A DNA stretch of 63,747 nucleotides, counting the filler, from Rhabdomonas costata (lineage: Eukaryota): NCBI GenBank assembly GCA_019059605.1. It is 34 parts of 34 records of this genome, joined end to end, with 100 filler letters (N's around TTAATTAATTAA, not from the genome) between each part and the next. Parts side by side here need not be neighbours in the genome. Positions count along the whole stretch, not along the records: positions 16,912 to 18,687 come from JAHMHO010009189.1; 33 more parts are not named here. One strand, 5' to 3'. The first letter of the stretch is position 1. Each line of letters starts with the position of its first letter. The position numbers and the translations under genes were made by a program. Shown here one piece after another: positions 1 through 63,747 of this stretch. The notes under the pieces are model-generated. The model did not search any database. It worked only from the letters and a program-made list of their open reading frames with translations, and had not been told where the DNA came from.

Positions 1-1779
1 GTGTTGGGTGGGTTGGTGGGCGGTGAAGGGGTTCCGGTGCATCTGCGAGCGTGCCATTGATCGTTCGGGAAAAAAAAGCAGGGGCAGCTCCTGTGGAACA
101 AGTAGCGAGGACACTTTCGGAATGAACGATTTGGCGGTCCACGGTGGGGTATTCAGTGGGGATCACAAGACACGGAAATGCGAGAACCTTGCCTTGAACG
201 AAATCTGTGACACGGTGGCATGGGCATAAATCCTGTCCCTGCTTCGGCGACAGCATTGACCACCGGCCAAGCCAGAATCATGGAGCTTCTGAGCCCCACC
301 GCTCTCCCGTGCCAAAATTCAACTCGCGCCGCATGGAACCACGTCGTCCTCCAAACTCCCGCAAAAACTATGGAACCCATCATAAGGGAGCTCTCACCCA
401 TCTTTGCGTTCACAGGGGGCACAAACGCAATTTAATGTGGAAGAGGAATTAGAATAGAGCAGTAGACACACAAGGGAGGCGTCTGCGTGCCTGGCTCACA
501 TGGGGTCAGAAGGCAGAGCACGTGCAAAGTGGGGATCTGACAGCAACTCGCGTGAAGTTGCGAGGCAAGAAGACGTCTAACGCCCCCCCTTCCCCAACTG
601 TGCATGGCCGTCCAGAACAATCCTTTGCTATGTGGCGAGATTTATTTGTCAGTGTCAGCGTTTCAGGTCCCTGATTCCTACCCAACGGGCAGTACGAAAC
701 CGATAACTGAAGCTAAAATGGTCTGCCACAATGGCCAAATAATGTAATAAAATGTTGGTGAGTGACGAGGCGATGTGCTGCGGAAAGGTTGTGATGCTTC
801 AAGGTGACGTGAACCAGCGAATGGCGAATGACGAACAGCACCTCAGGGACCACTTTCGTGCAGACAATTCGAAACAACAAAACACAGCTGGACAAATGCA
901 CGTGTGCGCGTTTGCGGACGGAAACGAAGAAAAGAAAAGGGCATAGTTAGTGGCAGGCAAACCGCAACTATGAAGTAAGGCATGCTAACGTTAACGCTAA
1001 CCTTGTCGAAAGGGGAGGAGTGGTGCGGTGCGTCACAAGACAAGTGCAGGTGTAATTTGCTGGACAAGACATAACGCAAACTACGTTGCGTGCAAAACCT
1101 GCGTGTTTGCAATCCCAGGAGACGGCAGCGTGCATAGAGATGGCAACGTAGTTGGGTGAGAAGGGGGAGGGGGGCGAAGAAGGAGTAAACACTTATCACA
1201 GAAGCAATGGGGAAGCCGGGGAGACCCTGAAAGTCAACCCCACATGACTGCAAAACACCCAAGGAGAAGGAGGCTTCTATTCCCAGTGGGTGTGAGTGTG
1301 TCACGAACGGCAGGTCAACCAAACCCGACATAGAAAAAAGGACATGGTACAACTGTCTTGCGAGGAGGTCAGCGCGAACTTTCCTTGCCACACGTATATA
1401 AGAGGCAGGTATATAAGAGGGTCCCTCTTTCTGCGCTCTTTCCCAGAGAAAGAGGGACACGAGCAGAAGCGTTCAACGCACGTAAAGCAACTTATGGCGT
1501 TTCTTGATGTCTGGCAAGAAAACATTATGAGAAAAAAATGAATGCGGGCGCACACGGGGATTCAGGTGCCAGCGTCCTGCCGTGGATATGTTGACACTGA
1601 GAGGGATATGATGAACTTCACGCGCGACAAATGTACTACACTAACTGCAAAGAACTCCACAGGCACCCAGTCATAACACAGCAAAAAAAAAAGTGGCACA
1701 ATAGCGGCTTTACTGTCACATGTACAGAATCCCTTTGGCGGACCACGCGGATCCACACTCAAAAAGCGTACCCCCAACA

Positions 1780-1879
1780 NNNNNNNNNNNNNNNNNNNNN
1801 NNNNNNNNNNNNNNNNNNNNNNNTTAATTAATTAANNNNNNNNNNNNNNNNNNNNNNNNNNNNNNNNNNNNNNNNNNNN
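1780..1879. other. Artificial contig spacer (N44-TTAATTAATTAA-N44); recurs about every 1.88 kb through the window
   Basis: Identical 100-nt block whose core gives stop codons in all six frames. Sequence on either side is unrelated, so gene neighbourhood across spacers carries no information. Confidence 0.99.
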
Positions 1880-4581
1880 GGTGGGGAGAGCGGGGTGGGT
1901 TGGGGGCTCGGCAAGCTCCCCGGCGTCGTCTGTCCCAGGGGCTGGGCTCACTGGAACAACGTCCATTCTTTCCAAATTCGCGCACCCCTCGGACGCAAAC
2001 GCAGTATCCCCACCACCAGAAAATACAGAAAATAGAAAACCCAGACTTCAATGAAGGACACTTGTTAGATGATATTGAGACCATGCGTGGGACTATTCAC
2101 CATCCATTGTGGGTCTGACTAAATATATCAGGCAGGAAAGCGTTTCGATCTGGTGACCAAGCAGATGCACGACTGTGAAGTCATCAGAGCTCCACTATCA
2201 CTATCATATAGCTCCATCGTGAGGGGCGAAATAAATTTAGCCGCCCAACAAAATGTACATTCATCTCAAATGTCATCAGAATCCCCAAGAATAAGAAACT
2301 CCACGTTCAATTCAGAACCACCGGGAGGGGGATTCCTTTCCCTGTCTCTTGCAGGAAATCAACACAACAATTACAGATCAATAATACGTCTGGGTTCGCA
2401 CACCAACACGCCACGGCCCCCCAAAAGTGAAAAAGGCAACCCCACAGCAAGTATAACGGAATGAGGGCAGCAACAGAAGCAAAAAAAAAAGGGGGGGAGA
2501 AAATAAAATAGAGCAACCCAAAAAGTGAAGAAAAAAACAGCAGAGAGACGTGCAGAAAGACAAAGCAGGAGAAGAGCAGTAGAAGCAAGAGGAACCCCAA
2601 CGGCCCGTGCATAAAGGGACTTATGCGCAGAGAGCGAAAATGGTTGGGGCCAGAGGCGCGCGTTCACTGCGGAGCGGAATTCCTCGGTTCACGTCCCCGC
2701 TTCCTTTTTCTGTGCTGCTTCTACCTCTTTTGAGTTTTTTTGGGTTTTGTTTTTTTTTGCTTTTTTTTTGTGTTTGAAGTTTTATTTATTTTTTTCAGGT
2801 TTTGTTTTTTTTGTTTTTTTTGTCCTTTTTCGCCTTTCGGCATTTTTTGATAAAAGAAAAGGAAAAAAAAGGTGGGAAAGACTCTCTCACAACCGACGGG
2901 GCAAACGGGCCCCGTTCTGAGGAAGCAACGCACATTGAAAACTTCTCTGGAGGCCGCTTTCCACCTGAAACACACTCCTCGCCTTTCTTTTGTTCGAGCC
3001 TCCAGCCTGCCGAGCGAAAGAGAGAGACACAGGGAGAGCGACAGCGTGAGCGCAGTTCAAGAACTGGGGTAAAACGGCAATCACGAGTGGCAAAAACACT
3101 CGACAAAGCAACTCTCTCACTACTCACCACTGTGGGAGAGAAGTTGCGGGCGCCTGAGAGGTTCTGAACGGAACTGAGCGAGGGGACGGGTTGGGAAAGC
3201 AAGAGAGGCCATGGTGCGTGAAAGGGAACCGGTGACAAACACACACGTTTCATATTGGGAAAGCAACTGGGTCCCGTTTACGAGCACCACGAGAAGAACA
3301 CTTTAGACAGCAAAAGCCACTAGACAATTCGCAGGATGATGTACAAAGAAGGCTACGTTAAGCTTTACATTTTTTGTAAACGTGTGCTACTACAGCGGGC
3401 GTTGGATCTAAGAAGTCCCCCCTACAAGCCAAAAATGCACTTGGCCCCACTTGCGGGGTTGAAGGCAAAGAAACGTCCTCAGAAAAATTTCCCCCACCTG
3501 CTTCACCAACCTGGCAATCTAATAGTAATGAAATAATCTGAGGTCTGACCTCCCCATGCGCCACCTGAAGGCGAGCCCCCAAGACACAAACTCATCAAAA
3601 CGGCCATGACGCCTCAACTCGTTGATAACTTGACTTGCGACACCACTGCGCCTTCCCANNNNNNNNNNNNNNNNNNNNNNNNNNNNNNNNNNNNNNNNNN
3701 NNTTAATTAATTAANNNNNNNNNNNNNNNNNNNNNNNNNNNNNNNNNNNNNNNNNNNNCAATTTTCGGAGCTGGGAGTTGACGTTAAAAAAAGACAAGAG
3801 GACACCCGTCCACGTGGACTTTTAGAATAATTTTGTTTCCATCAAAAGGAGCTGGATCCTGTCAGTCTCCGCTTTTGCAGCGTTAATTACACTTCTTTTC
3901 GGTTGTTTTTTTTTTTCTTCGTTTTTCTTGCCCTTACGGGATCACGGACCACAGGCATGCCTGCACAGACGGGGTGCCGACAAAGGGCTCTACCACCATC
4001 AGGCCATCGCTCCTGCTTGGGAGAGTAAGCAATGCCTGCATTTGGGGGTGAAAGGTTCTCGTCGGCGTGTACTATTGGTCTCCAATTCCGCGCAAAAAGG
4101 TGCGCAGGCACAGCTACTCGCATCACAGCCAAACAGAATCGACTTTCCAATGTTGACGGTGAGTCAAAATAAATAAAATAATCTCTCGAAAGGAAAAGTA
4201 GCGCAAATGTTGACAGTATTCAATGTCGTGTTTTGAATGATGATACGAAGCATCATCGCCAATTTTGACGTGACGCTCACCAGGAAGGGGGTCCCCCCGC
4301 TTTCCTCCAGCACATCTTGTTTCCGTCTCCAGAGCATGTTTTCTTGCACCACCCCCCGCTTCTCACCATGCACCCCGCCCCTTGTCCTTCCCGTGTCCTT
4401 ACCACTCCTGTGTCCTTTAATCTCGTTTCTTACCTCCTTTCCCCCATTGTTGCTGGAGTCCTCTTGCTCTCTTATCATTTGTTTTTTCTGCTTGCACTGG
4501 TGATTCTGTTGTCTATTCCGCTGTTTCTCTTCTTTCAGTAAAACCGATATATGATATGATATGTTTGCTTTTTTTTTGCAG

Positions 4582-4935
4582 GGAAGTTCATCTCGAATGG
4601 ATACAAAGACGTCTTCTTCGCAGTTGTTTTCGTGGTTCACCTGATTGGAATTCTTGTCCTGGCCTGCTACTCGTATGCGCACCACCTTTCAACACTGTGC
4701 GAATTTTTTGACTTGGAACATTTGCTTTCTGTTGTGTGCGTTTTTCAGGTTTGCGACATTAAATTGGAAGCACAGCGCTTCGCTGGGTGGGCGCCTGGGC
4801 GATGGCCAGTGTGAATCACTGCCTTTTTGCTCTTTGTTCTTTGAGTGCTTCTCCTTGTGCTTTGCTCCTTTCCTTTCCTTTATTAAGGGCTTTCAATCCC
4901 GAGGACATGCTCATTGCCGTCGGCGCATCCATAGG
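4582..4935 (+). CDS. Choline transporter-like (CTL/PNS1 family) membrane protein, N-terminal fragment
   Basis: GT-AG exons 4582-4672, 4749-4808 and 4888-~4935 give KFISNGYKDVFFAVVFVVHLIGILVLACYS...AFNPEDMLIAVGASI. This resembles the 'DxxFxxLFxxHL' TM1 motif of CTL/PNS1. The middle exon donor is uncertain. Confidence 0.5.
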
Positions 4936-7900
4936 TGCATCTCACGTTTTCTGCTTGTTTTTTGCTGACATCGCTGCATCAGAGCATTTTCGTGGCTGTA
5001 CTTTCACTTTCAAAGGTCCAAACGTACGGCAACAGTTCTTGTTCTGTGTCCTTTGCTTCTGGAGGAAAACGCATCTTCACCGCATCGATCATATATTAAA
5101 CCATGATTGGATCTTGGGACGTCAAGGTTTATCTGGTTTCCTAAATTCAACGGAGCCAGTTCTTCAATGCTCAACACGTCGCTTCAAAAGCTCGCTATCG
5201 CTCCGCAAAAAAACACGAACAAAAATAGTGTTGTTGAGCAGATGCCCCTGAGGTAAAAAGTAAAAAAAATAATGATAAGAAGCCTCTGCTCTTCTGTATG
5301 TATAAAAGACCCCGGGCCTGCTTCGGCTTTACCCTGAGTGACGGTGCCAATAATGAGTATATAATGGATCAGCTCCGGAGTTCCGGAGCTGAAGTACAGT
5401 GTTCGTCAAAACTGAGTCAAGGAGGGCCCTTCTGGACTTTTGAGAGATGGAAAAGAGCGGGTCATCAAATGATGCACCGACAACACAACCAACTGCTGTT
5501 TTTTTTTCGGTAGCTTTTGCGCTGCCCCCCCCCCCCNNNNNNNNNNNNNNNNNNNNNNNNNNNNNNNNNNNNNNNNNNNNTTAATTAATTAANNNNNNNN
5601 NNNNNNNNNNNNNNNNNNNNNNNNNNNNNNNNNNNNGGGGTGGGGGGCTACTATTTTGCTCTTTTCCGGAGGGGTCTCTCAGCGCGCTTCATTCGGACTT
5701 GCTTTGGCTGGAATAGTCTCTTGGCTGGCGTCAGGGTGCCCTTGCACATAAGAGATTTTGTGCGTGCCCTGGCCCTCGTGGTGTCGCCCCGACGGGAAGC
5801 TGTTGAATTCTGTCCGCAGTGCATTCGAATCCTGTTTGACAGTCTGGTCAACCACCCCCAGCCATCACTTACCACCCACCATTCACTCCTTTGTTGATGC
5901 CCCTGCTTCTTGGGTCTCTCCTTTCCTAGATAAGGTATATTGCTTACCCTTGTTCATTCGTGTGTCGGTGGAAGTCAGAGACCTTGACCCACCCACACAC
6001 ATACACATAGCTGTTTCCTCGCCCCATTGCCTCCGCGGTGCCCATGCCTCCCATAGTGTTTTCTTTTCTTTTTCTTTTTCTTTCTTCATCCTCTTTTTGC
6101 CTTTGGGTCCTTTTGCGTGCATCGCGTATGTACCTAACGTGAACTGCCCACACTCACTCCATCCCCGTCACCGTTGTAGCGTGTACGCGTGCGACCGGGT
6201 CTCTCTTCTAGCATTCCAGCACTTCTCCCCCTCTTTTCTTGCGCCTCCCTGGTGTTTTCCCGTTTCATTTCCCCCCGTTCTCCCCTGCTTGGTCTATCAC
6301 GGCATACAAGTCCCAGTTCTGCATTGCTTCTCATTTCCTCCCATCTCGTCGGCCGTTGTCAAGAATATTTTTTGCGGTTCTTCTTTCGTCTTCGACCAGC
6401 AGCCCACTTCGCAAGATGGAAACGGGGGGGGGGTGAAATCCTTTGTGCAGGATAGTTGTCTAGTTCAGCTCAGCTCCTTCCTCTTCATCGGCGCCCACGC
6501 GGGGCAGCTGGGGACCCTGTTGCAAGCCGTCTGGGCGGACGCTGGTGGGGAAACGTGCCCTCTCTTTCAGATTTCCCATTCAGCTTTCCTTCCTAAGAGA
6601 ATGGCCTGATCGGGCTTCGGGTTCTCCTTGCGAGCTGCCTCATCGCCTGAGTGCGGGGGAAAGAGGGAGCAAATTCCCTCTCCCGGGAAAAGGGCGGGCT
6701 GTCCCTTAGAGCCTTTTTGTGGGAACGTTTCTGAGTTTCAGGGACTTTCCTTTGTTGTTTGCTTTCGTGATTTTCTTGCCGTGCCCGTAAATATTTCCCT
6801 CGTACGTTTGCTTTCCTTTCTTAGGCTCCCCGATGGGTTCTCCCGTGGGGTCCCACCCCATCCCTCGCCAGGGTGTTTCTTAACTCTTCTCTCCCGAGCT
6901 TCGATTGACGATGCAGGCTCTGTGTGCGCCCTGAGATTGCCAATCTCTAACCGGGACCGGGGTGGAAGGGTTTTTTGGTGGAGTTCTGGAAACAAGCATT
7001 GTCCTGGTCCTGGTGACCGCGTTGTGGCGGCCCCCGCGGCAGCAGAAGTATTCATTCCATTGCGAGTCAGGGTATTCCCCAGTTCTTCGTCATTGCTATT
7101 ATCTGGCGGTGTTCCCATCTGAGCATGTCGCCAGCATGTCGCGCTGCCTTTTTTCAGCAGAAAAAGGAATGCCTCTGCTTTGAAAGACCAGCGCTTCTGT
7201 TGCCATATTGGTGAGTGGACCAGCGTGTCTCATAAAGCTGCCATCTCTTCTCTATTTCATTTCTTCTTCCCTTTTCTGGTATCCTTTTCCGTACTGGACC
7301 ATTTACCCGAAGCAATATGTCGTACCTTACCGCTGCTCCGTGCAACGGAAACCTCCAGCTTTCTTACCCCCGTCCCGCTCCCGCCAATCCCGCACGCGGT
7401 ACTCACCCACCAACANNNNNNNNNNNNNNNNNNNNNNNNNNNNNNNNNNNNNNNNNNNNTTAATTAATTAANNNNNNNNNNNNNNNNNNNNNNNNNNNNN
7501 NNNNNNNNNNNNNNNGGGTTGGGGGGAGGGGCAGAACCAGTGGATTCCTCATCAGCTACATGCAATCATTGGCATCACTACCTACCTTTACGATGCTCCT
7601 CGCAACGACGCGAGTGACCCTAGCGATGCGCTGAATCTGATTTGAACCTGATCGGCCGTGACGTTCAGCAAGGGAAAGGAAGTCAGGAACCCTTCCAACA
7701 CGCCACCACACACTCATCACCACACACCATACACCCACCAGACACACACATGCACACACACAGACGCTCACGTGTAACTGGTACATATCAGTTCGAGGGG
7801 TAGTCAAAGCCAGAATGGTGGCTGTGGCTGAGCCATGCCTCCGATTCCACCGCACATTCGCTGGGACACCGTCCGGTCTTAAGCGCCGCCCTTCGCTTGG

Positions 7901-8062
7901 GGGGCCTTACTTAGCATTAATGCATGGTGCGGGAAAACACAAGTGTAGAAAATGAAGAACCGCGAAAGCGCTGAGTGCGGATTTAACGCCAGCGGGTGTA
8001 TTTTTTTTTGGAGCATCACGCTAACAAGGCATACACACAAAAGCAGAAACTCAAACACAAAC

Positions 8063-8928
8063 CCGAGAGGGTGAGGGTAACTTCAATGTAGGGGTCGTTG
8101 AAAGTGTGCCGGATAATCACCGCCGCAAAGCGACCCAGGATGTACCCCGCGAGGATGCCCCCAAAAACCAGGATCACCATCCTTCGCATCATTTCTGGGA
8201 AGCCGGAGACATCCTGAAGGAAACCGCACTCCCACACGCGCCGACACATCCACTGCGGACGAGTTCGCTGCGGTCCAACCCTCCATGTGGCCCGCCATGG
8301 CCGCCAATCTGGACACAACTGGATGGAATGGCACAGTCGTCCAAAGCTTCAAGTTCTTCAAGTTTCCACCAAGGTCGACGGGGACTTGGCCATCAAATAC
8401 CCTTTCCGAGAGAAGGATACTTCTATCTGGTCACTGCTTTTGTGCAGGCTGGATCTTGGAGGTGAAAAGCTCAGCTGGGCTAATGGTCACTCGCAACGTT
8501 CACATTGGAATGCAGACCTTGCATATACTAGCTGGGAGCTCTGCCGCAACCCAGAGCTTTCACAAAAAAAACAGAACAAATGCTGAAATGGCTCAAGACT
8601 GAGACTCCAACTAAGCAGGAAGGGAACGACGAAGGCCGCGACGTCACGTCGAAAAAAAATCTGGAGAAGCAAAGGCTCGGCTCGCTGCTGCACAAATGCA
8701 TCCCGCTCGGTGGCACGCACTGTTGTTTCAAGAATTGACTACGTTAACCGAAAAAATGACACTGTGGCAAGGCGGAAAGGGAATAAGGGCCCTTCTACCA
8801 CTCCCGCACCCAACCTGCTCTTGCAAAATGGCCGCCTCGATGAACTCAAACATCACAATCGCGGAGGCGTCGTTGAACAAGCTCTCGCCCTCCACAAGCG
8901 TCTGCAGCTTGATATCCGCACCCACTTC
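8063..8928 (-). CDS. CPA1 Na+/H+ antiporter (SOS1/NhaP-like), internal fragment
   Basis: Exon 8928-8815 encodes EVGADIKLQTLVEGESLFNDASAIVMF, which contains the GESLxND hallmark. Exon 8213-8063 encodes ...GGILAGYILG...FNDPYIEVTLTLS. They are joined by a phase-0 GT-AG intron. Confidence 0.9.
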
Positions 8929-9396
8929 CTACAAAAAGAAAACAGAGGAGCGCAGCAACTGAAACAAAAACATCTTCAAGCCGTCCACTCGAATACGAAG
9001 CCAGTCGTCAGCTGACGATGAGAGGTGTCGTCTTCCTTTTCATTTCTCGTTTTAGTCGACCTGTTTCTCCCATGAGCTCTTCCACCCCGGCGATTATTCC
9101 GCAGTGTGGCCCCTGTTTCCAAATAAGGATTGGCCAGAGAGGGCCTTCAGGTATGGACAAAGCCGCAAAGTCCAGCAAGAAGAGAGGGTGGGTGAGAGAA
9201 AACCAGGGAACCTGCCAGGTCACTCCACAAAAAGGTGGCTTGGGAAGTAAACGATAAGAAGAGAAAAGGAAGAGGAAAAAGGTCAAGCCAGCTGCGNNNN
9301 NNNNNNNNNNNNNNNNNNNNNNNNNNNNNNNNNNNNNNNNTTAATTAATTAANNNNNNNNNNNNNNNNNNNNNNNNNNNNNNNNNNNNNNNNNNNN

Positions 9397-10142
9397 AGTC
9401 GGGTCAGCCTGCCCAGGATCTCGGCCTTTTCCCGAGAGAGCCGCTCGACCTCGTGAGAGAGTTCCTCGCGGGCCCTCTCGCGGAGAAGCTCAGCCTCCCG
9501 AAGGTCCTAAAGGACACGGTACACCATTTGACAAGGCATTTCAGCCAACTCGGTCAGTTCAGCCCCTCCCTCTCCCAGCATGCGCAAAACCCCCGCAAAG
9601 CATTGAATAACCAATCTCTCTTCCAAACAGGTAAACGACGACGAGAGCACTGCCAAGTAATGACGATCCGCTGACGTGAAGCCACTGGACGCATATAGGG
9701 CAGCCAGCAATTCCTTCAGAGGCCTTCAGATCCCTGGCCCGGTAGTGTGGGGATCAATGACCTAGCGCCTGCAAGTGGGAATTAATTCAAACACCAAACC
9801 AGTCCACTCCATCCGGTTTCGTGCATCTTGTGTATGTGCCAGTGAGGCTTTTTCTTGAAGAGCTGTGAAAGAAAGGGTAGCGGGGCAAACCCAACCAACC
9901 TCCTCCAGCTCGCGGATCCTCTGCACCAGCTGCTGACCCAGCTCTGCGCTGCGGCACAGGTCGGCATCTCTCCGCCGCAGCTCTTCCTTCAACAGCTCCT
10001 TGTCTGGGCTGTGCCCACGGGCCGGGCCTCCTCCTTCGGCCGCGGGAGAGCCCCTTCCACCCCCCTCCTCCCCGAAATGGTAGGAGGCATCACAGTCGCT
10101 GGAGTCACTGGAGGGATCCACACCAGCTCGGATCTGAGACAT
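9397..10142 (-). CDS. Coiled-coil protein with N-terminal CC1-box-like motif (HAP1/BICD-like), 5' part
   Basis: ATG at 10142. Exon 10142-9900 ends ...LKEELRRRDADLCRSAELGQQLVQRIRELEE. After a GT-AG intron, exon 9506-9397 continues DLREAELLRERAREELSHEVERLSREK with a heptad pattern. Confidence 0.65.
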
Positions 10143-11318
10143 TCTCCTCAAACTTCTTGTCCCGAACGTAACAGAAACCCACCGACCGAAAAAACAGCGT
10201 ACTTACAGCGAACAGAACATGGCAATAAGAAGCAACGCCGAGCACGGCGGACACAAACAGCCTGGGGTAGGTGCAATGACAGAAGCACAGTTATGAAATA
10301 ATTCCGCCGATACTGGGCAATGCATATTGGGGCGACTGGGAAGGCTCTTGCAGGGCACGTGCCACATGATCGTTCGTGTATCACAAAAACATGTATCATG
10401 CAATAGACCCGAGAGCATTCAACCTCGCAGCTCACAACAAAAGCAGTGATGCGAGCACTCTGCTGCTGCGGGCTAAACATTAGGGGCATCCTCTGTCCAT
10501 TTTTCCTTTGTGTAGAGTCCTTCTTGATTCAAAAAACGCGGCAAAACGTCCGCATGCATAAGATCCATGTACAAAAGCAGTTCCAACTCTTGAGCGCGAG
10601 ACTGGTTGCAGATAATAGACCAAGAGAACGGAAAGAAGTTTTGTGTGGGCACCAATGCAGTGCAGCGATGCACTCCTCTACCAATTTACTGGCCCTCACA
10701 CAAAAATTGGAACTCCATCCCACAATGGAACAGCAGACAGCAGTACGAGGCACATGTCGCAGTTCGGCCAACATCATAGACCCCACTTCCCGCTCAAAGA
10801 GAGCCCCTGCACCCCACAATCCCAAGCCCACTGCGGCGTACGACCCTCCCAATAGTCGCTGCATCCGAACGAGGTGCATGTGTACAACAACAGCAAAATT
10901 TTCGCCTTGTATTTGTATGCCCCTTCACCTCCACCAGCCCACCTGCTTCTCATTCCCTCGTCCAACTCTCTTCTCCACTTTTCCGACTCGAGATGTACAA
11001 CAGCAGCTCAGCCCGCGTGGTGCCGAACCCCCACCCCTCCTTGATCGGTGATCCTCAGCAGTAGATATAATATTCGCAAGCTTCACTCGGGCAGTTCCAA
11101 CCATCACCTCTCTTCCCACCCCCCTCCCTCTCCCGATCCCAGGTCGCAAGTTCTTCCTTTTACACAAACACACACNNNNNNNNNNNNNNNNNNNNNNNNN
11201 NNNNNNNNNNNNNNNNNNNTTAATTAATTAANNNNNNNNNNNNNNNNNNNNNNNNNNNNNNNNNNNNNNNNNNNNGTGTTGGTTTTTTACCTCATCCGTT
11301 ACTGGCGCTGTTTTTCAG

Positions 11319-12320
11319 GGATGGCGACCTGTTGTTCAGCTCCTCTAAAGACAGCTCCCCAACTGTGTGGAACGCAGAGACTGGCGAGCGCCTGGGAACG
11401 TACGAAGGTCACCAGGGTGCGATTTGGGACATTGAAGTGAACTACCTGAGCACCCTGGTTGCAACGGTTTGTCCTGTGCAGCGTTTTGTCTGTATTTCTG
11501 ACCCTTCTGGGGGGTGACACAGCCTCGTGCATGGGAGTGAAGGGAGGTGCAGCGTGTGAGCATTTCTGTGATACATGGCATCCAATTTTTACATCTTCAT
11601 TTCCAGGTCTCCTGTAAAGGCGTGAACCCGTATTTTCCGAGAGGTGGTTTATTGTTTTCACGGTGATAACCTTACGAGGCAACCCCTCCCCAATACTTTT
11701 CTGGTATATGAGCTTATTTCTGCAAATTCATCGGTGTTGCGTGAACAAGAGTGTGGCGAGAGCTGTAAAACCATTGAGGGGTGATGCTGGACTTGATCTA
11801 TCCATGCTCGTAAGATGTGAATGGGATTTTTCCGGCAACCTTGTCCGGAGTGTTTGTTTGTCTGTTCCGTAGGCTGGTGCGGACCAGTGTGTGAAGCTCT
11901 GGGACTGCCTGAAGGGAGACTGCCTTGCCACCATTCACCATCCCACTCCTGTCCGAGGGGTGGCCTTCGCTCATGGAGACACTATGCTGCTCACGATTAC
12001 TGACACCAGCTTCGGCAACACCCCCGCAATTCACATCTACAACCTCCCCGGAACCACCCCGGAAACCATTCGGAATGCCAAGACCGAGTACAACCCCATG
12101 CTTTCCTATGCGGTATGCACGTTTTAAACGAGTAGGAAGAAGCGAAGGCTTTAATGATTTACTTAACGTTGCCCACAAGTCGATAACGTCTTGCTCCTGT
12201 ATTTCGTTTCTGCAGGTTCCGGAAAAAATCACTTGCGCCCTCTGGGGCCCCACCAACGACACCATCTACTTCTCGAGCGAAGATGGAAGCATTTGCATCT
12301 TCGATGTGGCCCAGCAGAAG
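11319..12320 (+). CDS. EIF3I: Translation initiation factor eIF3 subunit I (WD40), internal fragment
   Basis: GT-AG exons 11319-11466, 11873-12112 and 12216-12320 give DGDLLFSSSKD..TVWNAETGERLGTYEGHQGAIW..AGADQCVKLWD..KITCALWGP..EDGSI, a characteristic eIF3i/TIF34 sequence. Confidence 0.93.
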
Positions 12321-12685
12321 GTTCTTTGCTTCTCTTTTGTTCTCTTCGCGGCAACGTCTTGTTCGGTCGCTAAGCAAAACTTCGGCCTCGGTGAAGTATG
12401 GGGGGTGTACGTTATACGTATAACGGCGCACGATGCGTATAACGGCGTTATTCGCGTTATACGCATTACTGAGTGTAATCATTTTTTTGGGTGGACCCAC
12501 CATCCCCCTCTTCGTGGGGCTCTGGCGGTAAGCCGGGCAGCTGTTTTGTCTCTTATTTGCCCCCCACCTCTTCGCCTATTCTTCCCCCACTATGAACATG
12601 TTCATTTGACTCGCCTTCCTATCAAAGTTGGCCCGACCTGATTTCAGCTCTTAGCCCCTCTCCGGCCCTGACCGGATTTGATTTC

Positions 12686-13026
12686 CACTCCACCCTTACA
12701 CGTCCGCCCTGATTCCTCGCCGACCTCAACAACTTCCAGCTCAGTGTCCTAGCCAACGCCGACTTCCACCTCTGCCCCTTGTCTTAAGCCAACGTTCACT
12801 CCGACGTTAACCCTCAGACTTTCAAACGTTGCCTACGCCTCGCTTGAGGTCGACTAACACTCCACCCTTACACGTCCGCCCTGATTCCTCGCCGACCTCA
12901 ACAACATCCAGCTCAGTGTCCCAGCCAACGCCGACTTCCACCTCTGCCCCTTGTCTTGAGCCAGCATTCACACCGACGTTAACCCTCAGACTTTCAAACG
13001 TTGCCTACGCCTCGCTTGAGGTCGAC
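12686..13026 (+). repeat. Tandem repeat, two near-identical copies of a 172-bp unit, truncated by contig end
   Basis: The unit starting cactccacccttacacgtccgccc occurs at 12686 and 12858. The copies differ by a few substitutions. Confidence 0.93.
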
Positions 13027-15250
13027 CAACCCCACCAAACACAACCACACCACNNNNNNNNNNNNNNNNNNNNNNNNNNNNNNNNNNNNNNNNNNNNTTA
13101 ATTAATTAANNNNNNNNNNNNNNNNNNNNNNNNNNNNNNNNNNNNNNNNNNNNTTTGGGGGGGGTTGTGGCAGCAGCGAGGAAGGTGGGAGGAGTATTCA
13201 CCCCAGGGGCCCTCCACAATGGTCAGTGATGACCAGCACCTAGAACGAACGCGTAGAGACGGACCTCGTGCGCAGAGATACAAGCGGACCATCGAGCATC
13301 GCAAGAAATCAGAGCCGGTATGCTACCACCAATGGGAATTGACAGTACTCGCCACGGCAAGGAGTCAGTGAGGCAACCCGAGGTACAGGAGGTTCAGCGG
13401 GAGAGGAAAGGAATAGCCCGCAATGCAATTATAGAGTGATGTGCTGGCACGGCAACGCCTGTAGATAGCGGTGCTGCCCGTTCACCCATCCGAAAGAAAA
13501 GCTCCAAGGGTCATTCCCGCGTGAAAAGGCCCCAGCCCCCCAAGGAAGGAGTGTGGAGTCGCAGAGACCGCAATCAGACAGCAATGGAGCAGTGCAGGCG
13601 CAGGGGAGGACGACGGGCACCCATTACCCCGGGGGTGCGGGAACGGCCGTGACGGCCCCAGTGTGCTCCGTTGGTAGCACGCTTTCCCCCCCCCCCGCTT
13701 CTCGCCGTTTTCGGTTTGTCAGTCCGACGCATTTCATTCATGGTAGTGTATCCCGCCGCGGGATAATCCGAATTGCGGAATCAGCGCGGATTCGCGCTGT
13801 GGTCATTTCCAGTTGGTTTTATTATTGAAGTCGTGGTAAGCCACCCCACGGACCGATGCTTACAACTGAGCAGGAACTAAGCCAAGAACATCAAGAGCAG
13901 GGCGTGAGGGTGTCACCCATCGCCTCGGAGAGTCCTGATTTTGGAGAACCCCCCTGCCCTTCTCCCTTGATGTTTCTGATTTTCGACAGCCAAGGAACTC
14001 CAAGACTAAAAACTCAAATGAAATTTCCAACAAAGAATTTAAGAATTTCCATACGTTTCTTTGAACCATTGTTTGTGTACGTAGCTATCCTGGTGGGTGA
14101 TTATATCCAGGAGCCACTTTTTCTCCCAAAAACCTGACTCAACGTTAAAAAGTGTTCGCGTTTCGTCATGAAACCAAAGAAGTGGGTGAAGTCCTGGTGT
14201 CCATAGCGATTTTTTCTTTGTTTTTGCTTTGAGTAAGTTTTCGCTTCGATCGCTTTGCTGAGTGGTGAGGCATGTCGTTTATGTGCTCCTTTGGTTGCTC
14301 GCAGCGTCTGCGGCCTCGCCAGTGGCCGCAGTGCCTCTGCCTTTGCTTGAGAAGGGACTTCCCGTGCAGGCGGCGATCAAGGTGAAGGCACGCTCCTGCA
14401 GTTGTTTTCTTTGGCTTTGGGGCAGTTGTGTCTCTTCGTTCGCGTGCGTGTGTGTGTGTTTGCGCGATTGAAAGGTGGAAGGAAACACACACACACACAC
14501 ACGTGAAATAGAGCGAAGACGGAAAGAAAAAGCTGCCCCTAACTTAAGACACGCACAGCCTGGGTGCTGGGTTCCTATAGCACTGTTGTCCGACTTGGGG
14601 TGCCGGCTCATCCGATAACGTTTTCTTTTTCAGGGTGGCACTGATGCACTTTACCTAACCCCCGGCTCGAAACATAAGATTTTCAAAAACCCCCACGAGG
14701 GATGCATGCAGCGTCTTGCTGGTACATGCCCTTGCGATTCGTATCATGTCCCTTGCGGTGGTTTTCATCGACCCGCCGTTCGCTCACCATATTACCTATC
14801 ATTCATTTTCATTCGTTGGCTGTCGCTGTCCGTTTTCACTGCAACGCCAGAACAAGACTTTCCGCCCTAGACCACTCGGCTCCACACCAGGAGACAGAAT
14901 GACGAGCGGAACATGGTGACCCCCTCAACCNNNNNNNNNNNNNNNNNNNNNNNNNNNNNNNNNNNNNNNNNNNNTTAATTAATTAANNNNNNNNNNNNNN
15001 NNNNNNNNNNNNNNNNNNNNNNNNNNNNNNGGGGCCCCTTCCCACCGCCCCGGAGCCCGCCAGCAGCCGCTGGGGAAGCGCCCCCAGCCCTGTAGAGCGC
15101 GGGCTTACTGTGGTGCGGGTCGCGCTGGAGTCTCAACCCGGCGGCAGTGGGTTTCGGACGGAGTTCCCGTACCAAGTCCCGCATCGCGCTCACCTTAAGG
15201 CCAACGGCATGGGTCGCGCGCGGCTTGTTTTTGAAAATAGTTGGAAGGCG

Positions 15251-15252
<2 letters not shown>

Positions 15253-15292
<40 letters not shown>
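15253..15292 (+). repeat. (GA)n microsatellite
   Basis: About 20 perfect GA units. Confidence 0.95.
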
Positions 15293-15295
<3 letters not shown>

Positions 15296-16456
15296 ACGCT
15301 CTCGCTGGTTCTCACACCGAATTCTCATCGGATAAACCGGAATGGCACCAACGATTGCCCTGTGACCCGCCTCGAAGTGGCATCACAAGAAAAGGTGTGG
15401 ATGACTCTCTATGCGGAATGAACCTGTGAGCCTCAAAGCCCGTCGCCGTTGCTGTTTCCATCATCATCGCCTTTTTCTTCGTGCATCAGCATCACCCTCT
15501 CCCCGTCCCCACCATTGCCTTCGGTTGCGTGGTGGCATTGCTGCTTGATCTTGGATCTCTGCCTCTTCAGATCCTAACCCCCCAGCCGACGCACGCGCGG
15601 GAAAGTCGATTACCCCACCCTCCACGTGGGTCCCGATGGACGACCTCCCCGCGGGCTACGCGGCTCCGCTGAACTGCGTGTGGTTGGACTCGGCCCGTCC
15701 CAGCCCTCAACCCCCTGGGTGAGCCGGTGGTGAGGTGGGGACCGATTGGCGGAGCGTTGGGAGCAGGCTCTCCACCCGCAATGCCCACCCGACAAGAGTC
15801 TCCTCCTTTTGAGCCAAGCCTCACGTTCCTCGACCCTGAACTGTGGCAAAAGGGTGGATGCAATCTGTGCAATATCTCTCTGTAGATATAGCGATGCACT
15901 CGGTCCACTGTGCACGCCCCCGTTCTCTCCCCGAGGCTGTAGATATGATGTGAGCCTCTGGAGAATTGCCCTGTGGTTTTTTGGTTTTTGGTTGTGGGGG
16001 TTGGCTTCTCTTCGGGACGTGACAACGGGAAGGGTTACGTACCTTTCGGTGGCAGTATCTCAAACATGATTGTTTCCTGGAAAGCCCACCCATGCATTAA
16101 ATTTGGAGACCGGGTTCTCGGTTTTGAAAAACGCGCTTCCATGCCCATTTGTGGTGGCTGTCGTATTGGACGGACGGGCTAGGCGGACAGAATTCAATTC
16201 AAGGGTGCTTTCGAACTCGTGGCCACTTGGCAGGGTAAAAGTTTCAAGACCTCCTCCCTCCACCCGAACACGTACATACACATGGGGCCAAAATCTCTGT
16301 CCGCACGTCCAACACGCCAGACCTGTCATTGTATTATATCTTTCTTCCTCACCTCTCCTCCGTCCCTTTTCCTCTACCTGAGCCCCTTAAAGGGCAAAGG
16401 GCAAGGGGCGCGCGCACACACACACCCCTTGATACTCGCCCAGCCCCACTCCGAGG

Positions 16457-16684
16457 ATGATCACTCTCGGCGTATTGGGCCACCTGGTCCTCCTGTTGGC
16501 ATCAGCGTGGGCTGGCGCGGAGCTGCCTGCATCACCACCACCCTCTCCTTGGGACGCGGCCCACGCTCTGCAGGAGGCTTTAGCGGCACTGCCCACCCCT
16601 GTGGCAGTTATCTCATGGAGCTCTGCCTCAGGCAAACTGCCTGCCGCTGGGAGCGGCGAAATCCTGCCGTTGTCTGCTGCAGAG
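16457..16684 (+). CDS. First exon of a putative secreted protein of unknown function
   Basis: MITLGVLGHLVLLLASAWAG looks like a signal peptide (hydrophobic core plus an AxA-type cleavage site). The donor after 16684 is a tentative GC. Confidence 0.4.
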
Positions 16685-16915
16685 GCACACACATACATCA
16701 TACGGCAAAGCCTGCTCAGAGTGCTCTTCACTTCCCCGCAGAGACGTACACAGTAGTGAGTACCTCGCGGTGAGGGTGAGAGTCGCAGTCCAACCGCCCC
16801 CGCCCCACCCCNNNNNNNNNNNNNNNNNNNNNNNNNNNNNNNNNNNNNNNNNNNNTTAATTAATTAANNNNNNNNNNNNNNNNNNNNNNNNNNNNNNNNN
16901 NNNNNNNNNNNGGTG

Positions 16916-17014
16916 GTTGTGGGACAGCGTATGATGGATACGATGGACATGATCAGTTACCCATTGAGCCATGCAGATCATGTCCATCGTATCCATCATA
17001 CGCTGTCCCGCAAC
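16916..17014. repeat. Hairpin with perfect 34-bp arms (16921-16954 / 16976-17009)
   Basis: gggacagcgtatgatggatacgatggacatgatc followed by its exact reverse complement after a 21-nt loop; abuts the contig start. Confidence 0.92.
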
Positions 17015-17260
17015 TGCATCCTGCATCCATCCGGCTTTGGCTTAAGCCGTTTTTTGCTGGCTGTTTTCTAACTTACATTTAGTTTGGAGGGTGAACACAA
17101 CTGCACCAAATTTCATTTGTTGTCCGCTGCATTTATTTTTAATGTGGCATTTTTAATGTGACAGTGGTCGAGGGCTTTGTTCCTTTGTGTGAACGCTTTA
17201 CAAATGATTTCCACAGAAACGTTGATTAGCGTAAGGCAGACCAATTGACTGTTTGCTCAG

Positions 17261-18533
17261 ATTTGGGAGTACGCTGATGCCGAGGATGGGTTCTTCAGCT
17301 TCACCTTCATCTCCTGCTTGTCCCTTTCCCGGGAGAATCAGCCCGTCAATGTTGTCCGCTACGCCCAGAAAGGTCCGCTGATCACGCATGGGGGAGGGGG
17401 GTCCATAAGTTGCCTTCACCATTTGTCCTTCGCTGAGTTGAGGGTCGTTGCAATGCTCTCTCCTGACTTTGTTTCAGGAGAAGCCCTGGTCTCGGCCCAT
17501 GACGATATCCTTTTCTGCGCTCTCGCGGATATGTTTGTTTGTCTTTTTTTGTTTGTTTGTAACATATGGTATCCTGCTCAGCTTCTTTCGCGCAGAGAAT
17601 TAGTACCAATACTGTTGTGGCGTTTGCTATTATGTTTTCAGGAGTAAACGGAATATCTTGATAGCTTTGGCACTTTGTTGGCTGCTTTTTGTTTTCCGCT
17701 TCTGCTATTCTGTCACCTCTGTCACCTTTGCCGTTCTTCGCTCCTTGGGAAACCACCGTTTTCCTTAACTCGCGAGCATCTCTGGGCAACTCCACCCCTA
17801 CACGTGGCCTAGTGGTGTTGTGGAAGAAGCAGGATCGCCCGCCAGGGAGCGCCGCAAGCTCTTCCTCCAGCGCGGGTCTGCTAGAGCAGCACGAGGACCA
17901 GGTTCACAACACGGAGTTCTGGCAGGTTGCCAGACTGTTCAGGTCTTTGCTCCGTGAAATGCTGCTCGTACTACTCGTTAGACTTATCTTGGGATCGGAC
18001 CTCGCACTCCAGCCTCTTGAAGCCAACAGTTTGTCTTTCGTCCGTTTTGAATTCGTTTCTAATAAATCCAACCACTATTCCCGTGCTTTCCGCTTCAAAC
18101 AGCTTGCATAGCACTTTTTTGTTTTTGTTAGCCTTTCAATTCCACTCCAACCTGATTCCGCCCGCCCCACCCCACTCTTCTTTGTCTCCTGCCTCCCCTT
18201 ATTCGATCCTTCCCCGCTTCATTCTTCTGGTTTGATTTGTATTTCCAGCTTTGCCTTCCTGTGCGCTACCCTGAGTAAGCTGTCACGCCAATGTTGTTGT
18301 TGCTGGGTTGTCTTGGTCAATTTTCGGTGTATTGGTGGATGGAAACTCAACGGCCCGTCTCCTTCCCCTTCCCGAGTTCCCTCTATGTTGACCAGTTTCG
18401 CCACTGTCTCCCTCTCGTGGACAAAACAGGGGTCACTCAGACGACGTCTTCAGCCTGGCCATCAGCCCAGACTCCAGGCACATTCTTTCGGGGTCCGTCG
18501 ACTGCAGCACCATGGTGTGGGAACTGGCCTCAG
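17261..18533 (+). CDS. CHAF1B: Chromatin assembly factor 1 p60 subunit (CHAF1B/Cac2/FAS2-like WD40), internal fragment
   Basis: Exons 17261-17372, 17478-17504, 17804-17942 and 18430-18533 give IWEY..PVNVVRYAQKGEALVSAHDGGLVVLWK..NTEFWQVARLFRGHSDDVFSLAISPDSRHILSGSVDCSTMVWE. This is colinear with CAF-1 p60 (VNVVRFSPxGExLASGxD..LWK..ENW....LRGHxEDVYD..S.SVD). HIRA is a less likely alternative. Confidence 0.85.
17505..17803 (+). other. U12-type (minor spliceosomal) AT-AC intron, 299 nt, phase 1
   Basis: Starts ATATCCTTTT, carries TTTTCCTTAAC at 17759-17769 and ends CAC. Excision restores the frame and the homologous motif SAHD-GG-LVVLWK. No GT or GC donor sits at the homology-defined boundary. 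Confidence 0.88.
17759..17769 (+). promoter_or_regulatory. U12-type branch-point sequence TTTTCCTTAAC
   Basis: Exact match to the TTCCTTAAC U12 branch consensus, inside the intron that has a U12 5' site; about 35 nt upstream of the 3' AC. Confidence 0.85.
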
Positions 18534-18895
18534 GTATGTCTGTTTTTTTCTTGGACTTATGGACTCCGCCTGTAGGGCAGGGACAAAGCAACATGACTAG
18601 CAACATGACTTCGCATTCTTCACTGCCCTCTCTCATTCGCCGCGCTGTGAACGGTTATTTCCACCGCTCCTATCTGCACTGCTTCATNNNNNNNNNNNNN
18701 NNNNNNNNNNNNNNNNNNNNNNNNNNNNNNNTTAATTAATTAANNNNNNNNNNNNNNNNNNNNNNNNNNNNNNNNNNNNNNNNNNNNAAATGATGCCTCG
18801 GATTTCGTTACTGTTTTTACGCCCCTTTGTGCCTACATTGTTTCGCGTGCACCCTGAGGAGGAGGAGGAGGAGGAATTCGCTTCTTTTGTTACAG

Positions 18896-19053
18896 AGGCG
18901 TACTTGTGGAGCGTGCACGCCTCTTCTGCGGGGTTTGGCAGCCGAACGCTGCACTGCTGTGGTGTTCCACCGAAAGCTGCTCGTGATTGGGGGACGCAGC
19001 TCGACAGCCGAAACCTTGGCGGACGTTTGGAGCAGCACCGATGAGGTGCACTG
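18896..19053 (+). pseudogene. Kelch-like beta-propeller repeat exon with an apparent frameshift
   Basis: AYLWSVHASSAGFGSRTLH is in one frame and AVVFHRKLLVIGGRSSTAETLADVWSSTD in another, with the switch at about 18955. Together they form one 'R..H..VVF..KLxVIGG...DVWSSxD' repeat. The exon is bounded by AG and GT. Confidence 0.6.
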
Positions 19054-22000
19054 GTGAGACGCGGTGGGATGGGTGTGTTGAGTGCAGGTACAGCAGGCGT
19101 GAGGTGTTGAGCAATCAGCTCTGAGGTGCAGGCCTGGCCACGGGTTTGTGTTTCGAGGGCGTCTCTGGGACATCGCGGGATGGTGCTTCCACCACGAGGT
19201 ATGCGCACATGTGTGTCTATCGGTATCGGGTGGTTGGGAAGAAGGATTAGAATGTTCCCGCGTCTATAAGAATGAAAGCGCGAAAGAAGAAGGGAAAACT
19301 GGGCCAGAGGGTTTCTCTGTCGCTTTGTCTCTCACTCTCTCTCTCTCTCTCTCGGGCTTGGGCAACCAAAGCCCGACTAAGATTTGCTTCTCTCCTTCTT
19401 CCTCTCTTTCACTGTGCCCCCAACTCAGCCGCAGTCCCTATTCACCCCGTCACCTCGCACAACCCATCTCAGGGCCCATTCGTTCTATTGACTTGCTAGA
19501 GGGCAAAGCAAAGCAGGCCCGGGGTCTTTTCTATGTTCAAACCAGACCTTTATCTGGCCGAATGACTGGACAAGATGGGGCTGGTTCACGAAAAAGGGGA
19601 AAAGAAAACGAAATTCTTCAATCTCTGACAAGGCTCGGAGAGCAAACACGCGTGCACACTTGTGAGGCTCCTGGTCTTCTTTTGAGGCGGGGTAGACAGG
19701 CACATCAACTTCTGCAGTTTCGCTCCTTTGATTATCCTCTGCTGTTGAGAGAAGCAGCAGCGAGAAGACAAAATATCTGGACCCCGGACATATGCCATAC
19801 CTGGACGAAAAAACATTTTCGGCCGATACTGTATCCCGAGAAAACCCCTTTGTTTTTTCCGATCATACAAAGATTTACAAGGACAACAGATGGTAGCAAC
19901 CCTTTTATTTCTGTCGATGAATGGGCACAGTGTCCACACTGAAACGTGGAGAAAGCAATCGGGAAAGGAGGAAGTGCGCTTGCGTAAATGAGTGTGCACA
20001 AGAGGATACAAAGGTTCAGCCCGGATAACCATATTCTGGAAAAGGTGCTTTTTTGCAAACAGATTCGTAAGAGCATGCATTTTCTAATTGAGTGTGAGAG
20101 CTAACCGAAGCAGGCCAAGAGCACAAAAAACTTTAGCGGCGTTGAAAAGCTCAAAAAGGCATTCATTCAACCACGTAACACTCACACCTTCTCCCATTCC
20201 AGGTATCACCAGGGGCAGGGGAACGTTGCTCGAGGGCTCCAACCCGTCTGGACGCTCGCTGTGCCGCCAGAGCAAAAGCTTTTCCTGCATGCTGGAATAT
20301 GTCTTGCCCCGGAAGTGCTGCCGCTCGAAGGCCAACAACGTGGGAAGGTAAACCTGGACAGCACATTCACTCATCAGCGCAGAAATTCGTCTTCCTAGGA
20401 ATTGTGAGTTTGTAATCCGACGGAATTTCAGCGCCATTCCAAAGCCTCCCCCATCAACCGGAGAAACCCGACCGGACAGAAGAAAAAGTGAAATTTCGCA
20501 CGTTCCCCTCCTTTTCCACCACAGTCACACATTTATATCACTCATTCCCTGTGTTCCACCACCCCNNNNNNNNNNNNNNNNNNNNNNNNNNNNNNNNNNN
20601 NNNNNNNNNTTAATTAATTAANNNNNNNNNNNNNNNNNNNNNNNNNNNNNNNNNNNNNNNNNNNNGGGGGGCATTGTGTAAGGAGTGTGTAGGCCAGGCG
20701 GCGGACAGGTCAGGTGATGAGGGGTGAATGCGCGGCCTCTGCTTGCTATCCCCACTGAGGCATTTCCACAGCGCCTTTTTTCAAATTATCTTAATTCCGC
20801 TCCCTTCCATTTGCCTGTGGCTGTCTCACAGCACCAAAACGGGAAAATGCCACCACACACAGAACTGCACTCTTTGTAAAGATCTGAATTAACAGAACAT
20901 TTCAGCCAAACATTATACAATGCTACACCTCAATACAATGCCAGACCTCCATACAAACACGCAGCAAATTTCGATCAAGCTCTCGTGGGTGGCCTCAGAA
21001 CTCATTCTGAAGCGGAGGCTTTGCGCCCAGCCCCAATTCTCAGGGAATGGACCGGCGGAGGCTAAAAGCCAAAGCAGACAGATGGAGCTCGAGAAACACA
21101 TCGAATCGTGAAGCACCGACCATTATCGATCGGAAAAGGTGTACATAGCTGAGCAAAAGAAAACGTTCACTCTCAAAATCAAGCAAGGTAGTTAACATGC
21201 TCCATGCTCCATGCTCCATGCTTGAGATATCGGCAAACAAATTGTGAAGTTATCTCGACAAAAATTGCAGCACATACATAAGTACGACCGTGAACAAGCC
21301 ACCTTTTGTCTTCAAGCTCCCCCCACACGCCAACAGAGACAGCTGTACCGTCGTGCACTATTTCATTGTTGGCTACACAAATTGAAAAATTAAAAGTATA
21401 AAGCATAAAGTTACAAATCAAGACATGAAACTGGTGTATGTTGCCCCTCAGCAATCATAGGAACAATCCTGGGAACGGCGACAAGAGAGCCAAACAAAGC
21501 CTTCCAGGGAGGCACTCAAAACTGGGACCTACCCACATGTGTGGCGCACCGCGAACCTTCAGTGAGCGGCCCTTCACCAAAACGCCCTCGTACAGACGCT
21601 GCACGGCACGACGCAACGCGGCGAGAAAGCGGGAGGCGCCATCCGCAGAGGAGTCGGAGGAGTAGCAGCCCGCGGTCGAAGCCGTCACCACAATCTCCCG
21701 CGGGAGGACCATGAAGGTGACATTCAGAGCTGAATCAAATACCCGACAGCGCAGAGAGAAGCCCATGCAGCCCGCCCACCCTTGTGTTTTTTGTGGACCT
21801 CAATTGGTAAAATGCAGAGACACAAACGCGCACACTGCCTCCCACCGTCCGCGCGCACGCGTTCTGGGTTGGGCGTGAGGTACGGACACTCAGGCAAGAA
21901 AGTCGGCTCGAATCCCTATTTACGGTCTAACATGATGGTCTCGCTCAGGCGTGATGGTAAGAAGGTAACTCTGGCCCCACCCCAACCAGGACTTCCCCTG

Positions 22001-23856
22001 TGGAACATGGGGGCCAGCAGGTGCCTAGGTGCCTGGTTCGGGACACGGTCGCCATACAGTTGCCTCCGGAGTCTCGTTTCGTGGCGAAACTTTGGATGAT
22101 GAGTGAGAAGGGTCAAACACGGGGCATTCCTCAGTCGACCCCTTTCCACGGTTCCTGGTAATGCACTGCTTGCCGTCTCTTGCGTTTGAATACTGTACCC
22201 CTCGTCTACGTCTACACACACGTCTGCGTCTACGTCTACACACAAACAAACAAACAAACACACTCTACACATGTGCTGTGAGGGAAGCGTCAATATGAAG
22301 GAAGCGTCAAGATGAGGGAAACGTCAAGAGCTCACCCCACAAAAACAAAATTGGGTAGGGTGCCAGCTAACATGAATTCCCCTTATTTCAAGTCCAGCAA
22401 CACCCACAAGGCGTCAATTGCCCCAATTGGATACCAACCCCACNNNNNNNNNNNNNNNNNNNNNNNNNNNNNNNNNNNNNNNNNNNNTTAATTAATTAAN
22501 NNNNNNNNNNNNNNNNNNNNNNNNNNNNNNNNNNNNNNNNNNNTTCAGAACCCTCTCTCTCTGTTCTCCCGAGCAATTCTTCGGGGGACGAGGGGGGGGG
22601 GCAAATAGGACTACCGTCTCATTTTTACACAAGGCTTCTGTTTTTAATGCCTTTCACATTTTGGTGGAGATGGTGACAGCATACTGACGGTACCTCTCGG
22701 GTTGGGACTCATATTCTGTGATAAGGCGCTCCGTGATTCAGATGGTTAATGGCTTCCCAATCTCAGGCCCCTTTTTTATGTCGGAATTTCAATTTTCAAT
22801 TTCAATTTCAATTTTCGGCGTGATGTTTTGCCGTCACCAGAAGTTGACATTTATGGTTTGCAATATCAGGCGTTCTCATTATTCTTAAAACCCCCAAGGA
22901 AGTTCCAATTTAGACCTTTGGTTACACTTTTTCCTCTCACTGTTAAGGTTGTATATCGCCAATATCGCATGTCCGTCACCCCCTCCTCCGTCGGCTGGGA
23001 TAATGGCCGGAATTCATCGTGTGCGCGAGGGCGAGAGAGGGGCACAGTAACGATTGGAATAATACAGACAAAACGAAAGGCAGGAGAGCATCAGAATATG
23101 AGGAAAGGTACCATTGGAGGCGGAGAGTGGAGGCGGTGTGCAAAGTACCAAGATTCAAGAGGTTCAAGAGATTTTTTGATTTTCTGCGGATCTCTGCCAC
23201 AGCACGAAATGACGTCCGTCGTCCACTTTTGGAGCTATACGCGCGATGACGTATCCCTAGATAGGACCCCCTCGACTGTCCTACTGCGAGCTTTCCTCGA
23301 GCACTCTCTCCTCCGTTCCTGTCTCTGTGGTAACCCAACGCCTTCCTGTCCCAATCGCATAAATGGGCTATCTGACGTCTGGTGCAGGGCACACGAAGAC
23401 GCCCCGACGTAGCCGCGACGATGCTCCGCTCAACAGCCCTGTGCAATGCCGGCGCTGCACCGAAAAGCGTTCACAGCATGCCCCAATGCTGAGGTCTCTA
23501 TGAGCTGCCGGGCGTTTCTGGATGGAGCGTTTCTAACTCAAGAATCCTCTCACATTGCGGAACCTGTTGCCACCACAACAGCCCGTGCTCTTGCTAATAC
23601 TCAGTGATGCTCCGAGAGTGGTGTGCAGGTGCGTGCGCCTCTTTCCACTCAATAAGGAAGTTACGAATCCCGAAACTACCAATTTAGCATGATACATTTC
23701 AAATTGAGGAATACAAAAAAGGCGCAAGGCTGGCACGTATGCAAATGACGTTTCAAACCTTCTCTATCATGATACCGAGGCCCTAAAACATGCTCAGATG
23801 CTCAATTACGGTGTAACGTGCTATATCATCCATAGACGGTTAAACAAAGGGCGCAC

Positions 23857-24066
23857 CGAGGTGGAGTAGATGATCGCGAAGACAGCGAAGTCCCACTGAC
23901 CCACGCTGTTGGCCTGCAACGCGCACAGCCGGGTCTCCAGCACCCGACTGGTCATGTTGAAGACCTCGCGCTGCGTCGTCGCGGCGCAGGTCGACGCTAC
24001 GGAGGTCCACGTGCTCTGGGTCAGGTACATCAGGGTGGGCCCACCGCCGGGTTGCGCGAAGTCAAT
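23857..24066 (-). CDS. Exon of unknown protein
   Basis: 210-nt AG/GT-bounded open frame with GC3-rich codons (IDFAQPGGGPTLMYLTQ...). No family recognised. Confidence 0.5.
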
Positions 24067-24418
24067 CTGAAAGCGAGGTTGAAAGAAACGCCTGCTGAGA
24101 AAGTGAAGCAGCTCTGCTCTTGATTTGCCCACAGCCTAAAGTGGTGGAACCAGAAAGCCTTCAGGACTGAATGGTAAATCATCCTATTCGAGAAGGTGCT
24201 TCGGACAGGAGAGGTTCTCGCGTCTTTCAGCGGAGGCTTTGTTTGCCGCGGAGTAACCGAGCATAAATAAGGCCTTTCAACGGCGCCGCGAGCGAGAGAC
24301 TCGAAACCAAAAAACCACNNNNNNNNNNNNNNNNNNNNNNNNNNNNNNNNNNNNNNNNNNNNTTAATTAATTAANNNNNNNNNNNNNNNNNNNNNNNNNN
24401 NNNNNNNNNNNNNNNNNN

Positions 24419-24791
24419 GGTTTGTGTGGGCCCGGGTGGCAGCCCGCGCGGCGGAGGTGCAGCGGAGCGAGGAGCAGGCCCGGGAGCTGATGCGCTCGAA
24501 GGAGGCGTTCTTCGCGATGGTGAGCCACGAGATGCGGACACCTTTGACGGCGTGCATCGGGATGGCCGAGGCATGCGTGAATATATGAGGAGAGTTGGGC
24601 GGGGGAGGGAGAATCAACACCTATTTGTCCTTCAGCAGAACCGCTGTACAGGGTTTTGAATAAACGTGTCTGGTCTCCTCCCACAGATTCTTTTGGAGAC
24701 CACCAAGTTGGACCCGAAGCAGCGCGAGTGTACCCACAGCATCAGCTGCAGTGGAAATGCGTTGCTGTACCTGATTAACGATGTCCTGGAC
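24419..24791 (+). CDS. Sensor histidine kinase, HisKA (H-box) region, hybrid-kinase type
   Basis: Exon 24419-24570 ends ..SKEAFFAMVSHEMRTPLTACIGMAE. A GC-AG intron spans 24571-24686. Exon 24687-24791 encodes ILLETTKLDPKQRECTHSISCSGNALLYLINDVLD. Confidence 0.92.
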
Positions 24792-26367
24792 GTATGGTTT
24801 TCTTTCTTTCTTCTTTCTTTCTTTTTTGAGCCCACGCATCCGAGGTTGTGGTTTGTGACTTCGTTGCAAATGTCCCTAAGTTGTTGGTGCTGGCGTGGGT
24901 TTGCATGGGGTTGGTTTGGTTTGTGGGTGTGCTTGCTTTGTGCCGGGGATATGTGACTAGCGACCTGCCTGTATCCGTTCAGCCACATGACAGTGAGTCC
25001 TTTCGGATTACCCCTGCCATGCCTTACTACTGCTATGGTTACCAATGCTACCACTGCAGGTTTACTATAACCAGGCCGTTCGCTACTCCGGCGGGCGTGA
25101 AACCATAACTCAAGCCATGGCTACATGGGAGATGCTGCTTGGCCGCTCATCCTCACGGCTGCAAGACACAGTTCTTATACCCTCCCACATAAGACGCTAG
25201 ACGCTAGATCACAGCACCTTGACCAACCTGTGGCGTGTTGATATGACTCGCCTACCCCAGAATCACAGGGGTAGCTAGAGCATTTGAGTGAGGTGTGAAA
25301 GAACCTGTCAGTCACATAGCCCCACCGTTCATCCAAAGCCATCCAGTCTGGTAAATCGCCCCCTTCATGAATCCATAAAGGTGCTTGTCGTATCGCGAGC
25401 TAGGTAGTTTCGTGCTCGGGTGAGTGGAGACAGCGTGTCGTTCATGTCAGCATTGCCTGGGTGCCATTCCTCGGTTTCCAGTAGATTACAGTAGTTGCTG
25501 CTTGCCATCCGGATGACCTTGCGTTCAATCCTTCAAGTGCTTGGCTGAGCTGTCATGCTCGAGCGTCCCCTTTCACACACCTAGGTTTGGATGGCTTGGA
25601 TTTAACTGACGACGTCACTGTTGCCGATTTTTTTTCCTTCACTCATCATCTAAGCTTGGATATCCCGAAGGACATCAGGTGACCCCGAGGGATCCAAAAG
25701 CATGACACCACAAACCCACGCGAATAATAAAACGGTAAATTACACACGGAAGTTCAACCTGACCATCACCCCCAGCCATCACCCTGCGCAACCTACCGCA
25801 ACCACCCCTGAGCCACACCGCACCGATTCACCACCCCAAGCCACCACGACTACCAGAAGACACAGGCCAACACAACCACCCACGCAACCCACCCATGACA
25901 ACAACTGTACTATTAACGCCCACTCCACCAACCTACTCCACGCAACCACCCAACACTCCAATCCACGAAATGCACTGCACACCACGACTCCCGCTTCACC
26001 ACCACCTCCCACTCCCACTCACGCAACCCACCAACTCGGACGCGCACACCACCCAACCCCAGCACTCTGCACCACTCAACACCACCCTCCAACTCACACA
26101 CCCAATCACCACGCCAACTCCAATCCCACTCCCCAACACACCCCTCAACCCACATATGCTACCCTCACACTACCTTTTTTTGAGCCCACCCACACANNNN
26201 NNNNNNNNNNNNNNNNNNNNNNNNNNNNNNNNNNNNNNNNTTAATTAATTAANNNNNNNNNNNNNNNNNNNNNNNNNNNNNNNNNNNNNNNNNNNNTCCC
26301 GAGCATAAGATGGCGAGCGCAGCGACCAACTCTTCCTTGGACTGGGGATGGAGAATGAGGGGCACAC

Positions 26368-27483
26368 CGGGCCAGGGGAGTGGTGACCCGGCGGCCAGGA
26401 ATGCGGTACAAGTACTTCCCCAAGTCCCCTCCGGGCACGAACTCCAGCACCAGGAAAAGCCTGCGGGCAGAGTGTACGTGCGGGTAGGTGGGGTTGGCGC
26501 AAGAACTGGCGGTAGTTTACGCTCCCTACCGCCACGACAAAAAGGAACGCAGCAGCCTATGTACTATCAGCTCTAACACACACATAAACACACACTCAAA
26601 GACCCGTGCACAAGGCATGATTGTGGAGGTGTTTTCCGCCCCCACAGAGCCTTCAGATATTCTCTCGCTGCTTGGCCTTTCAGGGTCTTGGGAAACTTTA
26701 ATGGAGCATTAAACCGCGGCTCTGGGGAGCTCCAACCCTCTGCGCTCGCCCAGTCTTCTCTATAACTCTTCTTCTTCCTGAGATCCTCAGGTCATTATCT
26801 TCTTCCCACAGAGGGCCCGATTGTTGCGCCATCTCTGACGCGCTTCGCCAGAGCAGGGGACTTGGGGATCCTTATCTACCGCTCTCTATGGCCTTCACAG
26901 ATTTTGTCCGGCTGCACCGCTTGGGCTCGAGCTGATTTCTTCCCACCCTTGTGGAGATCCAGGCTGCCGTGCAGGGGAGCTTTAAGCGCGGTGGTACATC
27001 TTAAGAGGACAATGAGCAAAGCAGCAAACCGAAACACCCCGTTCTTCTAATGTGACATTCGTGCGTTTTCACCCAATGCAGGTTGGGTACCCCGACAAAG
27101 CTTTGCAGTCATTCTGCTTTTTCATGGGCAGTGTGAAAGCCGTCGAAGAAAAGGAAACCCATCTGTCAATGCTCCTCGAGGCTGTGGTTGGCCTTTGGCA
27201 CACGCCCGCTCCCACAAACACCGTGTGAGATAGGACTCAGCGACAGATCACACCGAGTGTCAGAGGAGAAGCTCTCCACCAGCTCCACGATGAACGGGTG
27301 CCTCAAACGCTGCAGCACGTCCCGCTCCACAAGGGCCCCCGGCAACGCATTGGTGGCACCATCCTTTTCCAGGGGCTTTGCCTTGGACTTGGCCTTGACC
27401 TTGGTCCCGGTGGGTGGGCCCACGGTGACAGCCTTCAGGGCAAAGCGCTGGCCCTCGCCGTCCTTCCTCTCCACAAGGTAAAC
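26368..27483 (-). CDS. AGC-group Ser/Thr protein kinase, N-lobe fragment
   Basis: Exon 27483-27254 encodes VYLV..FALKAV..ERDVLQRLRHPFIVEL. Exon 26460-26368 encodes LFLVLEFVPGGDL. The intron is phase-2 GT-AG. Confidence 0.88.
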
Positions 27484-28173
27484 CTGTGATAAAGCGACCA
27501 AGAGTCAGGCGTGCGCAGGTTGAGGACTCAGTACAGGCACAAAACACAACAAGCGGGAAAATCGCAAGTGGCGGACCAGCAAGTAAGCAACGAATTCCCG
27601 ACAGGAAAGTTGATCCGAAAATTAAAGGAGAGGGGGCCACGCTGCCCACGTAAGTGAGGGCGAAAAGAGAAGAAAAAATGAGCCCTGGGGATGCCTCATC
27701 AGAATTTCTCCCTTTTGTGGATACAGAGACATTGACGGTATCAGACACTTTTGGATAGCAATGATGGCGAAGAATCCCAAAAACGCACAACCCAGTCGAC
27801 AACCGAAAATAAAAACCCAAAATCCAGAGTGCAGAATGATCGATGGCGTCTTGGCTGCTTGACCACACAGACATGGCATGCACAAGGCAAAAATTCGTTC
27901 TCCTTCAGGTGGGTCTCTGAATGATTCTCCTGCACCCGTGGCCGCTGATTTGGGGGAATGACCACACCTTCCTCTACTGCTGGGCAGAGGTACTCAAAAA
28001 ACCTCACTGGCACAACTAAAACGCAAACACGTACACACACACTGTAGAAAGAGTGAAAGGCGCATACAACACCCNNNNNNNNNNNNNNNNNNNNNNNNNN
28101 NNNNNNNNNNNNNNNNNNTTAATTAATTAANNNNNNNNNNNNNNNNNNNNNNNNNNNNNNNNNNNNNNNNNNN

Positions 28174-29775
28174 NGGGGGGTTGGCCCGGCAGCGGAGATC
28201 CGCGCGAGAGGGGGCCGCCGCTCCTTCGTTATCACCAGCCGAGTGCTGCGGACCTGGAAGCTGCTGCAGCGGTGCCGAAAGGCCAGGCAGCCTGTACTTG
28301 TGGTGGGCCCTCCTGGAGTTGGCAAGACCGAGACCCTGATGGCCTTCCTGCAGTGGGTGGGCTTCCGCAGCGAGAAGATCATGCTGGTTAACCTTACCTC
28401 AGAGACTGACTCGGGTTCGCTGATTGGGATGATCCTCCCCGTTGGGGGCAAGTTCAAATGGGTGGACGGTTACGTCGCAGATGCCTTCACCAAGGGCACT
28501 CCTCTGGTCCTCAACAACCTGTCGGAGCCCCGTGCGATGGTCACGGAAGGGCTGAATTCCGTGCTCGAGAGGAACCCGGTGCTGCACGTCGCACAGAATG
28601 AGGAGAAGGTCCCCCGGGTGATGGGACAGGGCTTCTGGCCGGTGGGTGTCATGGACAAGCAGGGCTTGATCTCAGATGCTCTGAAGAATCGGTTTGCGTT
28701 GATCAATCTCGAGCCAGAAAGCAGCCCCACGGCAATCCGAAACCTGGCCGCTTCTTGCCTGCAAGCAATGTGCCAGGCTGCCGTGAGCGCGCTTTATGGT
28801 TGCACTTGCGAATTCTGGCAGCAGGCTCGGTTCCTCCGCTGCGTGGCTACACTGGAGCACTCCCGCATCCCGATTTCGATGCAGCAGCTACTTGTCCTTT
28901 GCCAGATCTTGACCGTGGGCAGGTGCTCCTGTCTCCCAGATGGTGTGGCGAGTCTCTTTCTGGGAAACGTACGCCTGTTCTTCGGACTGGACCCTTCTTC
29001 CACGGAGTGGCCTTGGACCAACGCGGAGTTCTTTGTGAGTCCCCGAAGGCTCGCTGTGCTGGCTGTTGTTTGCGTGGTGATGCAGTGCCGCCAACCCATT
29101 ATTCTGGAGGGGCCCACTAGCGTCGGGAAAACCTCCCTGGTCAAGCTGATTGCGAAGTACCAAAAGCAGTTCCTCCCCAAGAGCTCGGCACCACGGCGGG
29201 TGGTGATAGTGCCCAACTCCATCAACACCACCGTGCAGGACTACACGGGAACCTACGAGCTGGGGAACTTTACGTTTCAGCGTGGGCCTCTGCTGGAAGC
29301 TCTCATGGACGGGCTGGTTTTTATCGCCGATGAGTTGAACCTCGCCCCTGCGTCTGTGCTCGCGTTTTTGGCTCCCGTGCTGAAAGGCCAGACCGTGCTT
29401 CGTCTTCCTGGGGTCCCGTTCTTGGTGCATGTGGCGCCAGGATTCTTGTTCGTGGCCACGCAGAACCCAGCGGGAACCTCCGGGCGCAACGCCCTTCCCC
29501 CTCAGGTGCAGCGACACTGCATTACGATTACTCACCCGGGCTTCCAGCGCGACGAGTTGCTGGACGTCCTCACCCACCAGGTGGCCCCTGTGTTGTCCCC
29601 GAAAAATCCTGAGGCCGCGGTAAAGCAAGCTCGTGAGGTGGCAGAGCAGATGCTTGTGATGCTCAACTGGAACGACAACATAACGCTGAGGCAGTTTCTT
29701 CGCTGGGTAGGCCGAGCCAGGTTTGCGAACTCCGCCGCTTCTCCGGGAATGAGCGCTAGGGGCCTTTTTGTGTAA
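28174..29775 (+). CDS. Midasin/Rea1-like protein, two tandem MoxR-type AAA modules (partial)
   Basis: One open frame of about 1.6 kb contains GPPGVGKT..VNLTSETD..LIG..FKWVDG..EGLNSVLE and EGPTSVGKT..TTVQDYTG..GPLLEA..FIADELNLA..FVATQNP..GRNALP. The true 3' boundary may be a splice donor near 29721. Confidence 0.85.
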   Translation, partial: XGVGPAAEIRARGGRRSFVITSRVLRTWKLLQRCRKARQPVLVVGPPGVGKTETLMAFLQWVGFRSEKIMLVNLTSETDSGSLIGMILPVGGKFKWVDGYVADAFTKGTPLVLNNLSEPRAMVTEGLNSVLERNPVLHVAQNEEKVPRVMGQGFWPVGVMDKQGLISDALKNRFALINLEPESSPTAIRNLAASCLQAMCQAAVSALYGCTCEFWQQARFLRCVATLEHSRIPISMQQLLVLCQILTVGRCSCLPDGVASLFLGNVRLFFGLDPSSTEWPWTNAEFFVSPRRLAVLAVVCVVMQCRQPIILEGPTSVGKTSLVKLIAKYQKQFLPKSSAPRRVVIVPNSINTTVQDYTGTYELGNFTFQRGPLLEALMDGLVFIADELNLAPASVLAFLAPVLKGQTVLRLPGVPFLVHVAPGFLFVATQNPAGTSGRNALPPQVQRHCITITHPGFQRDELLDVLTHQVAPVLSPKNPEAAVKQAREVAEQMLVMLNWNDNITLRQFLRWVGRARFANSAASPGMSARGLFV

Positions 29776-30805
29776 CAGGCCGAGTTAATCGCCGGGGGGG
29801 GGGGGTAACCTTTATTTACCCCGCAATAATCATTGAAAATTAAAAATGTGCGTTAGCTCTCCACCCCCAGGAGTCAGAGTTCAAGAATTCATGTTGCCGC
29901 AGTCCCGGGATCACAATCCTGTGTGCCTCCTTTACCGATCACCCCCAACCCCNNNNNNNNNNNNNNNNNNNNNNNNNNNNNNNNNNNNNNNNNNNNTTAA
30001 TTAATTAANNNNNNNNNNNNNNNNNNNNNNNNNNNNNNNNNNNNNNNNNNNNGGTTTTGGGGAATTGACCCGTTTTTTTCCAATGCTGAGGCGATTTCGC
30101 CGCAATTTTGTCTGGAAAAAAGATGCGAAAATGGTTGAGTTGACTCCTGCACACCTTGCAGTACTTTCACCTCTCCTCTGGGTTTGTTTCCTCTATTATA
30201 ATGGCACCGTTTGCTGCAGCCACAAAGCAAGTTGGTCTTCTAGACGCACAGGTTTCTGTTTTCTTTCCGTGGGGTATCCAGAGCGGAAAATAGTTGTGAA
30301 ATGTTGCTACGACTTATTTTTATACATCTTTGCATGTTGGAGCAACGCTCTCAAGATAACAAGAAGAGAAGGTGGGGCGAGGCGGGCATCGGTCTTGCTG
30401 AATAGCAAATCTGCAAGTCTCGAGATATGTAGGTGCTAAAACAAGAGATAAAAGAGCAGAAAAGTTGGGGCGTAGCCCACCGATGAATTTGATGCAGCCC
30501 CCCCCCCCCCGTCATCCTGCGGGTACAACATGATACCGAAGATCCGCAGAAACTCCATTGTTTCTTTCTCTTTGTGTGCAGCTGACGAACTGGCACGCTG
30601 AATTCATGCAGTTTCTGGTCAGCAGCACTGCCGGGGATGTTGCGATCCGAAGACAGCGGTTAACCTGTGCCATTTCGTTTCTCAAAGAGGTGGTGTCTGC
30701 TCCGCTGCTTCAGAAGCTGAACTTCCTAAGGTGTGCGTACCCTCCAACGGGGCAAGCGGGTGGGCTAGCATCGGCTCTGCTGCGCAATCAATCATGTGTG
30801 TGTTC

Positions 30806-31504
30806 TCAGTGTGGGAAGCCCAGGGTTCCATCAGGGGATTGAGGAGTGCATCCCAAAACATGAAGACCCGAAGACCCGAAGGCCAACACATGCGCCACCC
30901 ACAAGGGAGCGCAGGGCACATGCGAGGGAGACCGTGCACTATCTCCTGGGGGAAGAGGAGCACCGGAGTTGAGCCGCTTGGAGGCGTTGGACACGAGCGT
31001 CACGAGAACCTGCTCGGGAGGAGATGAGCGCCGACGTCGCTTGGGTAAGGGTACTGTGCCGGGCCACCACAGATGCGCGAGAACTCTGCACGAGGGAGTG
31101 GTGTCGATTCGTAGCGACCACCTGCGGAGCTTGTTATAGGTCACACCCGGGGAGAGCTGCGAGTTGATCACCCTCGACATCACCCACTGGGAGAGCTCCA
31201 AATCGGCCGCCACGACATCCAGCAGGTATTTGTGAAGGAAGATAGCCGCTGCTTGAGGTGCGCCACGCGAAGGAAACAGACTGCCGATTGGCCTCCCACA
31301 GAGCAGGAGGGCGACCCTCCCGTCCCGTGTTCCACGGAGATATCCACGAAGGTTGGGGTGCCGCTTCAGCCACGCGTGCAGGGCCACCGCTGCGGCGCGG
31401 GTGGCAATAGCTGCTCCCTTGAAGGTGCGGAAAACAGCTGAAGCAGAAGCAGGCGGCAGAGGGGCAGCGAGTTCAGCTTGGCGAACATCGGCCACCCTCA
31501 ACAC
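30806..31504 (-). CDS. Intronless ORF of unknown nature, possibly a transposon relic
   Basis: 232-codon GC-rich ORF with only a weak resemblance to tyrosine-recombinase motifs (LLLCGRPIGSL; NKLRR). Confidence 0.25.
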   Translation of the reverse strand: MLRVADVRQAELAAPLPPASASAVFRTFKGAAIATRAAAVALHAWLKRHPNLRGYLRGTRDGRVALLLCGRPIGSLFPSRGAPQAAAIFLHKYLLDVVAADLELSQWVMSRVINSQLSPGVTYNKLRRWSLRIDTTPSCRVLAHLWWPGTVPLPKRRRRSSPPEQVLVTLVSNASKRLNSGAPLPPGDSARSPSHVPCAPLWVAHVLAFGSSGLHVLGCTPQSPDGTLGFPH

Positions 31505-32502
31505 TCGGGCAGTACCGCCACCAGTAAAGGCGAAAGATGTGGAATCGCAGCTTTGCCGTCAGAAAGCGGCATCACTACTTCGCGTTCTCAGCACACCTCA
31601 ACGAACTGAAACCTCGAAATAATAATATCTCAGAAAATGGCTCTAGGGACGACAGTGTGCATGTTCCCTCAACCTTTCCACTTCCGTCGACCCTTTGTGT
31701 GGATAGACGTGTGACATGTGCGGCCCCTGGCATCTGCGGCCTTGGAACCTCCCAGCTCTTCACCAGTGTGGGTCTGCCTCGGACGAACTTGGTCCCCGCA
31801 GACCTCTTTCTCCCGCTTTTCTCCCACAACNNNNNNNNNNNNNNNNNNNNNNNNNNNNNNNNNNNNNNNNNNNNTTAATTAATTAANNNNNNNNNNNNNN
31901 NNNNNNNNNNNNNNNNNNNNNNNNNNNNNNCTCCAGCTCAGCGGAAGAACAGAAGGCAGACAAGAGAACACGGAAAGTGCGTGAGCATGTCTGTGCCAAG
32001 CGGCGAGTGGAAGGGCGTGACCTCCAGAACTGCGCAAAGAGTGAGGTGTAGGGACACTGCGGTGAGGGCCTGTGTGTGGTTAAGGCCAACTGTGAGGAAC
32101 TGCTAGTTGGGAAGAGGGGGGTGAGTGGAGTCGCTCCGTCTCTTATGTGGCTGCGAGCATGGGGCGCTAGAGTCAACAGGATTACCGGGGCAGCGCCGCC
32201 CACAGGGAAGCCTTTGATCCGTGGGCGAAGAATCAGCACAGAGGGGCAGGAAGAGTACGAGCATCACCAGAAAAACAGCAAAAAAAAAATGTACTGCGAA
32301 TAAACGGAAAACATCAGCAAGAAATGTTGCCAAAAAAACCACCAAATGCAGGGGTTCAGAAATAGTAAAGAACGTCATCTCGTATTCCAAGCTTCCGCAT
32401 ACCGCTTTGTATACTTCAAGCGTCTTGCCCAGTGTGCTTTCCGCGCGATGCCAACGGCACAGGGGTGACCGTGGTTTTGAGTTTTTTGCCTCTCACGGTG
32501 AC

Positions 32503-33351
32503 ATGGCACAGGTCCATCCGCTAATGAAATCTGGCTTGTGGTTTGTAATTTTTCGATTTCCCCTTGTCTCCTTGTGCGTTTTTGTCGTTCATGTTCACCT
32601 GTGTACTCGCACAACTGTCTCTTTCATCATCTCTGTGCGAATTCACTGGTTTAGGTGGTGGCGGAGTACTTCAACAATCTCTCGCTACTTGTGGGCAACG
32701 ACAAGGAGAGAATTGACGAACTCACTGCGCTTGCCCGCGAGGCCAGGGAGAAACACTGCCGGGAGATTGTGCACGCCGTGGAGCGCAGGATTCTGACGGT
32801 TTCGCAGCGCTCTTCTGCTTCTTCGGACAGAGGATCGGCAGAACTCCCACTTCCATTTAACAGGGAAGTTCTGGTTTTAGTCTTATAAGCAAAGCAATTG
32901 CTCGGGCTTTTGATGCCGCGGTGGGCATTTTTATAGTTCCTTCTCTGTACACATAAACTGTGATCCCGAAAGCTGGTTTTGAGAGCTTTGCTTAGGCTCA
33001 CTGGCTGCTGACTTGGCCACCCCATCACCCCGCCTTCCTCTTCTGAAAAAGCGTGGCTCTCAAAACCTCGATCTCTTCAGCTTTTGGAACGGTGCATTAA
33101 GGCGACTGACATCCTTCTTACCTCCTTCTTACACTCGCTGGGATGAGCAGGAATGAAAGGACAGGGATGCATGCTGAAATACCCATCATGATATTCTCTC
33201 CTTTATTCAGAGTTCGGGGGAATCGCGACTGGCGGCTTGGTACGTCATGGACTCTATCCTCAAGAACGTCGGTGAGCCCTTCATTGCGCAGTTCTCGGAG
33301 AACCTCCCGAAGCTGGCCAGCAAGTACATGGTCATCAACAGTGAGAGCAGG
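32503..33351 (+). CDS. PCF11: CTD-interacting domain (CID) protein, Pcf11-like, N-terminus
   Basis: Exons are 32503-32511 (MAQ), 32655-32798 (EYFNNLSLLVGNDKERIDELTALARE..IVHAVERRI) and 33211-~33351 (RLAAWYVMDSILKNVGEPFIAQFSENL). They contain the DSIxKN CID signature. Confidence 0.8.
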
Positions 33352-33531
33352 GTGCGTGCAACTCCCTTCTTCCTTTGCCTCTCTGGTCACCATTTTCTCA
33401 TGGGGTGAGAGGCAGTACACAGCTGCCACACCGAACAGCCTGCTCAAGGCCCTACATTTTGTTGGTTATACACATCGTTGTCTGCGCACGGTGGATACTG
33501 TGAGCGAACGTACCGCGCAGCGGGGAGTGAG

Positions 33532-33595
33532 TGAACCACTACATTTAGGGAGTATACGAGTGCACACGAGTATACTCCCTAAATGTAGTGGTTCA
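33532..33595. repeat. Internal perfect hairpin, 26-bp arms, 12-nt loop
   Basis: tgaaccactacatttagggagtatac / gtatactccctaaatgtagtggttca. A second hairpin with 23-bp arms lies at 33643-33703. Confidence 0.92.
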
Positions 33596-33985
33596 ATTTG
33601 GTCGTCAATGGCTCACAATGGCGACCGATGGGGCATAATGGCGTTTTCATCACACTCCGATGGATATGAAGCAAAAAAAAATCCATCGGAGTGTGATGAA
33701 AACACCACNNNNNNNNNNNNNNNNNNNNNNNNNNNNNNNNNNNNNNNNNNNNTTAATTAATTAANNNNNNNNNNNNNNNNNNNNNNNNNNNNNNNNNNNN
33801 NNNNNNNNGTGGGGTTTGCTCCAGAACACCTGTGTATATTGATACAAGCCATAAATCGACCCTTCATATGCCGTGTAACAGACTGGTGTTCTGGAGCAAA
33901 CCCTGGGAATATATGCATTAGCCCTGACAAAGCACTAACACTTCTTTTTGAGCGGTTTAAAACCCCGGTCACGGTTCGGCGTCAC

Positions 33986-35368
33986 CTGGCTCAGGGACAT
34001 CTCGCAATAGGGCTGGATGACATAGGTCAAGGCCTTGGGGCAGAGTAGCATATGAACAGCGCTGGCCATCTTGAGCACCAGCTGCAGCTCGACGGACAGT
34101 CGGTCGATTCGTGCGCGCACAAAGCCCGTCATCGTGTCCGGCAGAGGGGGCAGGTGGGGTTCTTGGGTCGTCACGTCAAACGACACGGGGACCTGCAACG
34201 AAGAAGGTCGCACGAACTAACATTACATGGATTACAAGTCATCATCATCGCGGGGAAGTTGACCAGATGCCACAGTCGTGCGTGCAAACACAAAATCACA
34301 GACACAAAGATATGTACTGGGTACAGCATCTGGCGCAGGCACAGAGTTCTCCAATCACTCCTCGCTCATCCCAATCACGCAACAAGGCCCTGATATTTCT
34401 GGGTAGATAAACGAGGCTACCAAACCCGTCCATGCGGCACAACCCCTGCATACAGCGCGTTTCTATTCGCACGAGCCAGCCAGTGAAACCATCAGCAGAC
34501 TTGTGCCACTAATTGACTGGCGTTGCTGAGGACGCGCAATTCCGTATTTTGCTTGATAAAAAACATGGGGAAGTGGCTTCCGAGAGGGATGCGACCAAAC
34601 TGGCACAATTGAAACATAGAGGAAGGCCGCACAGCCAGCGCAAAGCGGTGTGGTCATACCAGCAGGTCACCCTGAACAGCCGCCAGGGGCTCGGCACCAC
34701 CGACGGAATTCCGCAGCAGCCGTGTCACCTCGGCCACGAACAGCGGTCGCCTGCAAGGGAGACAAACAAAACACAGAAAAATTTGCTTTTGCCAACATTC
34801 GCGGTCCAGCGGCACACAAGCCAACAAAGGCTCTGGCGAATTCGGTTCGTTACGGGCAAACCCGGAGGACCCTGGGACGTAGCACGGAGGCTAAAACAGC
34901 TGAGCCTGCTGCAACGCATTGTCATGGCGCGACGTGGCGTCGCTTATAAGCGACTTATAAGCGAAAATAAAACCCTCAAGCTCTGCAAAGGCGGGCAAAG
35001 CACAGGGGCATGGGGCCGCATCCTTACCCGGAAGCGTTCTGCCACACTGCCAACGCAAGGCGGGGGTCGATCAACTGCACCCCAACTGACTTCAGCAGGG
35101 CGATCATCAGCTCCTGCTCCCCCCACCACCACCACCACGAAAACAACGCTTTGTGATGATCCAACAGAATAGTTTCTGACAAACTGAGGAGCAGAGACAG
35201 CTGCACGGCTCAGCGACAGGAACAAGGCAATACCTCTGTCTCCTGAAGAGACAAGGGGGTCTGCTCCTCGCTCAACACCAACTCAGCGCCGGGAAGAGAA
35301 CTAATCATTGTCGTAAGGGGGTGCTCGGTTGTCGGGCGGGGGTGCTCGGAGTCGGAAACCTGTGCATC
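33986..35368 (-). CDS. STAND-class NTPase region of ADCY10/bacterial cyclase-AAA type (fragment)
   Basis: GT-AG exons 35368-35234, 35113-35028, 34750-34660 and 34192-33986 give ..PLSLQETE..VWQNASGRPLFVAEV..LPDTMTGFVRARIDRLSVELQLVLKMASAV, with GxP and 'ARIDRL....VLxxAS' motifs. Confidence 0.8.
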
Positions 35369-35450
35369 CTGAATAACATCAGAGCCCACCCCAACAACCA
35401 AAACACCTAAACCTCACTACGCTGCTTCTGTTTTCCGTTTGCCTGATGGC

Positions 35451-35585
35451 TGGGCTCGCTCAACAAAACAACGCTTCTTGAGTTATATCACCCTTTTATC
35501 TCACAGGCGAACAATGAAAAACGCTTCCGAAAAAGGACAAAAGGGTGATATAACTCAAGATGCGTTGTTTTGTTGAGCGAACCCA
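35451..35585. repeat. Imperfect hairpin, 50-bp arms with 3 mismatches
   Basis: 35451-35500 matches the reverse complement of 35536-35585; located at the contig end. Confidence 0.9.
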
Positions 35586-37564
35586 ANNNNNNNNNNNNNN
35601 NNNNNNNNNNNNNNNNNNNNNNNNNNNNNNTTAATTAATTAANNNNNNNNNNNNNNNNNNNNNNNNNNNNNNNNNNNNNNNNNNNNTGTGGGGGTGGTAG
35701 AGAAGTGTGGATAGTGCCAACAAGAGCCGTGGTAAACTCGGACACCCCGACATCCTTCAAGACTCTTGGCATGCTCAGCTTCCTCACTCCAATGATTTGA
35801 CAAGAACCATGCACAACAACAGCGTGCCAGGAAACTCTCTGTACAGTACAGTCAACAATCAACATTCAGCGAACAATGGAGAAAGGCGAAACAATACTCT
35901 TCGTTCGCCAACGCCACCGATCAACTTCAGTCCTCGTGATCACTTTATTCCTGAGCAAGGGAAATTGAGGTTCATAAAGGAAAACTTTTTGGTTTGAAAC
36001 AATTGAAAACAAATTCAAAGACTTGCTCGTATCGCCCAAACTACCCAAACTGGGAGACAGGAATCCCCTAATCCGGCAAAAGAAACCGGAAAAGATGCTC
36101 TTGAACTTTTGGTGGGTGTGGCTACGGTTACATCCCCAAAGTCAGTCAACACAGAGCTCCTCATTGTTGGCAAGGTTTTCCATTCCTGGGTTGAGGCGGC
36201 ATTACCGCTGCGCGGTGACTGGGGCACATTCAGACAACTCCCAGTTGCAAGACAAACAAAAGAAAATCACCCATTGGTACGGAAACGCACCAGCCCCTAT
36301 TAGCGGAGTCTAAGAGTTTTCTTATTGCTTCTTATTGCGTCAGTTCTTTCAGATGATGCGCTACAAATAATGTTGTCCGTGCCACTCAAAAAAGGACAAA
36401 TCAACAATGCTAGAAGACTAAATCAGACGTTTTTGGTGTCAGAGGATGCGAAAGACTGGATTTCAATTGCGCACGTGTGTCTACTCTCTCGGCCGTTGCC
36501 GACAATTTACATACGAGACTGAGACAGCTTAGAAAACAGTTGTGAGTCACATTCTAATTTGTTGGGCGGAATGGTCACGAGGGATGGGAAAATCCGAGCT
36601 CCCTGGAAGCCACGAGGATTGGAGATTGAAACCACCGCGCATACCAGGGTGCTGGGCAAAACTCGCGCCAAACTGGGATCCTGAACAAGGGCCTCAAGGG
36701 GCATCCAGTCTGCCTCACGCATCTCCTGAAACTCTGTGTGAAGGAACATCAACAATAGCGTTCCTGGAATGGAAAATGGAGACCCTCCTCCACTTCCTCA
36801 TAAACACGCAAAACTACTCAATGATTCCACGTAATGATTCCACGTGATTCCGGCATGCCACCTGTCTCGATGGGGGCGAAATATGGCTTCGCTGGTGTAC
36901 TTTCAGCGCCCGGGACCAAAACGTGAGACTAAATCCCCTGCACCCTTTTTGCCGGGTCGCGGGTCTTAACATGAATCCTTGAATGAAGAGCCTCTGACTC
37001 CGAGGCAGAGCTCAAGAGGTTGAACTCTGCCTTCTTTGTCCTTGGCGACCTTGCCCGGAGGGGGAGTATGACCTCAGACACGCAGAGCGGGGTGTCAGCC
37101 CGGTTTGGGTGGACTCACACCCTGTGGCACCTCCGAGGACAATTTATCAATGGACACAGTAGCAACACAACTCCTCATCCTAACTCCTGCTCCAACCATA
37201 ACCTTTTGGCTGCACCCATTGCTAAAGTATTTAACGGCACCATTGGGAAATGAGCGCAGGCACCCGACACCTTGGCGGCACTGAGGGCTCAGCTCTACCA
37301 CCTCTGGGCCGTAGTACAGCGAGTCGAACAGCAATCCCCCAGCCCCACCACCGTCACCCCGAGGCAACACCGCCACTAGCCACACCCGGAGCTGGGCGGC
37401 GGTGGCGCACAGCGCGGCGCTCGCCGTGTAACCCATCTCCACCGCAGCAATGGGCCCCACACAANNNNNNNNNNNNNNNNNNNNNNNNNNNNNNNNNNNN
37501 NNNNNNNNTTAATTAATTAANNNNNNNNNNNNNNNNNNNNNNNNNNNNNNNNNNNNNNNNNNNN

Positions 37565-38845
37565 GTGGGGTTGGAGCTTACTCAGCAGAACTTCCGGCGG
37601 GAGGTCTCTCGGCACGCCTCTGCCACGATGGTTGTGTACTTCTTTGCCACAACAAACTGCTCAGCGTGCGAGCTGGTGAGTCACCCCCATCTCCCGGCAT
37701 CTTCGTGGGAAACGTTCGTTCCTGGCGTCTGGGGAAATGATGCTCAAGCTCTTTTCATTTTACCAATTGAACACGCGCTTCAGCCATAGCAGTTCGAGGA
37801 CTGCAGGAGTGACACACAGAGAAGAAGAAAGTAGAGAGGCATGCCAGTCAAAGAAAACGAATTTCACGGGGAAGGTATGAAAGGAGGAAAGGTGTAGAGG
37901 GCAAATGTCAGTTTTCAATAAGAGTCTATTGTGCCACAGAAAAAGTGGAGCACGTTCTTGTTCTGCTGCGAGCAGAATATTTTCGTCTACCACGTTTCTT
38001 CCGGCACCCGGATCTTCCTTCATGATAATAACGCATGCACATCCAACATTTTTGCGTCAGAGTTGGCACTTGCGTGTGTGGAAAGTCGAAAGCAACGCCT
38101 TATAGAGATAATCACACGCCTTAGAGATAATCGGCGCGTGAGCTGCCGCGTTGCTATAACGTGAGCAGGGGATGTGAATCAGGACACTTTGCAAGGTGTC
38201 TCAATAGGTTTTTGTTGAATCAAATTCGGCATTTTAAGCGATGAATCATTCTGAACCTTTCTGGATAGACCCCTCTCTTTCGCTCAAAGAAGGAGTGCCC
38301 CCCACCTCTGTGAAAGAAATGTACGTTAACTTATCCTTTCTCTCATCGCTCTCGTGACGAATGGAATGTGCGCAAAAGTCCCGGTCTCTTCCATTGAGAC
38401 GGTTACTTTTCACTTTTCTTGTTGCACGCTCAGTACGCTCCGGCGTTCGAGAAGGTGGCTTCCGCCGCTTCTCGCCAGGATAACGTGGTCTTTGCGTGGT
38501 GCGACCTTGACGACTTTGATAGTCTGGACGTACGTGAGCTTGTTCCTCCTCGTTTGCTTAAGTGCCTGCACTTCCTCTTGCTGCTCTTTTCCGCACAGAC
38601 AAAGAGAACCTGGAAAATGGGATTCTTTCGAAACTCTTTGAAATAATCATACACCTGACGCACTGGAATGGGCGTGTCGTCAAAAGCTCCTCCCGTTCAC
38701 CATGGGCGTTTCAAGCTGTCGTTTCTCGGATCGGATGGCATTGGCGTTTGCAAAGATGGGTTCCGCTGCGTGTAGATTCTTAAGGGGTACAACATGACTT
38801 CCCTTCCTGCGGTGTACGTGTTCCGGGAGCATCTGAGCTGGCTGG
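37565..38845 (+). CDS. Thioredoxin/PDI-fold protein with CSAC motif (fragment)
   Basis: Exons are 37565-37675 (ELTQQNF..VVYFFATTNCSACEL), 38434-38529 (YAPAFEKVA..VVFAWCD) and 38776-~38845 (ILKGYNMTSLPAVYVF, with the cis-Pro motif). Confidence 0.8.
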
Positions 38846-39743
38846 TTTGCTGCTTTTCTTCCCCTGCATTGTATTTCTTTAAAATGGGCGAGCAGGAGGA
38901 CGTTGACGATGACCTTTATGTGTCCTGTTTGTGTGTTTGTGGTTCTGCTCAGCGAAGGTTGGCAGACTACTTTACATATGTGTCAATGAGGGGTCTGGTT
39001 GTGCCCTTACCATGCCTTTTACCTTTCCACCGTTGCTTTGCGGGCTAGTCTTCTCGCTATCCACAGCATTGCCCCTCTCGTCCACAACTTTCACAACCAC
39101 TGGTTGTGCTTGATACAACTCCTCCTTGTTTCCCCCAATTGCTAGTTTGGAGGAGCCCTCACGCAGGCCAGCCTGCTGACCTACGTCTACAAGGTATGCA
39201 CCATTTACTTTTGAAGGTGCAAGAGGACTGACATAGGGCGCTTCACATTTTTTCACATTCTTTTTTGTGGTTCCACGCATGTTAGGGTCCAGACTAGTCG
39301 AAATAACGGCTGTACCGTTCTACCGCGAGGAAAAAACACCACNNNNNNNNNNNNNNNNNNNNNNNNNNNNNNNNNNNNNNNNNNNNTTAATTAATTAANN
39401 NNNNNNNNNNNNNNNNNNNNNNNNNNNNNNNNNNNNNNNNNNGGTGTGTGGGTACCGCTGCTGTCTTCGGGTGGCTTCGAATTTGTCTTTGGTTTGTAGG
39501 GTAAAAAGATCAGAGGTTCCGCTCGTCTGTTCTTTCTTCAACTGCCCTCTGTCGGATGGTCAATACCCTCTTCTTTCTCTCGGGTACAAAGTTGACCACT
39601 GATAAGGAAATTATCTTCTTGTGTGATGCATATCTTCAGCTTTCAGGGCATATAAACGGGTGTAACTCGTGCTCAAGTTGGCCAACGCTTAACTGACAGT
39701 TGAATTTATTCATCGCCTTTTTCCTTTGGGCTGGTTTTTGCAG

Positions 39744-41055
39744 AGCTGCCGGGGCCGGAGTGCTTTGTGGTGCGTTTGCTATTGCATGACTGCAAGAGCG
39801 GCTTTGCGGCCGCTCTGGGCGACGCGTTGCTTTCCTGTGCTCAGCGGTCGAACTTGCAGAACGCTCCGCGAGTTCCAATCCCCCCAAGCGCTTTGGTCCC
39901 ATTCCTGCTGACTTTGGACTGTATTGTTGCTCTCTCCAATTGTCTGGCTGCCGTGTACCTGGGACTCCACTCCAGTTGTATGGGCACTCCGGCGGTGGGC
40001 GCTGGCCTTCAGCTGCTGTCTCTCTGCTGTGGACTGACCCTTTGCCATTCCGTGGTGACTGCATTGCGAGCTCCCGTGGCAGCATTTCCGGTGTGGTGTG
40101 TGCTATCCTCATGGCTTCCAGTGCTGAAACACAGCATCAGCCACCTCCCAGCGATTTTGGACGAAGTGCTGGGCAGGGAGATGGGTGATGAGGGAAAGGA
40201 GGCTGGCCAGCCTGTCGAGCTTCTGGAATTTCTGTGTTCGTTGTGCAAGGATTTGATGGCCCGGTTGGCTTTGGTTCTTCATGAGTTGTCTGGGGATGCG
40301 GAATCCAGTCTGGAACATAACTGGGCGGTTGTGAGCCTACTCGGATCCCTCTGCGATCTTGTGTCCCTGCTGGGTGGAAGTGTGAGCGAAGCTCAGCAGG
40401 AGGTCAGGATGGTTCTGACCTCCTTTATTTCCGAGTTGCCCTTTTCTGAGGAAAACCTCCGCCGTGCGCTGGGATCGCGGTGGGAAGCTGCTTTGAGAAT
40501 GGCCGGCCTGGAGCACAGGCAGGAAAAAAATTTTGAAGGCGAACCCAAAGGTTGTTGTTTCCCCGGTTTTTTTGACGGAAAGGCAATACGTGTTTGCATT
40601 TTCTGATTTGCTCTCAGCAGCTTTGCACAGTCAACACGATTGATAGTTCCTTATTTGTGTTAGCCTTCCTTTTGTTATGAAATTCACACTCAAGCCCTGA
40701 AATAGCGATGGCCAGAACGCTGGTCAAAGTCAAAGTCTAAAAATTGTTTAGGATTGTGGCTTAAAGTGAACATGCCTGCGCTCATGCCTGCGCTCATGTC
40801 GGATTTGGGTTTGCTTAGCTATTGGAGGAGGAGCAAGTGTTTCCTGTTCTCTGTCCGATGGTCTGTGTGTCTGTCTGTATCTCCTGACCTGTCCCTGTGG
40901 CCACCGCTGGATTTTCAGCTTAAGGCCGACAGAAAGTTTGCGAACATTGTTTTTCAGGCTTTGAGCATGCCTCCAGCTCCAACTTCGGGGTCCATGTGGA
41001 GCGTGAAGACGGCGTTCAGCTGCTATTGCAGAAGCTTGCTGACTCCTCCAGCCCG
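39744..41055 (+). CDS. Leu-rich alpha-helical protein of unknown function (fragment)
   Basis: An 807-nt exon (39744-40550) and a phase-compatible exon (40958-41055), joined by a GT-AG intron. Confidence 0.6.
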
Positions 41056-41816
41056 GTATGGCATTTTGCAATATGGAGTGCTGCTCTCGTCCCTTCCCTC
41101 CAGACCCATCAACTTCCTGAACTTTCGGTGCACATCACCTGGAAATGAAGAAGAAAAATTCATGAGATTGTTTTATTTTCGCCTTTTCATCTCACGAACA
41201 TGCAAATGCAACAGACACAANNNNNNNNNNNNNNNNNNNNNNNNNNNNNNNNNNNNNNNNNNNNTTAATTAATTAANNNNNNNNNNNNNNNNNNNNNNNN
41301 NNNNNNNNNNNNNNNNNNNNGTGGTGGGTGGGGGGAAGGGAGAAAAGAGTCCAAGAATTTTTAGAGAGACTCAGAGCTGAGCAGCTGAATGACCTGATGC
41401 CTCACTGGAGTGACTGGCGTTTCGACCCTGGCGGAGTGGTTAGGGTATTATCAGCAAGGCACCATCTTCGCCTACTTGGACGCTCTTCGTCGGGTTGTGA
41501 AGTGGAGGTCGACTTTTTGATGCTTCGCATCCGAAATAGGATGATGGGTCGGGTTCTCGATGTGCGAGATTTGGGGTGAAGTGATGTTGGATGCTGCGTT
41601 TGAGGTGGGGTTAAATGAGAGAGAGAGAGCGAAGCGAGAGAGGGTTCCCCTCAGTCGGGCTTTGGTCGCCTTAGCCATTTTGCGGTATGCCGCCATTGGC
41701 CTGGCCGGCATTGGTTACCCTTCTCCTCGTTCTCCTCGCTTATCTCCCAGGATTGAAGTTGAGGATCATTTTGGTGAGCTCCTCGATTTTTTTCCAGAGG
41801 GATTTGGGGGGCATGC

Positions 41817-42894
41817 CCGGAGATCTCGCTGAGGTAGGGGTGCTGCAGGGCGCCCCGGGCGGTAATCCTTCGCTTGGCGTCGTACCGCAGCAGCTGTGCC
41901 AGCAGGTCCACCGCGGAAGGGTCCAGTTTCTCCCCCTCGGGGCACACAAAGACCTCTGAGAAGTCCAGCCCCTTGCGGTTGGAGAAGAAGTCCCTGTCCA
42001 ACACACGCACCCACCGCCACCTTACCAACGACTTTTTTCGGGCCGTTGATGTTAATAGTGGCCCACCCTTTCTTTTCCAAGTGAGGGACAAGCTAACAAG
42101 AAGAGAGGCCTACACCGAAGCAGGTGTGGGTGAACATACCACAGGCCTCCCGAAACGCGGCGTGACCGGGTCACAGGGTTTCGTGAGCCTTCACCCTCGG
42201 CCCCTTGGCAGCGCTTTCGTTTCCCTTTTGCGCCCCGCTTCTTACCCCCACGGAGCGGAGGGTTTACGGAAACACCCACAGCATTGCAAACCCCCCACCT
42301 ATCCACCCAAATGGCGCTCGCTGCCTACGACATACCTGAGGTTGATGCTTGCGCTTTCCGGTGCTGTGAGACTGCACTTTTTTGACGACAAAGGTTGAGG
42401 CTGGTTTTGGTTAAAATTCAGCCGGGAGGATGAGGCAGCATGGCTTTTTTGACCATAAAATGCAAAGTGCCAGCATCCACGCAAATAAAAGCGAAGTTCA
42501 CCGTGTTGTGCGGAGAACGGGGGAGTATACCCATACACCAAGGAAATAAACTGGTACGATGAGCGGAAGGGTTCCAAGCGATTCCAACTGTGCGCTAGGT
42601 CTCTGGTCTCTGGGAAGGAGGGGGGAGAAGAGGTGATGCGGCGTAAAAAGACCGAGGGAATCAAAAAAGGCTGCCAACCCCCGTGATGCATAGAGTCACT
42701 GGGACACTACGGTGGGTGCGGCGCAGCGCAGCGAAACACTGCTTGGAGTCCTGGGGGAGGGGGGAAAGCACAGACGTCACGGCTCTGCGCCAGTCGTCGT
42801 CAGCGAGGTCCACAAGCTCCTCTGTGGTTGGGGTTCCCAGGAGGTGGGTGATGAAGTCCAGCATCTCCACCTCGTCCCTGCCCTTGAACAGACC
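41817..42894 (-). CDS. CMGC (MAPK-like) protein kinase, C-lobe fragment
   Basis: Exon 42894-42776 encodes LFKGRDEVEMLDFITHLLGTP. Exon 41993-~41817 encodes AVDLLAQLLRYDAKRRITARGALQHPYL. Confidence 0.88.
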
Positions 42895-44215
42895 CTGGGA
42901 AAGGGGAACGGCGCGATAGCGCTATGGACCTTCACCAGTAAGGAACACACTTACACGCCAAAGGTGGTGAAGAACCACCTCACAATTGAAAATTTACCCA
43001 AACCACGCGTAGCCCCACAGCAGCAGAACACCTATGATGCACAAGCCTTCAGATTGCGGTTCAGATGTGAGATACAGTCGTCCTACAACCCAACCCCNNN
43101 NNNNNNNNNNNNNNNNNNNNNNNNNNNNNNNNNNNNNNNNNTTAATTAATTAANNNNNNNNNNNNNNNNNNNNNNNNNNNNNNNNNNNNNNNNNNNNTGT
43201 TGTTTGTTTTCTGATAATCTTTCTGAGCTTTGCCTCATCGTTGCTTTTGAGGAGGTCCTGAGCTACGATGGTTGCCCTTTTTGGACCTGCGGTGCCGCGC
43301 TCGGCAGCTCAAATGCCTGTGTGCTCCCCTTTCTAAGCTTGCGACATAATTGCAAAGTATGTTACTTCCCTTCAAAAGCAGAGGGTGTGTGAACCAAAAA
43401 AACCATGTTTTTTGGTATAAAAAACCAGTTTTTTAGTATGACCTTATTTGCTTTAAGGATGGTCTCCCGCCGAAAGGGAGGTCAGAGGCCAATGTCGTCC
43501 AGTCACCCCTCGCAAGCCAGCCCGCTGACCCAATGCAGGACGCGTACACCCGCGTACACACACGTATGCCTGCCGGCCTATAGCCCATAGGGGGGCTGGG
43601 CCATAGTACACCAAAGTGCTCCCTGTACCCGGAACCCTCAAGGCCCCATTTCCCAGGTATGGGAGGGACCCCCACACACACAAGTGGGGGCGGGGTGTAC
43701 GATGGTTCGGTGTGTGGGGCTGCGCGAGCTAGGCAGGATAGGGCCGTCGTCATATGTGGTGCTTCCCCAGCCACTGTTGCACCCATTGCTTTTTAGCCGA
43801 ATCCTTCAACGTACAGTCTGACATCTTCCCTGCATCGCTTTGACACGTCATCATTCAGGTTTCTGCGCGTTGCCTTCTCTACTGCTGGCGTGGGGTCGCG
43901 TTGAGTTACCAATGGTTAGCTTCCTCCATTCTGCCGAGATGTTGCCCAAATCTCAGAAACCAGAGCCTGAAGTTCGAGCTGTGCACGTTAGTGCAACCGC
44001 TGCTTGGAACGTGATGGCAGCTCTGGCTAGTCGTCGGTGGCATAAGTGGCCGCTCGGTTTCCAGACAGACGTGCTCTCCACAAGGAATGGTCTCCAGTGC
44101 GGTCCAGGTGAAGAGCAGTTGCCGCGCTGGGGGGGTGGGGGGTGGAAAGACAGCCTATTCCAACGCCTCCGAGACGGAGCGAGCAAAAGAAAGTCAGAGA
44201 AAGGGGCGGAGGTAC

Positions 44216-44432
44216 TTTGGCTCGAAGGTCCATCGCAGCTTTCAGCAGGGCCTCCATGGTCTTGTGCATGTTGTGCTGCGCCGCGACGTGGGCAAGGGTT
44301 GAGCCCGTCTCCGAATCCACCACCGCATTGATCTCCATGACTTTCTCGGCGAGAGTGAGCCCCACCAGCGCTGCAGCCGAGCCATCATCCTTGCTGTCAG
44401 TGAGGGCGACCTCCAGGGGCACCCGCCCAGCA
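44216..44432 (-). CDS. Ankyrin-repeat exon
   Basis: GRVPLEVAL...INAVVDSETGSTLAHVAAQHNMHKTMEALL; bounded by AG and GT. Confidence 0.75.
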
Positions 44433-47169
44433 CTATTCTGTGGGACAAAGGGGCACAGGGAAGTGCACAACATGGTTCCGGAGTGCTTTTGAGGAATCCC
44501 TCTCTCCCACCAGCGGAGAGGATGGACCACTGCAATGCTCAAAGTATCTTCGCACGGAAGTAGAGGGTGACCCCAGCGAAGCCGGTCATGTGCAGCAGGC
44601 CCCTATCACTCAACATACCGGGGTGTGCCACAACTCAGCTGAATACTGACAACAAGTCAGCTGCCACAGGCCGCACTCTTTGCTGTTGCCCGCTTCAGGT
44701 GCAGTTGCACACATACACACATACCGGGACCCAGCAAAATAAGTGTTAAGGGCCTACAGGAAGGACGTGCTCACCGTTGAAAGGACTATAAATACTGTTG
44801 TGATGGGTTTCGAGGAGACATCGTTTGGCTCCGGAATTTGCGGAGACAATGTATTGATTTCGGGCGCGGAGGGCAACCGCGGCCCCGTGTAGCGCCACAG
44901 GTTTGACCTCATCTTCCCTTCCCGAACTCTTTTGGATCACAAATTCCGGAGCCAACCGATGTCTCCCCACAACCNNNNNNNNNNNNNNNNNNNNNNNNNN
45001 NNNNNNNNNNNNNNNNNNTTAATTAATTAANNNNNNNNNNNNNNNNNNNNNNNNNNNNNNNNNNNNNNNNNNNNGGGGGTGGTGGGTAAGTATGCCCTCG
45101 TGGCAATGAATAAAGCAAAGCCAATGCACGGAGAGCTGTTCAAAAAAACGGGCACGTTTATCCTGCGAGCCGAGGAAGGCACAGGAACCCAATACCTCTA
45201 ACGAGAGACGATTTTGAGTCACACTCCAGAGGTAACGAGCGACAAGCGACTTCTCTAGTTCCCGTACGCTGCACGGACCGGTGGCCGCGGTGAGGCTCCC
45301 TTTGGCGATCATCCCGCCGGTTTCACATCCTGGGTTCGGCATAATCGCCTGCGCGACGCTTGTGTGGAGAAGCGTGGTCCGGAGGAAGGACACGCCGCAG
45401 GGCGTCCTCATCCGCGTTTTCGCTGCCGCCACTTGACTCCGGCTGACCAGAACGGTGTTGAAAGAAAGGCGCACCTCAGGCCCACAGCGCCCACGAATGG
45501 GAGTGATGTAGAGCACCACAACGGCTCGGATGTGTGAAGAAAGAGGTCGTAAAGCATGAGGCATGACTCATGACGCTCCGCGGCATTAAACCCCGCCAAA
45601 CGGACCTCACCGCCTTGATGGGAGCCGACGAGCCCACAGGTTCCTTCTGTTGATCCGGGCATATTCAAAGACTCAACGATCGGGAGTGGGTATAGTGGAG
45701 AAGCCTGGGAACCTCATTTCCACCACCACGGGGATAATGTATGGCAACAGCCTCAAAGGAAGCTATCGGGCAGGTGAATTCAAATTCGGGAGTGTCGTCA
45801 AGAGCCCAGAGTTATCCGGCAGCCCCCAACTTTATTCCACCGCCACAGGGATGAGGTTCGCCAAACCGCTAATAGTCCTGAAACACACCTCTCATCGCTT
45901 TACCGAGCCTCTGGTGCTATCGATAATGCCCGATATGCTGCGGGTATTGAGTTCCTTTCTCGGGAAAAAAAAGGAGACCAAAATCAAAAGCAACCATAAA
46001 ACACGTCAAGTTGCACAAGCACTGCGCAATGAGGGTGAAAGAGAGCCGTGGGCAACGTCCTCTTGGAGGAACCAAGGGTGCAGTGCAGACAACGAGAATC
46101 AACCCGAAACCCCACCTCAACCCATTTCCTTATCACAACTCTTCCTGCAAAAGCTGATTCACCGTGTATGCACGGACCGCAGCGACACACACACACAATA
46201 CAGGCAATAAAAATGCACCACCATACATCCGCCGTGGGCATATGCGAATTGGCGCGAGACCACAGTGACTCAGGCAAAAAGGTCAAGATGGATGGGAACT
46301 ACAGCCTCCCAACTCCAGATAATGCACGGCAACCAACAGAGCACTTACGAGATGGCAGAAATCAAAGAGGGCATCCCTCAAGTTAGGGTGCATCACAGAG
46401 ACTGCGGTAGTATGTAGGCGTGCAAAAAAAAACAGAGAATGCATAAAGAGGGCAGGAGGACCATTTGACAGTGTATAAACTGGAACGGCACAGGGACGAG
46501 GGCATCCCTAACTCTATTTCATAATGAGCCGCCGGCTCCAGAAGCAATTGTGCTGCAACACATCAAAGAAGTATGGCTTATCTAGCTTTAGGGCCGAAAA
46601 AAGAGATCCCCCGACAAGAAAGCCAAGCCTCCCTGCTTTCCTTTACTCAGTCCCATCTCCACACAAAGGTGCTCTTCTCAACAGACGATAAAGGAAGGAG
46701 AAACGGAACAGAAGGGAAGAAGAAGGGAAAATCCAGAAAGGGGGGGGGTGGGGGATACCCTACCGGCAGCCTGCTACCGTACTGCAATATAAGAAGGACA
46801 AAAGAAGGAGGGACCGCATCGAAAAAAGGTGGACCCATGGAAAACACAACNNNNNNNNNNNNNNNNNNNNNNNNNNNNNNNNNNNNNNNNNNNNTTAATT
46901 AATTAANNNNNNNNNNNNNNNNNNNNNNNNNNNNNNNNNNNNNNNNNNNNTGTGGGGTGTCTCTTCGCCTCCCACTGTTTCCCTGCCACATTTCTCTCAA
47001 AGGGATCTTTAGGGGCTCCTTCCTCATGGTCTTGAAGCCCACTTGCACGTCATTATTCTGGCTTTTCTGGCTAGGGTGAGAAAGAAACAGTATGAGGCAC
47101 GTGGCAGTGGCGATCTATTCCCAGCCCCGCCTCCGGAGCGCGGTGGATGCCGGTATTTTCTTTTGACAG

Positions 47170-48244
47170 ATTTCAGCCGCGGATGTCGTGGAGATCTCCC
47201 CACAGGAGCTGTTTGCCGCTATTAACCCGTCCAGTGCCAGGGAGGACCCCGCCGTGGCCATCGTGGGGCTGGAGTACTCGCAGTTCTCGTGGGCCGCGAA
47301 GATGGGCTGGGCGACCAACAGCTATACTAACGTCTGCGTGCTGCTAAACGTCGGGTTGCTTGCAGAGCACCACCTGCGCTATCGGGGCAGAGTGCGCGAG
47401 TATGCGGGGTGTCTTTGCATGTGAATGTCATGCGCTTTCTGGATGGCTTTTGATAGGATTTCCGGGGGTTACGGGAGTGTTACGCGTGGGCTTTCTCGTT
47501 TCAACTCGAAACCTCCACATTGGGGGCTGTTATCCAAATACCTTCGCTTCGTATGTCCACCAATCTAGGATTCTTTCTTCTTCTTTCTATCTTCAATTCT
47601 CCGCTACGTTTGCACAGCATGTTTTTGAATATGTAATGAGCCTGTTGTTTGATTGGCGGGAGGCTATGAATGAGCTTGAATTTTCTGCCTGGCAGGTTGG
47701 CCTTCTTTCATTGACTCAGAGATTATGACCTCTCCCTGCAGCTGATCACAGCAGGCCTGAAGACTCTCCGATGCCGTAGCATCGCCTTTCGGGCACCCGA
47801 TATGGGCACCAACAAAGGTCGCTGTCCCGTTCCGTCGCCCCTTCATGCTCTCCTCTGCATGTCACCTCTCGTCAGTCAGATGTTTTCTGCTCATCGCTCA
47901 TCGCTCGCTGCTTCAAACTAATCACTCCCAATTTCCGAAGAGAACCTTTGTTGTTGTTGGCCCTGTGGATCAACAGGTGCAACCGCCATTAGGCCTCAGT
48001 GCCTTTGCTTCTGAGCGGATGGCAAATATTCTTTTGGTCTGACGTTCTTGTGATGGCAGGGGGAATGAAGCCCTATTATGACGACTGTGGCGCAGAGATT
48101 TTGGAGGCCAACGAGGCCTTTGTGGACCGCTGGTACCCCCTGTGCGATCACCAGGTGAAGGGTGCGAACAGCCGTCCGGACATTCGCGTACGATGGGCGA
48201 GCTTAGATAAGCTGCTGGACAAGTTCAGGTGTGAGGACCCCTAG
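47170..48244 (+). CDS. JGT: Base J glucosyltransferase (JGT)-like / TET-JBP-associated glycosyltransferase, C-terminal part
   Basis: GT-AG exons 47170-47399, 47720-47817 and 48060-48244 give GLEYSQFSW..NSYTNVCVLLN..RYRGRVREDYDLSLQLITAGLKTLR..F.APDMGTNKGGMKPYY..FVDRW..RPDIRVRW, ending in a stop. These motifs match kinetoplastid JGT and GREB1-like GT-A enzymes as I recall them. Confidence 0.8.
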
Positions 48245-49136
48245 TCATCAGAGCCTCTCTAAATCCCCGCCACCAACCTTCTTGCTCAGTCCAGGCACTT
48301 TCTGATTCTTTTTTCGGGCGGCGGCCAGAGGATAGAATTTTTTAATTTATGGAATCGAGGCTTCCCCCGAGTTCTTCTGCTTTAATCGAGGAACGTCCAC
48401 CGCTTTGATGCTTCAGTTTCTGCTGATGCATCAACGCAATAGTAGTCCATCGGATTATGGCAGAATACAGAGGCTGCGTAGACGCATTCATATGGAAACA
48501 ATAGTGGAACCACCGTGTCTTCCCCATTTTCCTGTTGCTTCTATTGGAATTCGTCCTTTTATTCAGGTTCTATCAAGCCCAGAAGACCCTTCATGGGTTC
48601 ACTTCGTAGGCGCTGTGAGGCTGCGTGGCCCCATGCATTTTTTTCCCACTGTGGCATTGACATTGAATAGAGTTCGCGTTCGCTGAACACGTTGCGGGCT
48701 ACGCACTCTTCGGTTTGCCAACCCCACCNNNNNNNNNNNNNNNNNNNNNNNNNNNNNNNNNNNNNNNNNNNNTTAATTAATTAANNNNNNNNNNNNNNNN
48801 NNNNNNNNNNNNNNNNNNNNNNNNNNNNTTGTGTGTGTTCGTGAGCGCATGGCGCACTGGCCGATGCGGAGCTGATGTCTCGACGTTCTCTAGCGATTGG
48901 TTGCACTTCTTGTTCCCGGAATCTGCTGGCGGCCAAAGACACTTGCCTATAGCTTGTGTGCGTGCGTGCGTGCGTGTGTGCGTGTGCGTGCGTGCGTAAA
49001 TGCGATTGCCCATCCAAGTCGAGGTTACACATCAAATGGGATGCATTACTCTGCGCACACAGGGAGTAAGGGAGAATAGAGACCAAAGGATAGAGGAGAG
49101 AAGGGAAGGCGACCCACCAATGGGAAGCGTCCGCAC

Positions 49137-49278
49137 GGTGTTCTGCGCGCCCCAGCTCTGGTAGATCGAGACCTCTTCCAGGAGGCCGTCGTGGCGGCAC
49201 AGCCCGAAGTCCCCCAGCTTGCACACCCCGTCCTGGCCCATCAGGATATTCGCGGGCTTGACGTCGCGGTGCATTTGC
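49137..49278 (-). CDS. Ser/Thr protein kinase catalytic-loop exon
   Basis: QMHRDVKPANILMGQDGVCKLGDFGLCR; bounded by AG and GT. Confidence 0.9.
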
Positions 49279-50745
49279 CTGAGTGGTGATTTGGTATTGC
49301 AATAGTTTGGTGTTGTGGGCGCACGTGTTATGGAAGAGGAGCCCTTTGACAGGCACGTTGCTCTGTTTGGTCTCCTTCCAGTCCTGAATTCTGTGCGATG
49401 GATGTCTGACGTTTAGGAGTGGCCCGCCCAGTGACCAATTACCCATCCTGCAGACCCGGTTGCGGGACGGTAGGTCTGTGTCTGCATTTGGGTGAGCTGG
49501 TGGCCAACCACCATGTTGGGTGTTGCGGAAGAAGTGGACCACTTCAGCGGGAGGGAGGAAGGCTCCGAGAAGGTGGGTCCAAGAGTTCCGGTCGGAAGGA
49601 TTCTGCTTGGGAGACCACCACGGATAACCATAAACGCTTGCGCTTTGTACGTCCCATGCGTTACGGGCTCCGCCCCGCACGAAACATCAATTCTTCCACT
49701 GCGCTCCCACAATGAGCCAAAGAGAAGATCCTATCTTTGGGGAAGGCACTCCACTTCTGTGAATGGGTAACGAAGAAGAACCTCAGCAAGCACCTGACGG
49801 AGCCATACAACGAGAGCTTCGAGTTGCTTTGCGAGCTCAGCCAGGTGTTCTGCAGCAACATGTGTATGTTCATCACAGCGGGGGACTTCACCGCAAAGAC
49901 CATTGAGTTCACGTATAGGGGTCACAAAGCGGTTGGGAACCAGAAAGGTCAACCCTGGATCTGCTGGCTATGCAGGATCGCTCCGCGCGATTTAAGTGGA
50001 CGGTCAACAAGGTGCAGTATCAGATGGAGCGGCTGCATCGTAAGCAGCGGATGCACTATGATGACAACCGCAACGTCGCCTTCGCCCGCGAGAGAAAGTA
50101 GAAGCACCGTTCAGCAACTAACGCTTTATCTGCAGAAAAATTTTCAAGGGCATCGAAAGTTTCAAGCATGATCTGATGGATCTGATGGATGACTCACAGC
50201 AAGAGTTTTCTTGTATCCCTCCAACGGTCCAGAACGAGGAAATCTACCAGCTGGACTGCCTCGCATTACACGCCTTCATGAAGAACACAGAGCTGATAAG
50301 CATGCACTGAAGGTTCATCACCCTAGCAACGGAAGGTCATTACTAATTCGAGTATGTTTTGGGTGTTGGGCAGGAAGGGAAACAGAAAGAAGTTCTTTGT
50401 GTTTTTTTCTTTCGACGGCAAGCAGTTCTTTCCGCTCCAAAAAAAGAGGTGAAAAAGCGCCCTTGGCGCTAAAATTACCATTATCTGTAAAACTTTCTGG
50501 AATGAAATTCTGGAAAAATTTCCAGAATCTGGAATGAAACCACGTGATATATCTTGGACAGAATCCACCAGCGCCGTTCCACAAACACACCAACCACACC
50601 CAACACNNNNNNNNNNNNNNNNNNNNNNNNNNNNNNNNNNNNNNNNNNNNTTAATTAATTAANNNNNNNNNNNNNNNNNNNNNNNNNNNNNNNNNNNNNN
50701 NNNNNNGTTTTGGTGGGAGGGGGGGAGGGGCGAGGGAAGCTATAC

Positions 50746-52134
50746 CTGCACAGTGTAGGGCACCGGGACCTGGCGCTGCACTGGAACGGTCCTCTCAACG
50801 ATCTGCTCCACGGGATAAGGGCACTGAAACAAAACCAAAAAAAAGACTGCAACTGAAGGGGTTTGAGAAAGTAAATACATTAATAGGAATTGAGACACTG
50901 TACCTGGTTGTGGATGATGCGCTCCACGGGGCAGGGGACGGTCTTTGTGATGATCTGCTCGCAGGGAACGGGAACCTGCACGATCTCGGGCACAGTTACC
51001 GGGCAGGTGCGCTGCACAGTCCTCTCAACGATCTGCTCCACGGGAACCTGAGGGTTGCGTAAGGAGAGAGTGTTTAAACGCTCGTTTAAAAAGCACCCCT
51101 CAAAAGGAGAGGGTGAATGGGTCGCAATACCGGCTGGTCCACGACCTTGGTGACCTCGTAGGGGCAAGGCACGCACACGCGCTTCACGCACTCCACGGGG
51201 ACGGGCACGCAGCGCCGCACGATCTGCTCGCAGGGCACGGGAACCTCCACCCTCTCGGGGACGCAGACCTCGTACGGGACGGGGACCTGTCTGCAAACCA
51301 CCTGAGAGAACAGCGAGAAAGGTTCTTGCCAGCAGTTTCTTTAATGCTGTCAGCAATTGAGTGCAATTCCTCTTCCCGCTGTGTGCCTTCCGAGTCAAAG
51401 GCGGGAGGCGGAAATGTTACGTGTAGCGGCTGCAAGTAGAAATACTGGCGCACCTTCTGCACGGGGTACGGCACTTGGCGGTGCACGATCTTCTCCACGG
51501 GGCAGGGAACAGTGCGATCCACCGTCCGGTCCACGGGGTAGGGCACCTGCACGTGCTGGGGGACCCTAACGGGGACGTCCACTGGGACGCACCGCTGGAC
51601 GCACCTCTCCACGCACACGGGGACCTTCTGCACGACCTCCTTGATCACGGGGTACGGCTGCGGGACGCACACCTCCTTGATCACGCACTTCGGCACGGGC
51701 ACGGGCACGGGCACCCGCCGTTGCACGGGGTACGGGCACTCCACGCACTTCTCCACAATCTTGATACCAAAGAGGAAGGAAATGAAACCGAGAAGCAAGA
51801 TACGTTCTGAATCGAACGCTGGGGATAAACGTTAAATTTCGCAGTTGGCAGAATTTTGAGTGCATGCAAAAACCTGCTCGCAGGGAACGGGGACCCGCCT
51901 CTCGCAGATCTGCTCCACGGTGTACGGGCAGGGCACGGGGCAGGTGCGCTCCACGGGGCACGGGACCGTGCGGGTCTGCACCACGGGGACGGTCCGGGGG
52001 ATGCACACCGGGCGAGAGACAACACGTTCCACGGGCACGGGCACGCAGCGAGGAATGACCCGCTCGCAGGGAACAACGAAGTTCCGCTGCACAGTTTCCA
52101 CGGAACGCCTCCTCTGCACTGGGACGTAATCGAC
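50746..52134 (-). CDS. Articulin (pellicle VPV-repeat protein), Cys-rich, internal fragment
   Basis: Five exons (52134-51874, 51759-51454, 51301-51131, 51047-50904, 50823-50746) encode ~12-residue VPVPxExIVxRx repeats. All introns are GT-AG and phase 0. Confidence 0.9.
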
Positions 52135-52587
52135 CTGCAAGCAAAAGAATGCAGAATGCCACACACCGGAAAAAAAAGACAGCTTCTTTTGAGGAACAGG
52201 TAAGACCGCCCCGCGGTAAATAGTGGGCTAAAAATTTAAGACGGTGTACGTGGGTTGAAAATTGACTATCATTCATTTTTGCTCGGGAAGGACCTACGGC
52301 GGCTTGAAACGCTGACTTTGTGGCAGACCGGGGACAGTTATTTTTCTTTTGTCGTGTATACTAAACTCTCAACTTGTGAAGTTCGCCCCCTCAGGAATGA
52401 AACCTGATGCACGATACTAGGTTCGTACCTCACTTCGTTTTGTTTCGGGAACAGCACCACACACCTCGCAGAAGTCTTGCCGGCNNNNNNNNNNNNNNNN
52501 NNNNNNNNNNNNNNNNNNNNNNNNNNNNTTAATTAATTAANNNNNNNNNNNNNNNNNNNNNNNNNNNNNNNNNNNNNNNNNNNNGTG

Positions 52588-52684
52588 GGTGTGTACTACT
52601 GAGTTTCTATTGGAGCAACTCTATCAAGCTCCTTGAGAAGAAATTTGATAGAGTTGCTCCAATAGAAACTCAGTAGTACACACC
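52588..52684. repeat. Perfect hairpin, 40-bp arms, 17-nt loop
   Basis: 52588-52627 is the exact reverse complement of 52645-52684; located at the contig start. Confidence 0.93.
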
Positions 52685-53457
52685 TTTATGGGAGAACACA
52701 GCTGACCGACCGCTGTCTGCCAGTGGTTTGACGGATGCGGTGCGCAGCAAAGACCAAAGACCGCGGTGCAGAAAGTTGAGGAACAAAGTCTGAAGGTTAC
52801 ATCCCCACCTCAAAAAAAGCAGCTTCATTCCCCCCGCATTCTCAGGACTCCCAGGCATCCAAGTTCAACGGAGCAGGAAAACAAGGCAATGTGCCACAAT
52901 GAATCATATTATATTGTAACGGCGAAAAGAAAGCCATTGCCATACTCAGGGTACACAGTGGGGCTGAACTTCTGCCGCCGGCTCAGCGGGCAGTGAAAGG
53001 GGTTAACTGATATAGGGACCGCAAAGTTGCACCCAAAGCGCTGCTGGAACCATCTTCGGCTTTCCTGCACAGACACCATATGACAAAACTCAAAATAAAA
53101 AGGGGCTTAAAGTGGAGCTTAACGTGGACAATAATCCTGTATCTCGTTACCTCCTTCCCCCGCCGGTCAATGTTGGCCCGAAGAAGTGCAGGGCTAGTGG
53201 CTCGATCAACGTGGTTGGGGTAACTTTTGGGTAGTAGGACTTTAACTTTCAAATGCGCATCAGCGCTGTCGGCAGAACTTCTGTTCGAGCGAGCCACTGT
53301 GGTGTTGACAACAACACTGCACGAATGCCCGCAAACGCACGCATGGAAACCCAACGCACCCCGAAAGCCTTGGACCCCCTGCAACCGGCCAAGGAAAAAG
53401 AAGGGTACGGACCAGCTGTCAACCAAGGGAAAACAGGAGCAAAAGCGAGCTCATTAC

Positions 53458-54291
53458 CTCTGCGCTGGCCTCGGAGTAGTCCGTGAAGAACGCAGGAATC
53501 CTCCCCTGCATGCCGTGCAAGATTAAATCCAGCGTTTGCTCCCACTCCGGATAGGCAACTGCAAATCCCACCCCTCAAACTCAAAATGCATCCACAGCTT
53601 TCATCATTGTGCACGGCACCTAGTCCAGGATTTTCAGCGAGTACCACTAGCGCAAAGGGATCTGGTCGTTACAATTTCAATCTTCGGTCCATGGGTCCGA
53701 GCACGGGGAGGGGGGGTACTCGGTATCTTGGCTCGCCACCCAAGAACCACGCAAGAACAGATAGGTTGCTTTTGGTGCGCAAGAACACAAAACCTCTCCA
53801 CTTCCTCCAATATAACGTCCCCGTTTCAAGCCCACAACCCGGCAAAGCGTGGCCCCTACCAGATAATTTCGCCTTTGGAATTGGGTTGTGACCGAGAAGG
53901 GTTGTATTTATCACACATTCATCTGTTTTGTCTCACGAATGGCAATGGCACACTCAGATTGAACCCATCTGGATCTTCAAACTCCAGATGAGAAGCCGTA
54001 AAAGCATATGAGCACACCAATGCCAGCGTTTAGGCCGACAATGAAGTCCGGGGACTTCCACCCGGCGCTTCCACTGTTACAGTACTCGTGGTAACAGTGG
54101 TACGTCCCCTAGAAGGCCACCGCAGACAAGGCGCAGCTGAGCTGGCGGAGATGAAAGCAGGGGCTAATCTCAGGCCCGATGAGGACAACCTCCAACCGCA
54201 CCCCGGGCAGACAGTGGGCCAGCTCCTGGAATGCATGGCAGAGGTCAACCTCCATTGCCGCGCCGACCAGGTGCACCCGTAGACTACACTC
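53458..54291 (-). CDS. MSS51/ZMYND15 C-terminal-like domain, with an in-frame TAG at 54111-54109
   Basis: Exon 54291-54018 encodes LRVHLVGAAMEV..ELAHCLP..VVLIGPEI..F*GTYH..PDFIVGLNAGI. Exon 53558-53458 encodes AYPEWEQTL..PAFFTDYSE. Confidence 0.75.
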
Positions 54292-57200
54292 CTGAGACCC
54301 CAGTGAAAAAGCAATTGAGATGGCTACACCCTCGAGGGCGCGCAGCGCAGGGCCCAAACAAANNNNNNNNNNNNNNNNNNNNNNNNNNNNNNNNNNNNNN
54401 NNNNNNTTAATTAATTAANNNNNNNNNNNNNNNNNNNNNNNNNNNNNNNNNNNNNNNNNNNNTTGTTTGGGTAACAACCTGTTTGTAACCACAGGCGCCC
54501 GGGTGCCGGGGTGGGGGGGGATGAGTAGAGTGGGTAGCACAGGAAGCTGAAGCAAAATCATCTTTGGAGCCCCGTATGGGGCACATGGACGGCACAGGAC
54601 CCCGCGACCTTTTCAGGAGCTCTTCTACTTTCACAATGGCAAGCGGCCGACAAGATGGATGGCCGGGTGCTGGGAGGAAGGATGCATACGGTTTAAGCAT
54701 AGCAGCTGAAAGGAGCAGTCGACCTTGTCCAGAGCCTTGACAAAACAGCACTGCTTTCTCTTTTCTGCAGGGCGAAAAAACGGGAAAACGGAATCCCCCC
54801 AACTCCTCAACGCTTGTCTCCCCCACAAAACGTCGCCCTCTCAGCCAAAGCGAAGTTTAGGGGTCCGATGCGTTTCTTTTTTTTTGGGGTGGGGGGGTAA
54901 ACCGGTTTAACGACGTTAAACAAACGATGAGGTTCAAAACTACGCCGGTAGGCTCGGCCACCAGAAAACCTTCATGAGTCACTTTTGGTGCATGACTACG
55001 AAACTTCCCCACTCTTCGCCACTTAAATGACTTTGTTCCTTTGGTGGCCATCTTCAGGAAACCATCGCCGTTCCCGGGCAAAGTCACCATAGCCCTCTAA
55101 CACACCAGAAATACCGAAGAAAGGACCCCCAATACAAACGTCCAGTATGCCAGCAGGTGCCAAGTTGGGGATATAAGTTGGTTGTGTCTCGAACAGTCGC
55201 GCGAGTTCAATGTCTACACCACACATAAACACACAGAGTTGGGTGTAAAGGAGCAACAGCGCTTCACCCTAAACTTCATTTCATTGCACCCAAATTAACC
55301 GATGACAAAAAGAAGGTGGAAAGTTCGTGGAACAACGCACACAGGATGGTGAAAGGCTAATTTCGGATTTCGGGAGGGAATACCTGGAGAGCCTTCCACA
55401 AAGCTATCGGTGATCATCGAAGACGAGACTTATTTTACAGCAAACACCAACATGGCACAAAAAAGCAAACGACCAAGAACGGTTGTGAAAGTCCGCTTGG
55501 AACATATAAATTCACATGCAGCACAGAAGCAGGACAAATTGCCTCTGGCAACCCAAGCAATTTCAGATGGTGACATTTATTTCAAGCAAACCGCCAGCAA
55601 AGGCACCACTCCACTGTCCAATATTGGCAAACATGGCTTCATTCTGCGAGAAAAACATCTAGATTGCATTTTGTCTTTAATACTTAAATGTCGTTTTTTT
55701 AGGTTTGTCGGTATGAGCTAAGCTTTTCGGCAGGCCTTGACAGACGTTGACCATGACATGATTGGAAAGGATTTTTCCGCATCTCGGGCGCTGTGCAGCG
55801 CTGTGCATGGAAGCGCTGTGCAGCAAAAGCCTCAGTGAGGCTTGCCACGGTCGGAAAAACAAACGAGACAGCAGGCAGCAGTGTTCTTGGCCTGCAACGA
55901 TGTTTGGGGGAAGTCAATCCTCTATTCTGCGAAAGCGGAGCTTCCAACAAAGTGCCAAACGAGCACCAAACCGAGATTCCCACCCGCTGGGAATGGTGAG
56001 ACTGCGCCAAAGCGGAGCGGAGATTTCTTCAGTAGTCAACACCATCTCATTGCAGATCAAAATTCGGATTAGAAAGAAGAACCACAGAAACCCCAGTGGC
56101 TCCTCCACCCCGCAGTATCTGTAACAACTGGGCCAAGGGCAGTGCCACCTCTAACACAAATACTACCACATGAGCGAGTCAAGACACACATCGATAGATA
56201 GCAGATCGATAGTCGATAGCAGCGCAAGGACCCAAACAANNNNNNNNNNNNNNNNNNNNNNNNNNNNNNNNNNNNNNNNNNNNTTAATTAATTAANNNNN
56301 NNNNNNNNNNNNNNNNNNNNNNNNNNNNNNNNNNNNNNNGTGGGGGGTTGTACCGCCTAAAGACCGAGGTTGCTGTTTCTCCGGGCGCGGCCACGGACCC
56401 TGGCCCTGGATCCGCTGTGGCAGCAAGGGCGGAGCTGCTGAAGACCTTCGATGAGTGGGTGAGGGCCGCCCGCATCGGGGCCGTCCCGACCGTACCCCCG
56501 AAGAGCTCTGCTCTTGTGCTGACCGACGTGGAGCCCACCGATGGGGATGCCACCTCTCCAGGGACCAAAGCTGTGGTGGAGGAGGTCACTTTCTCGACCT
56601 ACCCGGAGGTGCGGGCGATGCAGATGGCCATTGGGAAGCACCCCACTGGGCTTGAGATTTGCTGGGGCCTGTGAGGTTACTCCCCGATAAGCTCTTTGTC
56701 CAGCCGGGTCCCATGTTTAGCCGCCTGCATTCTGATATGCACGCTTGACAGGCTCCACATCTTCCTGCAGTGTCCACCTCGTTCCCTTCCGCTCCCCTCG
56801 ATTTTTTGTGTGCTTCTTCGTTTCTCTTTTTTTACAACTCTTTGGGGTGCCGCGATGGTTCATCTACGACCCGTGCGCGCGGCTTGCGCAAGCGCTTTCC
56901 GGTGGGATTCCTTTTTTTTTGCGCTGCAGTAAGACGCATGGATGTGTGGATGTGACGATGGCTCAGTCGCTGCCTCCCCTCCTCCCCCCCTCGCCGCACA
57001 AACGTTGGCGCTGAGGCTGGGGTGAGGGGCACGCAGTATGGGTGAGGGATATTCCTCCACCATTCCTCTATCTGTGGCATCGGAGGAGTTTTTCAAGGTG
57101 AGCTCAGGATGCCCTTTCCCATTTTGCTGTCACCATTTTCTCCTCCCTGTTGTCCTCTTGTTTCTCTCTCTCAAAGTCATCGCCAGTAAAAGGAAAGGTG

Positions 57201-59462
57201 GTGTGTCGTGGGCAATACTGGAGACGGGAAGGGGATGGGATGCTGAGGGAGACTTGAGCTTTTGTCTGTGCAGTGTATGTTGTTCGCCACCAGTTGATGG
57301 GGGTTTGCTCTCCAGCAATGTGTGGATGAACACTCGAGACGAGTTTCGAGAGTACTCCAAGTCGCACTGGTGCACTGGTGATGCCATGATGGCATCACCA
57401 GTGGCGATCTTGTGTCCTTGCTCTTCCTTTGTTTTGGGTGAGATGATTCCTCCTTCCCTCCAGCCTTCGGTAGGCTGCGCTTAGGGCTCAAAGGGCTCGT
57501 GTAGCGGAGAGAGCCTTCTTTATTTTTTTCCGTGTTTTTTCTCTTCTGTCCGTTTCCCCGCCCGTCGGCAGTAACCGTCGATGGGGATTGTTTTTTTTAC
57601 TGAATATCACCCCCCCCCTCCCCCTATTTGCAGCAGCTGATGAACAACGAAAAACTGTTTGCGCTGATGCAAATGCATTGCACATCTGCTGTCGAGGCAC
57701 CTGCACCTTTCGAGGAACCCATGAGAAGGTGATGGTGGTTCCTGTCACAACGCCACCTGATTTTCAATTATCACTCGCGGCCGTCCGATGAGGGTCACTT
57801 CGGCGGTGTTGATTGTACAGGGTGAGTGTGTGGTTTTACCTGCATGCAAAAATACCTCTGGCTAAGCACGTGCACCTGAACGTTCAGAAAATATTGCTAT
57901 CGCATTGCAGAGGCGAAAATAGCTAAACAGTGAACCCCAGGTCGCGGTGAATCCGTATGTTTGCCAGTTTGTGCCACGTGCCTCCGTCCAATTTACGTCT
58001 TTGTGTCGTAAAGCCGGCGTCTCTCTCCTTTTATGACGTACCCTTTTCATTATGGCGTAGCCCTTTCTTTTGCAGTGTAGCGAGGTGTGCAATTTTTGAA
58101 GTGCCCCCCACCACAANNNNNNNNNNNNNNNNNNNNNNNNNNNNNNNNNNNNNNNNNNNNTTAATTAATTAANNNNNNNNNNNNNNNNNNNNNNNNNNNN
58201 NNNNNNNNNNNNNNNNTGTTGTGGTGGGATGAAGCTGGGATGTGTAGCTTTCCTTGGGGATCTCTGGCTTCTTTTAGGGAAGGGAAGCAGTACTGGTACC
58301 CGGTGTGGACGGGCGCGCCTGCCCCGACTCCAGCGGCTGTGGCGGGTATGCCTCTCTTTGTCAGCAAGTCAAGCAGTTCCGCACTGAGCGGCTGTAAACG
58401 GGAGATGGGTGCCTAATACTAATATTTTGCCCTGCAGAATTCTGATTGTTGATCACTGCCAGTTGCCCATGTTTTTTCTTTGCCCACGCGTGCCGACTTT
58501 CAGGGTTCGAAATATTTATCTCTGTTCTTCAGGATTGCTAAAATGGCAGATGGCAGAGAAAAGGGTTAAGGGTTAAAATGGGTTAAGTTCAAAAACTTTC
58601 TCATGTGCTTGTTGCTGTATTGTCATTCGTGAAGGGTCAATCTGTCAATCTGTCAATCTGTTTCCACAACCGCAGCGTCGCCACAGCCATCGGCTTCGGC
58701 ACCAGCAAGCTCGGCTGAGTCAGCATCAGGTGTAAATGGCCCCCTCCCTCCCCTCCCTCATTCTACGGTATTTCACGAAGCTATTTTATGCTGGTTCAGA
58801 AAGGCGTGGCTCCTTGGATGGTACTGCCGGGTTTCTGGGGTATCTTTTTCTGATGCGGGTTGTTTATACATTGCAGAGATGAGCTTCACCGCTTGAGTTA
58901 TGCTCCTTTTCCTCAGCGATACCGCCCGCTCCAGCGCGATCTCCAGAGTCCAGCCCGACCCAAGGGGAGAAGAAAGAGTCAGGTGAGTGAAAGAGATGAG
59001 CTGAGTTTGAAAATCTGTGGTCTGGCATCCAACTTTTGCTGATTTATGTTAAGCTATCGAAGGATTTCGAAGGATACACCACAAATACGGGCCCATCACA
59101 AGACACATCAGTTCGCCGCAATCGGAACCGAATCGCCGAAATAGAAAAGTCGAACTGGAATACTAATACAGCAAAGGAACATCGGCTGTCGTCACTTTAT
59201 TGCAATTCACTGTTTTTCACATGCGGCATCATTTCCATATGCTGATGTTTTTTTTACTCTGGGGTTTCAATGACAGTGGCCGACCCGGGTATATAAGTAA
59301 CAGGGAAATTCCAATGGGAGGTTAGAGTGCACCTGTTCACAGGTGTTTCCGGTGAAAACTATTTGTAAGGGAACAGGTAAAAACAGGCGAAGGGGCTGCT
59401 TAGCGCTACCGCGTCATTTTCTGTTGGCTTGGCAAGGTGTTGGTGGGTGGGTGGATTTTCAG

Positions 59463-59701
59463 GACACCGCACCTTTGGGATGCGGATGCAGCTGGAGGAG
59501 GACCCTCAATCCGGGGCGCAGCTCTTCAGCGTGTGCTCGGTGACCCCCGGTGGGCCCGCGGAGCGAGGCGGGGTGCAGGTCGGGGATGTGGTGCGCTCGA
59601 TCGACGGCACCCCCCTGGACTGCCTGGAGAACCTCAACCTGATCTACAGCGCGCCCCCCTTGGGCGCCGTCCTGGCGCTTGTCGTGGAGCGCAACGGAGA
59701 G
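59463..59701 (+). CDS. PDZ domain exon
   Basis: FGMRM..VCSVTPGGPAERGGVQVGDVVRSIDG..LVVERNG; bounded by AG and GT. Confidence 0.85.
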
Positions 59702-60093
59702 GTGCCCTTGTGCATTGCATCCGTGTCTGTCTGTTTGTTTTACGTGCCTTTGCTTGCAACGTCATAGAAACCTGCACCTCCGCCCACGCCCAGAAAAAGG
59801 GGTGCACAGGAACCCCAAAGCAGCGACTGTCGAGGCGGGAACTCACCAGTAGTAACGGCCAGATGGGAGGGGTGCAAGATGCCGTATAGGAGCTGAAATA
59901 GAAATTACCGTTGCTTCGAAGTGATCATGGGCGGGTAGCTCTCCAAGGGTGTGGAGGGTTGTGTGTGCAGGAAGCACTGCACACACACCACAANNNNNNN
60001 NNNNNNNNNNNNNNNNNNNNNNNNNNNNNNNNNNNNNTTAATTAATTAANNNNNNNNNNNNNNNNNNNNNNNNNNNNNNNNNNNNNNNNNNNN

Positions 60094-61870
60094 CTGCGAC
60101 ATTGTTTCCACCATCGGATCCCAGGCCTCGGGTTCAGGGCCTTCATGCACCACCCGGTCCGCAACAAACCGCCAGTGCAACTCCTCATCTTCGTCCATCT
60201 CGACCGCACCAGAGATCATGTCCAAGCGGGGTGGAGAGCGTCTCTGACTCTGGGCGGCCACGTATGTCACCGATGGCTCGCCAGAACTGCCCACAGGGCG
60301 CGATGAGCTGTTGGCGCTTACTTGCACTGATCGGACTTCTTGCTCCTCAGAGACGCTTATGTGTTCCTCAGGAGAGGAGACATAGATCTCTAGCTGGGCC
60401 ACCTGAGTCCGCCGGCACAGCGTCTCAGAGACCTCTACCTGAGAAGGCCATTGAGGCTGAGGGCTGGGCACGTAAGGAACAAGCGGGGCCTCGATGAGAT
60501 CGATGGCCATGTGGGCTCTGTCGGGCCTCCGCTCTTCCTCGCGTGCGCGCTTCCCGCAAAGGAGGGACGTTCAGTGGCACGTTCCACCACCATAACGGGA
60601 GCTTCCTGGTCAGCTTCCGTTTCCGAATCCACCTGCATGGTTGGTTCTCTATATCTCTGGGGTTCGGGCTGGTGTGGTTGGGCTGAAAGGACCGCGGTCG
60701 CGGCGGCGCGCTGGTGCCTGCTGCTTCTGCTTCTGCTGTATGTATGGGCTCCAGTGTCGCTCGGTGTGGGTGTTGTATGGAAGTGCGTGGAGCGCGGGAC
60801 CACAAAGACATTGAGAAACGGGCTTTTGCCAGCGGCCTGCAATGATGGCGCTGGCTTTGTCGGCTCGGGACCTGGTTTGCCGTCCGTCATGAGAAGGAAC
60901 GCCCAGACTTTGGGTAACCATACACGAAGCTAGTCTAACCATTACCCTTCACGCGGATGTCTACGGGCTAGATGCTAGATGGCATTCCTGAAGACCTTGT
61001 CCTATACACATGAATGAAATGCACCAGACGGACCATAATGACTCCTCCAAGTTGTTCTCTTGGGGCTATTGTGGCGTGGTATGGGTAGCGCACGATATGG
61101 TGTGGAGGACCTTGGTGCCGTCATCCCAAACCTTCTCACAGACGCAAACACCGAGATACACCACAGAGATCCCCTCTCTGTGGTCTTGTATTCCATGCCG
61201 TAGGCGTCTTGCGAGGGGAGTGGCACGCCTGCCGAGTAAATATCATTGATGTAGCGGCAAACCGCAAGTGACATTCAGAGCCCGAGACGGTATGCCTGAG
61301 CCTTCTCGACAGGGTAGCATGCCAGGTTGGCAATCTGCGTGGCAGCGGGAATTCCCATTGGAATCCCCTTGATTTGTCGCAGAATGGGGCCGCCGCAGTT
61401 GAGGTAGTTGTGATCGATCAGGTAGGTCAGGAGTTCTGCGACTTGTGTACAGGTGTAGCCATTTCCCATCTTGGACCACCCATTTGGAACGAGATTCAAT
61501 TCACAATTCAAGGGGAGCGCCGTTTTCCGTCATCCCAGAGTCCCGCTGGGTGACGAATCCCAATCCTCAATTACAGATTCAATGGTCCGGTCGATTATAG
61601 GCCGTAACGGGAAGGAGGTGTACATGGTGCAAAAATCCACCGTTTCTTGCCCGATATCGAGCACAACGTCTGCGTTGGCTCGGACCATTCTGGTGAAGAC
61701 ATTCGTGCTGTTGATGCCCAAAAACACTTTGATTATCTCCTCCTACAGAACGGTTCGCTCTACAGAAGTGCCTCATCAATGTACTATAGGATCCGCACGA
61801 GGGCCTTGTGAATGTGTTGTCTAGGAGAGCCAGACATTGACCTTGTGCCGGTGATGAACCGGAAACACAC
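60094..61870 (-). mobile_element. Decayed Penelope-like retroelement: reverse transcriptase plus C-terminal extension
   Basis: Motifs occur in order across stops and frameshifts: FRFIT, DFCTMYTSFP, LIDHNY..RQIKGIPMG..IANL, RYINDI, VVYLGV, HIVRYP..AP..GGVI..RL. About 0.85 kb of broken low-complexity coding sequence follows. Confidence 0.85.
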
Positions 61871-62459
61871 NNNNNNNNNNNNNNNNNNNNNNNNNNNNNN
61901 NNNNNNNNNNNNNNTTAATTAATTAANNNNNNNNNNNNNNNNNNNNNNNNNNNNNNNNNNNNNNNNNNNNCATTGTAATTACCGAAGACCTTGTTTTTCT
62001 GAAAATAGTGTCATCTCTTCCCTTGTGCCTGAGTCTCTCCTCGTTTTATAATCTCATTGGCTCGTTCAATCGGTGCTTTGACTATGGTTAGGTTTTTTTC
62101 CTTTGGTTGCTTCGGGTGGTTTGATTCTTTTAGGTATGTCGTTTGGAGCAAAAGGAATCGCTTTTTAGTTCCGCGTGACCTATGTGGCATGACGTTTTGC
62201 TCGTTTGTTTTGGTTTCTTGCACGTTCCCGATGATGGTCATCATCGGTACCGTCCCTCGGAACCGTACTAGCTTTTCTTGGTGTATGCATAGGCGCTTTC
62301 ATGAAGTGTGAGACCCCTCCCATACTGCTCTGGAATACTATGTGATTTCTTTTGAGGAAGGCGGAATGTTGCGGTTGAGAATAGGGTGGGGGGCATGTTA
62401 TTTAGCTGTTTCACATGTTATGTCGTTGTTGGCTGTTTTTTTATTCGCTCCACGCACAG

Positions 62460-63038
62460 GTTTTGCGAACCACAATAGCCAGGGACAGCCTTCGAGCGTA
62501 CTGGCTGAGCTTTACCGTCACTACCGGAGGCGACTCCGAAAAGGTATGTCTCCTTACCTCTCAATTGACCATGTTTTGGACCACCCACCAGCGTCCAGCA
62601 TAAATATGCCCCTTCTTTCCTTTTCCATGCTTGTGGTCATTGTGACTGCGGGTGAGGCTTTGTTGTGCTGTATTCATTACCCGTAGCCTTTTCAATTGCT
62701 GCAGCTGCTGGAGGATATGCTGAACAAGCAGATCAACGCCAAGGCTCGGCTGCTGTGCGATCGCGAGGCTGAAGGGGAGGACTTGGCGGAAGCCTCTGAA
62801 ATGGTATGCTGCAAAGTGCATAATCATCGCTCTCTCCTTGCATTGAGGCTAAGTAGCTCCCGCTTGCCACTTGTCCGATTTGTCAATGCAAGCCGAGTCA
62901 ATGGCAACCGGCTGCACTTGGTGGGGCTCTTTACTTTTCTTTTCTCTTTCGGTGTTCCAGGGCTCCGGAGTTTTCGGAGGTGGGGCACCCAAGCGGAAGC
63001 GGAGCAAGCGCTCTGAGGTCGAGCTTCGCAAGAAGCAG
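62460..63038 (+). CDS. Three phase-0 exons of an unknown protein with a basic NLS-like segment
   Basis: GT-AG exons 62460-62543, 62687-62803 and 62961-63038; contains PKRKRSKR. Confidence 0.6.
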
Positions 63039-63747
63039 GTTTCTTTTTTCTCCACTTCCTCTCGCTCATACATTGTTTGCGCGGAAGTGTGGGAGGATGT
63101 ATGAAAGAGCACAATGGTAAACAGCGTAAAACAGAGATAAAGTTCTCATTGCCCATGATGTTGGGTGTGCTATGTTCTATGCATTAGGTGTACCTCATTC
63201 TGACCGACAATGGTCACGATGGAAAACACTGAAGACAGGGTGACAGAAAAGGGTACCTTGCCACCGTGCATTTGCAAAGATGTTGTGTGCCTTGCGCACG
63301 TTTTGTTCTTCTGTGTGGCGGTATTGCTCCTGTTCCTGCGGGGATAGGTACTGGTCCTCCGGCAGGAGATCAACAAGCACCTCATAAAGCAAACTGTCAA
63401 CGGCCTTTCCTCCGCCACCCAGGTGAGCGTCCGCCCGGCCCCACCCCCCTCCACTCTCGTCGCGTGCGCGCCATAAGACAATTTCCGACCTTGCGCACAT
63501 CGTTTCTTTGTTTACATCAGCTTGCACAGGACCCCTTAGCATTCCTCTTTACTTTTGTACGGATCCTTTCGGATAATCAGCAAAAGTTGGACAACAACCT
63601 GAGGCGTATCCTTGCTCATGTGGAGTTTGCCTTTTCCACCCCACCGCCACTTTCGACTCTACTATGCTCTATGATCGTATCAATTCAGTTGCAGTGTAAA
63701 CTCTTGGAGTGGAAAGTGGCGGTGGGGTGGAAAAGGCAAACACCAAC

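What the first reader, a model, noticed from the sequence alone, without database searches (positions are those of the whole stretch)
17505..17803. U12-type AT-AC intron in a probable euglenid: evidence for a minor spliceosome in Euglenozoa
Seen: CAF-1 p60 homology stops at GAC G| and resumes at |GT GGC CTA GTG. The intervening 299 nt begin ATATCCTTTT, contain TTTTCCTTAAC (17759-17769) and end CAC. Removing them restores the frame and gives ..SAHDGGLVVLWK... Established: RTATCCTT and TTCCTTAAC are the U11/U6atac and U12 recognition sites, and kinetoplastids lack the minor spliceosome. Euglenid nonconventional introns have a different signature (paired ends, CAG near +4 and CTG near -8), which is absent here. 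Inference: this organism has a working U11/U12/U4atac/U6atac system, which to my knowledge is undescribed in euglenids. The host assignment rests on other contigs (articulin, JGT).
Basis: partly seen in the sequence, partly recalled or inferred. Interest (0 to 1): 0.93.

Follow-up and report, generated by a model that had tools for sequence, protein, structure and literature searches.

The report
U12-type AT-AC intron in a euglenid
A gene for a chromatin-assembly protein in the euglenid Rhabdomonas costata carries an intron with the exact signals read by the rare "minor" spliceosome, a machine not so far reported from this branch of eukaryotes.

Summary
The window is 34 short contigs joined by linkers. 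Contig 16912-18687 holds four exons of a CAF-1 p60 (CHAF1B-like) WD40 gene. Joining the exons reproduces residues 42-168 of EukProt protein RCo029942 (126 of 127 identical). That protein was predicted from the Rhabdomonas costata transcriptome. Only removal of exactly 17505-17803 gives its DGG junction.

This 299-nt intron starts ATATCCTTTT, holds TTCCTTAAC at 17761-17769 and ends AC. Those are the two defining U12-type motifs. The flanking introns are ordinary GT-AG. The protein groups with Euglena orthologues (SH-aLRT 100), so the host is a euglenid.

The intron fails the published Euglena nonconventional-intron code, and its ends do not pair.

One oddity: the branch site lies 35 nt from the 3' end, against an optimum of 11-13 nt, and four nearer AG/AC dinucleotides are skipped.

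No minor snRNA or minor-specific protein could be tested. No genome, reads or queries were on hand, so a working minor spliceosome remains an inference.

My searches of open literature found no report of U12 introns in euglenids. A 2023 pan-eukaryotic survey states there is no evidence in Discoba.

The parts
17261..17372 (+). Exon A of the CAF-1 p60 gene (112 nt), preceded by an AG acceptor at 17259-17260
   Evidence: Matches P0005 from residue 42 on, with one difference (genome A, transcript T at residue 46)
17373..17477 (+). Conventional GT-AG intron, 105 nt, with a pyrimidine tract before the AG
   Evidence: Borders printed; needed to join QK|GE as in P0005
17478..17504 (+). 27-nt micro-exon B, flanked by a U2-type acceptor and the U12-type donor
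   Evidence: encodes the stretch up to SAHD plus the first base of the next codon
17505..17803 (+). AT-AC intron, 299 nt, phase 1: the U12-type candidate
   Evidence: Only these borders give the DGG junction of P0005
17505..17513 (+). 5' splice-site motif ATATCCTTT
   Evidence: the only ATATCCTT in the window
17759..17770 (+). Branch-site motif TTTTCCTTAACT; presumed branch A at 17768 (or 17767), 35-36 nt from the last intron base
   Evidence: the only TTCCTTAAC in the window; distances; inside intronIC's -55 to -5 scan region
17802..17803 (+). Terminal AC of the intron
17804..17942 (+). Exon C (139 nt)
   Evidence: 45 of 45 residues identical to P0005
17943..18429 (+). Conventional GT-AG intron, 487 nt
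18430..18533 (+). Exon D (104 nt), followed by a GTATGT donor at 18534; the next intron is cut by the contig end at 18687
   Evidence: Identical to P0005 residues 134-168

Best explanation
Bases 17505-17803 are a genuine U12-type (minor-class) AT-AC spliceosomal intron in the CAF-1 p60 gene of the euglenid Rhabdomonas costata.

Inferred mechanism, from what is established in animals, plants and amoebozoans:
- U11 and then U6atac pair with ATATCCTTT at the donor.
- U12 pairs with TTCCTTAAC and bulges an A, which attacks the donor.
- The exons are joined at the AC at 17803.

Shown here: the exact excision in mRNA, both motifs and the euglenid host. Inferred: that minor snRNPs exist in this organism and do the work. 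If so, the euglenozoan ancestor had a minor spliceosome, and kinetoplastids and diplonemids lost it.
For: - Junction: exon C retrieved one protein, RCo029942, at 100% identity (1 hit among 105 candidates). It reads SAHDGGLVVLWKK across the junction.
- Gene model: the four-exon model equals its residues 42-168, 126 of 127 identical. Only the AC at 17803 reproduces it.
- Independent source: RCo proteins were predicted from the R. costata transcriptome, and the genome was too fragmented for gene prediction (abstract and passages of PMC8219788). The single A/T residue difference also shows the protein was not derived from this contig.
- Motifs: ATATCCTTTT at +1 and TTCCTTAAC within the last 45 nt. 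[quoted passage not shown]
- Other typical features: the intron is phase 1, and the gene belongs to the replication-linked 'information processing' class in which U12 introns are enriched.
- Host: the five best homologues (44-57% identity, E 1e-124 to 1e-159) include E. gracilis EG_transcript_8712. The next best is a plant at 37%, E 1e-64. In a tree of 23 of the 102 hits, the six form one group with SH-aLRT 100.
- Junction region: H86, D87, G89 and W94 are invariant in 6 of 6 sequences, with no insertion.
- Neighbouring introns are plain GT-AG, so the organism's ordinary introns look different.
Against: - The branch motif lies 35 nt from the 3' splice site, against an optimum of 11-13 nt (PMC3584512). 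One AG (8 nt) and three AC (22, 27, 33 nt) are passed over.
- This is a single intron. No second U12-like intron exists in the window: among 35 [AG]TATCC sites in the 34 contigs, an exact branch motif downstream occurs only in this contig. One weak pairing (24971/25634) proved to be a pyrimidine tract of a GT-AG intron.
- No minor snRNA was found in the window's 63.7 kb, which is too little sequence to weigh.
- No minor-specific protein could be searched.
- Sister lineages lack the system: Diplonema has no U11/U12/U4atac/U6atac RNAs (PMC10161547; PMC12621601). A survey of over 3000 genomes found no evidence in Discoba (PMC10639083).
- The protein evidence shows the productive mRNA only. Use of the nearer AC sites would shift the frame, so such transcripts would not appear in a protein set.
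Confidence: 0.8

Rival explanations
1. It is a euglenid nonconventional intron, removed by the unknown non-spliceosomal route, that resembles a U12 intron by accident.
For: Euglenids have many introns without GT-AG borders. The R. costata paper classed every non-GT(GC)/AG intron as nonconventional and never mentions U12 (0 occurrences of 'U12' or 'minor').
Against: - The published Euglena code is N3-CDG at the 5' end and CHG-N5-6 before a purine exon base (PMC12501133). Here +4 to +6 is TCC, and -8 to -6 and -9 to -7 are both CCC.
- The fold is no more stable than shuffles: -75 against -71.4 +/- 4.8 kcal/mol, z -0.76, with 20 of 100 shuffles as good. It does not pair the intron ends.
- The intron is not 'slidable'.
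- Chance placement of both U12 motifs is about 1e-9.
Confidence: 0.04
2. It is a relic U12-type intron in a lineage whose minor spliceosome is gone or reduced, now removed by the major spliceosome or a hybrid machinery. The long branch-to-3' distance would be one sign of this.
For: The 35-nt spacing is more like a U2-type intron. The last 14 nt are C-rich. Relatives lack minor snRNAs.
Against: Both motifs are letter-perfect. Without U11/U6atac/U12 pairing nothing would keep them so. From established knowledge, an A at +1 and a C at the last base are poor substrates for the major spliceosome unless the donor is U2-like, and this donor is not.
Confidence: 0.1
3. The contig comes from a contaminating eukaryote or is an assembly artefact, so it says nothing about euglenids.
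For: The culture was not axenic and some transcripts were contaminants. The contig starts with a 39-nt hairpin typical of assembly ends.
Against: - The encoded protein groups with Euglena sequences at SH-aLRT 100 and is far from all others.
- Genome and transcriptome give the same exons independently.
- The hairpin lies about 250 nt upstream of the first exon.
Confidence: 0.03

Closest known systems
U12-type AT-AC introns of animals, plants, Acanthamoeba, Physarum and oomycetes
   Same: Same donor motif (ATATCCTT) and branch motif (TTCCTTAAC), AT-AC ends and non-zero phase. A single such intron among GT-AG introns, in a replication-linked gene.
   Different: The host lineage (Euglenida, Discoba) has no reported minor spliceosome. 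The branch-to-3' distance is 35 nt instead of about 11-13, with nearer AC/AG sites skipped. The upstream exon is only 27 nt.
Euglenid nonconventional introns
   Same: Same organism group; borders are not GT-AG.
   Different: No CAG/CTG-type motif at +4 and -8, no pairing of the ends, and unambiguous borders. It has strong spliceosomal-type donor and branch signals instead.
U2-type AT-AC introns (rare, removed by the major spliceosome)
   Same: AT-AC ends; long branch-to-3' spacing.
   Different: As recalled, those have a U2-like donor after the AT and no extended branch motif. This one has the U12 donor and branch motifs.

Membership tests
U12-type (minor-class) spliceosomal intron | Extended conserved 5' splice site, RTATCCTT from +1 (consensus recalled; examples in PMC7367187 Table 1) | tested here: met
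   ATATCCTTTT at 17505-17514
U12-type (minor-class) spliceosomal intron | Extended branch-site motif TTCCTTRAY near the 3' end (intronIC scans -55 to -5) | tested here: met
   TTCCTTAAC at 17761-17769, i.e. -43 to -35
U12-type (minor-class) spliceosomal intron | AT-AC or GT-AG ends, removed precisely from mRNA | tested here: met
   AT...AC; the junction is reproduced by transcriptome-derived P0005
U12-type (minor-class) spliceosomal intron | Typical but not defining: short branch-to-3' distance, optimum 11-13 nt | tested here: not met
   35 nt from A17768. [quoted passage not shown]
U12-type (minor-class) spliceosomal intron | Typical: no distinct polypyrimidine tract | tested here: inconclusive
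   No T run. By my count, 21 of the 34 nt after the branch motif are pyrimidines, mostly C.
U12-type (minor-class) spliceosomal intron | Excision depends on U11, U12, U4atac and U6atac snRNPs | not testable with these tools
The window has no snRNA hit.
Euglenid nonconventional intron | 5' N3-CDG and CHG-N5-6 before a purine exon base (PMC12501133) | tested here: not met
   +4 to +6 is TCC; -8 to -6 and -9 to -7 are CCC. Only the exon purine (G17804) fits.
Euglenid nonconventional intron | Base pairing that brings the intron ends together | tested here: not met
   MFE z-score -0.76; the ends are not paired with each other
CAF-1 p60 / CHAF1B-HIR1 beta-propeller protein (host gene) | WD40 propeller with best matches named chromatin assembly factor 1 subunit B | tested here: met
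   P0005 hits carry WD40 (PF00400) and related beta-propeller Pfam families. Named hits include 'Chromatin assembly factor 1 subunit' and 'CAF1B/HIR1 beta-propeller'.

The most novel reading that the evidence does not exclude
Euglenids keep a complete, working minor spliceosome, the first in Discoba. It tolerates a branch site 35 nt from the 3' splice site. Part of what has been catalogued as 'nonconventional' introns in euglenids is in fact U12-type. The euglenozoan ancestor therefore had three intron-removal systems side by side, and kinetoplastids and diplonemids each lost the minor one.
Probability: 0.7. Interest if true: 0.85.

Novelty: new member of a known kind. Interest (0 to 1): 0.8.

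Why it matters
The minor spliceosome is inferred for the last eukaryotic common ancestor, but its map has a hole at Discoba.
- A 2008 snRNA screen could reach no conclusion for Euglenozoa (PMC2396436).
- A 2023 survey of over 3000 genomes reports no evidence at all in Discoba, naming Trypanosoma and Leishmania (PMC10639083).
- Diplonemids lack the minor snRNAs.

A transcript-confirmed intron with both U12 signals in a euglenid would fill that hole. It would date the losses within Euglenozoa and strengthen the ancestral inference wherever the eukaryote root lies.

It also bears on euglenid intron biology. Surveys there sort introns only into GT-AG and 'nonconventional', so U12-type introns may be hidden in the second bin.

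The 35-nt branch spacing and the 27-nt exon shared with a U2-type intron are testable oddities of recognition.

Tried and rejected
- Whole genome: none is held. Searches for minor snRNAs were therefore limited to the window: 0 matches at gathering score. At E up to 5 there were 12 weak matches: 9 hairpin-like miRNA rows, one bacterial sRNA (CC0196), SCARNA2 and snoU82P. None was a spliceosomal snRNA.
- Minor-spliceosome proteins: I had no permitted query sequence, so this was not searched. One protein search was left unused.
- Second U12-like intron in the window: none. GTATCCTT sites at 7279, 8420, 59077 and 63606 have no convincing coding exon upstream and no branch motif downstream. ATATCC at 49249 lies inside a kinase motif. 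The pairing 24971/25634 is a pyrimidine tract of a GT-AG intron in a histidine-kinase-like gene.
- Orthologous genomic loci: one metagenome scan gave 8 loci, none close (best segment 49% or less). The loci that cover the site read straight through it (L001, L002, L003, and L005 as inspected; L006/L007 are near-copies of L005). So the position is not shared there. L004 and L008 do not cover it.
- Pfam scan of the 10 longest of 274 open frames: only a dynein-type AAA protein and one weak propeller hit.
- Literature: searches found no report of U12 introns or minor snRNAs in euglenids, and none linking CHAF1B to minor introns. Subscription papers and supplements were not visible.

Full report
**What the window is.** The 63,747 bases are 34 contigs of about 1.78 kb, joined by N44-TTAATTAATTAA-N44 linkers. 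The finding lies in the contig at 16912-18687. No whole genome is held for it.

**The observation.** The sequence is as described.
- The exon ends CATGACG at 17504.
- The intron starts ATATCCTTTT at 17505.
- TTTTCCTTAAC lies at 17759-17769.
- The intron ends CTACAC at 17803.
- The next exon starts GTGGCC at 17804.

I built the gene model from the three reading frames:

| Feature | Coordinates | Length | Type |
|---|---|---|---|
| Exon A | 17261-17372 | 112 nt | coding |
| Intron 1 | 17373-17477 | 105 nt | GT-AG |
| Exon B | 17478-17504 | 27 nt | coding |
| Intron 2 | 17505-17803 | 299 nt | AT-AC, phase 1 |
| Exon C | 17804-17942 | 139 nt | coding |
| Intron 3 | 17943-18429 | 487 nt | GT-AG |
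| Exon D | 18430-18533 | 104 nt | coding |

A GTATGT donor follows exon D.

**Independent proof of the junction.** Exon C (45 aa) was searched against longer proteins. It retrieved one protein among 105 candidates: EukProt RCo029942 (P0005), 507 aa, 100% identical, in a cluster of one member. Its sequence reads ...RYAQKGEALVSAHDGGLVVLWKKQDR....
- The four-exon model translates to 127 residues that equal P0005 residues 42-168 at 126 positions. The one difference is residue 46.
- Eight AG/AC dinucleotides between 17770 and 17829 were tried as 3' ends. Only 17803 reproduces the protein.
- RCo identifiers are those of the Rhabdomonas costata transcriptome. The paper states that 39,456 proteins were predicted from the transcriptome and that the genome was too fragmented for gene prediction (PMC8219788; abstract, passages and section 7 seen).
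- A 507-aa protein cannot come from a 1.8-kb contig, and the single residue difference shows the two data sets are independent.

So the mRNA lacks exactly 17505-17803.

**Whose gene it is.** A full-length search scored 8000 candidates and gave 102 proteins at E <= 1e-10.
- The five best after the query itself are 44-57% identical (E 1e-124 to 1e-159).
- They include EG_transcript_8712, a prefix the R. costata paper uses for E. gracilis. They also include a GGOE transcriptome entry, which I recall as Euglena longa but did not check.
- The next hit is a plant at 37% and E 1e-64.
- In a quick maximum-likelihood tree of 23 of the 102 hits, which I picked for names and coverage, the six form one group with SH-aLRT 100.
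- In their alignment, H86, D87, G89 and W94 around the junction are invariant in 6 of 6, with no insertion.

The host is a euglenid. The gene is the CAF-1 p60 / CHAF1B-type propeller, as the named hits show.

[quoted passage not shown] It also says AT-AC and GT-AG are the usual ends, and that a distinct pyrimidine tract is lacking (PMC3584512 section 4).
- The consensus letters (RTATCCTT; TTCCTTRAY) are recalled. Example rows in PMC7367187 Table 1 agree with them.
- This intron has ATATCCTTTT at +1 and TTCCTTAAC at -43 to -35. That is inside the -55 to -5 region that intronIC scans.
- Each motif occurs once in the whole window, with 0.76 and 0.48 expected from shuffles. The counts mean little, but the placement does: about 6e-6 for the donor position times about 1.6e-4 for the branch region, or roughly 1e-9 per intron (my arithmetic).
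- The two neighbouring introns have plain GT-AG ends with pyrimidine tracts.
- The intron is phase 1, and the gene belongs to the replication-linked class in which U12 introns are enriched.

**The euglenid alternative.** Euglena nonconventional introns obey a tested code: N3-CDG at the 5' end and CHG-N5-6 before a purine exon base, with pairing next to these motifs (PMC12501133 passages).
- Here +4 to +6 is TCC, and -8 to -6 and -9 to -7 are both CCC.
- The fold of the intron with 10-nt flanks is -75 kcal/mol, against -71.35 +/- 4.82 for 100 shuffles (z -0.76). Twenty shuffles fold at least as well, and the fold does not pair the ends.
- The borders cannot slide.

This rival is rejected.

**What does not fit.** The branch adenosine (17768, or 17767) is 35-36 nt from the last intron base. 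The stated optimum is 11-13 nt. An AG at 8 nt and AC dinucleotides at 22, 27 and 33 nt are passed over.
- The three AC sites would shift the frame, so transcripts using them would be invisible in a protein set.
- The AG site would add nine residues in frame, and no such isoform is in the cluster.
- No better branch-like motif lies 10-20 nt from the 3' end (my reading).
- Either the euglenid machinery tolerates long spacing, or 3' site choice differs, or a reduced machinery is at work.

**What could not be shown.**
- No minor snRNA was found in the window, but 63.7 kb of a roughly 100-Mb genome says nothing.
- No second U12-like intron is present in the 34 contigs.
- Minor-specific proteins could not be searched for lack of a permitted query.
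- A metagenome scan gave 8 loci, none from a close relative. Those that cover the site have no intron there, so the position is not known to be shared.

**What is in print.** In the open library I found no report of U12-type introns or minor snRNAs in euglenids.
- The R. costata paper has 0 occurrences of 'U12' or 'minor'. It bins every non-GT(GC)/AG intron as nonconventional: 1164 predicted, 105 contigs supported by reads, 26 inspected and 7 retained.
- The E. gracilis intron survey PMC11170887 has 0 occurrences of U12, AT-AC or minor.
- Diplonema lacks AT-AC introns and the four minor snRNAs (PMC10161547). Other diplonemids have only U2-type snRNAs (PMC12621601).
- The 2008 snRNA screen could not conclude for Euglenozoa (PMC2396436).
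- No paper links CHAF1B with minor introns (search 42).
- Subscription journals were not searchable.

**Verdict.** This is a transcript-confirmed intron with both defining U12 signals in a euglenid gene. The intron is a new member of a known kind. The step from it to a working minor spliceosome is a strong inference, not a demonstration (confidence 0.8). The long branch spacing is the one feature that could point to something different.

Noticed in passing
window 1-63747: The window is not one locus. It is 34 contigs of about 1.78 kb joined by N44-TTAATTAATTAA-N44 linkers, so neighbouring 'genes' are not neighbours in the genome.
   Followed up: yes
16916-17014; 63621-63745; 33639-33707: Near-perfect hairpins (27-39 nt arms, 95-97% complementary) sit at contig ends. 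They give weak miRNA-like Rfam hits. They are probably assembly or library artefacts rather than genes.
   Followed up: partly
17273 (codon 17273-17275): The genome encodes Ala where the transcript-derived protein has Thr (residue 46). This could be an allele, a paralogue or an error.
   Followed up: no
17569-17576: A second U12-like donor string (GTATCCTG) lies inside the AT-AC intron, 64 nt from its start. Use as an alternative donor is untested.
   Followed up: no
28177-29772 (+): An uninterrupted 532-codon frame carries dynein-related AAA domains (AAA_5, E 6e-26; AAA_7), midasin/dynein-like. It fills almost a whole contig without introns.
   Followed up: partly
24421-24793 (+), contig 24419-26196: Histidine-kinase-like exons (HisKA-type ...FFAMVSHEMRTPL... 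and ...LINDVLD) are split by GT-AG introns. The downstream half of the contig is an A/C-rich low-complexity stretch.
   Followed up: partly
about 63570-63590 (+) and about 59030-59050 (-): The same 17-mer (AATCAGCAAAAGTTGGA) lies next to GTATCCTT strings in two different contigs. It may be a dispersed repeat.
   Followed up: no
about 49230-49270 (-): A protein-kinase catalytic-loop motif (HRDVKPANILMG) is encoded here. The ATATCC at 49249 is part of this coding sequence, not a splice site.
   Followed up: partly
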